Shown in pieces: positions 1 to 64,000 of a stretch of DNA of 64,000 nucleotides; the stretch's first letter is position 1, and each line of letters begins with the position of its first letter. Source of the DNA: an uncultured Acidobacteriota bacterium (lineage in GTDB: Bacteria > Actinomycetota > Acidimicrobiia > Spongiisociales > ZC4RG35); the NCBI GenBank assembly GCA_963837055.1, contig CAWILU010000006.1, positions 100,591 through 164,590 of the forward strand, read 5' to 3'. The notes under the pieces are model-generated. The model made no database searches. It was not told the DNA's origin and saw nothing but the letters and a program-made list of their open reading frames with translations. Made by a program: the position numbers and the translations under genes.

Positions 1-745
1 GGAGAGCGCCGGGAAGAGTGTCGAGTGCGTCCCCGCCGATCATCTCGACCTCGAGCCCTGCCATCATCTCGAGTGCTGCCCTGAGCCGCTGCCTCCGCTC
101 GACGCGCTCGGGCCAGATCAGTGCCTCGAGCCAGCGACGGGCGTCCTCGTCAGACGGATCGAGCGGGTTGAGATCCAGCCCTAAGCGACTGAGCACGTCG
201 AGGTCGTGCACCTGCACCGACCGGCCGCGGGATCCCGCTTCGAGGACCAAAGCCGAGTCGGGGTGCCATTCCACGTCGTCCCACCGATACCCATACACGT
301 CCATGCCGAGATTGAGCCCGGCGCTGGCGCCGACATCGATCAGATGAAATGAATCGAACCCCGCCATCATCACCATCGGGAGGAGAGCGACGCACCGCCG
401 GCACTCGTTCGTCTGGGTGTACCGGGTGTTGCCCATCTCGACGATCTCCTCTTCGTGGTCGAGCACGAACTGGCGGAACTCCGGGCCGACCCCATCCGGT
501 GGGTTTGGGTCGGCAACCACCGATCGGTAATACCAGGAGAGCGGGTCGTCCGACCCATCCATGAGCAGGCACTGGACGGCGGCGAACATGAGATTGGGCG
601 GCGGGAGGTGCTCGATCCGGTTCATCACCCTGAGCAGCTCGGGATCTGCCGCGACCACCTCGACCAGCTCGGAGTAGAGGGGCGACCCGTGGGTGTGTTT
701 GCCCCAGTCCCGCAGATACTCCGCGTCCACAAGGGGCTTGGGCAC
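1..745 (-). CDS. DUF2332 family protein (partial, runs off the left edge)
   Basis: Manual minus-strand translation from the GTG at 745, which overlaps the rnhA stop: MPKPLVDAEYLRDWGKH...RYTQTNECRRC...LIDVGASAGLNLGMDVYGY. TQTNE and GASAGLNL are DUF2332 motifs. Absent from the ORF track because it has no stop in the window. Confidence 0.75.
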   Translation of the reverse strand, partial: MPKPLVDAEYLRDWGKHTHGSPLYSELVEVVAADPELLRVMNRIEHLPPPNLMFAAVQCLLMDGSDDPLSWYYRSVVADPNPPDGVGPEFRQFVLDHEEEIVEMGNTRYTQTNECRRCVALLPMVMMAGFDSFHLIDVGASAGLNLGMDVYGYRWDDVEWHPDSALVLEAGSRGRSVQVHDLDVLSRLGLDLNPLDPSDEDARRWLEALIWPERVERRQRLRAALEMMAGLEVEMIGGDALDTLPGAL

Positions 746-1398
746 TAATGCACCTGGCGGCGATACGAAGTGGCCAGGGCGTCGGCGTACTCGTTCCAGC
801 GGTAGCCGCTGTGCGCCTTGATCCACTGGATGCGAGCCTTCGGCCGTTGCTTGCGGAGGGCATAGGCCTCCTTGACCAGGTCGAGGTTTGCAATCGGGCC
901 GGATGACTTCTTGGTCCAACCGCGGGCCTCCCAACCGGCCGCCCACTGAGTCACGATGTTGACGATGAGCTGGGAATCGGTGTACACGTCGACCGGGGTG
1001 TCGGGAGGGATCATCCGGAGCCCTGCGATCAAGGCGGTCAGCTCCATCTTGTTGTTCGTGGTGTGCGGGTCGGCGCCTTGCGCCTCATCGACCACCTCCC
1101 CGTCGACGACGTACACCGCGCCCCATCCTCCCGGCCCGGGATTGCCCTCGGAGGCGCCGTCGGTGAAGACCCCGCTCTCAGGGCCGTCGGTAAAGGAAGC
1201 GAGGACTTCAGCAACCGTGAGATCCCTGGTCTTGGTACTGCTCGCCGGCTTCGGGCTGCGGGCCGGCCCGCTCGACGTGGCGGATCGCCCACCGCCATCC
1301 CGGCAATCCATGCATTGGCGAGGGACCCAACCTGGATAGCGATCGAGCACCGATTGGCTCAATTCGAACTCCTGCCCACAGGTCTGACAGGTGAACAC
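745..1398 (-). CDS. rnhA: Ribonuclease HI with N-terminal CxxC...CxxC zinc ribbon
   Basis: Catalytic motifs FTDGASEGNPGPGGWG, TNNKMEL, YTDSQL and WIKAHSG..NEYADALA; N-terminus CQTC-x21-CMDC followed by a Ser/Pro-rich linker. Confidence 0.9.
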   Translation of the reverse strand: MFTCQTCGQEFELSQSVLDRYPGWVPRQCMDCRDGGGRSATSSGPARSPKPASSTKTRDLTVAEVLASFTDGPESGVFTDGASEGNPGPGGWGAVYVVDGEVVDEAQGADPHTTNNKMELTALIAGLRMIPPDTPVDVYTDSQLIVNIVTQWAAGWEARGWTKKSSGPIANLDLVKEAYALRKQRPKARIQWIKAHSGYRWNEYADALATSYRRQVH

Positions 1399-1401
1399 CG
1401 C

Positions 1402-1992
1402 CTAGACCTTTCCGTCCTTGGAGAACCGAGAGATGAACTGAGGTGACTTCAACAAGTTGAACTCGTGATGGGTCTCGGTGAGCCCGTTCGGCTCCATGAG
1501 ACGGCGGACCTTCGAAGGGGTCAGCCGGTGGCAATGGACCGTCGTGGCTTTGAACGGGGTCCCGTAGAGGATCACCGAGGTGGGGATGGCGAACAGGCCC
1601 TGAATCGGCTCGGCCGGGTAGATATGCAGGGCTCTTCCTCCCGGCTTGAGCACCCTGGCCATCTCCGAAGCCGCCTCGTCGAGCGGGGGGATGTGCTCGA
1701 TGGCATGGACCGAGAGAACGGCATCGAACTCGCCGTCGTCGAATGCGAGTTCCTCGGCCATCATGTGCACCACCCGATTGGACCCGGAGACTTCGGGGGC
1801 GTTGGGGTTGGCGTCGATCCCGATCACGTCGATCCCTCTGGCGGCGAGCCGAGTCGTGAGATGCCCCTGGCCGCAACCAACCTCCAGTACCCGCTCACCG
1901 GGCCGCAAGGGCAGCAATCGGTCGATCCGCTTCAGATGGGACGGATCCCAGCGGTTGACCAGCGCATAACGACGTGAGTCGTAGTCGGACAT
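1402..1992 (-). CDS. Class I SAM-dependent methyltransferase
   Basis: VLEVGCGQG motif I, DGEFDAV and ARVLKPGG. Confidence 0.85.
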   Translation of the reverse strand: MSDYDSRRYALVNRWDPSHLKRIDRLLPLRPGERVLEVGCGQGHLTTRLAARGIDVIGIDANPNAPEVSGSNRVVHMMAEELAFDDGEFDAVLSVHAIEHIPPLDEAASEMARVLKPGGRALHIYPAEPIQGLFAIPTSVILYGTPFKATTVHCHRLTPSKVRRLMEPNGLTETHHEFNLLKSPQFISRFSKDGKV

Positions 1993-2002
1993 CGACGGGA
2001 GG

Positions 2003-3235
2003 CTAGGAGAGGCCTTCGAGATGGGCCGAAACCGCGTAGTCCAAGAGGAGAGGCCCGTCGGCGGTCAGCGCCACGTGGGTGACGGCGGTGTTGGCCGGGG
2101 TGTACAGCGACTCGGAGTGCGAGTCCGTCGTACTGGTCAGAGAGGAAACGTAGGCCCGGATCGCCCCGCCGTGGGCCACCACCAGTGTCGGCTCCCCGAT
2201 GACCGGCTCGAGGCCATGGATCGCCGCCCGGAAGCGACCGGTGAGCTCACCCCAGCTCTCCCCGATCTCCCCTCGCTTCAGGTCGACGCCATCGCGATAG
2301 ATCGTTCCCATCAGGTCGGGCCACGCCTCGTAGATCTCATCTGAGGTGAGGCCTTCCCACTTGCCCATGTCGAGCTCCTTGAGCCCGTCGACGGTGCTCA
2401 TCCCATTCGAGGCGACGTACTCAGCGGTGGACAGGGCGCGCCCCAACGGCGAGGTGTAGACGGTTTCGGCCGTGCCATACCAATCGCGCAGAGCTCGCGC
2501 CTGGCGGTGCCCGAGATCGTCGAGACCCCAGTCTCCTTGGCCCTGCCACCGCCCCTCGGTGTTGGCCCGGGTCTGGCCGTGGCGGATCAGCGCCAGGACC
2601 GGCTCACCCTTCTCCAGGTGCTCGCTCACCGCCGTGGAGCGGGGCCCGAAATGGGCCAGGTCGTTGAAGCCGGCAAGACGAGGCCGATCGAAGGACCAGA
2701 CCAGCCTGGTCAGAGACGTGTTGCCGGCGAAGCTGTGCACCCGATGACCCCGGTTCGCCAGATGGCGGTGCAGCACCTCCTGGATGAACCCCCCGTGAGT
2801 GACCACGGCCGCCCGACCCTCTTCACCGATATCGGCGGCGAGAGCGTCGATGGCTCCGATGGCACGTCGGTGCAGATCCTCGAGGCTCTCCCCGTTCATC
2901 CCCATCGGGAGCCGGCGGTCGCGGATCGCCTCTTTCAAGTAGTCGCCGTCCTCGGAGAAGATCTGCTCCCGAGACTTGCCCTCCCATCGGCCGATGTCGA
3001 GCTCGGCCAACTGATCCCAGATCTCGAAGTCGGAGGTGAAAGAGGAAGCAGTGCGTCGGGCCCGCTCCAGGGGGGAGCACACCACGACATCGAATTTCCG
3101 ATCATGAAGCCGTTTGCCGATGGCGTCGAGGCTGGTCTCCCCTGAAGAGCTGAGCGGCCCGTCGATCTGGCCGTTCCAGACACCATCGATGTTCGCCTGC
3201 GACTCGGCGTGGCGGATGAGGGTTATTTCGGTCAT
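2003..3235 (-). CDS. Tandem two-domain histidine phosphatase family protein
   Basis: Two RH motifs (LIRHAES, LIRHGQT), each followed by SPL.RA, ELD.G.WEG and V.HGG; start placed at MTEITLIRH (3235). Confidence 0.85.
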   Translation of the reverse strand: MTEITLIRHAESQANIDGVWNGQIDGPLSSSGETSLDAIGKRLHDRKFDVVVCSPLERARRTASSFTSDFEIWDQLAELDIGRWEGKSREQIFSEDGDYLKEAIRDRRLPMGMNGESLEDLHRRAIGAIDALAADIGEEGRAAVVTHGGFIQEVLHRHLANRGHRVHSFAGNTSLTRLVWSFDRPRLAGFNDLAHFGPRSTAVSEHLEKGEPVLALIRHGQTRANTEGRWQGQGDWGLDDLGHRQARALRDWYGTAETVYTSPLGRALSTAEYVASNGMSTVDGLKELDMGKWEGLTSDEIYEAWPDLMGTIYRDGVDLKRGEIGESWGELTGRFRAAIHGLEPVIGEPTLVVAHGGAIRAYVSSLTSTTDSHSESLYTPANTAVTHVALTADGPLLLDYAVSAHLEGLS

Positions 3236-3330
3236 GGGTCTCTGGTTGTGGGTGGTGGGTCGCGGGAAGGCGCCAGTCATCATCTCAGTACCCACCACTC
3301 AGAACCCAAAACCGAGCGGACGTAGTCCGC

Positions 3331-5382
3331 TCACCCGATGAAGGCGGAAGCGAATATCAAAGACACGATCGTCATCACCTTGATGACGATGTTCATCGCG
3401 GGCCCCGAGGTGTCCTTGAACGGGTCTCCCACCATGTCGCCGATCACCGCAGCCAAGTGACTGTCCGATCCCTTGCCTCCAAACGCCCCCGACTCGATGA
3501 ATTTCTTGGCGCTGTCCCAGGCGCCCCCGGCATTGGCCATGAATATGGCAAGGAGGAACCCGGTGACCAAAGCGCCGGCCAGCACCCCACCCAGCGCCTC
3601 GACATCGATGAAACCTACGGCGAGGGGCAGGGCAATAGCGAGCGAGGCGGGGATGACCATTTCTCTGAGGGCACCGGTGGCTGCGATATCGACACAGGAG
3701 TTGTAGTCGGGCTTCACGCCACGTTCACCCTCTTTCAGGCCCGGAATCTCATCGAATTGGCGGCGCACCTCGTCGATCATCTTGTTGGCCGCCCGGCCCA
3801 CCGCGTTCAGGGTCAATGCTGCGAACAGAAACGGAAACATGGCGCCGACGAAGAGTCCGATCGCGGTCGGGACGCGGGAGACATCGATCTGCTCCAAGCC
3901 GGCAGCCTCGGTGAAGGCGGCGAAGAGAGCCAGGGCCGTGACCGCGGCCGAGCCCATGGCGAATCCCTTGGCGACCGCCGCGGTGGTGTTGCCCAGCGAG
4001 TCGAGGGCGTCAGTCGCTTCCCTGACCTCCTCGGGCAGGTGCGCCATCTGGGCGATGCCACCGGCGTTGTCGGCGATCGGGCCGTAGGCGTCGACCGAGA
4101 CGATTATTCCGACCGTGGCGAGAACGCCGATGGCGGCGATGGCGACTCCGTAGATCCCGCCTCCGTCGCCCAGTGCCCAGTCACCGGCGAAATACGAGGC
4201 CCCGATTCCCGCGGCAACCACGATCACCGAATAGGCGGCCGACTTCATCCCTTCGGCGACTCCCGAGATGATCACGGTCGCCGGGCCTGTCTGGGCCTGC
4301 CTGGCGATCTCTTTGACCTTCTTGTGCTCGTCGGAGGTGAACCACTCGGAGATCTTGCCGACCAGCCAGCCCACGACGAGGCCGGCGAGAACTGCGAGCC
4401 CGATCCCCACAGGATTCTCGGCGACATCGCCGAACACCCAGTAGGCGAGACCGACCACGCCGACGGCGGTCGTGATCAGCGCGAAATTGGTGCCCCGCCG
4501 GAGAGCGGCTCCTGGCTCTTCGCTCCTCGCCGCGACCAGGAACGACCCCACGATGGCGGCGAGCATCCCCAGCGCCCCCACGGCCAGGGGAAAGATGATC
4601 GCCTCCTCTACGAATGGAGACGAGCCAAATACGAGGGCGGCATAGGTCACCGGGGCGACCATGGAGCCGACGTACGACTCGAACAGGTCGGCCCCCATCC
4701 CGGCCACATCACCGACGTTGTCACCGACGTTGTCGGCGATGACCGCCGGGTTGCGGGGATCGTCCTCGGGGATGCCCGCCTCGACCTTGCCTACCAGGTC
4801 GGCACCGACATCGGCCGCCTTGGTGAAGATCCCTCCGCCGACCCGGGCGAAGAGAGCGATCGAGGACCCGCCGAGAGCGATGGCGACGATGATCTCCGCC
4901 CATTCATCGAGGTCCAACAGCCGGTTGAAGATAAGGAAGCCGAAGCCGACCCCGAGCAGGCCGAACCCGGCCACAGTGAATCCCATCACCGCGCCTCCTC
5001 TGAAGGCGAGCGGGAGAGCGGCGGCGACACCGCCGGTGCGGGCCGCCTCGGTGGTGCGGGAGTTGGCCTGGGTGGCGATCCTCATCCCGAAATAGCCGGC
5101 GGCGCCGGAGAGCAGGGCCCCGAACACGTAGGCGACTGCTCCCCAAGGCCTACCCCAATCGAGCAGAACGCTGATCAGGATGGCCATGACGACGACGAAG
5201 GCCGCCACCCAGAGATACTCCCGGCGGAGAAAGGTCATCGCCCCGTCCCGGATCGCATCGGAGAGCTCGATCATCCGTTGGTTGCCCCGGGGCGCTGCCA
5301 ACACCGCTCGGGCGTAGAGAACGGCCAGAAGCAGGGCAGCCACACCCGCGCCAAGCGCGCCGTACAGGATCAGATCCGACAC
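3331..5382 (-). CDS. hppA: Membrane-bound ion-translocating pyrophosphatase, K+-dependent Na+-type signature
   Basis: GGIFTKAADVGADLVGKVEAGIPEDDPRNPAVIADNVGDNVGDVAGMGADLFESY, GNTTAA and GDPFKDTSGP motifs; many TM segments; GTG start at 5382. Confidence 0.93.
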   Translation of the reverse strand: MSDLILYGALGAGVAALLLAVLYARAVLAAPRGNQRMIELSDAIRDGAMTFLRREYLWVAAFVVVMAILISVLLDWGRPWGAVAYVFGALLSGAAGYFGMRIATQANSRTTEAARTGGVAAALPLAFRGGAVMGFTVAGFGLLGVGFGFLIFNRLLDLDEWAEIIVAIALGGSSIALFARVGGGIFTKAADVGADLVGKVEAGIPEDDPRNPAVIADNVGDNVGDVAGMGADLFESYVGSMVAPVTYAALVFGSSPFVEEAIIFPLAVGALGMLAAIVGSFLVAARSEEPGAALRRGTNFALITTAVGVVGLAYWVFGDVAENPVGIGLAVLAGLVVGWLVGKISEWFTSDEHKKVKEIARQAQTGPATVIISGVAEGMKSAAYSVIVVAAGIGASYFAGDWALGDGGGIYGVAIAAIGVLATVGIIVSVDAYGPIADNAGGIAQMAHLPEEVREATDALDSLGNTTAAVAKGFAMGSAAVTALALFAAFTEAAGLEQIDVSRVPTAIGLFVGAMFPFLFAALTLNAVGRAANKMIDEVRRQFDEIPGLKEGERGVKPDYNSCVDIAATGALREMVIPASLAIALPLAVGFIDVEALGGVLAGALVTGFLLAIFMANAGGAWDSAKKFIESGAFGGKGSDSHLAAVIGDMVGDPFKDTSGPAMNIVIKVMTIVSLIFASAFIG

Positions 5383-5520
5383 AGGGGGGCGGGATTGTAG
5401 GTACCGACCTCTTCCGTATTGCGGGCCTTGCAAATGGGAGACCTGCTTCGAGAACGGGATCGGCTACCGGCCCATCTGGCCATGGGACACGGCTTAGGGC
5501 AGCGTTAGTGTCTCCGCCGC

Positions 5521-5906
5521 ATGAAGGTGGCCATCCGAACCCTGACGATCGCCCTGCTGCTGGCTGTTCCGCTGCCCGCGTTGGCTCACGGCGACCACGA
5601 CGCCCGCCCCCTCCTCCGCCACGCCCCCGTTGGCCCTTACACCGTTTCTCTCTGGCAGGTCTACCCCGATGTCGGGTCGGCGATGACCCCACACCTCATC
5701 GTGATGTTCGGCTCACGGTCCCGACCAGCTTCCTCCAGCCGTTCATCCCCCGACCGGAGCTGCACCTGGTCTACAACCTGATCGTGTTCATCCCGATGAT
5801 CGTGGCGATGTGGCTGCATACCCGAACGTCACAGGATCCCTTTAACGACTGCAACTGCGCCGCCCCGCCGGTGGAGAGAGCCAAGGCCGGCCTGGCCAGC
5901 GCCTGA
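5521..5906 (+). pseudogene. Frameshifted or deletion-fused gene: secreted-protein N-terminus joined to a membrane-protein C-terminus
   Basis: One frame gives a signal peptide (MKVAIRTLTIALLLAVPLPALA-HGDH). After about 5710 the protein-like text continues in another frame (LTVPTSFLQPFIPRPELHLVYNLIVFIPMIVAMWLH). Confidence 0.45.
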
Positions 5907-5968
5907 GGTCCACCGGGTGACCGGCCCGGACGTCGGATTCTGTCCCAGCCTGCCGATACGTTGCGGCC

Positions 5969-6670
5969 ATGAGGGAATGCAGTGTTAAGGGTTGCGAACG
6001 TCTGGCCTTAACCCGTGGTCTCTGCCAGATGCACTATCGCCGCATCCTCCGGACCGGTGACATAGGACCGCCGGGTTCTAGGAGGCAGAGAGGCATCTGT
6101 TCAGTTGTCGTATGTGACAAACAAGTCGATGCCAGGGATCTCTGCCACGGCCACTATCAGCGCCTGCTTCGCCACGGGCACGTGGGAGACGCGCCTCTGA
6201 GGTCATCGGGACGGCTCTGCTCGGTGCCAGGTTGCGGCAGACCGCACAAGGCGCAGGGATACTGCGCTGCTCACTACAAGCGGGTTCTCGCTACGGGTGA
6301 TCCTCAACCCGAACGGCCCATCCGAGAGGTCAGCGGGGAGGGCGGTTCAAGCCACGGGTATTGGCAGATTCCCGTGCCAGCAGGACTTACGATACCTCGT
6401 TGGGGGTTCACCTTCGGTCGGTGAACATCGACTGGTCATGGCCTTGCACCTCGGTCGCCCACTTCGATCAGACGAGGTGGTCCATCACCGAAATGGGAAC
6501 CGAGCCGACAACCGAATCGAGAACCTGGAGCTTTGGCTCACCTCCCACCCCAGGGTCAGCGGGTCGAAGACGTCGTTGCATTCAGCATCGAGATGTCGGC
6601 CAGGTATGCGACGGAGATAGGAGCGTGGGTTGCGATCGAGATACGGGCAGCACCAGTTCTATCAGGTTAG
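5969..6670 (+). CDS. HNH endonuclease with three N-terminal C-x4-C-x9-C-x2-H repeats (two apparent indels, about 6380 and 6553)
   Basis: CSVKGC..CQMHY, CSVVVC..CHGHY and CSVPGC..CAAHY; HNH core [26 protein letters not shown] in the shifted frame; the tail [10 protein letters not shown] returns to the original frame and stops at 6670. Confidence 0.75.
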
Positions 6671-6695
6671 CTGAGCCCTGAAAACCAAAATACAA

Positions 6696-6771
6696 TGGCA
6701 GTCCCGAGCGGGTTCGAACCGCCGTTTCCGGCTTGAGAGGCCGGCGTCCTAGACCACTAGACGACGGGACC
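6696..6771 (-). tRNA. tRNA-Glu (anticodon CTC)
   Basis: Reverse complement GGTCCCGTCGTCTAGTGG...CCGGC-CT-CTC-AA-GCCGG...GGTTCGAACCC...GGGACTGCCA; cloverleaf, 76 nt, encoded CCA. Confidence 0.97.
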
Positions 6772-6797
6772 AGGTTGGGGCCGACACCTGCCGACCC

Positions 6798-6872
6798 TGG
6801 CTCGGGGGGAAGGACTCGAACCCTCAATAACAGGGCCAGAACCTGCCGTGTTACCTATTACACCACCCCCGA
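6798..6872 (-). tRNA. tRNA-Gln (anticodon CTG)
   Basis: Reverse complement TCGGGGGTGGTGTAATAGG...GCAGG-TT-CTG-GC-CCTGT...GGTTCGAGTCC...GAGCCA; 75 nt, encoded CCA; tandem upstream of tRNA-Glu. Confidence 0.95.
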
Positions 6873-7358
6873 ACGCGCAAACCCGAAGGCGATGCGGGGT
6901 AGGGAACAGAGGATAATCGACAGCAGGACCAGTGCGAAGTCGACCTCGGGGACCAATACGGGCTGGCAGTCGCCTCCGCCCGCACCGTGACCGGCTCGCC
7001 TTGCCTGAACCAACATGTTGTTCGGCTTGGTGATTACCTGTCGGATGGCGGGCTCAGACTCACCTGTCAGCTCCCGGGCTTGACTGAGAAGCGCTGTGGG
7101 CCCTCGGTCGTCGAGGGCGTGTGCCCCGTAGCTCGGCAACTCCAATTCTCTTGACTGGACGCACGCTCCGACAGGATGTAGGTTCGGCGAGGTCCCCACC
7201 GTGGGGGCGGCTGTAACTGGTCGCCGTCACGGTTGAGATGCGATAACCCCCGAGCTGTCGAACCACTTCGGAACGGACTGGTCGGGGGTTTGTCGCGCTA
7301 CACCTTCGCTTGCATCAGCGCGCGTGTGCACCCTGTGGCGACTCAAGGAGAAGAGATC

Positions 7359-7889
7359 ATGGAGAGAACGCCGGATCGTGAGATGGAAACAGACCTCCGC
7401 CAAGGAGCCGGAAGGGAATGGATGGAGGAGGCTGCCGAGGACGAGAGACTCACCGAGCTGTTGCGACGAAGAAAGCTCGACCTGGGCGGGCGCGCCATCG
7501 AGATCGTCCATAAGGGTGAAAGGGTTCGCGCCGAGATTGGCGCACACACTTTCTCGGGTCATCTGGTGTACGCCGGGGCGGACTTCGCCACCGTGGACCG
7601 GGGCGACGACATGGTGGAAGTCGTCTTCGCGGCCGCGGTCTGGACGCTCGAGCGGACTGACTCGGGTGGCCACGACCAGAGCGGCGACCCGCTCACCTTT
7701 CGGGCCCGGCTCTCCGAGATCTCGGCTTCCGGGGAGTCGGTGCGGATGATCGTCTCGGATGGGAAGGCGATCGTGGGATCGATCGAGCTGGTGGCGACGG
7801 ATCACGTCGAGGTGATCCAGGACGGGAACAGCCTCGTCGTCCCGCTCCGTTTGATTGTCGCGGTGGTCCGCTCTACGTCTCGCTTCTGA
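7359..7889 (+). CDS. Hypothetical protein with two internally repeated beta-rich (Sm-like?) units
   Basis: SD-like AAGGAG before the ATG at 7359; repeat units GERVRAEIG..FSGHLVYAGADFATV and GESVRMIVSDG..IVGSIELVATDHVEV. Confidence 0.65.
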   Translation: MERTPDREMETDLRQGAGREWMEEAAEDERLTELLRRRKLDLGGRAIEIVHKGERVRAEIGAHTFSGHLVYAGADFATVDRGDDMVEVVFAAAVWTLERTDSGGHDQSGDPLTFRARLSEISASGESVRMIVSDGKAIVGSIELVATDHVEVIQDGNSLVVPLRLIVAVVRSTSRF

Positions 7890-8091
7890 CATCATCTCTC
7901 TCCGCGGACACCGGGTGGGACCGGACGAACTCATAGATCTCGTCCCGGAAGAACTTGAAGGTCCGGCCGCCGGGGAGTTTGTAGGCGGGCAACCGCCCCT
8001 CTCTCGCATAGCGCCTGACCATCTGAACGTTCATACCCAGCAACTCCGCTACCTGCGCCGCGTCGAGGATCGGGGGGTAGTCCTCAGCCAT
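7873..8091 (-). CDS. Small excisionase/BldC-like (MerR-type) helix-turn-helix DNA-binding protein
   Basis: 72 aa, LDAAQVAELLGMNVQMVRRYAREGRLPAYKLPGGRTFKF. Confidence 0.85.
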   Translation of the reverse strand: MAEDYPPILDAAQVAELLGMNVQMVRRYAREGRLPAYKLPGGRTFKFFRDEIYEFVRSHPVSAERDDVRSET

Positions 8092-8190
8092 CTGTCGTCC
8101 TCATCGTTACTCGAAACGAGAGTACGGCATCTGTCGATCGCTTGGAATGGGTTCGACCCGGCCACTCACCAGAGAACGTACGATCTACCG

Positions 8191-8568
8191 ATGACCAAGA
8201 CCGAGGTCCAGAGCTGGCTCGACCGCTACATCCTGGCGTGGCAGGCGAACACGACAACAGCCATCGAGGAGCTGTTCACCGAAGACGCCACATATCGCTT
8301 CCATCCCTACGACGAGGGTGATGAGATTGTCGTCGGCCGAGACCGGATAGTCGCCGCCTGGCTGGAGAAACCCGACGACCCGGGCGCCTGGGAGGCGGTC
8401 TATGAGGCATGGGCGGTGGACGGCGATCGCGGCGTGGGTGTTGGTACTAGTCGATATCTGGCGACGGCCGACAAGCCCGAGCGCATGTATAACAACTGCT
8501 TCCTGATGAAGTTCGCCGACGACGGGCGCTGCTCGGAGTTCACCGAGTACTACGTCCGTCAGCCGTAA
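8191..8568 (+). CDS. SnoaL/NTF2-like protein
   Basis: WLDRYILAW...LFTEDATY...GRDRIVAAW...F.DDGRCSEFTEYY. Confidence 0.85.
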   Translation: MTKTEVQSWLDRYILAWQANTTTAIEELFTEDATYRFHPYDEGDEIVVGRDRIVAAWLEKPDDPGAWEAVYEAWAVDGDRGVGVGTSRYLATADKPERMYNNCFLMKFADDGRCSEFTEYYVRQP

Positions 8569-8663
8569 AGGTCGGCTGCAAGATCCAACGCAAGGGGCGG
8601 TACCGAGATTCGCTGTCGGTCCGGCCACTTCACCCGCAAGGTCCTTATGTCGATATCGAGATC

Positions 8664-9040
8664 GTGCTGGACTTCTACTTCGGCTACGCCATGGGTCAAG
8701 GAACCGCCAGCCGCGCCGCCGCACTTGCCCGCAGCGCGGCCGTTGCCGATGGAACCCTCCACACCAATCGGATCGAGGACCTCAACGAGCGGGTCGATCG
8801 GCTGGTGATGATCCTCCGGGCGACGCTGTCCCTCCTCGAAGAGCAGGGGATCACCCCGAGCGGCTGATGGCGAAGATCGAAGAGCTCGATCTCCAGGACG
8901 GGACCGACGACGACCGGATCCGCGGGCAGATCGTCGAGTGCCCATCGTGTCAGTCGAAGGTGGCGCCGGGACTGCGCAACTGCCAGCTGTGTGGCACGGA
9001 GGTCAGACCCGATACCGGGCACCCGCTCAGCAACGTCTGA
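8664..9040 (+). CDS. Coiled-coil plus double zinc-ribbon hypothetical protein (apparent frameshift at about 8855)
   Basis: ORF 8664-8867 continues after a C4 run into MAKIEELD..CPSCQSKVAPGLRNCQLCG (8867-9040). Confidence 0.65.
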
Positions 9041-9148
9041 CGCCAGCTGGCCCTGCGGGGCACCTCCAGCAAGACCCCCTCCGTCCCGGGCCACCTCCCC
9101 CAACGTCGCTTCGCTCCTGGGGGAAGATGCGCTCAATACACTCGGCCG

Positions 9149-10585
9149 ATGGGCAGCTTCGACGAGGTTCACGGCCCCGACGGGGTGCGTCCCCACTATC
9201 AGGCCCTGATGAATCGGCTCAGCGAGATCGGAGACGCCGAGCTCTCCGATCGGCTCGGGATGCTCGACTCGTTCTTCCGCACCCTTGGCATCACCTTTGC
9301 CGTCACCGGTCATGAGAGCGGGCTCGAGCGCACCTGGCCAATGGACCTGGTGCCGCGGATCATCCCCGCCGACGAGTGGGAACAAATCGAGGCCGGGCTG
9401 GTCCAACGGGTCACCGTGCTCAACCGCTTCCTCGACGACCTCTACGTCGGCGGTCAGCAAGCGATCAACGACGGCATCATCCCCCGATGGTTGGTCGAGA
9501 CGGCGGACGGCTATGTCAGGGAGGCTCACGGGATCCCCGCCCCGCAGGGGTCACGCTGCGTGGTCGCCGGCATCGACATCGTCCGCGACGACGAGGGCAC
9601 CTATCGGGTGCTCGAAGACAACCTGCGCGTCCCCAGCGGCATCTCCTATGTCCTCGAGAACCGGGTGGCGATGACCCGGATCCTGCCGGTCGGATTCGCC
9701 AGCCACTCCATCCGCCCGGTGGACCACTACGGGGCATCGCTGTTGCGGGCCCTGCGCTCCATCGCCCCACCAATCGTCACCGATCCCACAGTCGTCGTGC
9801 TCACCCCGGGTGTGTCCAACTCGGCGTACTTCGAGCATGCCTTCCTCGCCCGGCAGATGGGCATCGAGTTGGTCGAGGGCCGTGATCTGCTCGTCGACGA
9901 TCGGCAAGTGTTCATGCGCACCACACAGGGCCTCAAGCAGGTCGATGTCATCTACCGCCGGGTCAACGACGAGTTCCTCGATCCGGTCGTGTTCCGCCAG
10001 GACAGCCTGCTCGGCGTCCCCGGTCTCCATGGCGCGGCCCGGGCGGGATCAGTGACGATCGCCAATGCCATCGGGAACGGGGCGGTCGACGACAAGGGCG
10101 TCTATCCGTACATCCCGGATCTGGTCCGCTACTACCTGGGCGAAGAACCGATCCTCCCCAATGTCACCACCTATCTCCCCTGGGAGCCCGAACAGCTCGA
10201 GCTCATCCTGAGCCGGCTGGACCAGCTGGTGGTGAAGCCTGTCGCCGAGGCCGGCGGCTACGGGATCGTGATCGGCACCGTGGCCGATGAGGCGACCCTG
10301 GAGATAACGGCCGCCGCCCTCCGGGCCAATCCGAGGGGATACATCGCCCAGGAGATCGTCCAGCTCTCCACGCATCCCACCTTTGTGGGCGGGCATCTCA
10401 AGCCGCGCCACGTCGACCTACGCCCCTTCGTCATCAGTGGAGAGCGGATCGAAGTAGTGCCCGGCGGGCTCACCCGGGTGGCACTGCGGGAGGGATCGTT
10501 GATCGTGAACTCGTCGCAAGGCGGCGGCTCCAAGGACACCTGGGTGCTGAACAACGGGGTGGGAAGTGCTGTCCCGTCACGCTGA
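9149..10585 (+). CDS. Circularly permuted type 2 ATP-grasp protein
   Basis: DLVPRII, GIDIVRD, VLEDNLRVPSGISY, NSAYFEH, VDVIYRRVNDEFLDP, DLRPF and VNSSQGGGSKDTWVL. Confidence 0.92.
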   Translation: MGSFDEVHGPDGVRPHYQALMNRLSEIGDAELSDRLGMLDSFFRTLGITFAVTGHESGLERTWPMDLVPRIIPADEWEQIEAGLVQRVTVLNRFLDDLYVGGQQAINDGIIPRWLVETADGYVREAHGIPAPQGSRCVVAGIDIVRDDEGTYRVLEDNLRVPSGISYVLENRVAMTRILPVGFASHSIRPVDHYGASLLRALRSIAPPIVTDPTVVVLTPGVSNSAYFEHAFLARQMGIELVEGRDLLVDDRQVFMRTTQGLKQVDVIYRRVNDEFLDPVVFRQDSLLGVPGLHGAARAGSVTIANAIGNGAVDDKGVYPYIPDLVRYYLGEEPILPNVTTYLPWEPEQLELILSRLDQLVVKPVAEAGGYGIVIGTVADEATLEITAAALRANPRGYIAQEIVQLSTHPTFVGGHLKPRHVDLRPFVISGERIEVVPGGLTRVALREGSLIVNSSQGGGSKDTWVLNNGVGSAVPSR

Positions 10586-11520
10586 GGACCTGTTCTGGGT
10601 TGGCCGCTACATCGAGCGGGCCGAAGACACCGCCCGCATGCTCGACGTGACCTATCACAACCTGCTCGAGTCGCCCGGGCGACCGGGCGGCCACCACCTG
10701 GGGCGAGCTGCTCGAGGTCCTCTACGTCAACGCGCTCTACGAGGGACCGATGGAGAGCGGGGCGGTGAGCACCTACCTGGTGGCCGACCGAACCAACCCG
10801 GGCTCGATCATCTCGTCAGTGGACCGAGCCCGCGACAACGCCCGGGGGCTGCGGGACCGCATCTCGACCGAGTTGTGGGAGGCGATCAACGTATTCCATC
10901 TCGAACTGACCCATGCCGATTTCCATCTCGACCTGGATCGCCGCGCCTACGAGGTGTTCGGCACCATCAAGCGCCGGTGCCAGCTCATCAGCGGTGTCGC
11001 CGCCCAGACCATGCCCCGGGACGAGGGCTACCGCTTCATGCTGCTCGGGCTCTTGCTGGAACGTGCGGAGATGACTTGCCGCCTGCTTTCCGTTCGTTAC
11101 GCCCGGCTCGCTGGTGGCGAGGGGCAGTCGGAGTTCCACTCCTGGGTCTCGGTGCTCAAGTCGGTGTCTGCCTACGAGGCCTACCTCAAGGCGCATGACG
11201 CATCTCTCGACCCGACCGATGTCCTCGAGTTCCTCCTCCTCGACCCCGAGTTCCCCCGCAGCGTCCTCTATTGCCTCCAACAGGTCGAGCGCCTGATCGA
11301 CCGCCTCGCCGGTTCGAGTCATCAGACCAGCATGGAACGAGCGATCGGCAAGGTGCGGGCCCAGGCCGAGTTCACCGACATACCCAGCATTCTCGGGGAG
11401 CGGCTCGACCATTTCCTCGAATTGCTGCAGAAGGAGATCTATGAGGTCTCCGAAGAGGTGGAGGACCATTTCTTTCGCGCCGGCACCGATCTCCAGCTCC
11501 ATTCGCAGAGGTGGGCATGA
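10566..11520 (+). CDS. Alpha-E domain protein (apparent frameshift at about 10675)
   Basis: MLSRHAEDLFWVGRYIERAEDTARMLDV, continuing in the shifted frame with NPGSIISSVDRARDNARGLRDRISTELWE and LLERAEMTCRLL, FPRS. Confidence 0.88.
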
Positions 11521-12388
11521 GACTCGAGATCCGCTACCTGAACGAGTTCAATTACAGCGAGCCGGCGTGGGAATCCCACAATCTGCTCAGGGCATGTCCG
11601 GCGAGTACCGAGAACCAGAGGCTGGTGAGCTATCGGGTCGACGTGGATCCGGTAACTCAGGTTCACACCTACACCGACTACTGGGGGACGCGGTGGACGA
11701 ATTCGGGATCGTCCAACCGCACGAATTGCTCAGGGTCAGGGCAGAGTCGACGGTCGAGACCAGCGCACCCACGTTCCCTGAGGACGACGCACCCATCGAC
11801 GCGTTGGATACGGTGCGCGGCGAGTTGTCGACCTATCTCCGGCCTTCGCCACACGCCGCCTGGGACGGCGAGATCGAGGCGATCGCTCGAGAAGCGCTCG
11901 GGGGAGCCGACGGCATGGTCGATGTCGCGACGACCGTCTCGGACACTGTCACCTCACAGCTCGCCTACGTTCCGGGAGCCACGTACGTGGGGATGGAAGT
12001 CGGCGATGTGCTGTCCCAGGGCAAAGGCGTTTGTCAGGATTTCGCCCATCTCGGCATCGCCATGTATCGAAGCGTTGGGATCCCGGCCCGCTACGTGTCC
12101 GGCTATCTGTATGCCGCCGACCAGACCTCGGCCGTGGCCCCGGACCAGCCCGAGCTCAGCGTTCAGACCCACGCCTGGATCGAGGTCTTCATTCCCGGCT
12201 ACGGCTGGTGGGCCCTCGACCCCACCAATGCCCAGCCTGTCGGTGAGCTGCATGTCAAGATCGGCCATGGTCGGGACTATCAGGATGTGATGCCTTTGCG
12301 CGGCGTCTATCACGGAGGTGCCGAGCACCAGCTCGGGGTCGAGGTCCGGATCAGCAGCGAACGCCTCTCCCAGATGACCGAGCAATAG
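11517..12388 (+). CDS. Transglutaminase-like protein with N-terminal domain (apparent frameshift at about 11692)
   Basis: GVCQDFAH (catalytic Cys), RYVSGY, THAWIEV and WALDPTN; ATGA overlap with the alpha-E gene. Confidence 0.88.
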
Positions 12389-12398
12389 GGCCAAACTG

Positions 12399-12433
12399 AA
12401 TGCTGTGCGTCTCATATCCGGGACGCCAGCATT
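12399..12433 (+). terminator. Stem-loop downstream of the transglutaminase gene
   Basis: AATGCTG-t-GCGTC...GACGC-CAGCATT inverted repeat 10 nt after the stop; no U-tract. Confidence 0.45.
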
Positions 12434-12532
12434 AGGAACGGTTTTCTCAATGGATTTATCATCGTTTTAGGGTCTTTGCGGTCATTTCCAGTGTTTGTGC
12501 CCAAAACCGATGAAGAAGGAGCTCTGATCACG

Positions 12533-13708
12533 TTGGCGTCGAAGAGGCAATTGTTGGTGGCGTTGGCCGTGGTGTCCACGCTGGCCGTGACGCCTGCCGC
12601 CCTCGCCCAGACCGAAGAGACACCGACGACGCTCCCGGCCACCGCCCTGACCGTCAGCACTCCGTTCCCGTCGGTCGCAGTCGAGCCCGGGGACCAGGTC
12701 AGCTTCGCTCTGACCGTCAGTGCGCCGGCCCAGGTCCCGGTCACCCTGGCAGTCGACGGCATTCCTGAAGGGTGGACAGCCGCGTTCCGTGGCGGCGGCT
12801 TCGAAGTCGACTCGGTGACCGCGGGGCCAGGGCTGGAGCCCGAGCTCACCTTTGACGTCACCGTCCCGACCAGCGCGACCGAAGGCGATTACCCGATGAC
12901 GATCACCGCCTCGGGTGGAGCCGAGACGGTCACCCTCCCGATTGCAGTCCGGGTGTCGGCACAGGCCGGCGGTGAGGTCACACTCACCCCCAACTTCCCC
13001 GGTCTGCGCACCCCCGCTGGTGAGGCGGTCACATTCGACGTCGAGTTGAACAACAGCACACCGGCCGATCTCGAATTCGAGCTCACTCCGACCGCGCCCT
13101 CCGGATGGGATGTCACTGCCGAGCTCTCCGGGCAAGCCCAGGCCTCCACCGTCCTGGTCGAGGCTGGGGGCACGCAGACGATCAATGTCGCGGTCACTCC
13201 GCCGTTCAGTGCCGAGGCCGCCCAGTACCCGGTGACCCTGCAAGCGACTGCCCCGGGAACCACGGTCGAGACCGAGATGATCGTCGAGGTTGTCGGCTCG
13301 TTCGCCTTGGAGATGTCCACCGCAGACCAGCGTCTCAACGCCGAGGTGACGGTGGGAAGCTCCAGCGACTTCCAAATTCTCCTCACCAACACCGGTACCG
13401 CCCCTCTCGAGGCAGTCACCATGGGGGTCACCCCCCCGAGCGGTTGGGATGTCGTCTTCGACAACGACACCGTCGCGGTTGGCCCGGGCGAGTCGGTGCC
13501 GGTCACGGCAACCATCACCCCCTCGGAGGAAGCGGTCGCCGGCGACTACGTGATCACCTTCACCGCCACCCACGAGGAGGCTGACGCCGAGATGGAGATC
13601 CGCACGACGGTCAACCCCTCGGCTATTTGGGGGTTCGTCGGCATCGCGGTCATCGCTCTGACGCTCGCCGGGCTGGCCTGGGTGTTCCGGCGCTTCGGTC
13701 GTCGCTGA
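12533..13708 (+). CDS. Secreted, membrane-anchored NEW3 (Ig-like) repeat protein
   Basis: Signal peptide ending PAALA; three repeats of type P.GW....; C-terminal TM plus RRFGRR; TTG start after AAGGAG. Confidence 0.75.
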   Translation: MASKRQLLVALAVVSTLAVTPAALAQTEETPTTLPATALTVSTPFPSVAVEPGDQVSFALTVSAPAQVPVTLAVDGIPEGWTAAFRGGGFEVDSVTAGPGLEPELTFDVTVPTSATEGDYPMTITASGGAETVTLPIAVRVSAQAGGEVTLTPNFPGLRTPAGEAVTFDVELNNSTPADLEFELTPTAPSGWDVTAELSGQAQASTVLVEAGGTQTINVAVTPPFSAEAAQYPVTLQATAPGTTVETEMIVEVVGSFALEMSTADQRLNAEVTVGSSSDFQILLTNTGTAPLEAVTMGVTPPSGWDVVFDNDTVAVGPGESVPVTATITPSEEAVAGDYVITFTATHEEADAEMEIRTTVNPSAIWGFVGIAVIALTLAGLAWVFRRFGRR

Positions 13709-13710
13709 CA

Positions 13711-14664
13711 ATGGCTACGACCATCCGTTCCAGGAAGCTGACCAAGACCTACGGCGAGCACACCGTGGTCGACAGGCTCGACCTAGAAATCGACGCCGGA
13801 GAAGTCTTCGGTCTGCTCGGCCCGAATGGCGCCGGCAAGACGACGACAATCCTCATGCTGCTCGGTCTCATCGAGCCAACCAAGGGGAAGATCGAGGTTC
13901 TGGGCCTCGACCCGAGATGGAACCCAATCGAGGTCAAGCGGAAGGTCGGCTATCTGCCAGACGCGGTCGGCTTCTATGACCCGATGACGGGACGGGAGAA
14001 CCTGCGCTTCACAGCCCGCCTCAACGGGCTGGAGGACTATGAGGACCTGATCGAGTCGCTTCTCGGCCTGGTCGGCCTGGCCGATGCCGCCGACCAGCCT
14101 GCGGGCGAGTACTCGCGAGGGATGAAGCAGAGGCTCGGCGTCGCCGACGCACTGGTGAAAGGACCATCGGTCTTGATCCTGGACGAGCCCACGACTGCCA
14201 TCGACCCCGAGGGCGTGGTCGAGATGCTCGCCCTGATCCAGCGCCTTGCCAAGGAGGAAGGGGTGACCGTGCTCCTCGCCAGCCATCTGCTCCACCAAGT
14301 CCAGACCGTGTGCGACCGGGTCGCCATTTTCGTGCGCGGCAAGGTCGTCGCCCAAGGCACGCCTCATGAGCTGGCGGCCGTGGACAGGGGCGGTCAGATC
14401 AGGGTCGAGTTCCGCCTCGGAGGAGAGCCGTCGAAAGGCAAGGCCCAGCTGGAGTCGCTGGGCACCGTCAGCGGCGTCACCCCCGGCCGTGCACCGGGAT
14501 CCTGGGTGGCGGATCTCGAAGCCGGCTCACTGGCGCCGGCCGTCAGCGGTCTGGTGTCCCAGGGTGCAGATGTCATCGGGGTCCATCGGCTCGATGAGGA
14601 CCTGGAGACGATCTATCGGCGCTATTTCGAGGCGGAGAACGCGGTCGAGGAGGTGCCGGCATGA
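13711..14664 (+). CDS. ABC transporter ATP-binding protein
   Basis: GPNGAGKTT, YSRGMKQR, ILDEP and H-loop ASH. Confidence 0.93.
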   Translation: MATTIRSRKLTKTYGEHTVVDRLDLEIDAGEVFGLLGPNGAGKTTTILMLLGLIEPTKGKIEVLGLDPRWNPIEVKRKVGYLPDAVGFYDPMTGRENLRFTARLNGLEDYEDLIESLLGLVGLADAADQPAGEYSRGMKQRLGVADALVKGPSVLILDEPTTAIDPEGVVEMLALIQRLAKEEGVTVLLASHLLHQVQTVCDRVAIFVRGKVVAQGTPHELAAVDRGGQIRVEFRLGGEPSKGKAQLESLGTVSGVTPGRAPGSWVADLEAGSLAPAVSGLVSQGADVIGVHRLDEDLETIYRRYFEAENAVEEVPA

Positions 14665-15659
14665 CCAGCGAAGCCGAAGTCGGCACGGAAGAGGTCCCCG
14701 CCGTCGAGCCGTCCCCCAGGGTGGGGGGATGGAGGGCAGTAGCCAGGAAGGAGATTGCCGACCACCTGCTCTCGGGGCGGTTCGTGGTCCTCATGGGTGT
14801 GCTCGGGATCGCCACCGCGGCTGCAGTGTTCGCCGCCTCCGGTGGGATTCGCGACGTCGCCCCCAATGCCCAGGGGATCACGGCGCTGTTCCTCAAACTG
14901 TTCACCGTTACCGCTGACCCGGTCCCGTTCCCGCTGATCGTGTTCGTGGGCTTCCTCGCTCCACTCCTCGGGATCATGTTTGGGTTCGACGCCGTCAGCG
15001 GTGAGCGATCGCAGGGGACGCTCCCACGGCTCCTCTCCCAACCGATCCACCGCGACGAGGTGATTCTCGGCAAGTTCGTGGCCGGTCTCACGGTTGTCGC
15101 GATCATGCTCACCGCGCTGGTGCTCTTCGTGTCCGGGATCGGGATCGTGAGGCTCGGGCTGGTGCCCACTCCTACCGAGATCTCGCGCCTCGCGGTATGG
15201 CTGGTCTTCGCCATCATCTACGTCGGCTTCTGGCAGGCACTCGCCACGCTGTCCTCGGTTCTCGCCAAAAGGGCCTCGACCTCGGCGATGATCCCGATCG
15301 GGGTCTGGTTGGTCCTGACCCTGTTCGGATCATTCATCTTCGGCGCCATCGCCAGTGTCCTCAGCCCTCGGGACGGGTCGCAAGCGGCCGAGGTGGCCTA
15401 TCTCCAGACCCAGCAGGCCGTGTCCCAGCTCTCACCGGTGACCTTGTTCCAGCAGGTGTCGAGCGTGCTGCTCGACCCGGAGGTCCGTACCGTCGGGCTG
15501 GTCACCCAGGAGCAGGTAGACCGCGCCATCGTCTCCGAGCTCAATCTCACCCAGAGTCTCGCCGTGGTCTGGCCCCAGATCGCCATCCTGGTCGCCCTCA
15601 CCGCGGTGATGTTCGCCGCCGCCTATATCGCCTTCATGCGCGACGAGGTCAGGGCCTGA
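14661..15659 (+). CDS. ABC-2 type permease
   Basis: GFDAVSGERSQGTLPRLLSQPIHRDEVILGKF; multiple TMs; ATGA overlap. Confidence 0.88.
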   Translation: MTSEAEVGTEEVPAVEPSPRVGGWRAVARKEIADHLLSGRFVVLMGVLGIATAAAVFAASGGIRDVAPNAQGITALFLKLFTVTADPVPFPLIVFVGFLAPLLGIMFGFDAVSGERSQGTLPRLLSQPIHRDEVILGKFVAGLTVVAIMLTALVLFVSGIGIVRLGLVPTPTEISRLAVWLVFAIIYVGFWQALATLSSVLAKRASTSAMIPIGVWLVLTLFGSFIFGAIASVLSPRDGSQAAEVAYLQTQQAVSQLSPVTLFQQVSSVLLDPEVRTVGLVTQEQVDRAIVSELNLTQSLAVVWPQIAILVALTAVMFAAAYIAFMRDEVRA

Positions 15660-15683
15660 TTCGATTGGGCTTAGGCTGAGGTC

Positions 15684-16148
15684 ATGGAAGAAGCGGTGAA
15701 GCCGGATGCGGTTGAGGAAGCGCCTGAGGGGGAGCAGTCGGAGCCACCCGTCTCCCAGCCGACCAAGCTGATCCGAATCGCCTCGATGACCCGGGCCATG
15801 CTCGAAGAGGTGCGACATGCCCCGCTCGACGACGGGGGACGGAAGCGCCTGGCGAACGTTCACTCCCGATCTCTCGACGAGTTGCGAGAGATCCTCTCCC
15901 CGGAGTTACTCGACGAATTCGACGAGATCATGGTCCCGCTCGACCAGGCCGGCGTCACCGAGGCCGAGCTGCGTATCGCCCAGGCCCAGCTCATCGGCTG
16001 GCTCGAAGGGCTTTTCCACGGGATCCAGGCTTCCTTGTGGAGTCAACAGATGGCGGCGCAATCACAGCTGGCAGAGATGCAAAAGAGAGCCCTGGTCCCG
16101 CCCACGACCCCGAATCCGGGCGAGGACCAGACCGGTCTCTACCTCTAG
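15684..16148 (+). CDS. bpa: Bacterial proteasome activator Bpa/PafE (DUF2587)
   Basis: PTKLIRIASM, ELRIAQAQLIGWLEGLFHGIQ and C-terminal GLYL (HbYX motif). Confidence 0.9.
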   Translation: MEEAVKPDAVEEAPEGEQSEPPVSQPTKLIRIASMTRAMLEEVRHAPLDDGGRKRLANVHSRSLDELREILSPELLDEFDEIMVPLDQAGVTEAELRIAQAQLIGWLEGLFHGIQASLWSQQMAAQSQLAEMQKRALVPPTTPNPGEDQTGLYL

Positions 16149-16182
16149 GTAGCAAGCACCTCGTACGGGCGGCGCAGCCGCC

Positions 16183-16458
16183 CTATCCGACCTTGCGTTC
16201 CCGTTGTGTTCGCTCGCGCCGAACCCGACGGCGCTCGCGCTCACTGAGACCACCCCAGATGCCGAATTTCTCGCCCATGTCGACCGCATAGTCGAGGCAT
16301 TCCGCCTTCACCTCGCATGCGGCACAGATCGCCTTCGCCTTCCGGGTGGAAGCCCCCCGCTCGGGGAAGAAGAGGTCGGCATCGGCGCCTCGGCAGTTGG
16401 CGTAGTCCTGCCAGGAAAGCTCACCAATAGCCAAGGCTTGGATGAGCTTGCTCTGCAT
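16183..16458 (-). CDS. whiB: WhiB family Fe-S transcriptional regulator
   Basis: Four Cys (C..., CAAC, C), DLFFPERG and GIWGGLSERERR. Confidence 0.93.
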   Translation of the reverse strand: MQSKLIQALAIGELSWQDYANCRGADADLFFPERGASTRKAKAICAACEVKAECLDYAVDMGEKFGIWGGLSERERRRVRRERTQRERKVG

Positions 16459-16474
16459 CAGGTCTCCTCACAAC

Positions 16475-16488
16475 CGTGTAATTACACG
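16475..16488. promoter_or_regulatory. Perfect 14-bp palindrome CGTGTAATTACACG, candidate operator
   Basis: Seen directly; AT-rich core in the divergent whiB/sdhC intergenic region, 16 nt from the whiB start. Confidence 0.55.
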
Positions 16489-16584
16489 TTTGAGATTACG
16501 ACTGCCCGCGCGCGCCGTCAACCCGGAGTGCCGAATTTCTCCTTGTGGCGCCGAGTGATTCCCCGGAGGCGAAGAGTTGCCATA

Positions 16585-17321
16585 ATGGGTGGCGCGGTGT
16601 CCGCCACGATCGAGCAGAGAAAAGCGCCCTGGCCGGTCAGCTTCTATCGATCGGCGGTCGGCAAGAAATGGGTGATGGCGCTCACCGGTCTCGGCATCAT
16701 CGTCTTCGTCCTGGCGCACATGGTGGGCAACTGGAAGATCTTCCTGCCCGACGTCAACGGCGTGCCGGACATCGACATCTATGCCGAGGCGCTCCGGGAA
16801 CTGCTGGTCCCCTTCCTACCCGCACACGTCGCTCTCTGGATCCTCCGCACCGGATTGATCGTGGCCTTCCTCCTCCATATCCACGCCGCCTACTCCCTGA
16901 CTCTGATGAACCGCCGGGCCCGACCCGAGGACTACCAGGGACCCCGAACCTACGTCGCCGCCAACTACGCCAGCCGAACCATGCGGTGGAGCGGTGTCAT
17001 CTTCGCCGCCTTCCTTCTCTTCCACCTCGCCGACCTCACCTGGGGGATCCAACCGGCCGCCCCCGAGGTCTGGGCCAGGGGTGAGGTCTACGCCAACTTC
17101 GTCGCCTCTTTCTCCCGAGCGCCGGTCACCGCCTTCTATGTGATCGCGATGGTGCTGCTCGGCCTCCATCTCTATCACGGCGCCTGGTCGATGTTCCAGA
17201 GCCTCGGGATCAACCACCCGCGCTTCAACCCGCTGCGGCGGTGGTTCGCGATCGGGCTGGCGGTGCTGGTCACCGTGGGCAACTCGATCATGCCCCTTGC
17301 GGTGTACTTCGGGTTGGTCGG

Positions 17322-17325
<4 letters not shown>
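16585..17325 (+). CDS. sdhC: Succinate dehydrogenase/fumarate reductase cytochrome b subunit
   Basis: [31 protein letters not shown] and [15 protein letters not shown] (four heme His); first gene of the operon. Confidence 0.9.
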
Positions 17326-19240
<1,915 letters not shown>

Positions 19241-19244
<4 letters not shown>

Positions 19245-19999
19245 ACGTCACGCTCCAGATCTGGCGTCAGGAGGGCCCGGACCTGCCCGGCGGGTTCAGG
19301 ACATACGAGGTGGCCGGGATCTCAGAGGAGATGTCGTTCCTGGAGATGCTCGATGTCCTCAACGAGCGGCTGGCCAACCAGGGTGACGAGCCTGTCGCTT
19401 TCGACCACGACTGCCGCGAGGGGATCTGCGGGTCGTGCGGAGTGATGATCGACGGCCAGGCACACGGCCCACAGTTGGGCACAGCCACCTGCCAGCTCCA
19501 CATGCGGAAATTCGAGAACGGGGCGACGATCACAGTCGAGCCGTGGCGGGCAGCCGGCTTTCCCCTCGTGAAGGATCTGGTGGTCGATCGCAGCTCATTC
19601 GACCGCATCATCGAAGCCGGCGGATACATCACGGTCGACACCGGCTCGGCACCCGACGCCAACCTGACCCCGGTGCCGAAGCCTGCCGCCGACACCGCCT
19701 TCGACGCGGCCGCTTGCATCGGGTGCGGGGCCTGCGTGGCGGCATGCCCGAACGGTGCTGCCAATCTCTTCACGGCCGCCAAGATCAGCCATCTCAACCT
19801 GCTCCCCCAGGGCCAGGCGGAGCGCTGGTCGCGCACCGAGGACATGGTCGAGATGATGGAGCAGTACTTCGGCTCGTGTACCAACCATGGCGAATGCGAG
19901 AAGGCTTGCCCGAAGTCGATCTCGATCGACTTCATCGCCATGATGAACTCCGACTACCTCAAGGCCAAGATGAAGAACCGCCGACTGGTCGCCCAGTAG
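19241..19999 (+). CDS. sdhB: Succinate dehydrogenase/fumarate reductase iron-sulfur subunit
   Basis: [21 protein letters not shown] and [12 protein letters not shown]. Confidence 0.95.
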
Positions 20000-20175
20000 C
20001 GACACTCACTCGCCGCTTTTTGGCATAGAAGCCCCCTTGTCAGCGAAAATCTGCGACGTAGCCTGAGCGGGATTCGCGAAAGCTCTCCGGCCCGGTTTGC
20101 GTCCTCAGTGACCACTCTGGGTAGTTGAGCACTCACGAACAGTGGTTGCTGGGACCGGGATCGGGATGGGGGCAA

Positions 20176-20754
20176 ATGACAACTGGAAGACGTGACGAAC
20201 GGGGGGCCACCCTCGTCGAGGCGGCAATGGTCTACGCCCTGCTCTTCCTCGCCCTCTTTGCAGTCGTCGAATTGGGTCTCGCCTTCAAAGACTGGCTGTC
20301 GGTGAGCCATGCTGCCCGGGAAGGGGCCAGGGCAGGAGCCACTTATGGTGATGACCCGACCGCCGACATCCAGATTCTTCGCGACGTCGAGGCGACACTG
20401 GCTCCGGCCGGGATCGCCAACGGGATAGATGTGCGCATCTTCAACGGCGAATCCCCAGGAATCGGCGAGGACTATTCCTATGCGCCGGGCAGCGATTGCA
20501 GCAGCAACACACCCCTAGGGGTGCCGCCTCTCACCGGGTGTTGCGACTGGACGCCTTGCCCCGAGCCGTTCCGCGACACCTACGCCGTGCCGGGCTGGGA
20601 TCCGTCGAGCCGTGATGTGCGGGCACCCGATCTCGACCGGATCGGAGTCGAGGTGGTGTTCACCCATCAGTGGCTCACGGGGTATTTCGTCCCATCGAGC
20701 GACTTCAGCACCGTCACCGATTTCCAGATCGAGCCCCAGGTGTTCGAATCATGA
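20176..20754 (+). CDS. tadE: TadE/Flp-type minor pilin (cassette 1, gene a)
   Basis: Class III signal RRDERG|ATLVE, hydrophobic helix and AAREGARAG. Confidence 0.85.
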   Translation: MTTGRRDERGATLVEAAMVYALLFLALFAVVELGLAFKDWLSVSHAAREGARAGATYGDDPTADIQILRDVEATLAPAGIANGIDVRIFNGESPGIGEDYSYAPGSDCSSNTPLGVPPLTGCCDWTPCPEPFRDTYAVPGWDPSSRDVRAPDLDRIGVEVVFTHQWLTGYFVPSSDFSTVTDFQIEPQVFES

Positions 20755-21290
20755 GGCGCCGCGGCGAGAGCGGAGCTTCGCTCGTGGAGGTTGGTCTCAT
20801 CCTCCCCATCCTGATCACGCTCGCGATCGGTCTATCGGAGATCGGGTTTCTGGTCGTCGACTACATGACCGTCACCAATGCGGCCAGAGAGGGAGCCCGC
20901 ACCGGCGCCGCGGCTGCCAACTTTCCCACCGCCGACGAGATCATCCTCGACGCGGTCGAGGAGGCGTCGTGCAACCTCCGGTTCGGGACTCTGGAGAAGG
21001 TGAGGATCTTTCAAGCCGACGGGACCGGGCAGCCCGTCGTCGGGTCGATCAACGAGTACTCGCCCAGCGGAAGCCTGACCTGCGACGCCCCAGGCAACTC
21101 CCTCAACTGCGACAACACCTGTCCATGGACCGCAGCCGGACGCGACCGTGAGCCACCCGGTCTCGACGTCCTCGGTGTCGAAGTCACCTTCTCTCACACC
21201 AGCGTCACCGGGATCTTCCCGTTCCCCACCGTCGACTGGGACGAGACCGCGGTGATGCAGATCGAGCCCGACACCAGGGGAACCCAGTGA
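20751..21290 (+). CDS. tadE: TadE/TadF-type minor pilin (cassette 1, gene b)
   Basis: RRRGESG|ASLVE, NAAREGARTG; ATGA overlap. Confidence 0.85.
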   Translation: MRRRGESGASLVEVGLILPILITLAIGLSEIGFLVVDYMTVTNAAREGARTGAAAANFPTADEIILDAVEEASCNLRFGTLEKVRIFQADGTGQPVVGSINEYSPSGSLTCDAPGNSLNCDNTCPWTAAGRDREPPGLDVLGVEVTFSHTSVTGIFPFPTVDWDETAVMQIEPDTRGTQ

Positions 21291-22783
21291 GACGGATCTT
21301 CCGACGGGCGAAAGAGGACGAACGAGGCGCAGCGCTGGCATTGGTGGCCGGCTCGCTGGTGCTGTTGATGGGAATGGCGGCGTTCGGTACCGACCTCGCC
21401 TGGTTCTACCTCAACGCCAGTCGAATGCAGCGCGCTGCCGACGCCGCCGCCCTCGGTGGGGTCATCTGGCTCCCCGCTGAGCCAGGCACTGCCGACGCCA
21501 CCGCGCTGGACATAGCCACACGCAACGGGTACGACGACACCCTCACCGACGTCGATGTGGTCCCTGCGGCCGTCCCCGGTGAGCCCAACAAGCTAGAGGT
21601 GACCATTCGGGACGTCGTCCCCACGTTCTTCGCCAAAGTCCTCGGCTTTGACACGATGGCGATCTCGCGGACTGCGGTCGCCGAATACATCCCCCCATTG
21701 AGGCTGGGCAGCCCGGAGAACCAGTTCGGAAACACATGCGACCCGGAACAGCCAGGATGCACCGGGCAGGCCAACTTCTGGGCGAACATCCATGGCAAAT
21801 GGACCGACCGGGGCATGGGCGACGCCTACTCGTCGTGGTGCGACAACGCCAACGATGCCCCTGGTTGTGCTCAGAACGCCACCGCCCGGAGCACGGGTTA
21901 CCTCTACGGCATCGAATCGACGTCGAGCTTCACTCTCCAGTTCAACGACCTGGCCTTCCACAACCAGTCCGGGGGCAACCCGACCAACGACGGGGTCCGG
22001 ACCGGCGACCGGGGCTGTGAGGACTGGGGCCCGAACCCGGCCCCAGACTGCGGGCCGTCGATGTATGTGGCGCTCTACGCGCCTGATCCGACGCCACTGA
22101 AGGTCTCGGACAACCCTCTCCTCTGCCAAGCCACCATCCCACCCCTCCCCCAGGGCCTGGAGACCGACCCCTACGCGTTCACTGCCCCGGACGGCCAGGG
22201 GTGCTGGACCCAGTCCGGGTCCGGCATCTACGTGGTGGAGGTTCGCCACGTCGACCCCGGCGCGGTTGTCGACCGATCGGGTCTCAACAGGTACTCGGTG
22301 AGGTCCTCGACCGGCAACCTGTTCGCCCTCGGCGACTTCTCCATCTACAACAACTTCAGCGGCTCGGTCACCTCGTTCTACCTGGCCGAGGTCCCGACCT
22401 ACTACCACGGGAAGACTTTCGTCATCGAGCTCTACGACGCCGGTGAGTCAGCGGCCAACGGCACCCTCCAGGTCAAGGACCCGAGTGGCAACACGTTCAA
22501 TGACGGAGAGTGCCGCATCTACGAGCGGAGCCACACCAGCCCGAACTGGAACTTGCAGCAGGTCGTCCCCGCCGGAAGTGATTGTCAGGAGCTCGTCACC
22601 CCGCAGGAGTACCACCGCCGATGGCTCAAGTTCGAGATGGAGCTGCCCCCCGAGTATGCCTGCGTCGCGGGAGGTATTCCTGGCTGCTGGTGGAAGATGA
22701 ACTACGTCTACACGTCGCCGGTGAACGACACCACCACCTGGCGGGCTTACATGATCGGCAATCCGATCCATCTGGTCGAATAG
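21287..22783 (+). CDS. tadG: TadG-like pilin-adhesin (cassette 1, gene c)
   Basis: DERG|AALAL, D.AW.YL...QRAADAAALGG Tad N-terminus; 12-Cys C-terminal domain; GTGA overlap. Confidence 0.82.
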   Translation: MRRIFRRAKEDERGAALALVAGSLVLLMGMAAFGTDLAWFYLNASRMQRAADAAALGGVIWLPAEPGTADATALDIATRNGYDDTLTDVDVVPAAVPGEPNKLEVTIRDVVPTFFAKVLGFDTMAISRTAVAEYIPPLRLGSPENQFGNTCDPEQPGCTGQANFWANIHGKWTDRGMGDAYSSWCDNANDAPGCAQNATARSTGYLYGIESTSSFTLQFNDLAFHNQSGGNPTNDGVRTGDRGCEDWGPNPAPDCGPSMYVALYAPDPTPLKVSDNPLLCQATIPPLPQGLETDPYAFTAPDGQGCWTQSGSGIYVVEVRHVDPGAVVDRSGLNRYSVRSSTGNLFALGDFSIYNNFSGSVTSFYLAEVPTYYHGKTFVIELYDAGESAANGTLQVKDPSGNTFNDGECRIYERSHTSPNWNLQQVVPAGSDCQELVTPQEYHRRWLKFEMELPPEYACVAGGIPGCWWKMNYVYTSPVNDTTTWRAYMIGNPIHLVE

Positions 22784-22988
22784 CAATCGCCCAACTCTGA
22801 ACACTCTCGGTCCCGAAAGCCCACTCTGAGTCACCGGCTGGGCCGATCGACCCCAATCGTCCGATCGCCGATTTCTGCTTCAAGTAGTTGGCCCTTTCTG
22901 CCGAAGAACCCTGGTCGATGAGCATTCGATCAGCATCCCTCGACGAGGCAGCGTGCTCGGTGGGTGGAAAGACGTGAAAGCAGTGAAC

Positions 22989-23576
22989 ATGAGGGGCAAC
23001 CAGAGCGGCACAGATCGTTCTCGCGAACGCGGGTCAACGCTCCTCGAGGCGTCGATCGTGTACGGCCTTCTCTTCCTCTCGTTGTTCGCAATCGTCGAGT
23101 TCGGGCTCGCCTTCAAGGACTGGCTCTCCGTCAGCCACGCCGCTCGTGAGGGCGCCCGAGCCGGAGCGACCTATGGCGACGACCCGCGGGCCGACATCCA
23201 GATTCTCCGCGACATCGAGCAAACCCTGAATCCGGCCGGCATCTCCGCCGGGATGAGTGCACGCATCTACGAGGCAACACCTTCCGGCGAGTCGACCACC
23301 TATTCCTACGCCCCCGGCACCGGCTGCTCCAGCACGGTTGTTCCCGCCCTCCCGGGGTGCTGCGACTGGTCGCCCTGCCCTGAACCTTTCCGCACCAACT
23401 ACGTGACTCCCGTATGGGATCCTTCAGACCGAGACGTGGAGGCGCCCACGACGGACCGAGTCGGGGTCGAGGTCGATTTCACCCACCAGTGGCTCACCAG
23501 CTATTTCACCCCGTCCACCGACTTCACCAGTTCAACCGACTTCCAGGTCGAGCCACAGGTGTTCGGCTCCTCATGA
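22989..23576 (+). CDS. tadE: TadE-type minor pilin (cassette 2, gene a; paralog of 20176-20754)
   Basis: RSRERG|STLLE; GLAFKDWLSVSHAAREGARAGATYGDDP is identical to cassette 1 gene a. Confidence 0.85.
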   Translation: MRGNQSGTDRSRERGSTLLEASIVYGLLFLSLFAIVEFGLAFKDWLSVSHAAREGARAGATYGDDPRADIQILRDIEQTLNPAGISAGMSARIYEATPSGESTTYSYAPGTGCSSTVVPALPGCCDWSPCPEPFRTNYVTPVWDPSDRDVEAPTTDRVGVEVDFTHQWLTSYFTPSTDFTSSTDFQVEPQVFGSS

Positions 23577-24130
23577 GACGACGACTCGAGAAGGGCGCCA
23601 GCCTCGTCGAGGCCTCGATCCTCCTCCCCATGCTGATCCTGCTCGCCATCGGCCTCTCCGAGGTCGGGTTCTTGGTGGTCGACTATCTCACGGTCAGCAA
23701 CTCGGCCCGTGAAGGGGCCCGGACCGGGGCAGCTGCGGCGAATTTCAATGACACCGTCACCGGCACCGATGCCGATGACCTGATCCTCGCCGCCGTCGAG
23801 GAATCGGCCTGCAACCTCAACTTTGGTGACCTCGAGGAAGTCCGGATCTTCAAGGCGGATTCGGCAGGGAACCCGATGTCTGGAGCGGTCAACGTCTATT
23901 CCCCAACAGCCGCTCTTGCCTGTGACAGCGCCGCCACCAACCTCGGATGCGACAACGGCTGTCCATGGGCCCCATCTACCCGGGACCGGGTACCGCCGAC
24001 CTTCGACTCGCTCGGCGTGGAGATCACCTTCTCGCATACCGACCTCACCGGGTTCTTTCCGTTCCCGACGGTCAACTGGACCGAAACCGCAGTGATGCGG
24101 ATCGAGCCTGACACGAGGGGCACGCAATGA
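23573..24130 (+). CDS. tadE: TadE/TadF-type minor pilin (cassette 2, gene b; paralog of 20751-21290)
   Basis: RRRLEKG|ASLVE; ends IEPDTRGTQ like cassette 1 gene b. Confidence 0.85.
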   Translation: MRRRLEKGASLVEASILLPMLILLAIGLSEVGFLVVDYLTVSNSAREGARTGAAAANFNDTVTGTDADDLILAAVEESACNLNFGDLEEVRIFKADSAGNPMSGAVNVYSPTAALACDSAATNLGCDNGCPWAPSTRDRVPPTFDSLGVEITFSHTDLTGFFPFPTVNWTETAVMRIEPDTRGTQ

Positions 24131-25623
24131 GGAAGTTGATCGAGAGGGCTCGTGACAACGACCGGGGCGCGGCCATGGTTCTGGTAGCGATGTCGATGGT
24201 GGTCCTTCTCGGAATGGCCGCATTCGGCACCGATCTCGCCTGGTTCTACCTCAACGCCAGCCGAGTGCAGCGCGCCGCCGATGCCGCCGCCCTCGGAGGG
24301 GTGGTCTGGCTCCCCGGCGCTTCCGGCACCGCCATCTCGACGGCGCAGGCCGTCGCACTGCAGAACGGGTACGACAACAGCGCACCCGACATCGCGGTCT
24401 CGCCCGCCGTCGTGACCGGGGAACAGAACCAACTCGAAGTCTCCGTGAGCGACGTCGTGCCCACCTTCTTCCTCAGTGTCCTCGGGGTCGACACGATGGA
24501 AATCGAGCGATCGGCGATCGCCGAGTACATACCGCCTTTGAAATTGGGGAGTCCAGCCGGCGACTTCGGCAACGGCTGCGCCCCGGGGTCGACCGGCTGC
24601 CCTTCCGGACAGCCCAACTTCTGGGCCAACATCCATGGATGGTTCACTGACACCGGCATGGGTGATGCCTACACCTCGCACTGCGTGGGAGCCTCGGATG
24701 TCCCCACCTGCACCGCGAACCCGATCGCCCGACCGGGCGGCTATCTCTACGGAATCGAGAGGGGGACCGGGCCCTTCACGATCCAGGGGATCGATCTCAG
24801 ATTCTTCAACACTTCCGGGGGCAATCCCACCAGTGACACCATCCGCACGGGTGACCGTGGGTGTGAGGACTGGACCCCGAGCGCCGCTGCCACCTGTGGG
24901 CCGACCATGCTGGTCAAGCTCTACGCCCCGGACCCCACACCACTCGACCTCTCCGACAATGCCGCCCCCTTGTGCACGGCCACGCTCACCCCCACCGGGC
25001 AGGTGCTGCCCGCCGCCGCCTACAACTGGGCAACGCCGAACGCCAACGCCTGCTGGACTCAGTCCGGCGCCGGGATCTATGTCCTCCAGATCGCAGTTCA
25101 AGACCCCGGCGCCACGGTCGACCGGGCCGGTCTGAATCGTTACTCGGTCAGAGCGACCAACAACGGGGCCAAGCTGTTCGCCCTCGGTGACTTCTCGATC
25201 TACAACAACGCCAGCGGCACCACAACCTCCTTCTACCTGGCAGAAGTGCCCACCTACTACCACGGGAAGACCTTCGTGGTGGAGTTGTACGACGCCGGCG
25301 AGTCCGCCGCCAATGGGACCCTCGCCGTGGTCGATCCCTCGGCCGCGATCTTCAACGACGGCCAGTGCCGGATTTACAGCCGCAACAACCCGACCGTGGC
25401 CTGGAACCTTCAAACGACCATCCCCAGTGGCTCGAACTGTCAGGAGACGGTGACCCCCGGTGAGTACAACGGGCGCTGGCTCAAGTTCGAGATGGATCTA
25501 CCTGCGGCGTACTCGTGCACCAACTGCTGGTGGAAGATGAGCTATGCCTATCCGACGGCGGTGAACGACACCACAACCTGGCGTGCCTACATGATCGGGA
25601 ACCCGATCCACCTCATCGACTGA
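24127..25623 (+). CDS. tadG: TadG-like pilin-adhesin (cassette 2, gene c)
   Basis: NDRG|AAMVL; 498 aa with the same 12 Cys positions as cassette 1 TadG. Confidence 0.82.
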   Translation: MRKLIERARDNDRGAAMVLVAMSMVVLLGMAAFGTDLAWFYLNASRVQRAADAAALGGVVWLPGASGTAISTAQAVALQNGYDNSAPDIAVSPAVVTGEQNQLEVSVSDVVPTFFLSVLGVDTMEIERSAIAEYIPPLKLGSPAGDFGNGCAPGSTGCPSGQPNFWANIHGWFTDTGMGDAYTSHCVGASDVPTCTANPIARPGGYLYGIERGTGPFTIQGIDLRFFNTSGGNPTSDTIRTGDRGCEDWTPSAAATCGPTMLVKLYAPDPTPLDLSDNAAPLCTATLTPTGQVLPAAAYNWATPNANACWTQSGAGIYVLQIAVQDPGATVDRAGLNRYSVRATNNGAKLFALGDFSIYNNASGTTTSFYLAEVPTYYHGKTFVVELYDAGESAANGTLAVVDPSAAIFNDGQCRIYSRNNPTVAWNLQTTIPSGSNCQETVTPGEYNGRWLKFEMDLPAAYSCTNCWWKMSYAYPTAVNDTTTWRAYMIGNPIHLID

Positions 25624-25651
25624 CCACGCTCGGTCCTCCTAATCTTCCCCG

Positions 25652-26503
25652 GTGCTGCCACCACCCGATTACATGCCCGCGTTGATCACGCCGTTCACCC
25701 GGGGCGGGGAGATCGACACCAGGGCTCACACCACCAATCTCCGGCTTCTCTCCAATGCCGGGATCGACGGCTTCGTCATCGGTGGCTCCAACGGGGAGGG
25801 GCCGTATCTGGAACCGGGTGAGCGGCATCGCCTGGTCAAGGCCGGGCGCCGTCGCAAGGCTCATTTCATGGTTGGCATCGCGGCCGAGTCGACTCGCGTC
25901 GCGATCAACCAGATCGAGGAGGCAGTCGAAGGTGGCGCAGACAGCGTGCTGGTGATGACCCCCACCACCATGACCCGGGGAAGGGACGACGCTGTTCTAC
26001 GTTTCTATCTGACCATCGCCGAGACGTCGACAGTGCCGGTCTTCCTGTACTCGGTACCCGGCGTGACCGCCTACAACCTCCCGGTAGAGCTGGTGTGGAG
26101 GCTGTCCCGGCACAAGAACGTGGTGGGAATGAAGGACTCGAGCGGAGACGTCGTCAGACTCCAGTCCATCATCGACGCTTCGCCGTCCGAGTTCATCCTC
26201 TACTCGGGCTCGTCGAGGGCCTTGACTGCGGCGATGGCCGTGGGTTGTCACGGGGCGATTACAGGATCGGGCAACTACGTCCCCGAGTTGGTGCTGCAGA
26301 CCCTGGCCGCCGCCAAGGCCGATCCGGCCAAGGCGAGGAAGCTGCAGAAGCGTCTCAGCGCGATCAGTTCCGACGTCGAAGCTCATGGCGTGCCCGGGGT
26401 CAAAGCGGCGGCAAAGGCGGCCGGGCTCGATGCCGGGCACCCGCGCGAGCCGTTGACCCGTCTCTCCAGGGGCGCCGAGACCTCGATCGCCAAGCTGATC
26501 TGA
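25652..26503 (+). CDS. DapA-family class I aldolase, 4-hydroxy-2-oxoglutarate aldolase-like
   Basis: GGSNGEG, LYSVP and GMKDSSGD (Schiff-base Lys). Confidence 0.8.
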   Translation: MLPPPDYMPALITPFTRGGEIDTRAHTTNLRLLSNAGIDGFVIGGSNGEGPYLEPGERHRLVKAGRRRKAHFMVGIAAESTRVAINQIEEAVEGGADSVLVMTPTTMTRGRDDAVLRFYLTIAETSTVPVFLYSVPGVTAYNLPVELVWRLSRHKNVVGMKDSSGDVVRLQSIIDASPSEFILYSGSSRALTAAMAVGCHGAITGSGNYVPELVLQTLAAAKADPAKARKLQKRLSAISSDVEAHGVPGVKAAAKAAGLDAGHPREPLTRLSRGAETSIAKLI

Positions 26504-26585
26504 GCCAGACGGGCTGAATCGCCCCTTCCTCAATGATTGCGCCGGCCTGTACCATTCGGCCCCCCAATCACCAAGGAGTCTGTGC

Positions 26586-26969
26586 GTGTCCAAGTTTCTA
26601 AGTGCCGAGTGGGCCTCGGAGGTCACATCGGCCCTCAACGGCCACCAGGGGTTCAAGAACGCCATCGGCGAGGCCGAGTTGGGCATCCAGTTCAACACCA
26701 CCGACGCCCCGGACGGTGAGGTCGACTACTACCTCCAAGCCGGTGGCGGTAACGCCACGATGGCCCTCGGCAGCCTCGAAGGCGCCGACGTGACGGTGAA
26801 GCAGACCTACGACACCGCCACTGCCATCTCCAAGGGCGAGCTCAACACCCAGACGGCCTTCATGACGGGCAAGCTGAAGGTGTCGGGGAACCTGGCCAAG
26901 CTGATGATGCACCAGGGGGCAATCCAGCAGTGGAGCTCGGCAGTGTCCGAGCTCGACGTGGAGTACTGA
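26586..26969 (+). CDS. SCP2 sterol/lipid-binding domain protein
   Basis: FLSAEW, ADVTV and AFMTGKLKVSGNLAKLM. Confidence 0.88.
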   Translation: MSKFLSAEWASEVTSALNGHQGFKNAIGEAELGIQFNTTDAPDGEVDYYLQAGGGNATMALGSLEGADVTVKQTYDTATAISKGELNTQTAFMTGKLKVSGNLAKLMMHQGAIQQWSSAVSELDVEY

Positions 26970-27092
26970 CCGACACATCGCGCTCGACTGGTCCTTTCGG
27001 GTTTTCCACGGGAGTCCCCTGGCGTCCCCTTCGGGACAACGGGATAATGGCGCCCGGTGGCATCGAAAGGCTCACCGCGCGACGGGGGATCT

Positions 27093-27638
27093 ATGGGAAG
27101 CAGGGACGGGCAAGGCGGGGCAACGCTGGTCGAAGCCGCCCTGGTACTGCCGATCATCATCCTCCTGATGGTCAGCCTCCTGGAACTGGGGCTCGCCTTC
27201 CGTGACTTCCTCACCCTGTCGTTCACGACCCGGGAGGCGGCACGGGTGGGCTCGTTGGCCGGCAACGATCCCGAAGCCGACTGTCACATCATCCAGAGCA
27301 TCGTCGCCGCCTTCGGGCCTGGTGACCTCAATGAAGTCGTCATCGAGATCTTCAAGGCCAATGAAGGATCGGGCGAGCCGGAGCCCGGGATGATCAACAC
27401 CTGGGCTCTGCGACCGAGCGGGGACCCGGCTAGCTGCGACCCGGCCGATTGGTCGATCACGGAGAACTGGCCCAGCATCTCACGCGAAGTGACCGTCGGG
27501 GCAACCTCGAGTCTCGACATCCTCGGCGTCACCATCGCCAAAGACCACCAGTGGGTGACCGGGTTTCCGCCATGGCGGGGGACGATCAATGTGAGCCGCA
27601 CCGCTCTGCAGCGTCTCGAGCCGGAGGCCTTCGAATGA
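27093..27638 (+). CDS. tadE: TadE-type minor pilin (cassette 3, gene a)
   Basis: RDGQGG|ATLVE, TREAARVG; ends RLEPEAFE. Confidence 0.85.
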   Translation: MGSRDGQGGATLVEAALVLPIIILLMVSLLELGLAFRDFLTLSFTTREAARVGSLAGNDPEADCHIIQSIVAAFGPGDLNEVVIEIFKANEGSGEPEPGMINTWALRPSGDPASCDPADWSITENWPSISREVTVGATSSLDILGVTIAKDHQWVTGFPPWRGTINVSRTALQRLEPEAFE

Positions 27639-29137
27639 GGCAGCGACCCAAGGACGAGGGCATCACCCTCGTCTGGCTTGCCCTCACCCTGGTTTTGCTC
27701 ATCGGTATGGCTGGGTTCGGCACCGATCTGGGATGGCTGTTCCTCAACACTTCCCGGGCGCAGAAGGCCGTCGATGCCGCCGCCCTGGCCGGAGTGGTGA
27801 ATCTGCCCGGCTTCCCCAACCTCGCCGAGGAGGATGCGGAAGACGCGGCGCGGGCCAACGGGTACGACCCCGATGGTGCCGACACCCTGATCGTGACACC
27901 TCTCGACGAGGATCGGCTGCACGCCGAGCTGCAGACGCAGGTCGATACCTTCTTCCTGAAGGTGCTCGGCTTCGATCATTTCGACATCAGTCGGGAGGCG
28001 ACGGCCGAGTACGTCAAGCCGGTGCCCCTGGGCAGCCCGAACCGCTGCTTCGGACAGGACCCGACCGGGGGGTTCTGCACCGCCAACATCAACGATTTCT
28101 GGGGCGCGGTGTCCGCCCCGTTCACCCTGAAAGAGGACGGCGACCCCTACTCGACCAACTGTGTCGTCAACAGCAGCGCCTCCTCGTGCACCTCGAGCAA
28201 TCCAACATTCAGCCGGGGGCCTGGGGGATATGACGGCTATTACTACGCGGTTGACGTCCCGATCGGCTCATCCGATCTGACTGTCTCGATCTACGACGCC
28301 AGATTCGACGAGAGGCCCAATTACCCGAACATCGAGAGCGCCGACGCCCGCTTCAATCCCGGTGGCGCCGGCAATCCGGGGGTCACCACCCATTTCCAGC
28401 TCCACGACGTGGACACCTCACCATCCGATCCCACCGACAATCCGTCGCTAGGCGGGTGCTCGTTCGACTTGACCCCCAATGTGGACCCGTCGAGCTCGCC
28501 CCAGAAGAACGCCTGGAGCACGCTCTGCAGCATCGGGAGCCCGACGCCAGGTCTCTACATGCTCCACGTGTGGTCGTCCGGGGTGGGATCGGGGTCAAAT
28601 CAATACTCCGTCGCCGCCGCCACCAGCAGCAGCCCCCAACCCCAGGTCTACGGCATCAACGACATGTCGATCTTCTCCAATCGCCTCACCTCGGCCTCCC
28701 AGCTCTATCTGGCCGAGATCAGCGAAGACCACGCCGGTAAGAAGCTCGAGCTCGAGTTCTTCGATGCCGGCGACGCCCAGGGGTTCTCCCAGATGAGTGT
28801 CCGCGACCCGTTCGGGAACATGCCTGCCGACTGCACATGGACGGTGTGGAACCACGACCAGACATCACAGTTGGGCAGCGGTTCGGGCTGCTCGTGGGTC
28901 ACCTCCGATCCACCCACCATCCAGCTCTTCAACAACCAGTGGATCGTGGCTGTCATCGACCTTCCCGACGACCCGGAGGCGATGTGTGACGAGTCGAAGT
29001 CTGTCGAGCTCCAGTGTTTCTGGCATATGGATCTCGACCTCTCCGAGCCCAACGAGCGCACCACCTGGCGGGCCCGGGTCATCGGGAACCCGGTCCGATT
29101 GATCCCCAACCCCATCACCGAAGAGCCGGCGCCATGA
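27635..29137 (+). CDS. tadG: TadG-like pilin-adhesin (cassette 3)
   Basis: KDEG|ITLVW, QKAVDAAALAG; 10 Cys; ends TTWRARVIGNPVRL; ATGA overlap. Confidence 0.82.
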   Translation: MRQRPKDEGITLVWLALTLVLLIGMAGFGTDLGWLFLNTSRAQKAVDAAALAGVVNLPGFPNLAEEDAEDAARANGYDPDGADTLIVTPLDEDRLHAELQTQVDTFFLKVLGFDHFDISREATAEYVKPVPLGSPNRCFGQDPTGGFCTANINDFWGAVSAPFTLKEDGDPYSTNCVVNSSASSCTSSNPTFSRGPGGYDGYYYAVDVPIGSSDLTVSIYDARFDERPNYPNIESADARFNPGGAGNPGVTTHFQLHDVDTSPSDPTDNPSLGGCSFDLTPNVDPSSSPQKNAWSTLCSIGSPTPGLYMLHVWSSGVGSGSNQYSVAAATSSSPQPQVYGINDMSIFSNRLTSASQLYLAEISEDHAGKKLELEFFDAGDAQGFSQMSVRDPFGNMPADCTWTVWNHDQTSQLGSGSGCSWVTSDPPTIQLFNNQWIVAVIDLPDDPEAMCDESKSVELQCFWHMDLDLSEPNERTTWRARVIGNPVRLIPNPITEEPAP

Positions 29138-29667
29138 GAGGGGAACGAGGCACCGCGGCCATCGAGCTGGCCATGGCGATCGTGATCATGCTGATGCTCG
29201 CCCTCGGTGCGTACGAGTGGGGTACCGGGTTCGCCGACCGAATCGCCATGACCTCGGCCGTGCGGGAAGCCGCTCGTGTCGGTAGCGCAGCCGGGGACCT
29301 GCCCACGGCCGATTGCCGCATAATCGAGGCCGCGGCCGGCTCTCTCAACGCAGTGGCAGGCAACGCCGTGGAAGAGCTCTGGATCTACGAATCGGACGCG
29401 AACGGGACCGTGGGTCTGAGCCGCCAGGTGTACCGCCCGGCGAACGAGGACGAGGTAGGTCTGGAATGCAGCGGCGGCACATGGTTCCTGTCGGCCAATG
29501 GCTGGCCCTCCTCTTCGCGGGTGGACAGCGGCTCCGCCCGAGACTGGCTTGGGGTCAAGGTCATCGTCGACCACGAGTGGAAGACGAATTTCCTCTGGTG
29601 GACTGGCTCGGTCCAATGGGAGGAAGATGCCGTCTTCCACATCGAGCCTGGTGTCGTCACCGGCTGA
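29134..29667 (+). CDS. tadE: TadE/TadF-type minor pilin (cassette 3, last gene)
   Basis: MRGERG|TAAIE, AVREAARVG; ends FHIEPG. Confidence 0.85.
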   Translation: MRGERGTAAIELAMAIVIMLMLALGAYEWGTGFADRIAMTSAVREAARVGSAAGDLPTADCRIIEAAAGSLNAVAGNAVEELWIYESDANGTVGLSRQVYRPANEDEVGLECSGGTWFLSANGWPSSSRVDSGSARDWLGVKVIVDHEWKTNFLWWTGSVQWEEDAVFHIEPGVVTG

Positions 29668-29739
29668 GTTCTGTGTCGAGATAGGCCGACACCGCACGAC
29701 ATAGAGTTGACAGGCGTCCCCGAGAGAAGGGAACCACGG

Positions 29740-30111
29740 ATGCCAAAGTATGCAGCGCTCATCTACGGCCCGGCCGACACCCAGGGAACGCCCGAGGAGT
29801 TGGAACGAGTGATGGACGAATACAACGAGTTCGGTGAGACGGCGGGGGCAGCGGGCGTGATTGCCGGCGGCGAGGCGTTGCACGACACGAACACCGCCAC
29901 GACGATCCACATCCCCACCGGCAAGGGTGGTGAGCCGGTGTTCACCGATGGGCCTTTCGCCGAGACCAAGGAGGTCTTGGGGGGGTTCTACCTCCTCGAT
30001 GTCGCAGACCTCGACGAGGCGCTGAAGTGGGCGCAGCAGATCCCCGGTGCCTGGTATGGGCGAGTCGAGGTTCGCCCCGTGGTGGAGTTCGAAGAGGGGC
30101 CAATGGCCTGA
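29740..30111 (+). CDS. YciI/DGPF domain protein
   Basis: TDGPFAETKEVLGGFYLL and VEVRPV. Confidence 0.9.
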   Translation: MPKYAALIYGPADTQGTPEELERVMDEYNEFGETAGAAGVIAGGEALHDTNTATTIHIPTGKGGEPVFTDGPFAETKEVLGGFYLLDVADLDEALKWAQQIPGAWYGRVEVRPVVEFEEGPMA

Positions 30112-30144
30112 GATGGCGGTTCGCGGGGTCGCCGACTCCGACGG

Positions 30145-31131
30145 CTAGATCAGACCGAGCTCCTCGACCGCATCCCGCTCCTCGATCAACTCCGCTACGG
30201 ATGCCTCGATCCGGGAACGTGAGTATTCGTCGATCTCGAGACCCTGCACGATCTCCCACCTTCGGTCACGGGAGATACATGGGAAGGACGACATCAGGCC
30301 CTCGGGAACACCGTAGGAGCCATCTGAGGGGACCCCCATGGACACCCAGTCTCCTTCGGGCGTGCCCAACCACCAATCCCGGATATGGCCGATGGCGGCA
30401 TTGGCCGCCGATGCTGCCGATGAGGCCCCTCGTGCCTCGATGATGGCGGCTCCCCGCTTGGCCACCGTGGGTATGAACTCGGATTCGATCCAGGCCCGAT
30501 CGTCGACCAACTCGAGGGCGGGCACACCGTCGACCTCGCAATGGAACAGGTCCGGGTACTGGGTCGACGAATGGTTGCCCCAAATCGTCATTCTTCGGAT
30601 CGAGGACACCGGACGCCCAACCCGCTTCGCCAGTTGCGCCACTGCCCGGTTGTGGTCGAGCCTGGTCATGGCGGTGAAGTTCGCGCTGTTCATCCCCCCG
30701 GCATTGCTCATGGCGATCAAAGCGTTGGTATTGGCCGGGTTGCCGACGACCAGCACCTTTACGTCTGCTTTGGCTGCAGCGGCGATGGCCTTGCCCTGCG
30801 TGGTGAAGATCGCGCCGTTCGCCGAGAGGAGATCCGATCGCTCCATGCCCGACTTGCGGGGCATAGCGCCGACCAGCAGAGCGATGTCGGCATCGGCAAA
30901 TGCGGTCTCCGGATCGTCGGTGGCTATCGAACCGGCGAGCGATGGGAACGCTCCGTCGTCCAGCTCCATCACGACGCCTTGGAGGGCGGCGAGTGCGGGC
31001 GGGATCTCGAGCATCTGGAGGATCACCGACTGGTCTGAGCCGAGCATGTCACCCGCCGCGATCCGGAACACCAGGCTGTAGCCGATCTGGCCGGCCGCTC
31101 CCGTCACGGCAATGCGTAGTGGCTCGCTCAT
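30145..31131 (-). CDS. mdh: Malate dehydrogenase
   Basis: [40 protein letters not shown] and WGNHS.TQYPD. Confidence 0.96.
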
Positions 31132-31159
31132 GGTTGCGAAGGTATCCCGCGCCTCGGGC

Positions 31160-31996
31160 TCACGTGAAATCCAGGGCGATGTCGAGTTGCGGAGCCGAAT
31201 GAGTGATCCAGCCAACCGAGATGATGTCGACGCCGGTTTCCGCGATGAGCCGCACGTTGTCGAGGGTCACGCCCCCTGACGCCTCGACGGTGATCCGTTC
31301 TGCCGCCACCTCAACCGCTTGTTGCAGCATCTCAGGGCCCATGTTGTCGAGCAAGACCCGGTCGGCGTCGGTCTGCAGGACCAAAACCAACTGCTCGAGA
31401 CTCACCACTTCGACCTCGATCATCACTCCCGGGCTGACCGCTGCCCTGGCGGCTTGGACCGCGGCCGCGATGTCCCCGGCTGCGGCCAGATGGTTGTCCT
31501 TGATGAGGACCGCGTCGTACAAGCCGAATCGGTGATTCATGCCTCCCCCCACCCGGACGGCATATTTGTCGAGGGCTCGGAGGCCGGGCATGGTCTTTCG
31601 CGTGTCCGAGATCCGGGCCCCGGTGCCCTCCACAGCCTGGACCAGTGCCGCGGTGGCGGTGGCCACTCCCGACATCCGGCCCAATAGGTTGAGAGCCGTC
31701 CGCTCTCCGCTCAGGATCGAGCGGGCGTGACCCGCGATCGCGGCCAGGGTGTCGCCTTCCTCGACCCGCTCGCCCTCCTCCACCTGGGGCTCGAAGACGA
31801 TCGACGGGTCGAGGGCTTCGAAGACATAGGCAGCCACTTCCAGCCCGGCGATCACTCCGGGAGCCCTGGCGACGAACATTCCCTTGCTCTCCGCCGTCTG
31901 GGGGATACAGGAATCAGAGGTGATGTCCCCTTGAGAGCCGAGATCCTCGGACAGGGCCCGACCCACCACTTCAACGTAATCGGCGCGCAGCATCAA
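31160..31996 (-). CDS. nadC: Quinolinate phosphoribosyltransferase
   Basis: ERTALN, DTRKT.PGLR.L.KYAV, NHRFGL, LIKDNH and EASGG; start TTG 31996 or ATG 31993. Confidence 0.95.
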
Positions 31997-33510
31997 CCCA
32001 CCCCGGACATCTGTGCTCGGGTCGGGTCGATGAGGGTGCGGTGCTCCTGCATCGGGTCGGGGTCCGGATAATCCGCCCGATAGTGGCCGCCCCTCGACTC
32101 AGACCGCCGCAGAGCGGCCAGGATGACCATCAAAGACAGCTCGACGGCCACCCGACCCGCAATCGTTCGACGGAGCACGGAGTCGAGATCGAGAAGGTGG
32201 TTCCTGGCCTCCCACAAACCGGGCCCGGTGCGGACCAGGCCGACTCGGTCCCACATGATCTGACGGAGATCCTCCAAGGCCGGCCCAGCAACCAGTGGGA
32301 GGTCGAAGGCCTCTTTGGGGGCCGAGGGCTCTCCCTCGGGCTCGACCATGGAGGTGACAACGTCGGCCGACGCCCGCGCCCCAAACACCAGCCCTTCGAG
32401 CAAGGAGTTGGAGGCGAGGCGATTGGCGCCGTGCACGCCGGTAGAGCTGCACTCCCCCACCGCCCAGAGACCCGGCACCGAGGTTCTCCCATTGGCGTCG
32501 GCATCGATCCCGCCCATGTAGTAGTGAGCGGCGGGCGAGACCGGGAGCAGGTGCTCGGAGGGATCGAGGTCGACGGAATGGGCATGTGCGTTGACGGTCG
32601 GGAACCGGTCGGGGAAGTCGACGATCGAGCTGGCATCGAGGTATGCCCCGCCCAGCCCTCGGTCGTACTGCCAGAAGATTGCCCGGGCCACGATATCGCG
32701 AGGTGCAAGCTCGGCCATGGGGTGATACTGCGGCATGAAACGCCTGCCGTGTGCATCCACGAGGATCGCTCCCTCTCCCCGGAGCGCCTCGGTGAGAAGT
32801 GGCATCGGATCCTTGCCGACGTGGAGGGCTGTCGGATGGAATTGGACGAATTCGAGGTCGGCGAGCCGCGCCCCCGCCCGCCCCGCCATGGCGATGCCGT
32901 CTCCGGTCACCGCACTTGGGTTCGTTGTCTGCGAATAGAGCCGACCAGCGCCGCCGGTGGCGAGGATCACGGCAGGTGCGAGGAGCACCTCACGTTTCTT
33001 TCCCTCGCTGACTACAACGCCGGACACTCGGTCGTCGATCATCACCAGGTCGATGACCTTCCGCTGGATGGTGGTGACCCTGTCGCCGGCTTCTACCGCC
33101 GCGATCAGCGCCCGCATGACCTCGGCCCCGGTCGCGTCGCCATCGGCGTGAAGGACCCGGCGAGTTCGGTGCCCGCCCTCCCGGGCGAGCAGTAGCTCGC
33201 CATCGTCGTCGCGGTCGAATCTGGCACCAAGGGCGATCAGGTTCTCGACCGCGGCGAGACCGCCATGGGTCAAGATGTCGACGATTTTCTCGACCCCGAG
33301 GCCTCCGGAGACACTGAGCGTGTCGTCGGCGTGCTGCCGAGGTGAGTCGTCAGGTGACCAGGCCACCGCGATCCCGCCCTGGGCCCACCAGGTCGAGCCC
33401 ATCTCGGAAGAGGTGACCACATAGGCGCGGGGCAGCCCCAGCGCCACGGTCAGCCCGGCGACGCCGGCACCAACGACCAGTGGGGCATCGAGCCGTGTGA
33501 TCTCGGTCAA
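31993..33510 (-). CDS. nadB: L-aspartate oxidase
   Basis: GAGVAGL, WAQGGIA, EFVQFHPT, LLTEALRGEG, HYYMGG and HGANRLASNSLLEG; lies between nadA and nadC. Confidence 0.92.
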   Translation of the reverse strand: MTEITRLDAPLVVGAGVAGLTVALGLPRAYVVTSSEMGSTWWAQGGIAVAWSPDDSPRQHADDTLSVSGGLGVEKIVDILTHGGLAAVENLIALGARFDRDDDGELLLAREGGHRTRRVLHADGDATGAEVMRALIAAVEAGDRVTTIQRKVIDLVMIDDRVSGVVVSEGKKREVLLAPAVILATGGAGRLYSQTTNPSAVTGDGIAMAGRAGARLADLEFVQFHPTALHVGKDPMPLLTEALRGEGAILVDAHGRRFMPQYHPMAELAPRDIVARAIFWQYDRGLGGAYLDASSIVDFPDRFPTVNAHAHSVDLDPSEHLLPVSPAAHYYMGGIDADANGRTSVPGLWAVGECSSTGVHGANRLASNSLLEGLVFGARASADVVTSMVEPEGEPSAPKEAFDLPLVAGPALEDLRQIMWDRVGLVRTGPGLWEARNHLLDLDSVLRRTIAGRVAVELSLMVILAALRRSESRGGHYRADYPDPDPMQEHRTLIDPTRAQMSGVG

Positions 33511-33522
33511 GAGTGGAAGTCC

Positions 33523-34491
33523 CTAGTCCTTGCGGCCGACATCGAGCATCCGCATCACGGCCTGCCTGGCCCGGCCGGCCACTTCGGGAGCGATCTCGAC
33601 CTGATGGGTGAGAGTGGCCAGCGAGTTCCGGATGTTGTCGAGGGTGATGCGCTTCATGTAGGGGCAGAGATTGCAGGGGCGCACGTACTCGGTGCCCGGT
33701 GTCTCACGAGACACGTTGTCTGCCATCGAGCACTCAGTGATCATCATCACCCGGTCTGGCTGCCTGGTCTTGACCCAATCGATCATCGCATGGGTGGAGC
33801 CGACGAAGTCCGCCTCTGCCAGCACGTCGGGCGGGCACTCGGGGTGTGCAATCACCGGGATCTCGCCGTACGACTTCCGGTAATCGGCGATCTCGTCTCC
33901 GGTGAATCTCTCGTGGACGATGCAGGAGCCTTCCCACAGGATCACGTCGACATCGGTCTGGGTGGCGACCCACCTCCCGAGGTACTGGTCCGGGGTGAAT
34001 ATCACCCGGTCGACACCGAGTGACTCGACCACAGCAACTGCGTTGGAAGAGGTACAGGTGATGTCCGACTCCGCTTTGACCTCGGCCGAAGTATTGACAT
34101 AGGTGACGACGGGAACCCCGGGATGATCGGCTTTCAGACGCCGGACGTCTGCACCGGTGATCCCGTCCGCCAGCGAACAACCTGCCTCGAGATCGGGGAT
34201 GAGGACCATCTTCTCCGGGTTGATGATCTTGGCCGTCTCCGCCATGAAGTGGACGCCGGCGAGCACGATCACCTCGGCGGCGGTATCCAGGGCCAGTTGG
34301 GCAAGGGCGAGAGAGTCTCCGGTGATGTCCGCAGCCAGGTGGTAGATGTCGGGCGTCATGTAGTTGTGAGCGGCGACGATGGCGTTCCGCTCCAGTTTGA
34401 GGCGATCGATCTCCTCGATGATCGGCCCGAGCGCGGCGATCTCTTCTGCGGGCAGGACATCAGAAGGACGGGTGATCTGGACGGTGGTCAT
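33523..34491 (-). CDS. nadA: Quinolinate synthase
   Basis: AHNY, GDSL.LA, GVHFMAETAK, AGCSLAD, YVNTSA, HPEC and CPYMK. Confidence 0.96.
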   Translation of the reverse strand: MTTVQITRPSDVLPAEEIAALGPIIEEIDRLKLERNAIVAAHNYMTPDIYHLAADITGDSLALAQLALDTAAEVIVLAGVHFMAETAKIINPEKMVLIPDLEAGCSLADGITGADVRRLKADHPGVPVVTYVNTSAEVKAESDITCTSSNAVAVVESLGVDRVIFTPDQYLGRWVATQTDVDVILWEGSCIVHERFTGDEIADYRKSYGEIPVIAHPECPPDVLAEADFVGSTHAMIDWVKTRQPDRVMMITECSMADNVSRETPGTEYVRPCNLCPYMKRITLDNIRNSLATLTHQVEIAPEVAGRARQAVMRMLDVGRKD

Positions 34492-34576
34492 GGGCTCCCG
34501 CTCGGTGGGATCAGTGTAGGAGAGGTGATGCAGCAGCCATCAGGCGAGCATTGTGCTCGGTGACCGTCCTGCCCTA

Positions 34577-35780
34577 CTACATGTGCCCGATGATGGCGTC
34601 GCCGAACTCGGAGGTCTTGACCTCGGTGGCATCGTCGGTGAGACGGGCGAAGTCGTAGGTGACGGTCCTGGCCTTGATGGCCCCCTCCAGCCCCCTGATG
34701 ATCAGATCGGCGGCCTCGTTCCATCCGAGATAGCGGAACATCATCTCACCCGGAGAGGATGATCGACCCGGGGTTGACCTTGTCCTGGCCGGCGTATTTG
34801 GGGGCAGTTCCGTGGGTGGCCTCGAACACTGCGATGCCGGTGTCGTAGTTGATGTTCCCACCGGGCGCGATCCCGATGCCCCCGACCTGGGCTGCCAGGG
34901 CGTCAGAGATGTAATCCCCATTGAGATTGGTAGTAGCGATGACGTCGTAGTTGGCGGGCCGGGTCAACACCTGTTGCAGCATCGCATCGGCGATCACGTC
35001 CTGAACCAGCAGTTTGTCCCCCGGATCACCGCCGCTGTCCTCCCAAGAGATCGCCACATCGGCGAACTCCTCCTTCACCAGTTCGTAGCCCCAGTTGCGA
35101 AATGCCCCCTCGGTGAACTTCTGGATGTTTCCCTTGTGGACCAAGGTCACCGACCGACGCCCGTTGGCGAGAGCGTGCTTGATGGCAGCCCGGATCAGAC
35201 GCTTCGAGCCGGTGATCGACACCGGCTTGAGCCCGATCCCGGAATCGGGCCGGACCTCCCAGCCGTACTCCGCCCGAACGAACTCGATCAGCCGGGAAAC
35301 GTCCTCTGTGTTTGCCTCCAGCTCCAGCCCGGCGTACACGTCTTCAGTGTTCTCACGGAAGATCACCATGTCGACCTGCCCGGGATCCTTTACCGGTGAT
35401 GGAACCCCCTCGAACCAGCGCACCGGCCGCACACAGGCATATAGGTCCATGAGTTGGCGGAGCGCGACGTTGAGGGAGCGAATTCCGCCCCCAACCGGTG
35501 TGGTCAACGGGCCTTTGATCCCGACCAGCTGGTCCCGGAAGCTACTCACCGTCTCGTCGGGGAGCCAGGAACCGGTCTCGTTGAATGCCTTCTCGCCGGC
35601 AAGAACCTCTTTCCAGGCAACCGCGCGCTCGTCGCCGTAGGCACCTTTCACTGCGGCATCGAAGACCCGGACTGCTGCCGCCCAGATGTCAGGACCGATC
35701 CCGTCACCTTCGATGTAAGGGATGATCGGGTCGGGCGGCACCATCAAGCCGTCCGGGCCCAATGTGATGGATGTTGGCAT
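34577..35780 (-). CDS. icd: NADP-dependent isocitrate dehydrogenase (apparent +1 frameshift at about 34750)
   Basis: [48 protein letters not shown] and [11 protein letters not shown]; the C-terminus [17 protein letters not shown] is in the adjacent frame. Confidence 0.93.
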
Positions 35781-35821
35781 CGCAGGGCGAGGTTAGCCCT
35801 GAGGCCAACGGCCAACTCGGC

Positions 35822-36259
35822 TCAGATGCCCGAGCCCTCCAGAGTCCCCGATACCTTGGCCAGATCCATCCGATAGACAAAGCACGCCACCACCCGGTCG
35901 CCTGCATCCCAAGATCCGGCGGTCGGCACCAGCCACCCGAAGTCGAGAGCCGACGTCTCGTAGTCGAGCCCGACGAATCCCTGGAACGCAGTGAGACAGA
36001 CATCGTCGGCCTCGGTCCGGATCGCCTCATCGCCGGGGAACATGTCACCCTCGACATCGACTACCGCATAGACCTCGTTGTCGTGTGGCTCCGAGCACTC
36101 GACCAGGGGCACCTCACCGATCTCTTCGACTTCGCCGAGGACCAGATCGCCGTCATCGAAGCAATCCCCCACCGCGAGCTCGAAGACATTGCCGGAGCAG
36201 GCACCGAGCAGCAATGCGATTGCCACGACTCCCACCAGATGCCGGGATTGATGTCTCAC
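35822..36259 (-). CDS. Lipoprotein with septum-formation-family (Cys-paired) domain
   Basis: Lipobox LLLGAC; L.VGDCF, V.CSEPHDNEV and W.AGDR.V.C. Confidence 0.75.
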   Translation of the reverse strand: MRHQSRHLVGVVAIALLLGACSGNVFELAVGDCFDDGDLVLGEVEEIGEVPLVECSEPHDNEVYAVVDVEGDMFPGDEAIRTEADDVCLTAFQGFVGLDYETSALDFGWLVPTAGSWDAGDRVVACFVYRMDLAKVSGTLEGSGI

Positions 36260-36291
36260 CCGGTCAATTTCGACCGTTTCGACGATCTTCT

Positions 36292-37137
36292 TTACTGGCG
36301 TCGGACCCGGGCCGCTTCCAGGGTGTTGACCAGGAGCATTGCCCTCGTCATCGGGCCGACCCCGCCGGGAACCGGTGTGATCGATCCCGCCACTTCTCGC
36401 ACCGAGTCGAAATCGACATCCCCCGCCAGCCCGTCCTCCACGCGGCTGATACCAACGTCGATGACGGCCGCGCCTGGCTTGACGTATTCGGCGGTGATCA
36501 TCCGTGGGACGCCGACCGCGGCTACCAGGATGTCGGCCCCTCGTGAGACCGCGGCCAGCTGCGGGGTCCGGGAATGCGCCATGGTCACGGTGGCGTCGAC
36601 CCCCTTGCTCGACAGCATCAGCGCCAGTGGGCGCCCCACCAGGAACGAGCGCCCGATCACCACCGACGTCCTCCCTGCCACCTCCACCTCGTTGTCCTCG
36701 AGCATCCGGATGACCCCGCTCGGGGTGCACGGCCGGAGACCGGGGCGGCCGAGCACGAGAAGACCGAGGTTGTGAGGATGGAGACCGTCGACGTCTTTGG
36801 CGGGGTCGAGAGAAGACACCACTCTCTCCGAATCGAGGCTCCCCGGCAACGGGAGCTGGACCAGGATCCCGTCGACCTCGTCGTTCGCGTTCAACTCGCC
36901 GACCACGCTTTCGAGGCCTGCCTGGGAAACGTCGGGGGGCAGCTCATGGTGAAAGGACCGAATCCCAACTTCCTCGGCATCGCTTCGCTTGCCCCTGACG
37001 TAGGTGTGTGAGGCCGGGTCGTCGCCGACCAGGACGGTGGCCAATCCCGGCCGATAGTCGAGCAATGCCACCGACGCAGCCACCTCCGCTTTCACCTTCC
37101 GTGCGGACTCCTTACCGTCGAGGATCCTGGCGCTCAT
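36292..37137 (-). CDS. folD: Methylenetetrahydrofolate dehydrogenase/cyclohydrolase
   Basis: VQLPLP, KDVDGLHP, PCTP.G, GRSFLVGRP and TPVPGGVGPMT. Confidence 0.96.
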   Translation of the reverse strand: MSARILDGKESARKVKAEVAASVALLDYRPGLATVLVGDDPASHTYVRGKRSDAEEVGIRSFHHELPPDVSQAGLESVVGELNANDEVDGILVQLPLPGSLDSERVVSSLDPAKDVDGLHPHNLGLLVLGRPGLRPCTPSGVIRMLEDNEVEVAGRTSVVIGRSFLVGRPLALMLSSKGVDATVTMAHSRTPQLAAVSRGADILVAAVGVPRMITAEYVKPGAAVIDVGISRVEDGLAGDVDFDSVREVAGSITPVPGGVGPMTRAMLLVNTLEAARVRRQ

Positions 37138-38645
37138 CAGTGCTTGAAATGCCTTCGTCCGGTGAACACCAGCGAGATCCCATGCTCGTTTGCTGCAGCG
37201 ATCAACTCCGGGTCGTTGCGGGAACCACCTGGTTCCGCCACCGCGGTCACCCCCGCCTGGGCCAGCACATCGAGGCCGTCGCGGAACGGGAAGAATGCAT
37301 CGGAGGCGGCCACAGCTCCCGCCGATCGGTCACCGGCGCGGGCCAGTGCCCTTTCCGCTGCACCTACCCGCGATTGGTCGCCCGCGCCGACGCCGACCGC
37401 CGCCCGATCCTTGACCACGACGATGGCATTGGACTTCGTGTGCATCGCGACGATCCAGGCGAATTCGAGGTCGGCTCGTTCTTCCTCGGTTGGCTGACGG
37501 TCCGACACGACCTGCCATTCCTCGCCCTCCGCCGAATCCCGAGCCTGGGCGAGGAGCCCCGACTCGACCCGTCGCAAGTCGAGGTCGCCCTCCCCCGGCA
37601 TCGGGGCCTCCAGCAGGCGCAGGCTCTCCTTCGACTCCAGGACCGATCGGGCCTCTTCCTCGATGCCGGCACAGACGACCACCTCGACGAACTTCGCGGC
37701 GATCGATTCGGCCGTTGCCGCATCGAGAGTCCCGTTGATTCCGATCACCCCTCCAAACGCCGACAAGGGGTCGCAGGCCCAGGCCCGCTCGAAGGTCTCG
37801 GCCACCGTCTCGCCATAGGCGGCGCCACAGGCGTTGGTGTGCTTGACAATGGCGACCGAGCCCGGGCGGGCGGAGACCAACCTCCATACCGCCTCCGCGT
37901 CGACGTAATTGTTGAATGACATCTCCTTGCCCTGATGCCGGACCGCATCTGCCCACCACGGGCTCGCCCCGTCCTGCAGATAGAGGGCTCCGAGCTGATG
38001 GGGGTTCTCCCCGTACCTGAGGTCGGAGAAATGCCTCATCGGAAGGACCCGGTCCTCGCCGATCCAGCCCACGATCGCCGCGTCATAGGAGGCGGTGTGG
38101 AAGAAGGCCTCAGCCGCGAGCTCTCGCCGCAGGTCGTCATCGAGGCCGCCGTTCTCGACCGCGGTAGCCACCGCCTCGTACTGGCCTGATGACGTCACTA
38201 CGCCGACATATCGGTGGTTCTTGGCGGCTGCCCTCACCATCGTCGGGCCACCGATGTCGATCTTCTCGATGATCTCAGCCTCCGTGACCCCTGGCGTGGC
38301 CAGGGTCTCCCGGAAGGGATAGAGGCTCACCACCACCAGCTGGAAGGGCTCGATGCCGTTCGCTTCGAGATCGGCCAGATCTTCCTCCTGGTCGGTCCGG
38401 GCCAGGATGGCGCCGTGGATCGACGGGTGAAGGGTCTTGACCCTGCCACCCAGCATCTCGGGCGCCCCGGTGACCTCGGCGACCGTGCCCACCTCGATGC
38501 CGGCGACGGTCAATGCCACCGCGGTGCCACCCGATGAGACGATCTCGACCCCGGCCGCGGCCAGTCTCTCGGCGAACTCGACCAGACCCGTCTTGTCATA
38601 GACGCTGACCAGGGCTCGCTTGACCACGACCCGGCTCAATTCCAC
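37137..38645 (-). CDS. purH: AICAR transformylase/IMP cyclohydrolase
   Basis: ALVSVYDKTG, GRVKTLHP, IDIGGPTM.R.AAKN, LRYGENPHQ, KHTNACG and ASDAFFPF. Confidence 0.96.
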   Translation of the reverse strand: MELSRVVVKRALVSVYDKTGLVEFAERLAAAGVEIVSSGGTAVALTVAGIEVGTVAEVTGAPEMLGGRVKTLHPSIHGAILARTDQEEDLADLEANGIEPFQLVVVSLYPFRETLATPGVTEAEIIEKIDIGGPTMVRAAAKNHRYVGVVTSSGQYEAVATAVENGGLDDDLRRELAAEAFFHTASYDAAIVGWIGEDRVLPMRHFSDLRYGENPHQLGALYLQDGASPWWADAVRHQGKEMSFNNYVDAEAVWRLVSARPGSVAIVKHTNACGAAYGETVAETFERAWACDPLSAFGGVIGINGTLDAATAESIAAKFVEVVVCAGIEEEARSVLESKESLRLLEAPMPGEGDLDLRRVESGLLAQARDSAEGEEWQVVSDRQPTEEERADLEFAWIVAMHTKSNAIVVVKDRAAVGVGAGDQSRVGAAERALARAGDRSAGAVAASDAFFPFRDGLDVLAQAGVTAVAEPGGSRNDPELIAAANEHGISLVFTGRRHFKH

Positions 38646-39238
38646 CTCACCTTTCGCCCTTCCACCGCGATCTCGCCTCTGGCGAGGGCCGACACCACCT
38701 TCGGGTAGAGATCATGCTCCTCGGCCTGGATCCGGGCGTGGAGACTCTCCCGATCGTCGTCCGCGAGAACGGGGACCGCTCGCTGGGCGATTATCGGGCC
38801 ATGATCGACTTCCTCGTCGACGAAATGAACGGTGACACCAGTGACCTTGACTCCGTGCTCTATCGCCTGGTCGACGGCGTTGGCGCCGGGGAATGCGGGC
38901 AGCAGGGAGGGGTGGATATTGAGGATCCGGTTGTTGTACGCAGCCACCAGCTCACCACTCAGCACGCGCATGAACCCGGCCAGGACCAGGGCCTCGGCGG
39001 CGGCATCCTCCACCTCTTCCCGGATCGCTTTGGAGAACTCGACTCGGGAGCCGAAGTCACCCCAGGACAGGACGACGGAGGGGATCCCCGCCGATCGGGC
39101 CCGCTGCAGTGCAGTTGCATCGGGCCGATCTGAGACGACGAGAGCGATGTCCGCTCCCAGATCGGGTGCGTCGATGAGGGCCTGGAGATTGGTACCGGAG
39201 CCCGAGGCGAGGACTGCGATGTTGATGACGACCTCCAC
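38636..39238 (-). CDS. purN: Phosphoribosylglycinamide formyltransferase
   Basis: LASGSGTNLQA, LAGFMRVL, NIHPSLLPAFPG and GVTVHFVDEEVDHGPII. Confidence 0.96.
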   Translation of the reverse strand: MEVVINIAVLASGSGTNLQALIDAPDLGADIALVVSDRPDATALQRARSAGIPSVVLSWGDFGSRVEFSKAIREEVEDAAAEALVLAGFMRVLSGELVAAYNNRILNIHPSLLPAFPGANAVDQAIEHGVKVTGVTVHFVDEEVDHGPIIAQRAVPVLADDDRESLHARIQAEEHDLYPKVVSALARGEIAVEGRKVRWN

Positions 39239-39320
39239 TCGAACCGCGCAAATGGCGGCGGGAGTGTAGAGCTTGGTGGAGCCGCGCCGCCCAAGGCGTG
39301 CGATCGGCTTGAATCCGTTC

Positions 39321-39620
39321 ATGCCCTTGGAGAACGTGCCGGCTGACGAGTGGGAGACCTGGATCGAGAGCACGAATGGCCGGATTCTCGACATCCGCGA
39401 GCCGTTCGAGTGGGAACAAGGCGTCCTTCCCGGCGCCACGCTGATCTCGATGGGTGACATCCCCGAGCGTGTCGGCGAGCTCGACCCAGGTCACGCCCTG
39501 CTGGTCGTGTGCCGATCGGGGGGGCGCAGCCACCAGGTCGCGGCCTTTCTGGTAATGAACGGATTCGAGCAGGTGGCCAACATGACCGGCGGGATGCACG
39601 CATTGGGTCTCCAGGACTGA
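39321..39620 (+). CDS. Single-domain rhodanese
   Basis: LDIREPFEW and VCRSGGRS active-site loop. Confidence 0.88.
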   Translation: MPLENVPADEWETWIESTNGRILDIREPFEWEQGVLPGATLISMGDIPERVGELDPGHALLVVCRSGGRSHQVAAFLVMNGFEQVANMTGGMHALGLQD

Positions 39621-39669
39621 AACCACGCGTTCCCGATTCGAGACTGGGGACCTGCGAGAATGAGGGCCG

Positions 39670-40113
39670 ATGGAAGAGGCCCGAAAGGTGCCCGGGTGGG
39701 TTCTGCCCGTGCTCGGAGTGTTGCTGGTGGTGGGGCTGGTGGCGATCGGCCTCAACCGGGAGCCGGCGCAGTTCGACCCGTCGACTCCCGAGGGCACCGT
39801 TCAGCTCTACATCGCAGCCCTGGTCGACGGTGACTTCGAAACCGCGGCATCGTTCTGGGCTGACGACGGCTGCATTCCCGAGTCGAGCGAGCCGACCGGG
39901 GGGGCGCCCGACATCTCGGCAACGCTGGTGAGCGTGGAAGGCATCAACGACGAATCCACCGTTGTGATCGGGATCACCGACAACTCCTCGGACCCGATGA
40001 ACGGCCTCTACGAGTATGACGAGTGGTTCACGCTGGTGCGTGGCGAAGACGGGTGGAAGATCCGCCAGCCGTCGTGGCCCTACTACGACCAGGTCTGCGA
40101 GGATCCGAGTTGA
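39670..40113 (+). CDS. Membrane-anchored hypothetical protein
   Basis: N-terminal TM then DPSTPEGTVQLYIAAL; coupled to the next gene by a TTGA overlap. Confidence 0.65.
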   Translation: MEEARKVPGWVLPVLGVLLVVGLVAIGLNREPAQFDPSTPEGTVQLYIAALVDGDFETAASFWADDGCIPESSEPTGGAPDISATLVSVEGINDESTVVIGITDNSSDPMNGLYEYDEWFTLVRGEDGWKIRQPSWPYYDQVCEDPS

Positions 40114-41732
40114 CCTCGGTCGCCCTGCTCGGTCTGTTGTTCCTGCTGGTGGTCGGAGGGGGCATCGCCCTCGTCGTGCGGGCGGTGCGCCGTCCTGGCA
40201 AGGAAGACGACATCGGCGGGCTCGACCTGATCCCGTACTTTCTCCTCGCCCTCGCTGTCGGCGCAACCGGGTTCTCCTTGGCGGCGCTGGCCCGAGCAAG
40301 TCTCACCCCCGATCGCCTGATCGGGCGGCCAACGGCCGAGATCGCAGGTGCTCTGGCCGGTCTGGTCGTGGCCGGTCCGATCGCCTTTCTCCTGTGGCGT
40401 CGCCAGGCTCGTCGCCGCCGGGCTTTCCCGGAGACACCTGGATGGCCGGTCTATTTGGCCATCGTCGAACTGGTCTTCCTCACCGCATTCTTCATCGCGG
40501 TCGGTCAACTCGCCGAGGTGCTGGGTGGGAGCGAAGACGCCTTCGATTGGACAGACCTGTTGGTCTACGGCGGGATCGTTGTCTTCCATTGGTGGGCGGA
40601 GAGAAAGGAGCGACCCGCGGGGGACATCGGCGAGCTGCCCAGACTGGTCGGCTCGGGCGTCGCCCTCGTCGCCCTGACCATCGGCCTGGTAGGCGTCCTC
40701 GACTGGTTGTTCTCGCTCGCCTATGACGGTCTCTGGGGTCTCGACGAAGTCCCGTCCCCCGAACTTCCCCTCGCTCTGACCGTCGTCGCCGCCCCGGTAT
40801 GGGCGTGGCGATGGCTCCCTGCCTGGGAAGAGGAAACCACCCTTCTCCGCAATTTCTACATCGGATTCGTGGCCGCACTCACCTTGACGATGGCCATCGG
40901 AGCCGGGGTCACGATGATCGCCACCCTGCTCACCTCCCTCCTGGGCCAGGCAGGCGGCGCCACCGAGCATTTCCGCAATTATCCGATCGCCCTTGCACTG
41001 CTCATCGTCGGCGGTGCCTTGTGGTGGCATCACCGTGGACGGATGGGCGAGGGGCGGGCCGGCGGTCGGAGAGGCTATGAATACGCAATGGCCGCCACGG
41101 GTCTGGCGGTCTTGGTGGGATCCGCCACGGCCCTGGTCGATACCGTCTTCACCCCGGCACTGGCCGGAACCAACAGCGGAGCCCCGCTGATCGCATTGGG
41201 TTGCACCGTGATCGCCTCCGGCTGGGTTTGGCTCACCTTCTGGCGCAAAGCCCAGGCCGCACCGCGGGAGCAAGAGACGAGGACCGTGCCCCGGCGCTTC
41301 TATCTCATCGGGATGGCGATCATCCTGGGCCTGACTGCAGCCGGCGCCTTGATCGCGGTGCTCGTGGTCGTGTTCCGGGCTTTGCTCGGGGAGGTCGAAG
41401 CAGGATCCGACAATCTCCGCGTGCCTGTCACGCTCACTCTGACGTCCGGGCTGGCCACCTGGCATCTCTTCAACCAGATTCGGGTCGACAGTGCGATGCT
41501 GAAACGGTCCGGCGTCAAGCCTTTCTCCGTGACGGTGGTGTGCTCACACCCGGGCATCCTCTCGACCATGTTCCCGAAGGAGGCGACGGTACGGGTCTTG
41601 TACCGAGGCGATGATGCGGGCGTCATCAATGACGAGATGGCATCCGCGATCATCACCGCAGTTGGTGGGGTCTCGTCGCTGGTCTGGGTCGACGAAAGCG
41701 GTTTCCGGGTAGCGGCTGCGAGAGACTCTTGA
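40110..41732 (+). CDS. Multi-pass membrane protein (DUF5671-like repeats)
   Basis: About 15 hydrophobic segments with repeated W.WHW/W.W..L motifs and R.FYL motifs. Confidence 0.65.
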   Translation: MTSVALLGLLFLLVVGGGIALVVRAVRRPGKEDDIGGLDLIPYFLLALAVGATGFSLAALARASLTPDRLIGRPTAEIAGALAGLVVAGPIAFLLWRRQARRRRAFPETPGWPVYLAIVELVFLTAFFIAVGQLAEVLGGSEDAFDWTDLLVYGGIVVFHWWAERKERPAGDIGELPRLVGSGVALVALTIGLVGVLDWLFSLAYDGLWGLDEVPSPELPLALTVVAAPVWAWRWLPAWEEETTLLRNFYIGFVAALTLTMAIGAGVTMIATLLTSLLGQAGGATEHFRNYPIALALLIVGGALWWHHRGRMGEGRAGGRRGYEYAMAATGLAVLVGSATALVDTVFTPALAGTNSGAPLIALGCTVIASGWVWLTFWRKAQAAPREQETRTVPRRFYLIGMAIILGLTAAGALIAVLVVVFRALLGEVEAGSDNLRVPVTLTLTSGLATWHLFNQIRVDSAMLKRSGVKPFSVTVVCSHPGILSTMFPKEATVRVLYRGDDAGVINDEMASAIITAVGGVSSLVWVDESGFRVAAARDS

Positions 41733-41748
41733 TCGTCCCGCAAGCGGC

Positions 41749-42324
41749 TTGTCCCCGATGACATGGTTCGCCGAGAGGTGGCTCAAATCGCGGGGATGGA
41801 GATATTCCGGCCAGGTCCCCGACCTGGACAAGATGATCATCGTCGGGGCTCCCCACACCAGTAATTGGGACTTCGTCGTCTATCTCGGGGCAATCAGTCA
41901 CTGGCAGATCTCTCCGAGGTTCGTGGGCAAGCACACCCTCTTTCGGTGGCCGTTCGGCTATTTCTTTCGCAGATTTGGCGGTATTCCGGTGGACCGCGAG
42001 CAACCAGGCGGAATGGTGGGCCAAGTGGCCGATGAGTTCGAGAAGTCGGATCAGATGATCCTGGTGGTCGCTCCGGAAGGGACGCGCAAGGAGGTGCCCT
42101 ATTGGAAATCGGGCTTTGCCCGGATCGCGGAGGCGGCGGGAGTGCCCATCGTCCCGGTCTACATCGATTTCCCGGCCAAGAACGTTGTGATGGGCGACCC
42201 GCTTCAGTACGACGGCGACGAGAAGCGCCTCATGGATCGTCTCCGCCTCTTCTACGCCGCCGGTGTGGGCAAGAACGGAGAGGGCAAGGGCCCGGTCAGA
42301 CTCAGGGAGGAACGCTCAGTCTGA
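41749..42324 (+). CDS. 1-acyl-sn-glycerol-3-phosphate acyltransferase family
   Basis: HTSNWD (HxxxxD), PEGTRK and WKSGF. Confidence 0.9.
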   Translation: MSPMTWFAERWLKSRGWRYSGQVPDLDKMIIVGAPHTSNWDFVVYLGAISHWQISPRFVGKHTLFRWPFGYFFRRFGGIPVDREQPGGMVGQVADEFEKSDQMILVVAPEGTRKEVPYWKSGFARIAEAAGVPIVPVYIDFPAKNVVMGDPLQYDGDEKRLMDRLRLFYAAGVGKNGEGKGPVRLREERSV

Positions 42325-43546
42325 GTGCTCGGCGAGGTGCCGGAACTCCTCGGGGGTGACGCCCCGGTCGGGGGCGGACCCAAATTTCAACAGGTCCCTA
42401 CCGAATCGCTCCCTGATCCCGTCCACCGAGGCATCGAGGGCCCTCCGCTTCAAGTCGATGAGACTGCCGGCGCGAAGGACATCACCTGGGTCTACCTCCA
42501 ACTCGAGTTGGAGATAGTCGTTGGTGGTGAGATTGGACAACGACATGCCGACCAGGGTCACCGGCTCCACCTCGCCGTCGATGGCGCGTCGGAGCAGAAC
42601 ACCGCCCAGCTCAGCCAGGGCGGCTGTAGAAGAAGTTGGCGAAGGGAGGGTGTGACTCCGGGAGACGATGCGGGGCCCGGGGAATCTGACCCGAAGGGAG
42701 AGGGTCGAGCCCGATCTTTCCTTCTTTCGTGCTCGTCGCCCGATCCGATCGGCCAACCCCAGCACCACCACAGCCAGCTCGTCGGAGTCGGTCAGCCCAC
42801 GGCCCAATGCCTGTTGGCTGCCGACACTGCCGGCCCGCCGCCCGCCGCGCACGACCCTCGGGTCGCGGTTCCAAGCGAGGGAGTGGAGCGCGGTCGGAAG
42901 CCCCCGAGCCGAGTGATGCCGACAGGGCCCGGGCGGGAACGGCGGCGAGATCGCCGATGGTGCAGATCCCAAAGCGGTGGAGGTGTGCGGCCGTCACCCG
43001 ACCAACTCCCCACATCGCCTCCACGGGCAGTGGATGCAGAAAATCGAGCTCGGTGCCGACCGCAACCACAACCAGCCCTCTGGGCTTGGCCCGAGCCGAT
43101 GCGATCTTGGCCAGGAATTTGGTGGAGGCGACGCCCACCGAGATCGGCAATCCAACCTCGGTGGCGACCCGCGACCGGATCTGACGGGCGATCGCTGAAG
43201 GGGTGCCCAGCAGGTGAGTGGAGCCCCTGACGTCGAGGAAAGCCTCGTCGATGGAGATCTGTTCGATGACCGGTGAGGCATCCTCGAGGACTGCCATGAC
43301 CTGGGACGAAAGGTCGAGATATCGCTCGAAATGCCCGTGGACCACGACGGCCTCCGGACAGAGCCGCTTGGCGTCCCGCGTGGGCATCGGGGCGTAGACG
43401 CCATAGGCCCTGGCCTCGTATGACGCGGCGAGCACGATCCCGCCACCGACCAGCACCGGCCGTCCCTTCAACGTGGGATCGAGAAGCTGCTCCACCGAGG
43501 CGAAGAACGCATCGAGATCGGCATGGAGGATGGTCGGCTCACCCAT
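42316..43546 (-). CDS. dinB: DNA polymerase IV (apparent +1 frameshift at about 42903)
   Basis: HADLDAFFASVE, SYEAR, SIDEAFLD and KFLAKIAS; the little-finger and C-terminal part is in the adjacent frame after a G5 run. Confidence 0.92.
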
Positions 43547-43579
43547 GAGCCGAGTCTGCCAAGAGTCTGTGACAGCTTC

Positions 43580-45082
43580 TTAGACCATCCGTTTCAGTGC
43601 CCCCCGGTCGACCTTGCCCAGATGGGTTTGGGGGAGACGGTCGACGAAGACGATGCGGCGAGGGTGCTTGTACGCCTCGAGATGGTCTAGCGCCCATTGG
43701 GTCAATTCCTCTTCGGTCACGTCTGACGCGACGACGAATGCCACCGGCCGGGCCAGCCCCGAATCATCGGTCACTGCCACCACCGCACACTCTCTCACCC
43801 CCGGGTGGTCGAGGAGCACTGATTCGAGCTCCTGCGGCCTGAACCATCTGCCCTTGACTTTGATCGCGTCATCGGCCCGGCCCCGATGGGTGACATAACC
43901 CGCATGATCGATCGATACCAGGTCGCCACCAGCGAACCACTCCCCCCGAAATGCCTCGGCCGTCGCCTCCGGATTCTCGAAATACCCCAGACCGAGCGAT
44001 TCGCCCTTCACCCAGAGCCGGCCTACCTCGCCGACCGGGACCTTTCTGCCGTCGTCGTCGCAGGCTTTGATCTCGAAACCCGGGACCACCTTCCCCAAAG
44101 TCCCGGGTCGTATCTCGCCGATCCGATTGGAGACGAAGATGTGCCACATCTCCGCCGTGCCCAACCCGTCGAGCAACTCGACTCCGAACCGCTCAGTCCA
44201 CTGGTGATAGAGCGTGTCCGGCAACGCCTCGCCGGCGGACGTGGCGACACGCAGAGAGGCCATGGTCCGGCGTGCCGAGTCGGGATGACCCAGCATCTGG
44301 CTGATGGCGGAAGGGACGTTGACCAACAAGGTCGCACCGTGCCTCTCGATTCGGTCGAACAGGGCGTCCGGCGTGGATGGGTCCTCGAACAGCACGGCCG
44401 AGGCACCGACCGAGAACGGGAAGAACAGATTCGACCCCATGGCGTACCCGAAATAGAGCTTCGGGACGGAAATGGTGATGTCTTCCTCCGTCAACTGGAG
44501 CGTCCCCGTCCCGTACAACTCGGTGGTGTTGGCGAAGGAGCGATGGGTCTGTACCACGGCCTTTGGAATGCCGGTGGTCCCGCCCGAGAAGATCCACAGG
44601 GCGGGATCGAGCGCGGCCGTGTCGAATGTCGGCACCTCGACGTCGGGCAGGGTCAGTTCATGGCCGGCGACGACCAGCGGCGGCACGGTCACGTCGTGAG
44701 CGGTGAGAGCGGATTCGAACGGCTCCCGATGCCGGACATGGACCACGGCCGCCGAGGCCCGGGCCAGTCGGCCGATCCCGGCCAGATCGGCGGGGGTCAG
44801 GCCCGGATTCAGTAGCAGCCCAACCGCTCCGATCCTGAGCAGGCCGAACAGGGCCGCGACGAACTCGGGCCCATCGGGCATGACGACGAGGACCCGGTCC
44901 TGGGACGCGACCCCTCTGTCGGCGAGAAGAGAGGCGAAGCCAGAGGCCGCCTTGTCGACCTCGGCGTAGGTGACGTCGCGGTCGTCGAGACGGATCGCCA
45001 CCCGATCCCCCCTCCCCTCGACGAGACGGCGGCGAAGCAAGTGCTCGTCGAGGTTCAAACGGTCCGGCCAGCGCTCGGTCAC
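43580..45082 (-). CDS. Benzoate/aminobenzoate-CoA ligase family enzyme
   Basis: FSGGTTGIPK, KLYFGYAMG, TSAGEALP, DGLGTAE, WHIFVSN and GRADDAIKV. Confidence 0.82.
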   Translation of the reverse strand: MTERWPDRLNLDEHLLRRRLVEGRGDRVAIRLDDRDVTYAEVDKAASGFASLLADRGVASQDRVLVVMPDGPEFVAALFGLLRIGAVGLLLNPGLTPADLAGIGRLARASAAVVHVRHREPFESALTAHDVTVPPLVVAGHELTLPDVEVPTFDTAALDPALWIFSGGTTGIPKAVVQTHRSFANTTELYGTGTLQLTEEDITISVPKLYFGYAMGSNLFFPFSVGASAVLFEDPSTPDALFDRIERHGATLLVNVPSAISQMLGHPDSARRTMASLRVATSAGEALPDTLYHQWTERFGVELLDGLGTAEMWHIFVSNRIGEIRPGTLGKVVPGFEIKACDDDGRKVPVGEVGRLWVKGESLGLGYFENPEATAEAFRGEWFAGGDLVSIDHAGYVTHRGRADDAIKVKGRWFRPQELESVLLDHPGVRECAVVAVTDDSGLARPVAFVVASDVTEEELTQWALDHLEAYKHPRRIVFVDRLPQTHLGKVDRGALKRMV

Positions 45083-45101
45083 TCGGCGAAGCTACCGCCC
45101 A

Positions 45102-45851
45102 TCAGCCGTTCTGCTGGGCCCGCGGATCGAAGAGGTAGGGCAACTCGAGCCGATGTTCCTTCATCAGCGTCTCATCGCCGAGGATCTCGAGGGTGGCGTC
45201 CCCCGCCACGATCTCGCCCTCATCCATGACGACGGCGCGGGGGCACAATTCGAGCGCGAAGGGAAGGTCGTGGGTCACCACGAGCTGGGTGATGGGAAGG
45301 GCACGCAACACATCGATGAGCTCGCGACGCGAGGCCGGGTCGAGATTCGAGGTCGGCTCGTCGAGGACCAGGATCTCGGGTCGCATCGCCAGGACGGTGG
45401 CGATGGCCACCCGGCGTCTCTCCCCGTAGCTGAGGTGATGGGGGGCCCGTTCCTGCGCATCGAGCATGGACACCGCCCCCAGTGCTTCGGCGACCCGCTC
45501 TTCGAGCTCATAGGCCTCGATGCCGAAGTTGGCCGGGCCGAAGGCTACGTCCTGCCCCACTGTTGGCATGAAGAGCTGGTCGTCGGGGTCCTGGAAAACC
45601 AGGCCCACCCGCCGCCTGACCTCGAGGGCCGAATCATCGGACACAAGGAGGCCCGCCACGCGCACCTCTCCGTCGGATGGCCGGAGGAGCCCGTTGAGAT
45701 GGAGGAGGAGAGTGGTCTTCCCGGCCCCGTTAGGTCCAAGAAGGGCAACCCGCTCGCCGTGGTGCACATGCAAATCGACCTTGCGGAGCGCTTGACGGCC
45801 GTCGGGATAGGCGAAGCTGAGATCGACGATCTCGAGAGACGGCTCGCTCAT
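45102..45851 (-). CDS. ECF transporter ATPase (CbiO/NikO)
   Basis: GPNGAGKTT, FQDPDDQLF, LSYGERRR and LDEPT. Confidence 0.9.
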   Translation of the reverse strand: MSEPSLEIVDLSFAYPDGRQALRKVDLHVHHGERVALLGPNGAGKTTLLLHLNGLLRPSDGEVRVAGLLVSDDSALEVRRRVGLVFQDPDDQLFMPTVGQDVAFGPANFGIEAYELEERVAEALGAVSMLDAQERAPHHLSYGERRRVAIATVLAMRPEILVLDEPTSNLDPASRRELIDVLRALPITQLVVTHDLPFALELCPRAVVMDEGEIVAGDATLEILGDETLMKEHRLELPYLFDPRAQQNG

Positions 45852-46594
45852 CGCAGCACCGTCACGGAGAGAAGGGCCAGAACGACGGCCACGAGGGGCA
45901 CCGAAAGCCCGATCCACCATTCGCCGGTGGTCGCCGGCCGGTCACCAAAGGTCGGCATCCTCCCGGTGAACCCCCTTGCCACCATCGCCTGGTGGACCCG
46001 TTCACCCCGCTCGAAAGATCGGATGAAAAGCGATCCGGCGGACTGGGCCAGCGGCCCGTTCTGCCACAACCAGCGGGGCTCGTATCCCCGGGCGGCCATG
46101 GCCACCCTTCGCCGGGAGAATTCGCCGGCGACGATGTCGAGGTAGCGCACCATGAATCCGGCGATGGCGGTGATTACCCGGGGCACCCTGATGCGGTCCA
46201 GCCCCCGGAGCATGTCGGGGATCGTCGTAGTCGCTGAGACGATGATCGATGCTCCAAGGCCGAGTGTTGCCTTGGCCAGGATGGTCCACGCCCCCCACAG
46301 GCCCTCGATCGACAGGGTGAGCCCAAGGACCTCGGTCGTCGCACCCTGTCCGAAGAAGGGGAGCATCAGGGCGAAGATCAGGATGGGGATCTCCACGATC
46401 ATCCGTCTGGCCACGAAGCCGGCCGGGAGCTCGGCGACGATCGTCACCCCGACGAGGAGGCACCCGGCCAGGAAGTAGGCCCAGAACGCCTCGCGGGGGA
46501 TCACCACCACGGCCAGGACGAAAATCAACAGAGCCACGACCTTCACCTGTGCCGGTAGCCGGTGGACGGGCGTGTTCCCGTGCCGATACAGCAC
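45848..46594 (-). CDS. ECF transporter T component (CbiQ/NikQ)
   Basis: HRLPAQVK, RYLD, LFIRSFERGERVHQAMVARGF; the start may extend about 24 nt upstream. Confidence 0.9.
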   Translation of the reverse strand: MLYRHGNTPVHRLPAQVKVVALLIFVLAVVVIPREAFWAYFLAGCLLVGVTIVAELPAGFVARRMIVEIPILIFALMLPFFGQGATTEVLGLTLSIEGLWGAWTILAKATLGLGASIIVSATTTIPDMLRGLDRIRVPRVITAIAGFMVRYLDIVAGEFSRRRVAMAARGYEPRWLWQNGPLAQSAGSLFIRSFERGERVHQAMVARGFTGRMPTFGDRPATTGEWWIGLSVPLVAVVLALLSVTVLR

Positions 46595-46614
46595 GTGGTC
46601 GTGATACGTGCCGC

Positions 46615-47604
46615 TCAGACCGGCGTCGCGCTCTTCCTTCTGATCACAACGAACGCGCCGACGATGGCCGCGCCCACACCGAAGGTGATCAGCACGCCAA
46701 TCAGGCCGGAGAGACGGGTTCCTGCCGCCTCGTCCTCGATTCCCGAGACTCCGTAGTCGGCCAATGGTGAGTCAGCCCAAGGGTGGTCCTCGGCCGAGTC
46801 GACGAAGCCCTGGTCGATGGCCACCCGCTCCAATCCATCGGGCTCACCAGAGGCCAGCGGCGCGACCACCAACACCAGCAGGGCGGCTACCGCCAGGCCG
46901 GCCGCCGCAAAGCCCCAGGCCCCGGCACGGACCGGCTTCTTCTCCTTGTCGAGGAGATCGAGCTCCCCCACGCCGACGATCAGTTCGGGTCGAGTCGCGG
47001 CCACCGCGCCCACGGTCGCCGCCGAGATGAGACCCTCACCGACACCGATCAGGAAATGGACACCGGCCATGGCCGCGAACACCGTCGACACGTCGACATT
47101 GCCCCGCCCCCCGATGGTGTACTCGACGACGAATGCGAGGGAAGAAGCGACCACCGAGGCCAATGCGGCGGTGAAGGTCGACACCAAAACAGTGGTCCAC
47201 GACCTCGGAAGGGTCTTCACCATCACCCGGAACACACCCCAGCCGACGAACCCGGTGACCAGGGCCATGTTGAGGATGTTGGCGCCCAGGGCCGAGACAC
47301 CGCCGTCGGCGATCACGAGGGCCTGGATGATCACCACGACACTCACCGCGGTGATACCCAGCCAGGGGCCGACCAGGATGACAGCCAGGGCCCCACCGAG
47401 GAGGTGTCCCGACGTCCCTGCCGCCACGGGGAAGTTGAGCATTTGGAGGGCGAAGATGAACGCGGCGACCAGACCAGTCAAAGCGATGCGGCTTTCCTGG
47501 AGATGGGCCCCTGCCCGTTTGATGGAGTATCCCAGACCCCCTGCGGCGACGACCGCGGTGCCCGCCGAGGTGGCGCCATTGAGAAATCCATCCGGGATGT
47601 GCAA
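46615..47604 (-). CDS. ECF S component NikM/CbiM fused to a PDGLE-type domain
   Basis: TTG start giving MHIPDGFL, GTSGHLLGG and EPDGLERVA. Confidence 0.9.
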   Translation of the reverse strand: MHIPDGFLNGATSAGTAVVAAGGLGYSIKRAGAHLQESRIALTGLVAAFIFALQMLNFPVAAGTSGHLLGGALAVILVGPWLGITAVSVVVIIQALVIADGGVSALGANILNMALVTGFVGWGVFRVMVKTLPRSWTTVLVSTFTAALASVVASSLAFVVEYTIGGRGNVDVSTVFAAMAGVHFLIGVGEGLISAATVGAVAATRPELIVGVGELDLLDKEKKPVRAGAWGFAAAGLAVAALLVLVVAPLASGEPDGLERVAIDQGFVDSAEDHPWADSPLADYGVSGIEDEAAGTRLSGLIGVLITFGVGAAIVGAFVVIRRKSATPV

Positions 47605-47652
47605 GACCTAGCCTCTCCTGCGACCTTGTCGCAACAAGGATAGCGGAGTGGA

Positions 47653-48096
47653 TCAGACGGTGTCGCCGGAGGCGCAGTCGGCGCAGAGACCGGAAAGGGC
47701 GAAGTGATTCAGATCGGCGACGAACCCCGTAGCCGTCGTGATCGAGCGGACCAGACGATCGGTCTCCACCTCGGGCAGGGTGACGGTCACTCCACATCGG
47801 CGACAGATCAGATGCTGATGACCGGCGTCTTCGGCCAGGTGATACACCGACGGTCCGTGACCCATGTGTGAATGGGCGAGGAGCCCGGAATCCTCGAGAG
47901 CTTCGAGGGTCCGATACACGGTGGACCGGTCGATACGAGTCTCGCTCTTGGCCCGCGCCCGGTCGTAGATGTCGGCGGCGCTGAGATGCTCATCGTGAGC
48001 CGCCGCCACGACCTCACATACGGCACGCCGTGCGTTGGTGATCCGATATCCCCGATCACTCAGGGCGTCGACCAACTTGTCCGCGGTGATGTGCAC
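47653..48096 (-). CDS. Fur-family regulator, Nur-like (nickel uptake regulator)
   Basis: TVYRTL, HSHMGHGPSVYHL, HQHLICRRC and DLNHFALSGLCADC. Confidence 0.85.
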   Translation of the reverse strand: MHITADKLVDALSDRGYRITNARRAVCEVVAAAHDEHLSAADIYDRARAKSETRIDRSTVYRTLEALEDSGLLAHSHMGHGPSVYHLAEDAGHQHLICRRCGVTVTLPEVETDRLVRSITTATGFVADLNHFALSGLCADCASGDTV

Positions 48097-48155
48097 CGGG
48101 ACAGGCTATGCGGGGCCGTGGATTGGCCAGTCGGTTGGGGGCTAGGTTGCCTCCA

Positions 48156-48965
48156 ATGCCGATCGCCCTGGTCACCGGCGCCAATTCCGGGATCGGCCGA
48201 GCCACCGCGATCGGGCTGGCCGATGGTGGTGCCCATGTGATCGCGGCCGGTCGCTCGGCGGAGCGCGCCCGTCCAGTCCTGGACGAGATAGCGGTGCGAG
48301 GGGGAACCGCAGAATTCCTCGAGCTCGATCTCGCTTCCATGACCTCGGTGCGGACGGCCACGCAGAGCCTCGCCGACACGGGCCGGGATCTCGACATCCT
48401 GATCAACAACGCAGGTATCGGGGTCAATCGCCGCGGACTCACCAAGGATGGGTTCGAAGCCCATTTCGGGATCAATCATCTAGGGCACTTTCTCCTGACT
48501 CGAGAGCTCCTCCCCCAGCTGAGACCAGGAAGCCGGGTGGTGTCGCTGACCAGTGCCATGCATTTCCGGGCCGGCGGCATCGATTTCTCCCGAGTGCATC
48601 GACCGACTGCTCTAACCGGACTGGCCGAATACGCGGTGTCGAAGCTGGCAAACGTCCTTTTCATCAGGGAATTGGCCCGCCGCAACCCCGAGCTACGCGC
48701 CTATGCCGTCCATCCCGGTCTGGTTCGGACCACGCTGATACCCGGTCCGATCCGGGCCTTCTCAGGCCCCAGCATGCTCACACCGGAACAGGGTGCAGAC
48801 ACGGTGCTTTGGTGCGCGCTCTCCCAGGACCTGGCATCAGAGAGCGGCTATTACTACCAACAACGATCCCGGCTTCCTCCTTCGGCCCGAGCCCAAGACG
48901 ACGACCTGGCCCGGGAGCTGTGGGATCGGTCGGACGAGTGGTGCGGATTGACAGGCGGGACATGA
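48156..48965 (+). CDS. SDR family oxidoreductase (retinol dehydrogenase/WWOX-like)
   Basis: TGANSGIG, LINNAG, INHLGHFLLT, YAVSK (YxxxK) and VHPG. Confidence 0.9.
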   Translation: MPIALVTGANSGIGRATAIGLADGGAHVIAAGRSAERARPVLDEIAVRGGTAEFLELDLASMTSVRTATQSLADTGRDLDILINNAGIGVNRRGLTKDGFEAHFGINHLGHFLLTRELLPQLRPGSRVVSLTSAMHFRAGGIDFSRVHRPTALTGLAEYAVSKLANVLFIRELARRNPELRAYAVHPGLVRTTLIPGPIRAFSGPSMLTPEQGADTVLWCALSQDLASESGYYYQQRSRLPPSARAQDDDLARELWDRSDEWCGLTGGT

Positions 48966-48987
48966 GTGATCGGCGGTATCGACGCTG

Positions 48988-49851
48988 ATGCATATCGACG
49001 TGAATGGGATCCGATTGTGGTTCGACTCGGAGGGGCCGGCGCTGGTGCCGGACGGGAGTGAGATGCGGCAGCGGCCGACCGTGCTGCTGGTCCATGGCGG
49101 CCCCGGCACATATGACCACACGTATTTCAAGCCGGACTTCAGCCGGCTCGCCGACCGTGCCCAGGTCGTTTACCTCGATCTCCGCGGGCACGGGCGGTCG
49201 GATTGGGGCGGCACAGACGCGTGGAGTTTCGAAGCATGCGCCGACGACATTCGCCAGTTCTGCGACGCGCTCGGAATCGCCGGGCCCATTGTCCTGGGGC
49301 ACTCGATGGGCGGACCGATCGTCCTCCTCTACGGCGCCCGGCACGCTGGTCATGCGGCTGGACTCGTGATTCAGTCAGGATTCTCACGGTGGGACGCCGC
49401 CCGGGTGGTCGAGGGGTTTCGATGGGTCGCGGGTGACGAGGTCGCAGAGATCGCGGGACGCTCTTACGCCGGCGAGTCGGTACCCGACGACGAGTGGGCA
49501 CTTGTCGCAGCCGCATTTGGCCCGCACGTCCCCGATGACGAGCGCAAGGCGCGTATGCCAAAGAACCTCGAACTCAATTCACGCGGCATGGACCTCGTCC
49601 GCCAACTCGACATCGTCGCTCAACTCCGCCGCATTCAATCTCCGACACTGGTTTCGGTCGGCGAGCTCGACCCGGTCACACCTGTCGCCGCGGCCGAAGA
49701 GATCGTCCGCGCTTTGCCCGAAGGCCTTGCGCAGCTCGAGATCTTCGAGGGCGCCGGCCACTTCACGTGGATGGACACTCCTGACCGATACTGGCCGACG
49801 ATCATCGATTTCATCGACAGGACGACAGAGCCTGGGGGCTCGGCGACGTGA
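48988..49851 (+). CDS. Alpha/beta hydrolase
   Basis: HGGPG, DLRGHGRS, GHSMGG (nucleophile Ser), GELD and GAGH. Confidence 0.88.
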   Translation: MHIDVNGIRLWFDSEGPALVPDGSEMRQRPTVLLVHGGPGTYDHTYFKPDFSRLADRAQVVYLDLRGHGRSDWGGTDAWSFEACADDIRQFCDALGIAGPIVLGHSMGGPIVLLYGARHAGHAAGLVIQSGFSRWDAARVVEGFRWVAGDEVAEIAGRSYAGESVPDDEWALVAAAFGPHVPDDERKARMPKNLELNSRGMDLVRQLDIVAQLRRIQSPTLVSVGELDPVTPVAAAEEIVRALPEGLAQLEIFEGAGHFTWMDTPDRYWPTIIDFIDRTTEPGGSAT

Positions 49852-49899
49852 GCTCTCGCAGGCGGTGGTGCGGGTAGAGAGACGGGTACCGTCCGGTTG

Positions 49900-50982
49900 A
49901 TGGACCGGGACCTGTATTACGGGAGCTATCTCAGACTCGAAAAGCTCCTCGACGCCCAGGAGCTGGAGAGCACAAGGGCCGGGAGCACAGTCCACGACGA
50001 GATGCTGTTCATCGTGGTCCACCAGGCCTACGAGCTCTGGTTCAAGCAGATTCTCTGGGAGCTGGACGAGGTGCGACGCATCTTCGGCCAGGGCATCGTC
50101 GATGAGGCCGACATGGGCTCGGCTGTCTCACTGCTGCGTCGCATCGCCGAGATCCAGAAGCTCCTCATCCAGCAGGTTTCGGTCCTCGAGACGATGACCC
50201 CACTCGACTTCCTCGACTTCCGCGACTACCTCTTCCCGGCCTCCGGCTTCCAGTCCGCTCAATTCCGACTTGTTGAGAACAGACTCGGTCTCCGGTCGGG
50301 AGACCGGATGAAGCTGGGAGGCGCCGTGTACACCTCACGCTTCAACCCCGACGACATGACCGCGGTGGCAGCCAGCGAGAGTGAGCCGTCGGTGTTCGAC
50401 CTGGTCGAGGGCTGGCTGGAGCGCACACCCTTCCTCGACCACAAAGACTTCTCGTTCTGGGACGCCTTCCAAAAGGCGGTGAAGCAGCGGCTGGAGGCCG
50501 ATCGGGACGTGGTCGAGACCAATCCCAGGTTGACGGCCGAGGAGAAGACAAACCAGCTAAAAGACTTCGAGTCGACCATGGAGCAGTACGAGGCGCTGTT
50601 CGATCCCGCCAAGCACGCCGAACAACAGGCCGCCGGGAAGCGACGCCTCTCTCACCGGGCGTTCCAGGCGGCGCTCTTCATCACTCTCTACCGCGACCAG
50701 CCCGCGCTTCAGGAGCCCTACCGGCTGCTCGAGCTTCTCATGGACATCGACGAGGGATTCACCTCGTGGCGCTACCGGCACGCCCAGATGGTCCTGCGAA
50801 TGATCGGGCGTCGTATCGGCACCGGCGGGTCGGCCGGAGCCAAGTACCTGGAGAAATCAGCGGAGCGAAGCCGGATCTTCGCCGACCTCTACAACCTCTC
50901 CACCTTCCTCATTCCCAGAGCGGATCGACCGCCATTACCTGAGGGCATCGTGGAGTCGATGCGGTTCAAGTACGAGGGATGA
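49900..50982 (+). CDS. kynA: Tryptophan 2,3-dioxygenase (long, eukaryote-like form)
   Basis: HDEMLFIVVHQAYELWFKQ, LETMTPLDFLDFR, ASGFQSAQFR, WRYRH and GTGGSAG. Confidence 0.95.
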   Translation: MDRDLYYGSYLRLEKLLDAQELESTRAGSTVHDEMLFIVVHQAYELWFKQILWELDEVRRIFGQGIVDEADMGSAVSLLRRIAEIQKLLIQQVSVLETMTPLDFLDFRDYLFPASGFQSAQFRLVENRLGLRSGDRMKLGGAVYTSRFNPDDMTAVAASESEPSVFDLVEGWLERTPFLDHKDFSFWDAFQKAVKQRLEADRDVVETNPRLTAEEKTNQLKDFESTMEQYEALFDPAKHAEQQAAGKRRLSHRAFQAALFITLYRDQPALQEPYRLLELLMDIDEGFTSWRYRHAQMVLRMIGRRIGTGGSAGAKYLEKSAERSRIFADLYNLSTFLIPRADRPPLPEGIVESMRFKYEG

Positions 50983-52103
50983 ACCTCAAGCATCACTTCT
51001 CCCGGTTTCTCGAGGCCGGACCAGGGCGTCTCCACTTCGCCGCGCACTCCCATCATCCCTGGCCAGATATCAGCTTCGATGCACAGCAACAGGCCTGGCT
51101 CGACGCGGCGGAGATGATGGACGACAAGTGGGAGCACATCTTCGCCCAGGTGATCCCCGGGGCCAGGTCCAGAGTCGCCCCCATCCTCGGTCTGGCCGAT
51201 CCCGAAACCCTCGCCTTTGGGCCGAACACCCACTCGTTCCTGCTCCGGATCTTCTCCTGTCTCGAGCCACCGGTCCGCGTCCTGTCGACCGATGCCGAAT
51301 TCCACTCCTTCAACCGGCAGTCGAGACGATGGGAGGAAGCCGGGCTCGCCATCGTCGATCGAATTCCGACCGAGCCGTTCGAGACGTTTGGCGACCGATT
51401 CACCCGGGAAGCCCGGGCCGGGGCCCATGACCTGATCTATTTGAGCCAGGTCCTGTTCGACTCGGGGTTCGCGGTGCCCGACCTCGACCAGATCGTCTCA
51501 TCGGTCCCGGAGAACCGCACGTTCATAGTCGTCGACGGGTATCACGCCTTCATGGCCCTCCCCGTCCATCTCGGGGCGATCCAGGACCGGGTCTTCTTCC
51601 TGGCCGGCGGGTACAAATACGCCATGGCGGGCGAGGGCACCTGCTTTCTGCATTCGCCTCCCGGCTACGGCCCAAGACCCCTCGACACGGGGTGGTATGC
51701 CGGCTTCGGCCAGCTCGAATCGGGTGTCAGCGAAGTGATCCCGTACGGCTCGGACGGATCCAGGTTCTTCGGGGCGACCTTCGACCCATCAGGTATCTAC
51801 CGAATGGAGGCGGTGCTGGGATGGCTCGAGTCCGAGGGTGTCAGCCCCGCCGACATCCACCGACATGCTCTCTCACTCCAGGAGAGGTTCCTCGGCGGCG
51901 AACCGCCACTGGGCGAGTTGTTGGTCAGCGACCCGGGTCGAAGGGGGAACTTCCTCACCTTCCGATCCGACACCGCCGGAGAGACCTACCAGCGGCTACA
52001 CGACAAGGGAGTCATCACCGACTTCCGCGCTGACCGGCTCCGCATCGGCTTCGGGGTCTATCACGACGAAGAGGACGTGGATCGTTTGTTGGAGCTGCTT
52101 TAG
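50979..52103 (+). CDS. Class V PLP enzyme, probable atypical kynureninase
   Basis: DGYH and AGGYKY PLP-Lys region, GWYA, D.R..RLR.G; ATGA-coupled to the TDO gene. Confidence 0.7.
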   Translation: MNLKHHFSRFLEAGPGRLHFAAHSHHPWPDISFDAQQQAWLDAAEMMDDKWEHIFAQVIPGARSRVAPILGLADPETLAFGPNTHSFLLRIFSCLEPPVRVLSTDAEFHSFNRQSRRWEEAGLAIVDRIPTEPFETFGDRFTREARAGAHDLIYLSQVLFDSGFAVPDLDQIVSSVPENRTFIVVDGYHAFMALPVHLGAIQDRVFFLAGGYKYAMAGEGTCFLHSPPGYGPRPLDTGWYAGFGQLESGVSEVIPYGSDGSRFFGATFDPSGIYRMEAVLGWLESEGVSPADIHRHALSLQERFLGGEPPLGELLVSDPGRRGNFLTFRSDTAGETYQRLHDKGVITDFRADRLRIGFGVYHDEEDVDRLLELL

Positions 52104-52128
52104 GTGTAGCACTGGAGCGGCAGCCCCG

Positions 52129-52218
52129 GCCGACCGGCGTCTATTTGCCCGAGGCTGCGAAGAACGCGATCGCCAAGAATCCGAACCGCCCTGAGGGGTG
52201 GCCTCGGGCAAAGTCGGC
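52129..52218. repeat. Long imperfect inverted repeat between convergent genes
   Basis: GCCGAC..TTTGCCCGAGGC (52129-52155) pairs with GCCTCGGGCAAA-GTCGGC (52201-52218). Confidence 0.65.
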
Positions 52219-52223
52219 GGCAA

Positions 52224-52625
52224 TTAAACAGGTACCACCGCGACGCAGACCAGTTCCACCTTCGCCCTGGGGTCGAAGAGCTCGGCGACCCCGATCAGGG
52301 CCATCGGCGGAAAGTGCTTGCTGAATACCTCCCGATATGCCTCCCCTATCGGCACCAGAGCCTCCTTGTATCCGTTGACATCGGTCGTGTAGATCGTCAT
52401 CGAGACCAGATCATCCGGTGCCCCTCCCGCCTCTTCGATCACGCTCGCCACGGCCCGACAGGCCCGGGCGAACTGTTCGACGAGGCCATCGTCGATGGTC
52501 AAGTCTTGATGGTGACCGGTTTGGCCGGCGATGTAGATGGTCTGACCATCGGCCGGGACAGCGCCATGGGAGAAGCCCCGGGCCGGAGAGAGGTCATCTG
52601 GATTCACGAGACGATGCCGGCTCAT
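52224..52625 (-). CDS. RidA/YjgF family protein
   Basis: IYIAGQTG, LVEQF, HFPPMALIGV and AKVEL. Confidence 0.9.
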   Translation of the reverse strand: MSRHRLVNPDDLSPARGFSHGAVPADGQTIYIAGQTGHHQDLTIDDGLVEQFARACRAVASVIEEAGGAPDDLVSMTIYTTDVNGYKEALVPIGEAYREVFSKHFPPMALIGVAELFDPRAKVELVCVAVVPV

Positions 52626-53449
52626 CGGCCTTTCCATTCCGGAGGGCGCTTGCCGGTGAAGGCGCGATAGAACTCGCTGTGATCCTCGGTGGTCATCAGC
52701 AACGCCTGGGTGAACGCCTCCAGTTCGATGGCCGAGCCCAGGTCCATGTCCAGCTCGCGGCTGATCAGCACCTTGGTGGCTCCATAGGCCAGGGCAGGGC
52801 CCGAGGCCAGCTCTAGGGCCAGCGACCTGGCCGCCTCTCCTAACTCGTCATCGGCCACGACCCTGGAGGCGAGACCGATCGTCACCGCCCGATCAGCATC
52901 GACGGTGTCGCCCAGAAGCAGCAGCTCGGTCGCCAGTCCCAGACCGACCACCCGAGGAAGGAGATACGCCGAGCCCATATCGGCCCCGGCCAGCCCGACC
53001 TTGGTGAACAGGAAGCTGAACGATGCGGATTCGGCGAGGACCCTCAGGTCGGCAGCAAGGGCGATCACCGCACCCGCCCCGGCGGCCACCCCGTTGACCG
53101 CCGCAATGACCGGCATCGGGAGCCGCCGGATCCGTTCCACCACCGAGCCGGTCATGCGGGTGAACTCGAGCAGGCCCTTCGAGTCCATTTCGAGGAGAGG
53201 GCCAATGATCTCGTTCACATCCCCGCCCGAGCAGAATCCTCGGCCGGTCCCGATGAGGACAAGCACCCGCACGTCGTTCCGATGCTCGATCTCGGCGATC
53301 AGGTCTCGCAGGTCTGCGTAGACATCGAACGTCAAGGCGTTGAGCTTCTCAGGTCGATCGAAGGTGACGGTTGCCACCCCATCCCCGACATCGAGCCCGA
53401 AATGGTCCCAGCTTTCGGTGAAGCCGGCCGAAGCGCGGTAAGGGCTCAC
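52622..53449 (-). CDS. Enoyl-CoA hydratase/isomerase family protein
   Basis: FCSGGDV, AAVNGVAAGAG and FTKVGLAGADMGSAYLLPRVVG. Confidence 0.9.
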   Translation of the reverse strand: MSPYRASAGFTESWDHFGLDVGDGVATVTFDRPEKLNALTFDVYADLRDLIAEIEHRNDVRVLVLIGTGRGFCSGGDVNEIIGPLLEMDSKGLLEFTRMTGSVVERIRRLPMPVIAAVNGVAAGAGAVIALAADLRVLAESASFSFLFTKVGLAGADMGSAYLLPRVVGLGLATELLLLGDTVDADRAVTIGLASRVVADDELGEAARSLALELASGPALAYGATKVLISRELDMDLGSAIELEAFTQALLMTTEDHSEFYRAFTGKRPPEWKGR

Positions 53450-53517
53450 AGGGGAAGGAGGCTAACTAGGAGGCCGAGGTTGCTTGCCTGCGACCGGGAA
53501 GCCCCGCAAGTGGTGAG

Positions 53518-54459
53518 TCACTCCGCGACTTGCACTCCGATTTTGCCCCGCGTGTGTCCGGTCTCGATCAACCGATGCGCCTCGCCAATCTCCGTCAGAG
53601 GGAGAATTGTCGACACTGTCGGAATGACCTCTTCTGCTTCCGCCATCGCTGCGACCTGTGTCAGCACTTCACCTATGGGTGGCACTGAGAAGATGAAATG
53701 CTGACGGACGCCGTGGGCTTGTGCCTCCTCCTCGGATGGCGGTTGCACGGCGGACACGAGGATTCCTCCTGGCTTGAGAACGGACCAGGAGCGCGCCTGG
53801 GTGTCGCCGCCCACAGTGTCGAGAACGACATCGACGTCGCTGACAACATCCTCAAACGGAGTGGTCGCGTAGTCGATGGCTTTGTCGACCTCCAGCTCGC
53901 GGAGAAAATCGATGTTCTGAGACGCAGTGCCAAACACGGTCGCGCCGCGCAACTTGGCGAGCTGAACAGCGACGTGCCCAACGCCGCCGGCCGCGGCGTG
54001 GATGAGAACCGTCTGTCCTTCGGCGAGGTCAGCGGCTTCGTACAGAGCCTGCCAAGCGGTGAGGGTGACATGGGGAAGGGCAGCCGATTGAACGAACTCG
54101 AGGCTTTGGGGCTTGAAGGCGACGTCGCTCACGGGGACGACGACGTACTCGGCATACGCACCGTCGCGCGTCACGCCGGATCTGGCATAGACGCTATCTC
54201 CGGGAGAGAACCCATCGACCCCGGCGCCGATCTCTTCGACGATGCCGGCCACGTCAGTTCCCAACACCAATGGGAGGGTGTGATCGAAATAGCCAGCCAA
54301 GTAACCCGACCGCAAAGCGACATCGAATGGATTGACCGATGTCGCATGTACTCGGATCAGCAGCTCGCCGGCCTGCGGAACGGGTCGGGGAGCCTCCTCG
54401 TACACGAGTGCCTCCGTGCCGCCATACCCGTGAATGCGCACTGCCTGCATGGTGGTCAT
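53518..54459 (-). CDS. NADP-dependent quinone oxidoreductase-like MDR
   Basis: SVNPFD, GTDVAG, GAYAEY, TAWQAL, HAAAGGVG and GHTRGK. Confidence 0.9.
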   Translation of the reverse strand: MTTMQAVRIHGYGGTEALVYEEAPRPVPQAGELLIRVHATSVNPFDVALRSGYLAGYFDHTLPLVLGTDVAGIVEEIGAGVDGFSPGDSVYARSGVTRDGAYAEYVVVPVSDVAFKPQSLEFVQSAALPHVTLTAWQALYEAADLAEGQTVLIHAAAGGVGHVAVQLAKLRGATVFGTASQNIDFLRELEVDKAIDYATTPFEDVVSDVDVVLDTVGGDTQARSWSVLKPGGILVSAVQPPSEEEAQAHGVRQHFIFSVPPIGEVLTQVAAMAEAEEVIPTVSTILPLTEIGEAHRLIETGHTRGKIGVQVAE

Positions 54460-54565
54460 CGACTGTCTCCCCCTGGCTCGCGATCGATAGGTGACGACCG
54501 TAGGGTATTCGGTCGATGTCCCCGAATTCTTCGTATCGCGTCGATTTTTCGGCGAAGCAAGCCGC

Positions 54566-55669
54566 ATGAGCAGGCCGCTGGTCGAGGAATCCGAGCGTCT
54601 TGGGCACGCTCTGATCGAGGTCGCCGACGCCGGTGCCGCCGGGCGCGTCAACCGGAAACTGGTAGGTGCCCTGGCCGACCATGGGCTCTTTGAGCGCGTC
54701 TTCGCCGACGAGACCATCACGGCCACTGAGTTGTGCTCCGTTCGACAAGGACTGGCCCGGGTGTGCATAGAGGCGGAGACCGCTTTCGCCGTGCAGGGTC
54801 TCGGAGCGATACCGATTCATCTCTCCGAAAACGACGAATTGAGAGGCCGGATCATGCCGGGCATCCGGAGCGGGGAGACGGTCGCGGCCTTCGCCCTGAC
54901 CGAGCCTGGGGCCGGCTCCGATGCCGCCGCCCTCTCCACAATCGCCGAGCCCGATGGTGACGGATTTCGAATCAGCGGGGAGAAGGCCTACATCTCCAAT
55001 GCTCCCGACGCCGACGTGTACACCCTTTTCGCCCGCACCACCGACGGGGCCGGCTCCCGAGGGATCACCGCGTTCGTCGTGAGCAGCGAGATGGAGGGGC
55101 TGAACGGGCAGCCGATCCCGATGCTCTCCCCGCATCCACTGGGCCGGCTCCATCTCGATGGTGTGTACGTGCCTTCTGCCAACGTCCTCGGCGAGGTCGA
55201 CCACGGCTTCCGGGTTGCCATGCAAACCCTGGATCTCTTCCGGCCCAGCGTCGGCGCATTCGCGCTGGGCATGGCGGAATCGGCGCTTCGCATCGCCACC
55301 GCCCATGCGGTCACCCGTACCGCCTTCGGGACGCCGATCTCCGACTTCCAGGGGGTCTCCCACCAGTTGGCCAACATCCGACTCGATATCGAGGCAGCCG
55401 AGCTGCTCGTCTACTCCGCCGCCGCCGCTCACGACAGCGGGGATACCGAGTCCCTGACCGGGAAGGCGGCGATGGCCAAGCTCCACGCCACCGAGACTGC
55501 ACAACGGGCGGTCGACACCGCGATCCAGGTGCTGGGGGCGAGAGGGCTCGAGGCCGACTCCACCCTGGCCCATCTCTACCTCGAGGTCCGGGCACCCCGC
55601 ATCTACGAGGGCACTTCCGAGATCCAGCGCAACATCATCGCCCGGGAGCTATTCAACGGGAGACTGTGA
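54566..55669 (+). CDS. Acyl-CoA dehydrogenase family protein
   Basis: FALTEPGAGSDAA, GEKAYISNAP, AFG..I..FQ, AMAKLHATE and RIYEGTSEIQR. Confidence 0.92.
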   Translation: MSRPLVEESERLGHALIEVADAGAAGRVNRKLVGALADHGLFERVFADETITATELCSVRQGLARVCIEAETAFAVQGLGAIPIHLSENDELRGRIMPGIRSGETVAAFALTEPGAGSDAAALSTIAEPDGDGFRISGEKAYISNAPDADVYTLFARTTDGAGSRGITAFVVSSEMEGLNGQPIPMLSPHPLGRLHLDGVYVPSANVLGEVDHGFRVAMQTLDLFRPSVGAFALGMAESALRIATAHAVTRTAFGTPISDFQGVSHQLANIRLDIEAAELLVYSAAAAHDSGDTESLTGKAAMAKLHATETAQRAVDTAIQVLGARGLEADSTLAHLYLEVRAPRIYEGTSEIQRNIIARELFNGRL

Positions 55670-55696
55670 TTGCCGGCCGCTCCACGGAGAGGTAGG

Positions 55697-56095
55697 TCAA
55701 CCGGCTATTGCGGCTCTCACCATGATGCAGGCGTGGGCCAGCCAGTTGAACGGCCCATCGTCCAGCTTCGCCATCAGCTCAGGTGACTCTGCCCCTGGCT
55801 GAAGCCAGATGTTGAGGATCCCAGCCTGTTGGCATTCATCGAGCACATCGAGCCCCCGCCGGGCCGGGATGACGAAATCGGCGATGGTCGGGGTCTCCGG
55901 AAGGTCGAGCACCGTCTTCCAGCACTGATCGCCGTCAACGGCCTCGCGATACGGGTTGACACCGAAGACCCGATAGCCCCTCCGCTTCAGATCCCGGTAA
56001 ATGATCCCGCCGTACTTCCCGGCATGATCGGTTGCGCCGATCACTGCGATCGAGGCGTCGGGCTCGGAGAGAAGTGGGGTCAGGTCGGTCATCAT
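55697..56095 (-). CDS. CoA-binding domain protein
   Basis: IAVIGAT, VNP and WLQPGAES. Confidence 0.88.
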   Translation of the reverse strand: MMTDLTPLLSEPDASIAVIGATDHAGKYGGIIYRDLKRRGYRVFGVNPYREAVDGDQCWKTVLDLPETPTIADFVIPARRGLDVLDECQQAGILNIWLQPGAESPELMAKLDDGPFNWLAHACIMVRAAIAG

Positions 56096-56155
56096 GTCCC
56101 AGGCACGGTATCGGCCCGCCCACACTGCCGGGAATCAACCCGTTACCGTGCCGGC

Positions 56156-57665
56156 GTGACGGAAGTTGTCGTCGATGGCGGACCACTCACCCCCGACCAG
56201 GTGGTTGAAGTCGCCTATCGGCGAGCGAGGGCGGTTCCCGGGCCCGACCTGGCCGACCGAATGGAACCGGCCCGAGCCGTGGTCGAGGCGGCGGTGGAAT
56301 CAGGCGAAGTCGTCTACGGGATCACCACCGGATTCGGCGCTCTCGCCTCGACCCGGATCGATCGAGACGAGGCCGAGACCCTCCAGTACAACCTCATTCG
56401 TTCGCATGCCTCGGGCGTCGGGGCTCCCCTGCCTGATCCGTTGGTGCGGGCGATCCTCTTGCTCCGGGCCAGGACCCTCGCCCAGGGCCACTCCGGGGTC
56501 CGACCGGTGGTGGTGGAGCGAATCCTCGAGATGCTCGATCGAGACATCCTTCCCGTCATCCCATCCCGGGGCTCGGTGGGTGCGTCGGGTGACCTCGCCC
56601 CATTTGCCCACATGGCGTTGCCCCTCATCGGCGAAGGCAAGGTGAGGATCGATGGCGCGATCGTCCCTGCGAGCGAGACCGACCTCATCCCCCTCTCACT
56701 CCAGGCAAAAGAAGGCCTTTCACTGCTCAACGGGACCGAGGGCATGGCCGCCATGGGGGCACTGTCCTTGCACGAGGCGCGCCAGCTCCTCATTGCAGCC
56801 GATACGGCCTGCGCCATGACCATCGAGGCCATGATGGGCAGCGCCCGTCCCTTCCGTGAAGACATCCACCGACTTCGCCCCCATCCAGGGCAAATCGCCT
56901 CCGCCGGGCGCATCGCAGCACTGATCGAGGACAGCCCGATCGGCGCCAGCCATCAGGACGACTTCGACCACGCCGTGCAGGACGCCTATTCACTGCGCTG
57001 CGCCCCACAGGTCCATGGTGCCGTCTCCGACACTCTCGATCACATGGAAGACGTCTTGACCCGGGAGCTTGGGTCGGTCGTCGACAACCCGATCGTCTTT
57101 CCCGATACCGCCGAAGTCGTATCCGCAGGCAACTTCCATGGCCAGCCGCTCGCCTTCGTCCTCGACTTCGCCGCCATCGCCGTCAGCGAGCTGGCCTCTA
57201 TCTCCGAGCGGCGCACCGACCGCCTCCTCGACCCGGCCCGTTCCCGCGGCCTGCCTCCCGTTCCTCGCGGTCAGACCTGGCGTCCAATCCGGCTACATGA
57301 TCGGCCAATACACCCAAGCCGCGCTGGTCGCCGAAAACAAGGTGCTCGCCCATCCGGCCTCTGTCGACACCATCCCCACCTCGGGCAATCAGGAGGACCA
57401 CGTTTCCATGGGATGGGGCGCCGGCCTCAAGCTGGATCAAGTCCTCCAGAATGCGCGCAGGGTGATCGCCATCGAGATCCTCTGCGCCTCGCAGGGGATC
57501 GAGTATCGCCGGCCTCTGCGGCCCGCCCGAGGCACAGCGGCCATCGTCGACCTGGTACGCGCCCATGTGCCTTCATTGAGTGACGACCGCTCGCTGACCG
57601 ATGAGATCGAGCTCGTGGCGGAACTCATCGCCGATGGATCGGTGACCGCCGCGGCCAACGCGTGA
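56156..57665 (+). CDS. hutH: Histidine ammonia-lyase (apparent +1 frameshift at about 57258)
   Basis: VYGITTGFG, GSVGASGDLAP (MIO Ala-Ser-Gly), KEGLSLLNGT, QDAYSLRC, GNFHGQP and QEDHVSMG. Confidence 0.93.
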
Positions 57666-58855
57666 CCGATCTCCTCCTCACCGGCATCGGCCATCTCACC
57701 ACCAACGTCGGCGACCCCATCGCCGAAGCTGCGGTGAAGATCGAGAGCGGGACAATTGTCTACGCCGGGCCCGAGTCCGACGCTCCGGATCAAGGCCCGG
57801 CGGAGCGAGTCGACTGTCTTGGTCAGGCGGTGATCCCCGGGTTCGTGGACAGCCACACCCATCTCGTGTTCGGGGGTGACCGCGCCGATGAGTTCGCCAT
57901 GAAGATGGCTGGTGCCTCCTATGCCGAAGTGGCGAAGGCAGGTGGAGGGATCCTGTCGACGGTGGCGGCCACGCGCGCCTCGTCCGAGGACGACCTATTC
58001 ACGTCGGCTGCAACCAGGGTGAGCCGGATGATCGCGGCAGGGACAACCAGCGTGGAGATCAAATCCGGCTACGGGCTGGATCTCGACACCGAAATGACCC
58101 TGCTCCGGGTCGCCAGGAGGATCGCCGCCGATCTGCCGGTCTCGGTCAAGACCACCTTCCTCGGTGCCCATATGGTGCCCGTCGAGTTCGGTAACGACCG
58201 GGCCGCCTATGTCGACCTGCTGGTCGAGGAGATGCTCCCCGCCGCCGCCCCGCTGTCCGACTTCTGCGATGTCTTCGTCGAGGAAGGCGCCTTCTCGGTG
58301 GCGGAGGCGCAGCGGATCTTCGCCGCGGCCCAGGGTCTCGGGTTGCGAGCCCGGGTGCACGCCGAGCAGCTCTCCCATTCCGGTGGGGCAGCCCTCGCTG
58401 CCGAGATCGGGGCGGCCAGCGCCGACCACCTCGATCACGTGACTGACGAAGACGCCCGGGCCCTGGCTGCGGCGGGCGTGGTTGCCGTGCTCGCGCCTGG
58501 CGCTTCCTATACGATGCGCTCCCCGCAAGCGCCGGGGCCGATGCTCCTCGACCACCGGGTCACGGTCGCCCTGGCCACAGACTGCAACCCAGGCACGTCC
58601 TATTTCGAGTCGCTCGGCCCGGTGATCAGCCTGGCTGTGGTGCAGATGGGGTTGTCCGTCGAGCAGGCGATCCACGCCGCGACGAGAGGAGGGGCACTCG
58701 CCTTGGGAATGGGCGATCATGGGCTGATCGCACCCGGATCAGCGGGGGACGTAGTCCTACTGGATGCGCCTTCTCCGGCTCATCTCCCTTATCGGCCGGG
58801 GGCCAACCTGGTGCGGATGACGATCAAGGCGGGGAGGGTCGTTTTCGGTCACTAG
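57662..58855 (+). CDS. hutI: Imidazolonepropionase
   Basis: DSHTHLVFGGDRADEF, EIKSGYGL, FLGAH, HAEQL, DHL and ATDCNPG. Confidence 0.94.
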   Translation: MTDLLLTGIGHLTTNVGDPIAEAAVKIESGTIVYAGPESDAPDQGPAERVDCLGQAVIPGFVDSHTHLVFGGDRADEFAMKMAGASYAEVAKAGGGILSTVAATRASSEDDLFTSAATRVSRMIAAGTTSVEIKSGYGLDLDTEMTLLRVARRIAADLPVSVKTTFLGAHMVPVEFGNDRAAYVDLLVEEMLPAAAPLSDFCDVFVEEGAFSVAEAQRIFAAAQGLGLRARVHAEQLSHSGGAALAAEIGAASADHLDHVTDEDARALAAAGVVAVLAPGASYTMRSPQAPGPMLLDHRVTVALATDCNPGTSYFESLGPVISLAVVQMGLSVEQAIHAATRGGALALGMGDHGLIAPGSAGDVVLLDAPSPAHLPYRPGANLVRMTIKAGRVVFGH

Positions 58856-58865
58856 GTTCGGCAAG

Positions 58866-59915
58866 GTGGACCGAGCCAAGATCGAGACCTTCCTCGATAC
58901 GTTCCTCGAGTTCGCCTCGGGAACGACGACTGTCGGCCTCCTCGCTGTCGCCGATCGCAGTGGCCTCACTCGATATCTCGACGAGTCGGGCGGAGGAACC
59001 TCCGATGAGGTGGCCCGCGGCGCCGCGCTTCAGACCCGCTATGTCGAGGAGATCCTCTCCGGGCTGGCCGCTGCGGGTGTGGTCGACTACGAACCGGTGT
59101 CGGAGCGGTTCACCCTGCCGGCCGAGCATGCCCTGTTCTTGTCGGACGACTCCAGCCCGTATTTCATGGGCGGATTCCTCGACATGCTTCCCGCGGTGCT
59201 CGCCCAGGTCGATCGGGTTGCCGAGGCGACAGCCCAGGGGGGCGGAGTTGGGTTCGAAGAGTTCGGCGACGTCATAGTTCGGGGAATCGACCGGGGGAAC
59301 ACGCCCTCCCAGAGCACATTTCTCATCCCGAAATGGTTGCCTGCGGTGCCTGGCCTGGTTCCGAACCTGGAGAAGGGGATCAGGGTTGCCGACGTCGGCT
59401 GCGGCTCCGGAACGGCCGCATTGCTCATGGGGGAGGCCTTCCCCAAGTCGCAGGTGATCGGATTCGACGTCTCCCCCGAATCGATTGCCGTAGCCCGGGG
59501 CCGAGCAAACGACGCCGACAACGTCGATTTTCTCGAACATGACGTCACCGAAATCCCGACAGAGCCGCCGTTCGGGCTGATCACCAGCTTCGATGTGATC
59601 CACGATCTGGCCGACCCTCTAGCGGGGCTCCGTCGCATCCGCGAATCTCTGTCCGACGACGGGGTGTACCTCATGATGGAGCCCAACGCCGGCTCCAAGC
59701 TCGAGGACAACCTCAATCCCCGAGGTGCGATGTTGTATGGGATCTCGACCTTGCACTGCATGACCCAGTCTCTGGCTCGCGGGGGCGTTGGCCTGGGTGC
59801 GGCGTGGGGCCGTGAGCGAGCGGCGGAGCTCGCCGGGCAGGCAGGCTTCGGCACGTTTCAGCCACTCGACGAGATCACCAACAGGTTCTCGGCCTTCTTC
59901 CTGCTCAGCCGATAG
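58866..59915 (+). CDS. Winged-helix plus class I SAM methyltransferase (Rv2258c-like)
   Basis: RYVEEIL.GLAAAG, ADVGCGSG, FDVIHDLADP and STLHCMTQSLA. Confidence 0.85.
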   Translation: MDRAKIETFLDTFLEFASGTTTVGLLAVADRSGLTRYLDESGGGTSDEVARGAALQTRYVEEILSGLAAAGVVDYEPVSERFTLPAEHALFLSDDSSPYFMGGFLDMLPAVLAQVDRVAEATAQGGGVGFEEFGDVIVRGIDRGNTPSQSTFLIPKWLPAVPGLVPNLEKGIRVADVGCGSGTAALLMGEAFPKSQVIGFDVSPESIAVARGRANDADNVDFLEHDVTEIPTEPPFGLITSFDVIHDLADPLAGLRRIRESLSDDGVYLMMEPNAGSKLEDNLNPRGAMLYGISTLHCMTQSLARGGVGLGAAWGRERAAELAGQAGFGTFQPLDEITNRFSAFFLLSR

Positions 59916-60726
59916 CGGCAGGCGCCCGCCAGTACCGGCGGCGCCCACTTCGGTCCAGCCCCAGGTCGGCAGGGGTGACGGTGCCGGGATGGCGGGAGTC
60001 CGGTCCGGTCGCCGCATCGACGCAGGGGTCCCCGCAACGGATCAAGTCGACCCCCACCCAAACGAACTCCCAAGGCTCGGGGTTGGGGCCCTGGGCGGCG
60101 ACGTCGTCCGGGTACGAGGGGATGAAGCCGAATCGCTTGGCGTTGTAGAAGTTGTCCGCAGCCAGCCAGGCGTAGTCGGACGTGTCACGAAACTCACCGA
60201 ACGTCCCGTTGGCATAGCGGAAGTCGAGCGCGTATCCGCTGTGGTGTTTGGAGGTGCCCGGGATCGAATACCAGGTCAGGGCGGCGTCGATGGCCTCGTC
60301 GGTGCTCCCCCTGAGCTTGGAATTGAACTGCGTGCGCTGGGCGTCAGGTGAGCGGTATGCCGAGGAGACGATGAAACCGTGGCCGGCGGCACGCGCTGCC
60401 TCTTTCAGCTCCAGCCAGGCAGCCGCGGCCTGCGGTTGCATCGGCACCCCGTCGGCGCCGGCCAGATCGGGCCCCGCCGCGGGTCTGAGGACGTAGCCGC
60501 GAGCGGAGGCGATCTCCCAGATCCGCTCGTCCAGGTCCGGGTCGCCCGTGATCGGCTGACGGCCGGCCGGGGGCACCAGATTGGGGAGGACACGCCGCAC
60601 GGCGTGGTCGTAGAGAGCCTTGAACTCGTCGCCCGTGTATACGGGAAACTCCACTTCCGCGGTTTGCGCAGACGGTAGAAATGCGGTCCCGATGACCATG
60701 GCGACAATGGCGAGTGACGATCTCAT
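59905..60726 (-). CDS. Secreted M15B/VanY-like D-Ala-D-Ala carboxypeptidase homolog
   Basis: Signal peptide; SAYRS, SKHHSGYALD and EPWE (canonical ExxH altered). Confidence 0.82.
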   Translation of the reverse strand: MRSSLAIVAMVIGTAFLPSAQTAEVEFPVYTGDEFKALYDHAVRRVLPNLVPPAGRQPITGDPDLDERIWEIASARGYVLRPAAGPDLAGADGVPMQPQAAAAWLELKEAARAAGHGFIVSSAYRSPDAQRTQFNSKLRGSTDEAIDAALTWYSIPGTSKHHSGYALDFRYANGTFGEFRDTSDYAWLAADNFYNAKRFGFIPSYPDDVAAQGPNPEPWEFVWVGVDLIRCGDPCVDAATGPDSRHPGTVTPADLGLDRSGRRRYWRAPAAIG

Positions 60727-60773
60727 CCCGTTGACACGCTAAACCGATGCCGCGATTTGGCTGTCGATCGCCC

Positions 60774-62637
60774 CTACCAGGCGCCTCCACCCCCGCCGCC
60801 TCCTCCACCACCACCGCCTCCCCCGCCTCCGGAGAACCCGCCGCCACCACCGCTCGACGAAGGCGGGCTGAAAGCGCCGGTGAGAGCAGAGTTCAGACCG
60901 GCGAAGGCGTTCTCGGTATGGCCTCCCGAGTAGCCGTAATTCCCGAACCAATAGATCGACGAGGTCTGTTCCAACTCGGGCGGAGCGTGGATACGCGCCT
61001 GTTGCAACACCTCCTCCGCCACCCCGAACACGATGGCATAGATGAGGAACTTGTCCCAGAGCGCGAGTGAGATCGGTGGGGCTTCCTCGAGCCGGGAGAA
61101 ATCGGTCAGATAGCGCCTGAACGCGTCCCAGCGCTCCGCCTCCAGGGCCCCCTCTTTGGTACGTCGGACCCGCACCCGGCGGAAGAACAGGAGTATGTAG
61201 AGAGCAAGGGCGCCGATCACCATCCCGATCACGATGAAGATGGCCATGGTCTGGCCGCCGGGACGGCGTCTGAGCAGATCCGGCAGGAACACGATCGCAC
61301 CGAAGACGAGGAGCCCGACCGCGATGGCCACGAACCACGCCACGCCGTTGCCGGTCTCATCGAGCAGACCGCCTCGCTTGATCGCCGAGGACACCTTGCT
61401 CCTGAAGCTCTGGTAGCTAGATGCGTTCTCCGAAGCATCGTCACGGATTCGCTCCCGGAACTCATGGAGCGGCCTTGGCCCTTCGTCGAGGACGCGGCCG
61501 ACGACCGAAAGCACCGACTGTTCGTAGTCCCGGTAGCCGGTGTCCTTGTCGGTGAGCTCGAGCACCAGGTCGGTGATCGTCTCGTCGCGAAGCCCACCCC
61601 AAGTGCTCCGCTCGACCTGCGACGGGGTGGCCTTGATCGCGCCCTGCCGAATCAGGTCGAACATCGTGGCGGTGAACTCCTTCTCGCTCACCGCCCCTTG
61701 GGTGAGGAGGGCCCCGACTTCAGCCGGTTTCAGCTCGGTCGGAGGTTCCTGTTCGTACTCCCGGTCGTAGTCGACCCGCGGTTCCTTTCCGTACCGGAAA
61801 TAGACGAGGCTCCCGAGGCCGGCGGACAGCCCCAGTGCCAGGACCGAGCCCCAGATCAGGCCCGACCGGGCCGCGGTGGTGGCGTCGGAGGCCTCCCGGG
61901 CGAATTCGTCCTCCTCGGCGATGATGCCGGGCAGACCTTCTCCTGGAACGACTGTGGCGCCCTCGGTAGATGTGAGCACCGACCTCGGGAAAACGAGCGC
62001 GCAATTCGACCCATTGATAGGCGGGCACGTTGCTCGCCTCCAGAGTCGGGGTGATCTGGCCGGCGCCGAGTGAGGTCTCGCCATCGACTCCGTAGGGATG
62101 GCCGTAGACACGGACCTCTCCGGGCTGGGCCCCTTCGGGCAGGTTCATACTGGCGGCGAGCTCCTGGAGGCCAACCGCCCACTGGTCGCCCCACACCTGG
62201 AGGTTTACGTCGACGACATCGTCGTGGGCAATGGTGAGACCGGTCATCACGTAGCTGATCTCGAAGGTCCGCTGCTCGCTGAACGAGCTGTGATGCCACA
62301 CGATCCGGACCAGGTCGCTCTGCTCCTCCACTCCATAGGAGCCAGGAGGCGACGAGCAGCCGAGCTCGGTGCATGCCCCCGGTTCGTAGGTGACCGACTC
62401 GTCGCTGACGGTGACGCCTGAGATGGTCTCGCCCGGTCGGAGGGGGATGTCTCGATAAGCGCCGGCGAAATCCCCATCGAAGTCGAACGTCAATCTCTCT
62501 GTGACCGACAGCGATCCGTCGTCGTTCACGACGATGTCGACATCGGCGTTGCTCATCCAGAACGACTTGGCGAAGACCGCCGTCGCCGGGGCCGCGACCA
62601 GCAGGAAGACGATCAGAGCCCGGGCGAGCTTGCGCAA
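60774..62637 (-). CDS. DUF2207 family membrane protein (apparent frameshift at about 61988)
   Basis: DGSLSVTE..TFDF..G.Y N-terminus, WDKFLIYA.VFGVA and a Gly-rich tail ending GAW; follows lemA. Confidence 0.88.
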
Positions 62638-62638
62638 C

Positions 62639-63193
62639 TCAGAAATCGACGGTCGGGGCCTCTACCGCCTCGGGCCCGGCCTCGAAGAACTCCCGGATAT
62701 CGAACCCGGTCATCGACGCCACGATGTTGGTGGGGATCTGCTGCACTTTGTTGTTGTAGGTCAGCACGGTGTCGTTGTAGATCTGACGGGAGACAGCGAT
62801 CTTGTTCTCGGTCTCGGCCAGCTCGTTCTGCAGGTTCTGGAAGTTCTCCGTCGCCCTCAGCTCCGGATATGCCTCGGCCACCGCAAACAGCTGACGGAGG
62901 GCCTGGGTCAGGAAGCCTTCGGCCTGCGCCTGCTCGGCCGGACCGGCGGCCGACTGAGCCGCACTCCTCGCCTGGGTCACTCGCTCGAAAGTCTCCCGCT
63001 CGTGAGAGGCGTAGCCCTTGACGGTCTCGACGAGATTGGGGATGAGGTCGTAACGACGCTTGAGCTGCACGTCGACCTGGGCCCAGGAGTTGTCGACCCG
63101 GTTCCGTGATTGGACCAGCCCGTTGTAGATGCCGATGAAGGCGAATATCAGGATCGCCAGGACGACGATCACGATGATCCAGATGAGATCCAT
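62639..63193 (-). CDS. lemA: LemA family protein
   Basis: YNGLV, QLKRRYDLIPNLVETVKGYA.HE, EAYPELRA and SRQIYN. Confidence 0.95.
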   Translation of the reverse strand: MDLIWIIVIVVLAILIFAFIGIYNGLVQSRNRVDNSWAQVDVQLKRRYDLIPNLVETVKGYASHERETFERVTQARSAAQSAAGPAEQAQAEGFLTQALRQLFAVAEAYPELRATENFQNLQNELAETENKIAVSRQIYNDTVLTYNNKVQQIPTNIVASMTGFDIREFFEAGPEAVEAPTVDF

Positions 63194-63252
63194 GGCCGGG
63201 CAGTGTAGAGGCATCCGTTTTGGCGCGGCGATGTCGCGCCAGAATGGGGGGG

Positions 63253-63636
63253 ATGACCTCGCAAGGGAAGTTCGGCGCCGTCATCGGGTGCATGGATGGG
63301 AGGATCCAGACCCGGACGCTCGATCAGGTCATGACCAGATTCGGGGTGCGCTACGTGGACAACATCACGTCAACCGGAGCCGTCCAGCATCTGGACGGGG
63401 CAGTGAGCCCCACCGGCGAAGGTCTCCTCGGCAGCCTGGAGGTCTCGATCAGAGCCCACGGGACCAATCAGGTGGCTCTGACTGCTCACTCCGACTGCGC
63501 CGGCAACCCCGTCCCTGACGAGAAACAGAAGCAACAACTTCGCAGGGCCGTGGACGTGGTCTCCGGGAGGTTTCCCGACTTGGAAGTCATCGCCCTCTTC
63601 TTCGACCAGAGAATCGGGTTCGAGAAGATCAGCTAA
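63253..63636 (+). CDS. Minimal beta-class carbonic anhydrase-like protein
   Basis: CMDGR (CxDxR) and HSDC (HxxC) zinc motifs in 127 aa. Confidence 0.75.
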   Translation: MTSQGKFGAVIGCMDGRIQTRTLDQVMTRFGVRYVDNITSTGAVQHLDGAVSPTGEGLLGSLEVSIRAHGTNQVALTAHSDCAGNPVPDEKQKQQLRRAVDVVSGRFPDLEVIALFFDQRIGFEKIS

Positions 63637-63667
63637 GTTCGCCGGCGAACCCCTAGCCGAGGAAACG

Positions 63668-64000
63668 ATGAGCCCAGCCGCCCTCTCCGACGCCTTGACC
63701 GATCTGCTCGGCCTCGAACATGCGCCCATCGCGATCACTTTCCACGATGAACTGCCCGATGACGGTGTGCCCAGGTTCGACGAGCCGATGTCGCAGCCGA
63801 CCGAGGACGGGCGATCAGGCCGAGCCGCCGCGCCGTGCGTGTTCTGGATGCACGCCCATCAACGAACGTTCGACACCGTGGCCGAAGACCACGGCAACTG
63901 CTCGGTAGGGAGGTTCACTCACGGGCTCGCCGGCGCCGAAGACATCCTGGACAAGAGTGATGTGGCCGCACTCCTCGAAGTTGGTTGGGTGACGATGGAG
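63668..64000 (+). CDS. DUF169 family protein (partial, runs off the right edge)
   Basis: Manual translation MSPAALSDALTDLLGLEHAPIAITF...APCVFW...EDHGNCSVGRFTHG. Confidence 0.7.
   Translation, partial: MSPAALSDALTDLLGLEHAPIAITFHDELPDDGVPRFDEPMSQPTEDGRSGRAAAPCVFWMHAHQRTFDTVAEDHGNCSVGRFTHGLAGAEDILDKSDVAALLEVGWVTME

Follow-up and report, generated by a model that had tools for sequence, protein, structure and literature searches.

Nine prepilin-like genes, all intact and all on the forward strand, were found within 9.5 kb of the 64-kb stretch of DNA that we analyzed (the window). They form three triplets (cassettes), with six genes of the TadE family whose products have a glutamate at position +5 (Glu+5) and three TadG-type genes whose products lack it. 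In cassette 1, A1 (20176..20754; 192 aa, 4 Cys) encodes a TadE-like minor prepilin, B1 (20751..21290; 179 aa, 4 Cys) a second TadE-like minor prepilin in the TadF position, and C1 (21287..22783; 498 aa) a large TadG-like minor prepilin with 12 cysteines in its head. Cassette 2 has the same order and comprises the TadE-like A2 (22989..23576; 195 aa; 68-69% identity to A1) and B2 (23573..24130; 185 aa; 66% identity to B1) and the TadG-like C2 (24127..25623; 498 aa, 12 Cys; 64% identity to C1). The order changes from E-E-G to E-G-E in cassette 3, where the TadE-like A3 (27093..27638; 181 aa; ~32% identity to A1) is followed by the TadG-like C3 (27635..29137; 500 aa, 10 Cys; ~32% identity to C1 and C2) and then by the TadE-like B3 (29134..29667; 177 aa).

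In all nine proteins the leader ends in glycine, and a hydrophobic helix comes next. The cleavage sites with Glu+5 are RG|ATLVE in A1 (after G10), SG|ASLVE in B1 (after G8), RG|STLLE in A2, KG|ASLVE in B2, GG|ATLVE in A3 and RG|TAAIE in B3 (after G6); those without it are RG|AALAL in C1 (after G14), RG|AAMVL in C2 and EG|ITLVW in C3 (after G9). Each of the six junctions within the triplets is a 4-nt overlap, five of them ATGA (including A1/B1 and C3/B3) and one GTGA (B1/C1). The coordinates, cleavage sites, Glu+5 pattern and overlaps were all as given in a preliminary description of this DNA, which had also read the overlaps as suggesting 1:1:1 translational coupling. A 4-nt overlap is the commonest gene junction in high-GC operons, and the overlaps therefore argue for co-translation but are not proof of a 1:1:1 stoichiometry.

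By the criteria of sequence, the nine genes encode Tad (type IVc) minor pilins in three paralogous sets, each with two TadE/TadF-like proteins and one TadG-like protein. This identity, which had been proposed before any database search, is borne out by Pfam matches above the gathering cut-off for all nine. The six small proteins matched TadE (PF07811) at 33.5-44.4 bits (A1 41.7, B1 44.4, B3 33.5; cut-off 22.9), and they combine this match with a short, charged leader ending in glycine, a hydrophobic stretch of about 20 residues and Glu+5. The large proteins (~500 aa) matched the Tad/TadG N-terminal domain (PF13400) at 28.6 (C1), 27.5 (C2) and 38.4 bits (C3), above the cut-off of 22.3; PF09977, which is annotated in many homologues, scored 21.5 bits in C1, just under its cut-off of 22.1. 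Seven of the eight TadE matches above the cut-off in the whole genome fell inside the 9.5 kb, together with the genome's one sub-threshold match, and so the triplets are not due to chance. Relatives of the cassette proteins are named 'TadG family pilus assembly protein' at NCBI. Membership in the mycobacterial Rv3654c/Rv3655c subfamily was ruled out, all NCBIfam matches being below threshold. Pfam gave no VWA match in C1, C2 or C3; a vWA domain is found in the C-terminal part of many TadG proteins, not all, and is no strict defining feature.

The large subunit is predicted to have an N-terminal pilin-like module and a C-terminal, all-beta head of ~360 aa that contains the 12 cysteines. The AF2 model of C1 (pLDDT 89.4, pTM 0.83) has a helix at 12-59 and a sheet at 89-134, and that of A1 (pLDDT 90.1) has helices at 8-57 and 63-78 and four strands. 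Foldseek comparison of the C1 model with the PDB gave no relative, only generic beta-sandwich matches (PHM, tandem CBM22; TM 0.1-0.2), and the A1 model gave nothing significant; neither fold points to a function. There was no solved pilin among the matches of either model, and a pilin fold is suggested by the order of the secondary-structure elements, a long N-terminal helix and then a small sheet, which is the order expected of such a fold. The number of cysteines outside the helix is even in all nine proteins (12, 12, 10, 4, 4, 2, 4, 4, 2), as expected of exported, disulfide-bonded proteins.

The cassettes of this genus lie among housekeeping genes, at a hot spot between sdhCAB and mdh. The hot spot has two slots, one between sdhB and a dapA-like gene and the other between SCP2 and YCII/mdh. 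Across the genus the site holds zero, one, two or three triplets of at least five types and in the two gene orders, E-E-G and E-G-E. It is empty in three congeners, two of which retain relics of a TadG gene of 78-99 bp. One triplet type of the congeners (type X) lies beside an ECF sigma/anti-sigma pair; a search of the present genome for this fourth type found none, and its sigma gene appears split here. In the interval between cassettes 2 and 3 (25652..26969, forward strand), Pfam identified a DHDPS-family (dapA-like) gene at 25652-26503 and an SCP2 gene at 26586-26969. These two genes, which also flank cassettes in families f1, f3 and f6, are a conserved spacer between the slots and are outside the minor-pilin system.

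The machinery with which the cassettes might work is encoded elsewhere in the genome. There was none inside the 64-kb window: the genome's matches to the T2SSE ATPase, the A24 prepilin peptidase and Flp all fell outside it, as the preliminary description had stated for the window. Contig C1 has one CpaB-type Tad machine in the order cpaB-tadZ-tadA-vWA::tadB-tadC, with Pfam matches to RcpC/CpaB, to a ParA-like TadZ, to T2SSE in TadA, to VWA plus T2SSF in the TadB fusion and to T2SSF in TadC. Five flp prepilin genes with the cleavage motif G|ASMVEY adjoin this machine, and one of the five is divergent. There was no TadE match on contig C1, even at E <= 1, indicating a CpaB-type machine without minor pilins of its own. 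The only A24 prepilin peptidase gene of the genome is on contig C4 (35582-36361). Contig C2 has an Rv3654c-type Tad cluster that is self-contained, with one Flp-like and two TadE-like genes belonging to it, and so does not need the cassettes. The genome is a MAG of an uncultured soil member of the Acidimicrobiia and is 88% complete; further sets or machines may therefore be absent from the assembly.

Comparison across the class links the cassettes to the CpaB-type machine. Among 301 sampled Acidimicrobiia genomes, RcpC/CpaB was present in every one of the 90 with the cassette TadG family and in 104 of the 211 without it (Fisher p = 3e-22, a value that is uncorrected for phylogeny and inflated by shared ancestry). 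Cassettes are missing, too, from three complete genomes of the order in which there is no CpaB-type TadA. A cassette, or a pair of them, adjoins polA-rpsA-cpaB-tadZ-tadA in families f2, f8 and f11, and in several more distant families 1-2 kb separate cpaB from a TadG-like gene, which places the apparent ancestral position of the cassettes beside cpaB. In these relatives several cassettes adjoin the single machine rather than each having a machine of its own. Congeners with an empty hot spot have kept the CpaB-type machine, and a triplet of another kind is found elsewhere in their genomes, indicating that the hot-spot sets are not the only possible partners of the machine.

It is highly improbable that the cassettes serve another Tad-like system, either the Rv3654c-type cluster on contig C2 or a third cluster, tadZ-tadA-tadB-tadC, that most congeners have at a distance of 10-16 kb from the array of cassettes. 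Proximity speaks for the third cluster, but both of these clusters hold their own Flp-like and small TadE/G-like genes, and cassettes are absent from genomes whose only ATPase is of the contig C2 type. The third cluster is also present in a congener whose hot spot is empty (G004), and it is deleted in the present genome, where all nine cassette genes are intact. Because it is self-contained and deleted here, we rejected it as the partner of the cassettes. Comparative genomics thus assigns all sets, provisionally, to one cognate machine, of the CpaB type, and its Flp.

We consider it probable, with moderate confidence, that the three sets are alternative tip or starter complexes for the one CpaB-type Tad machine. 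In the scheme that we infer, including trimer formation, tip position, alternation and ligand, the single A24 peptidase (contig C4) would cut each protein after the leader glycine, and the three proteins of a set would then associate by way of their N-terminal helices, the resulting complex priming Flp polymerization on the sole CpaB-type machine (contig C1, with its five flp genes). The complex would come to rest at the pilus tip. Since the TadG-like protein lacks the glutamate that contacts the N-terminus of the next subunit, it would be the outermost subunit, with its disulfide-rich, all-beta head exposed. One machine would thus have three heads, used in parallel or according to conditions, and presumably attaching the cell to different surfaces or polymers.

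The same proteins might instead belong to a DNA-uptake (competence) pilus like that of Micrococcus luteus, with the sets as variants of a DNA receptor or assembly factor and not adhesins. There is an actinobacterial precedent, in that natural transformation requires Flp pilus genes from two tad clusters, including TadE/TadF/TadG-like genes (PMC4322843). The cassette heads, however, do not resemble a DNA-binding module; they are rich in cysteine and, in the models, beta-sandwich-like, with a faint likeness only to carbohydrate-binding and PHM-type sandwiches. We regard a DNA-uptake function as very unlikely.

Whether the triplets reach the filament at all bears on a further alternative, namely that they are peptidase-processed complexes that stand alone, anchored in the membrane, as 'stub' adhesins or as a guide for assembly at the base or across the wall, and are never on the Flp filament. 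Filament-capping pilins such as GspK are marked by absence of Glu+5 from the large subunit alone, which is also what is found here. The strict co-occurrence with CpaB (90/90) and the ancestral position next to cpaB also tie the triplets to the pilus, although in this genus cassettes and machine are encoded at separate loci. In M. luteus, TadE and TadF are required for Flp display yet were not detected in sheared pili, and the authors favored a basal structure (Angelov et al. 2015, PMC4322843), which leaves room for a basal role. Genetic analysis in Myxococcus (PMC12075869) points the other way. On balance, complexes that never join the filament are quite improbable.

The sets appear to be old and to have been kept as units. 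For the A, B and C proteins from 48 intact triplets, the matrices of identity were correlated (r = 0.94-0.97) and the clusters were nearly one-to-one, indicating that the triplets are maintained as cognate units. Such co-inheritance lends indirect support to a putative heterotrimer whose alpha1N bundle would dock on the filament, as in a Kil-type tip. Between cassettes 1 and 2, dS was greater than 1 and dN/dS about 0.2-0.3, and we conclude from these substitution rates that the two are old and under purifying selection. Their heads are 60-70% identical. In comparisons of cassette 1 or 2 with cassette 3, the N-terminal helix is the best-kept part (56-73% identical, against 28-34% for the head). 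A hypervariable patch in C1 and C2 was considered and rejected, as the divergence is spread out (identity of 0.47-0.93 per 30-residue window), and there was no sign of positive selection between C1 and C2 at the crude level of the analysis, dN/dS being below 0.3 in every domain.

We found no sign of a switch. The preliminary description had proposed that the cell keeps several tip complexes for one pilus encoded elsewhere and switches between them. The Tad machine, flp genes and prepilin peptidase on other contigs agree with the first part of this proposal; the switching part found no support. Two observations that would have counted against the proposal, a genome devoid of a Tad machine and relatives with a separate machine beside every cassette, were not made. 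A search for repeats and inverted repeats in the cassette region gave only paralogous coding repeats, with no invertible elements and no flanking repeats, a scan for promoters and terminators found neither a switch nor terminator-like sites between the sets, and an Rfam scan at E <= 1 found no riboswitch. Cassettes 1 and 2 resemble each other from a point inside the coding sequence onward, and so their promoters were not duplicated. The suggestion that switching would change prey specificity is speculation for an uncultured member of the Acidimicrobiia.

These results bear on the possibility that the sets do not alternate: all would be produced at once, whether they share a single pilus or are spread over several pili of a cell, and would act as priming complexes of partly redundant or additive effect, with no head-specific specificity and with their multiplicity serving mainly to buffer assembly. 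The lack of a switch and of terminator-like sites fits such redundancy, as does the arrangement of the cassettes, which are co-directional with the flanking sdh, dapA-like, SCP2 and YCII genes and separated by short gaps (28 bp from gene C2 to the dapA-like gene). The Myxococcus Tips are partly redundant in wild-type cells (PMC12075869). Against this, the paralogs are old, with heads 28-34% identical between types, each forms a separate orthologous lineage across species under purifying selection, and cassette content differs between close relatives. Old, divergent and selected paralogs with variable content are not expected under pure redundancy, which we judge unlikely, though it deserves to be kept in mind.

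Alternative minor-pilin sets have counterparts in other type IV filaments. In the T2SS, a heterotrimer of GspI, GspJ and GspK caps and primes the filament, the outermost large subunit lacking Glu+5, and the T4aP of Myxococcus has three alternative minor-pilin/PilY1 sets for one machine; both belong to filament classes different from that of the sets described here and are likened to them by description. The Tad machine of Caulobacter crescentus is of the CpaB/CpaF type and has minor pilin-like proteins, CpaJ, CpaK and CpaL, that are reportedly involved in the surface function of the pilus. The present sets are likewise assigned to a machine of this type, but Caulobacter has one set only and is a diderm. 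The TadE, TadF and TadG proteins of Aggregatibacter actinomycetemcomitans, as summarized from Tomich et al. (2006, 2007; cited in PMC4322843), share the glycine cleavage site and Glu+5, the combination of two small pseudopilins with a larger TadG and the requirement, predicted for the present proteins, for a TadV-type peptidase. In that summary there is one set, inside the tad operon, in contrast to three machine-unlinked sets here; a further difference is that the TadG-like proteins here have no vWA, which in this genome is fused to TadB. The tad-1 and tad-2 clusters of M. luteus are also from an actinobacterium, with minor pilins for Flp display in a cluster other than that of flp and a peptidase encoded elsewhere, but ATPase and platform genes are present in both clusters, DNA uptake has been shown and there is no tandem repertoire (PMC4322843).

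The closest parallel is the Kil Tad pilus of Myxococcus xanthus. It has four KilL/KilM/KilN tip sets, three of them encoded away from the machine locus, and any single set is enough for polymerization (Herrou et al. 2025, Nat Commun, PMC12075869). Interchangeable TadE/F/G-like tips encoded off the machine locus had thus been demonstrated genetically, and the earlier view of the cassettes as candidates for an undescribed system does not hold. Like the Kil Tips, the cassettes are several paralogous three-gene sets of two smaller pilins and a large one with a variable distal domain, most sets being away from the machine locus and served, here by comparative genomics, by one Tad machine and one major Flp. 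They share the features of a repertoire (at least two triplets per genome, a single assigned machine and a variable distal domain), and their heads are likewise disulfide-rich and without a PDB relative. The divergent one of the five flp genes may parallel the Flp-like 'adapter' of the Kil system. Unlike M. xanthus, the present host is a monoderm member of the Actinomycetota that lacks a secretin and T3SS* and is not known to be a predator, and its tandem sets are found at a hot spot of the chromosome, where they vary in presence/absence and have two gene orders. By analogy, the Acidimicrobiia sets are most likely a further instance of a Myxococcus-type tip repertoire, in a monoderm lineage. 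Homologues of tip1-4 were reported solely from Myxococcota (Herrou et al. 2025, PMC12075869). If the cassettes are alternative tips, then repertoires would exist beyond predatory Myxococcota, contrary to that report, in abundant uncultured soil Actinomycetota as well. The gain would be the extension of a published idea to a monoderm lineage and not a new kind of system.

To our knowledge, few adhesive organelles are as widespread as Tad pili, and the determinants of Tad binding specificity are known for very few species. A candidate for a new adhesin domain is the TadG-like head, which is all-beta and ~360 aa long, with 10-12 Cys and no relative in the PDB, and the sdh-mdh hot spot would supply a natural series of strains with zero to three tips for comparison. 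More tentatively, and with some doubt, we raise the possibility that the sdhB...mdh interval is a dedicated diversity island for exchangeable Tad tips in a monoderm, non-predatory lineage, in which at least five old cognate triplet types would be gained and lost whole, each giving the single, secretin-less CpaB-type pilus a substrate-specific head, a disulfide-stapled double beta-sandwich of no described family. Tip repertoires would then be a principle that applies to Tad pili in general and has evolved independently, and not a speciality of predators. In congeners, a different head, beta-helix-like, is found on the same N-terminal module, and TadG-like open reading frames reach 1182 aa in the class.

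By profile score, the nine prepilin-like genes in the window belong to the TadE and TadG N-terminal families. They form three triplets, cassettes 1 (20176-22783), 2 (22989-25623) and 3 (27093-29667), and an ORF check showed that all nine plus-strand reading frames listed in the preliminary description are open, with exactly the coordinates it had assigned. The six small proteins (177-195 aa; A and B, in the TadE and TadF positions, numbered by cassette) all exceeded the Pfam cut-off for TadE, and the three large TadG-like proteins (498-500 aa; C) were above the cut-off for PF13400 (Tad/TadG N-terminal); a match of protein C1 to PF09977 was near threshold, and, against the models of the mycobacterial subfamilies, the cassette proteins scored under the cut-offs. 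All nine proteins start with a leader that is short and charged and ends in Gly, and a hydrophobic stretch comes next. Glu+5 was found in 6/6 small proteins, and position +5 was Leu, Leu, and Trp in the large ones. The number of cysteines was even in all nine (12, 12, 10, 4, 4, 2, 4, 4, 2), and all were outside the N-terminal helix, consistent with disulfide-bonded exported proteins. The genes overlap by 4 nt at each of the six intra-cassette junctions (five ATGA and one GTGA); this is tight operon packing, from which a 1:1:1 stoichiometry might be inferred. Close relatives of the proteins have already been named 'TadG family pilus assembly protein' by NCBI, and the closest public relatives of the window are uncultured soil Acidimicrobiia MAGs.

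The machinery for a Tad pilus is encoded outside the window. The preliminary description had proposed that the cassettes are alternative tips for one pilus encoded elsewhere, and searching the rest of the genome (2.6 Mb, 7 contigs, 88% complete) revealed tadA, tadB, tadC, flp, and one prepilin peptidase, a single-copy A24 enzyme on contig C4. Three T2SSE-family ATPases are encoded. There is no PilB-type ATPase in the genome, and all of its systems are Tad-type. Contig C1 has a CpaB-type machine in the order polA-rpsA-cpaB(RcpC)-tadZ-tadA-tadB-tadC. Its TadB is a 649-aa fusion (G000:C1:123034-124983) of an N-terminal signal peptide, an extracytoplasmic vWA domain, and a T2SSF platform. vWA domains are frequent in TadG, and Pfam found none in the three TadG-like cassette proteins; the vWA module may have left the minor pilin and become part of the platform protein. 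On the minus strand, opposite to the machine genes, is a tandem array of five flp genes with a classical G|ASMVEY site (G000:C1:127355-128723). Four copies are near-identical and one is divergent (…SELSETYSDIGSNLVNAGS); the latter might serve as an adapter pilin in the manner of KilK or KilO. Beyond the array are genes for a NarL-type response regulator and a histidine kinase, and between tadC and the array is a gene for a 452-aa polytopic membrane protein (G000:C1:125918-127276) with no Pfam match that may modify pilins or act in assembly.

A second cluster, on contig C2, is a compact tadZ-tadA-tadB-tadC that also includes an Flp-like gene and two genes for small TadE-like proteins; it is thus a self-contained system of the type represented by mycobacterial Rv3654c-3660c. 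The remaining ATPase, a PilT-like orphan (360 aa; G000:C6:620508-621590, ~456 kb past the window end), may be a motor that retracts a Tad pilus, or it may be a relic. In a genome-wide search, the 9.5-kb cassette region had seven of the eight TadE matches above cut-off and the single sub-threshold match, and there was no TadE-like gene on contig C1, even with the threshold relaxed to E <= 1. Comparing contig C1 with the window, minor pilins are missing from the locus of the CpaB-type machine, and a machine is missing from the window.

Three comparative lines point to the CpaB-type machine as the partner of the cassettes. First, among 301 Acidimicrobiia genomes, the TadG-like family was present in 90 and RcpC/CpaB in 194. 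All 90 genomes with the TadG-like family had RcpC/CpaB, compared to 104 of the 211 without it (Fisher p = 3e-22, a value that ignores phylogeny). Second, three near-complete genomes of the same order (G032, G033, and G038), in which the best TadA match is only of the contig C2 type, have no cassettes, and their sole TadE gene adjoins that ATPase. Third, in three families of the order (f2, f8, and f11) one or two cassettes are directly beside polA-rpsA-cpaB-tadZ-tadA, and the polA-rpsA-cpaB order is also that of the window's genome; in several more distant families the distance between the TadG-like gene and cpaB is 1-2 kb. An arrangement in which each cassette has its own adjacent machine would have spoken against a shared pilus, and the opposite was seen in relatives, with several cassettes beside a single machine.

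We also considered a third Tad-like ATPase that is 10-16 kb from the cassette array in most congeners. In the near-identical G019, it belongs to a 6-kb cluster that comprises tadZ-tadA-tadB-tadC and genes for an Flp-like pilin and three small pseudopilins of its own. This cluster is cleanly missing from the window's genome (window ~6998-7351, with an HNH-type Cys-rich gene at 5969-6424 beside the deletion junction), where all nine cassette genes are still intact, and it is present in G004, where the corresponding site has no cassettes. This makes the cluster an unlikely partner.

The cassettes are in a variable hot spot. In every member of the genus examined, the site is between sdhCAB and a conserved dapA-like/SCP2/(YCII)/mdh/nadCB block, with two slots, sdhB|dapA-like and SCP2|YCII/mdh; family f6 uses the same sdh...dapA-like position. 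The contents differ: types 1 and 2, type 1 with one or two E-G-E types (identity to cassette 3 only 35-49%), types 1, 2, and 3 (the window's genome and G019), or other combinations. The hot spot is empty in three congeners, G004, G006, and G020, all of which have kept the CpaB-type TadA at 97-98% identity. Relics of a TadG-like gene (78-99 bp; 64-65% protein identity to parts of protein C2) at the empty sdhB|dapA-like sites of G006 (L055 8776-8853) and G020 (L057 6622-6720) indicate that cassettes were lost. At least these two genomes have a different TadE and TadG-like set elsewhere. The full triplet of this further type is present in G006, G023, and G008, encoding TadE proteins of 171 and 150 aa and a 427-aa TadG-like protein with a beta-helix-like head (L058 4538-6722 and L059 3624-5867, from G006 and G023). 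It adjoins a divergent ECF sigma/anti-sigma pair; we looked for this triplet type in the window's genome and did not find it. The sigma gene of the window's genome appears split (contig C3:435662-436214), and the genes after the triplet in L059 encode a large S26 signal-peptidase-like protein and a small secreted protein. The count of cassettes across Acidimicrobiia, which the preliminary description had suggested, showed that genomes with several copies occur mainly in this family and order; in the rest of the class there is usually one TadG-like copy, often with a different, longer C-terminal part.

Cassettes 1 and 2 (both E-E-G) are paralogs with 64-69% protein identity, and cassette 3 (E-G-E) is ~32% identical to either. 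The first two are old (dS > 1) and under constraint, with dN/dS of 0.2-0.29 throughout their genes and domains, and each is 74-89% identical to its orthologues in other species. Conservation across cassettes is highest in the N-terminal helix, through which docking into a shared filament would be expected. In G019, a strain 98-99% identical, the genes for C1, C2, and B3 are split into two or three frames and their neighbors are intact (L022, G019:C10:80001-100000); these breaks may be long-read assembly errors or real pseudogenization of tips.

An AlphaFold2 model of protein C1, built from 77 homologues (pLDDT 89.4, pTM 0.83), has helices at 12-59 and 66-79 and a small sheet at 89-134, together a predicted pilin-like module, followed by an all-beta region of ~360 residues. 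Foldseek with protein C1 gave no solved relative, returning generic double beta-sandwiches only (PHM, tandem CBM22; TM <= 0.2). The model of protein A1 (pLDDT 90.1) consists of two helices, the first of 50 residues, and four strands, and had no PDB match.

The triplet is inherited as a unit. Among 48 intact triplets gathered from the loci, the gene order was ABC in 33 and ACB in 15, with no others. Matrices of pairwise identity for A, for B, and for C are closely correlated (r = 0.94-0.97), clusters of the three match almost one to one, and there was no shuffling of single genes between cassettes in this sample. Co-inheritance is the pattern expected of cognate partners, and physical linkage alone would give it too.

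We propose that the A24 peptidase would first cleave A, B, and C, and that those of one cassette would then form a heterotrimer via their N-terminal helices. On the CpaB-type machine the heterotrimer would prime Flp polymerization, and from then on it would occupy the distal end, with the TadG-like subunit, which lacks the Glu, outermost and its head exposed; three cassettes would give three heads. Complex formation, its position, alternation, and a ligand are inferred. The scheme follows the logic of GspI/J/K, a precedent for such tip complexes, and the genetic and modeling work on the Kil Tips of Myxococcus. In that system four KilL/M/N sets serve one pilus, any single set is enough for polymerization, target ranges differ between sets, and Flp-like adapters take part (PMC12075869). 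The preliminary description had considered the cassettes a candidate for an undescribed system; by analogy they would function like the Kil Tip repertoire, which is already known (PMC12075869). They differ from it in that the host is monoderm, without a secretin or T3SS*, the sets follow one another in tandem within a hot spot, two gene orders occur, and the head domain appears to be unrelated. A full-text literature search found no paper linking Acidimicrobiia with Flp pili.

Two other proposals lack support. For switching between cassettes there was no evidence: repeat and Rfam searches of the cassette region found no invertible segment, recombinase, flanking repeats, or riboswitch. There are no terminator-like sites between the sets, and 28 bp separate the end of the C2 gene from the dapA-like gene. 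For this lineage there are no grounds to propose that the cassettes recognize prey. The cassette sets may instead have a basal role, or one in competence, in view of results with Micrococcus luteus: display of Flp needs TadE and TadF, yet neither was detected in sheared pili, and the function of the pilus is DNA uptake (PMC4322843).

Several public MAGs with the cassette locus are titled 'uncultured Acidobacteriota', and close relatives are titled Acidimicrobiia or Actinomycetota. The Rv3654c-type Tad cluster and the high GC content fit Actinomycetota, so the Acidobacteriota labels look wrong.
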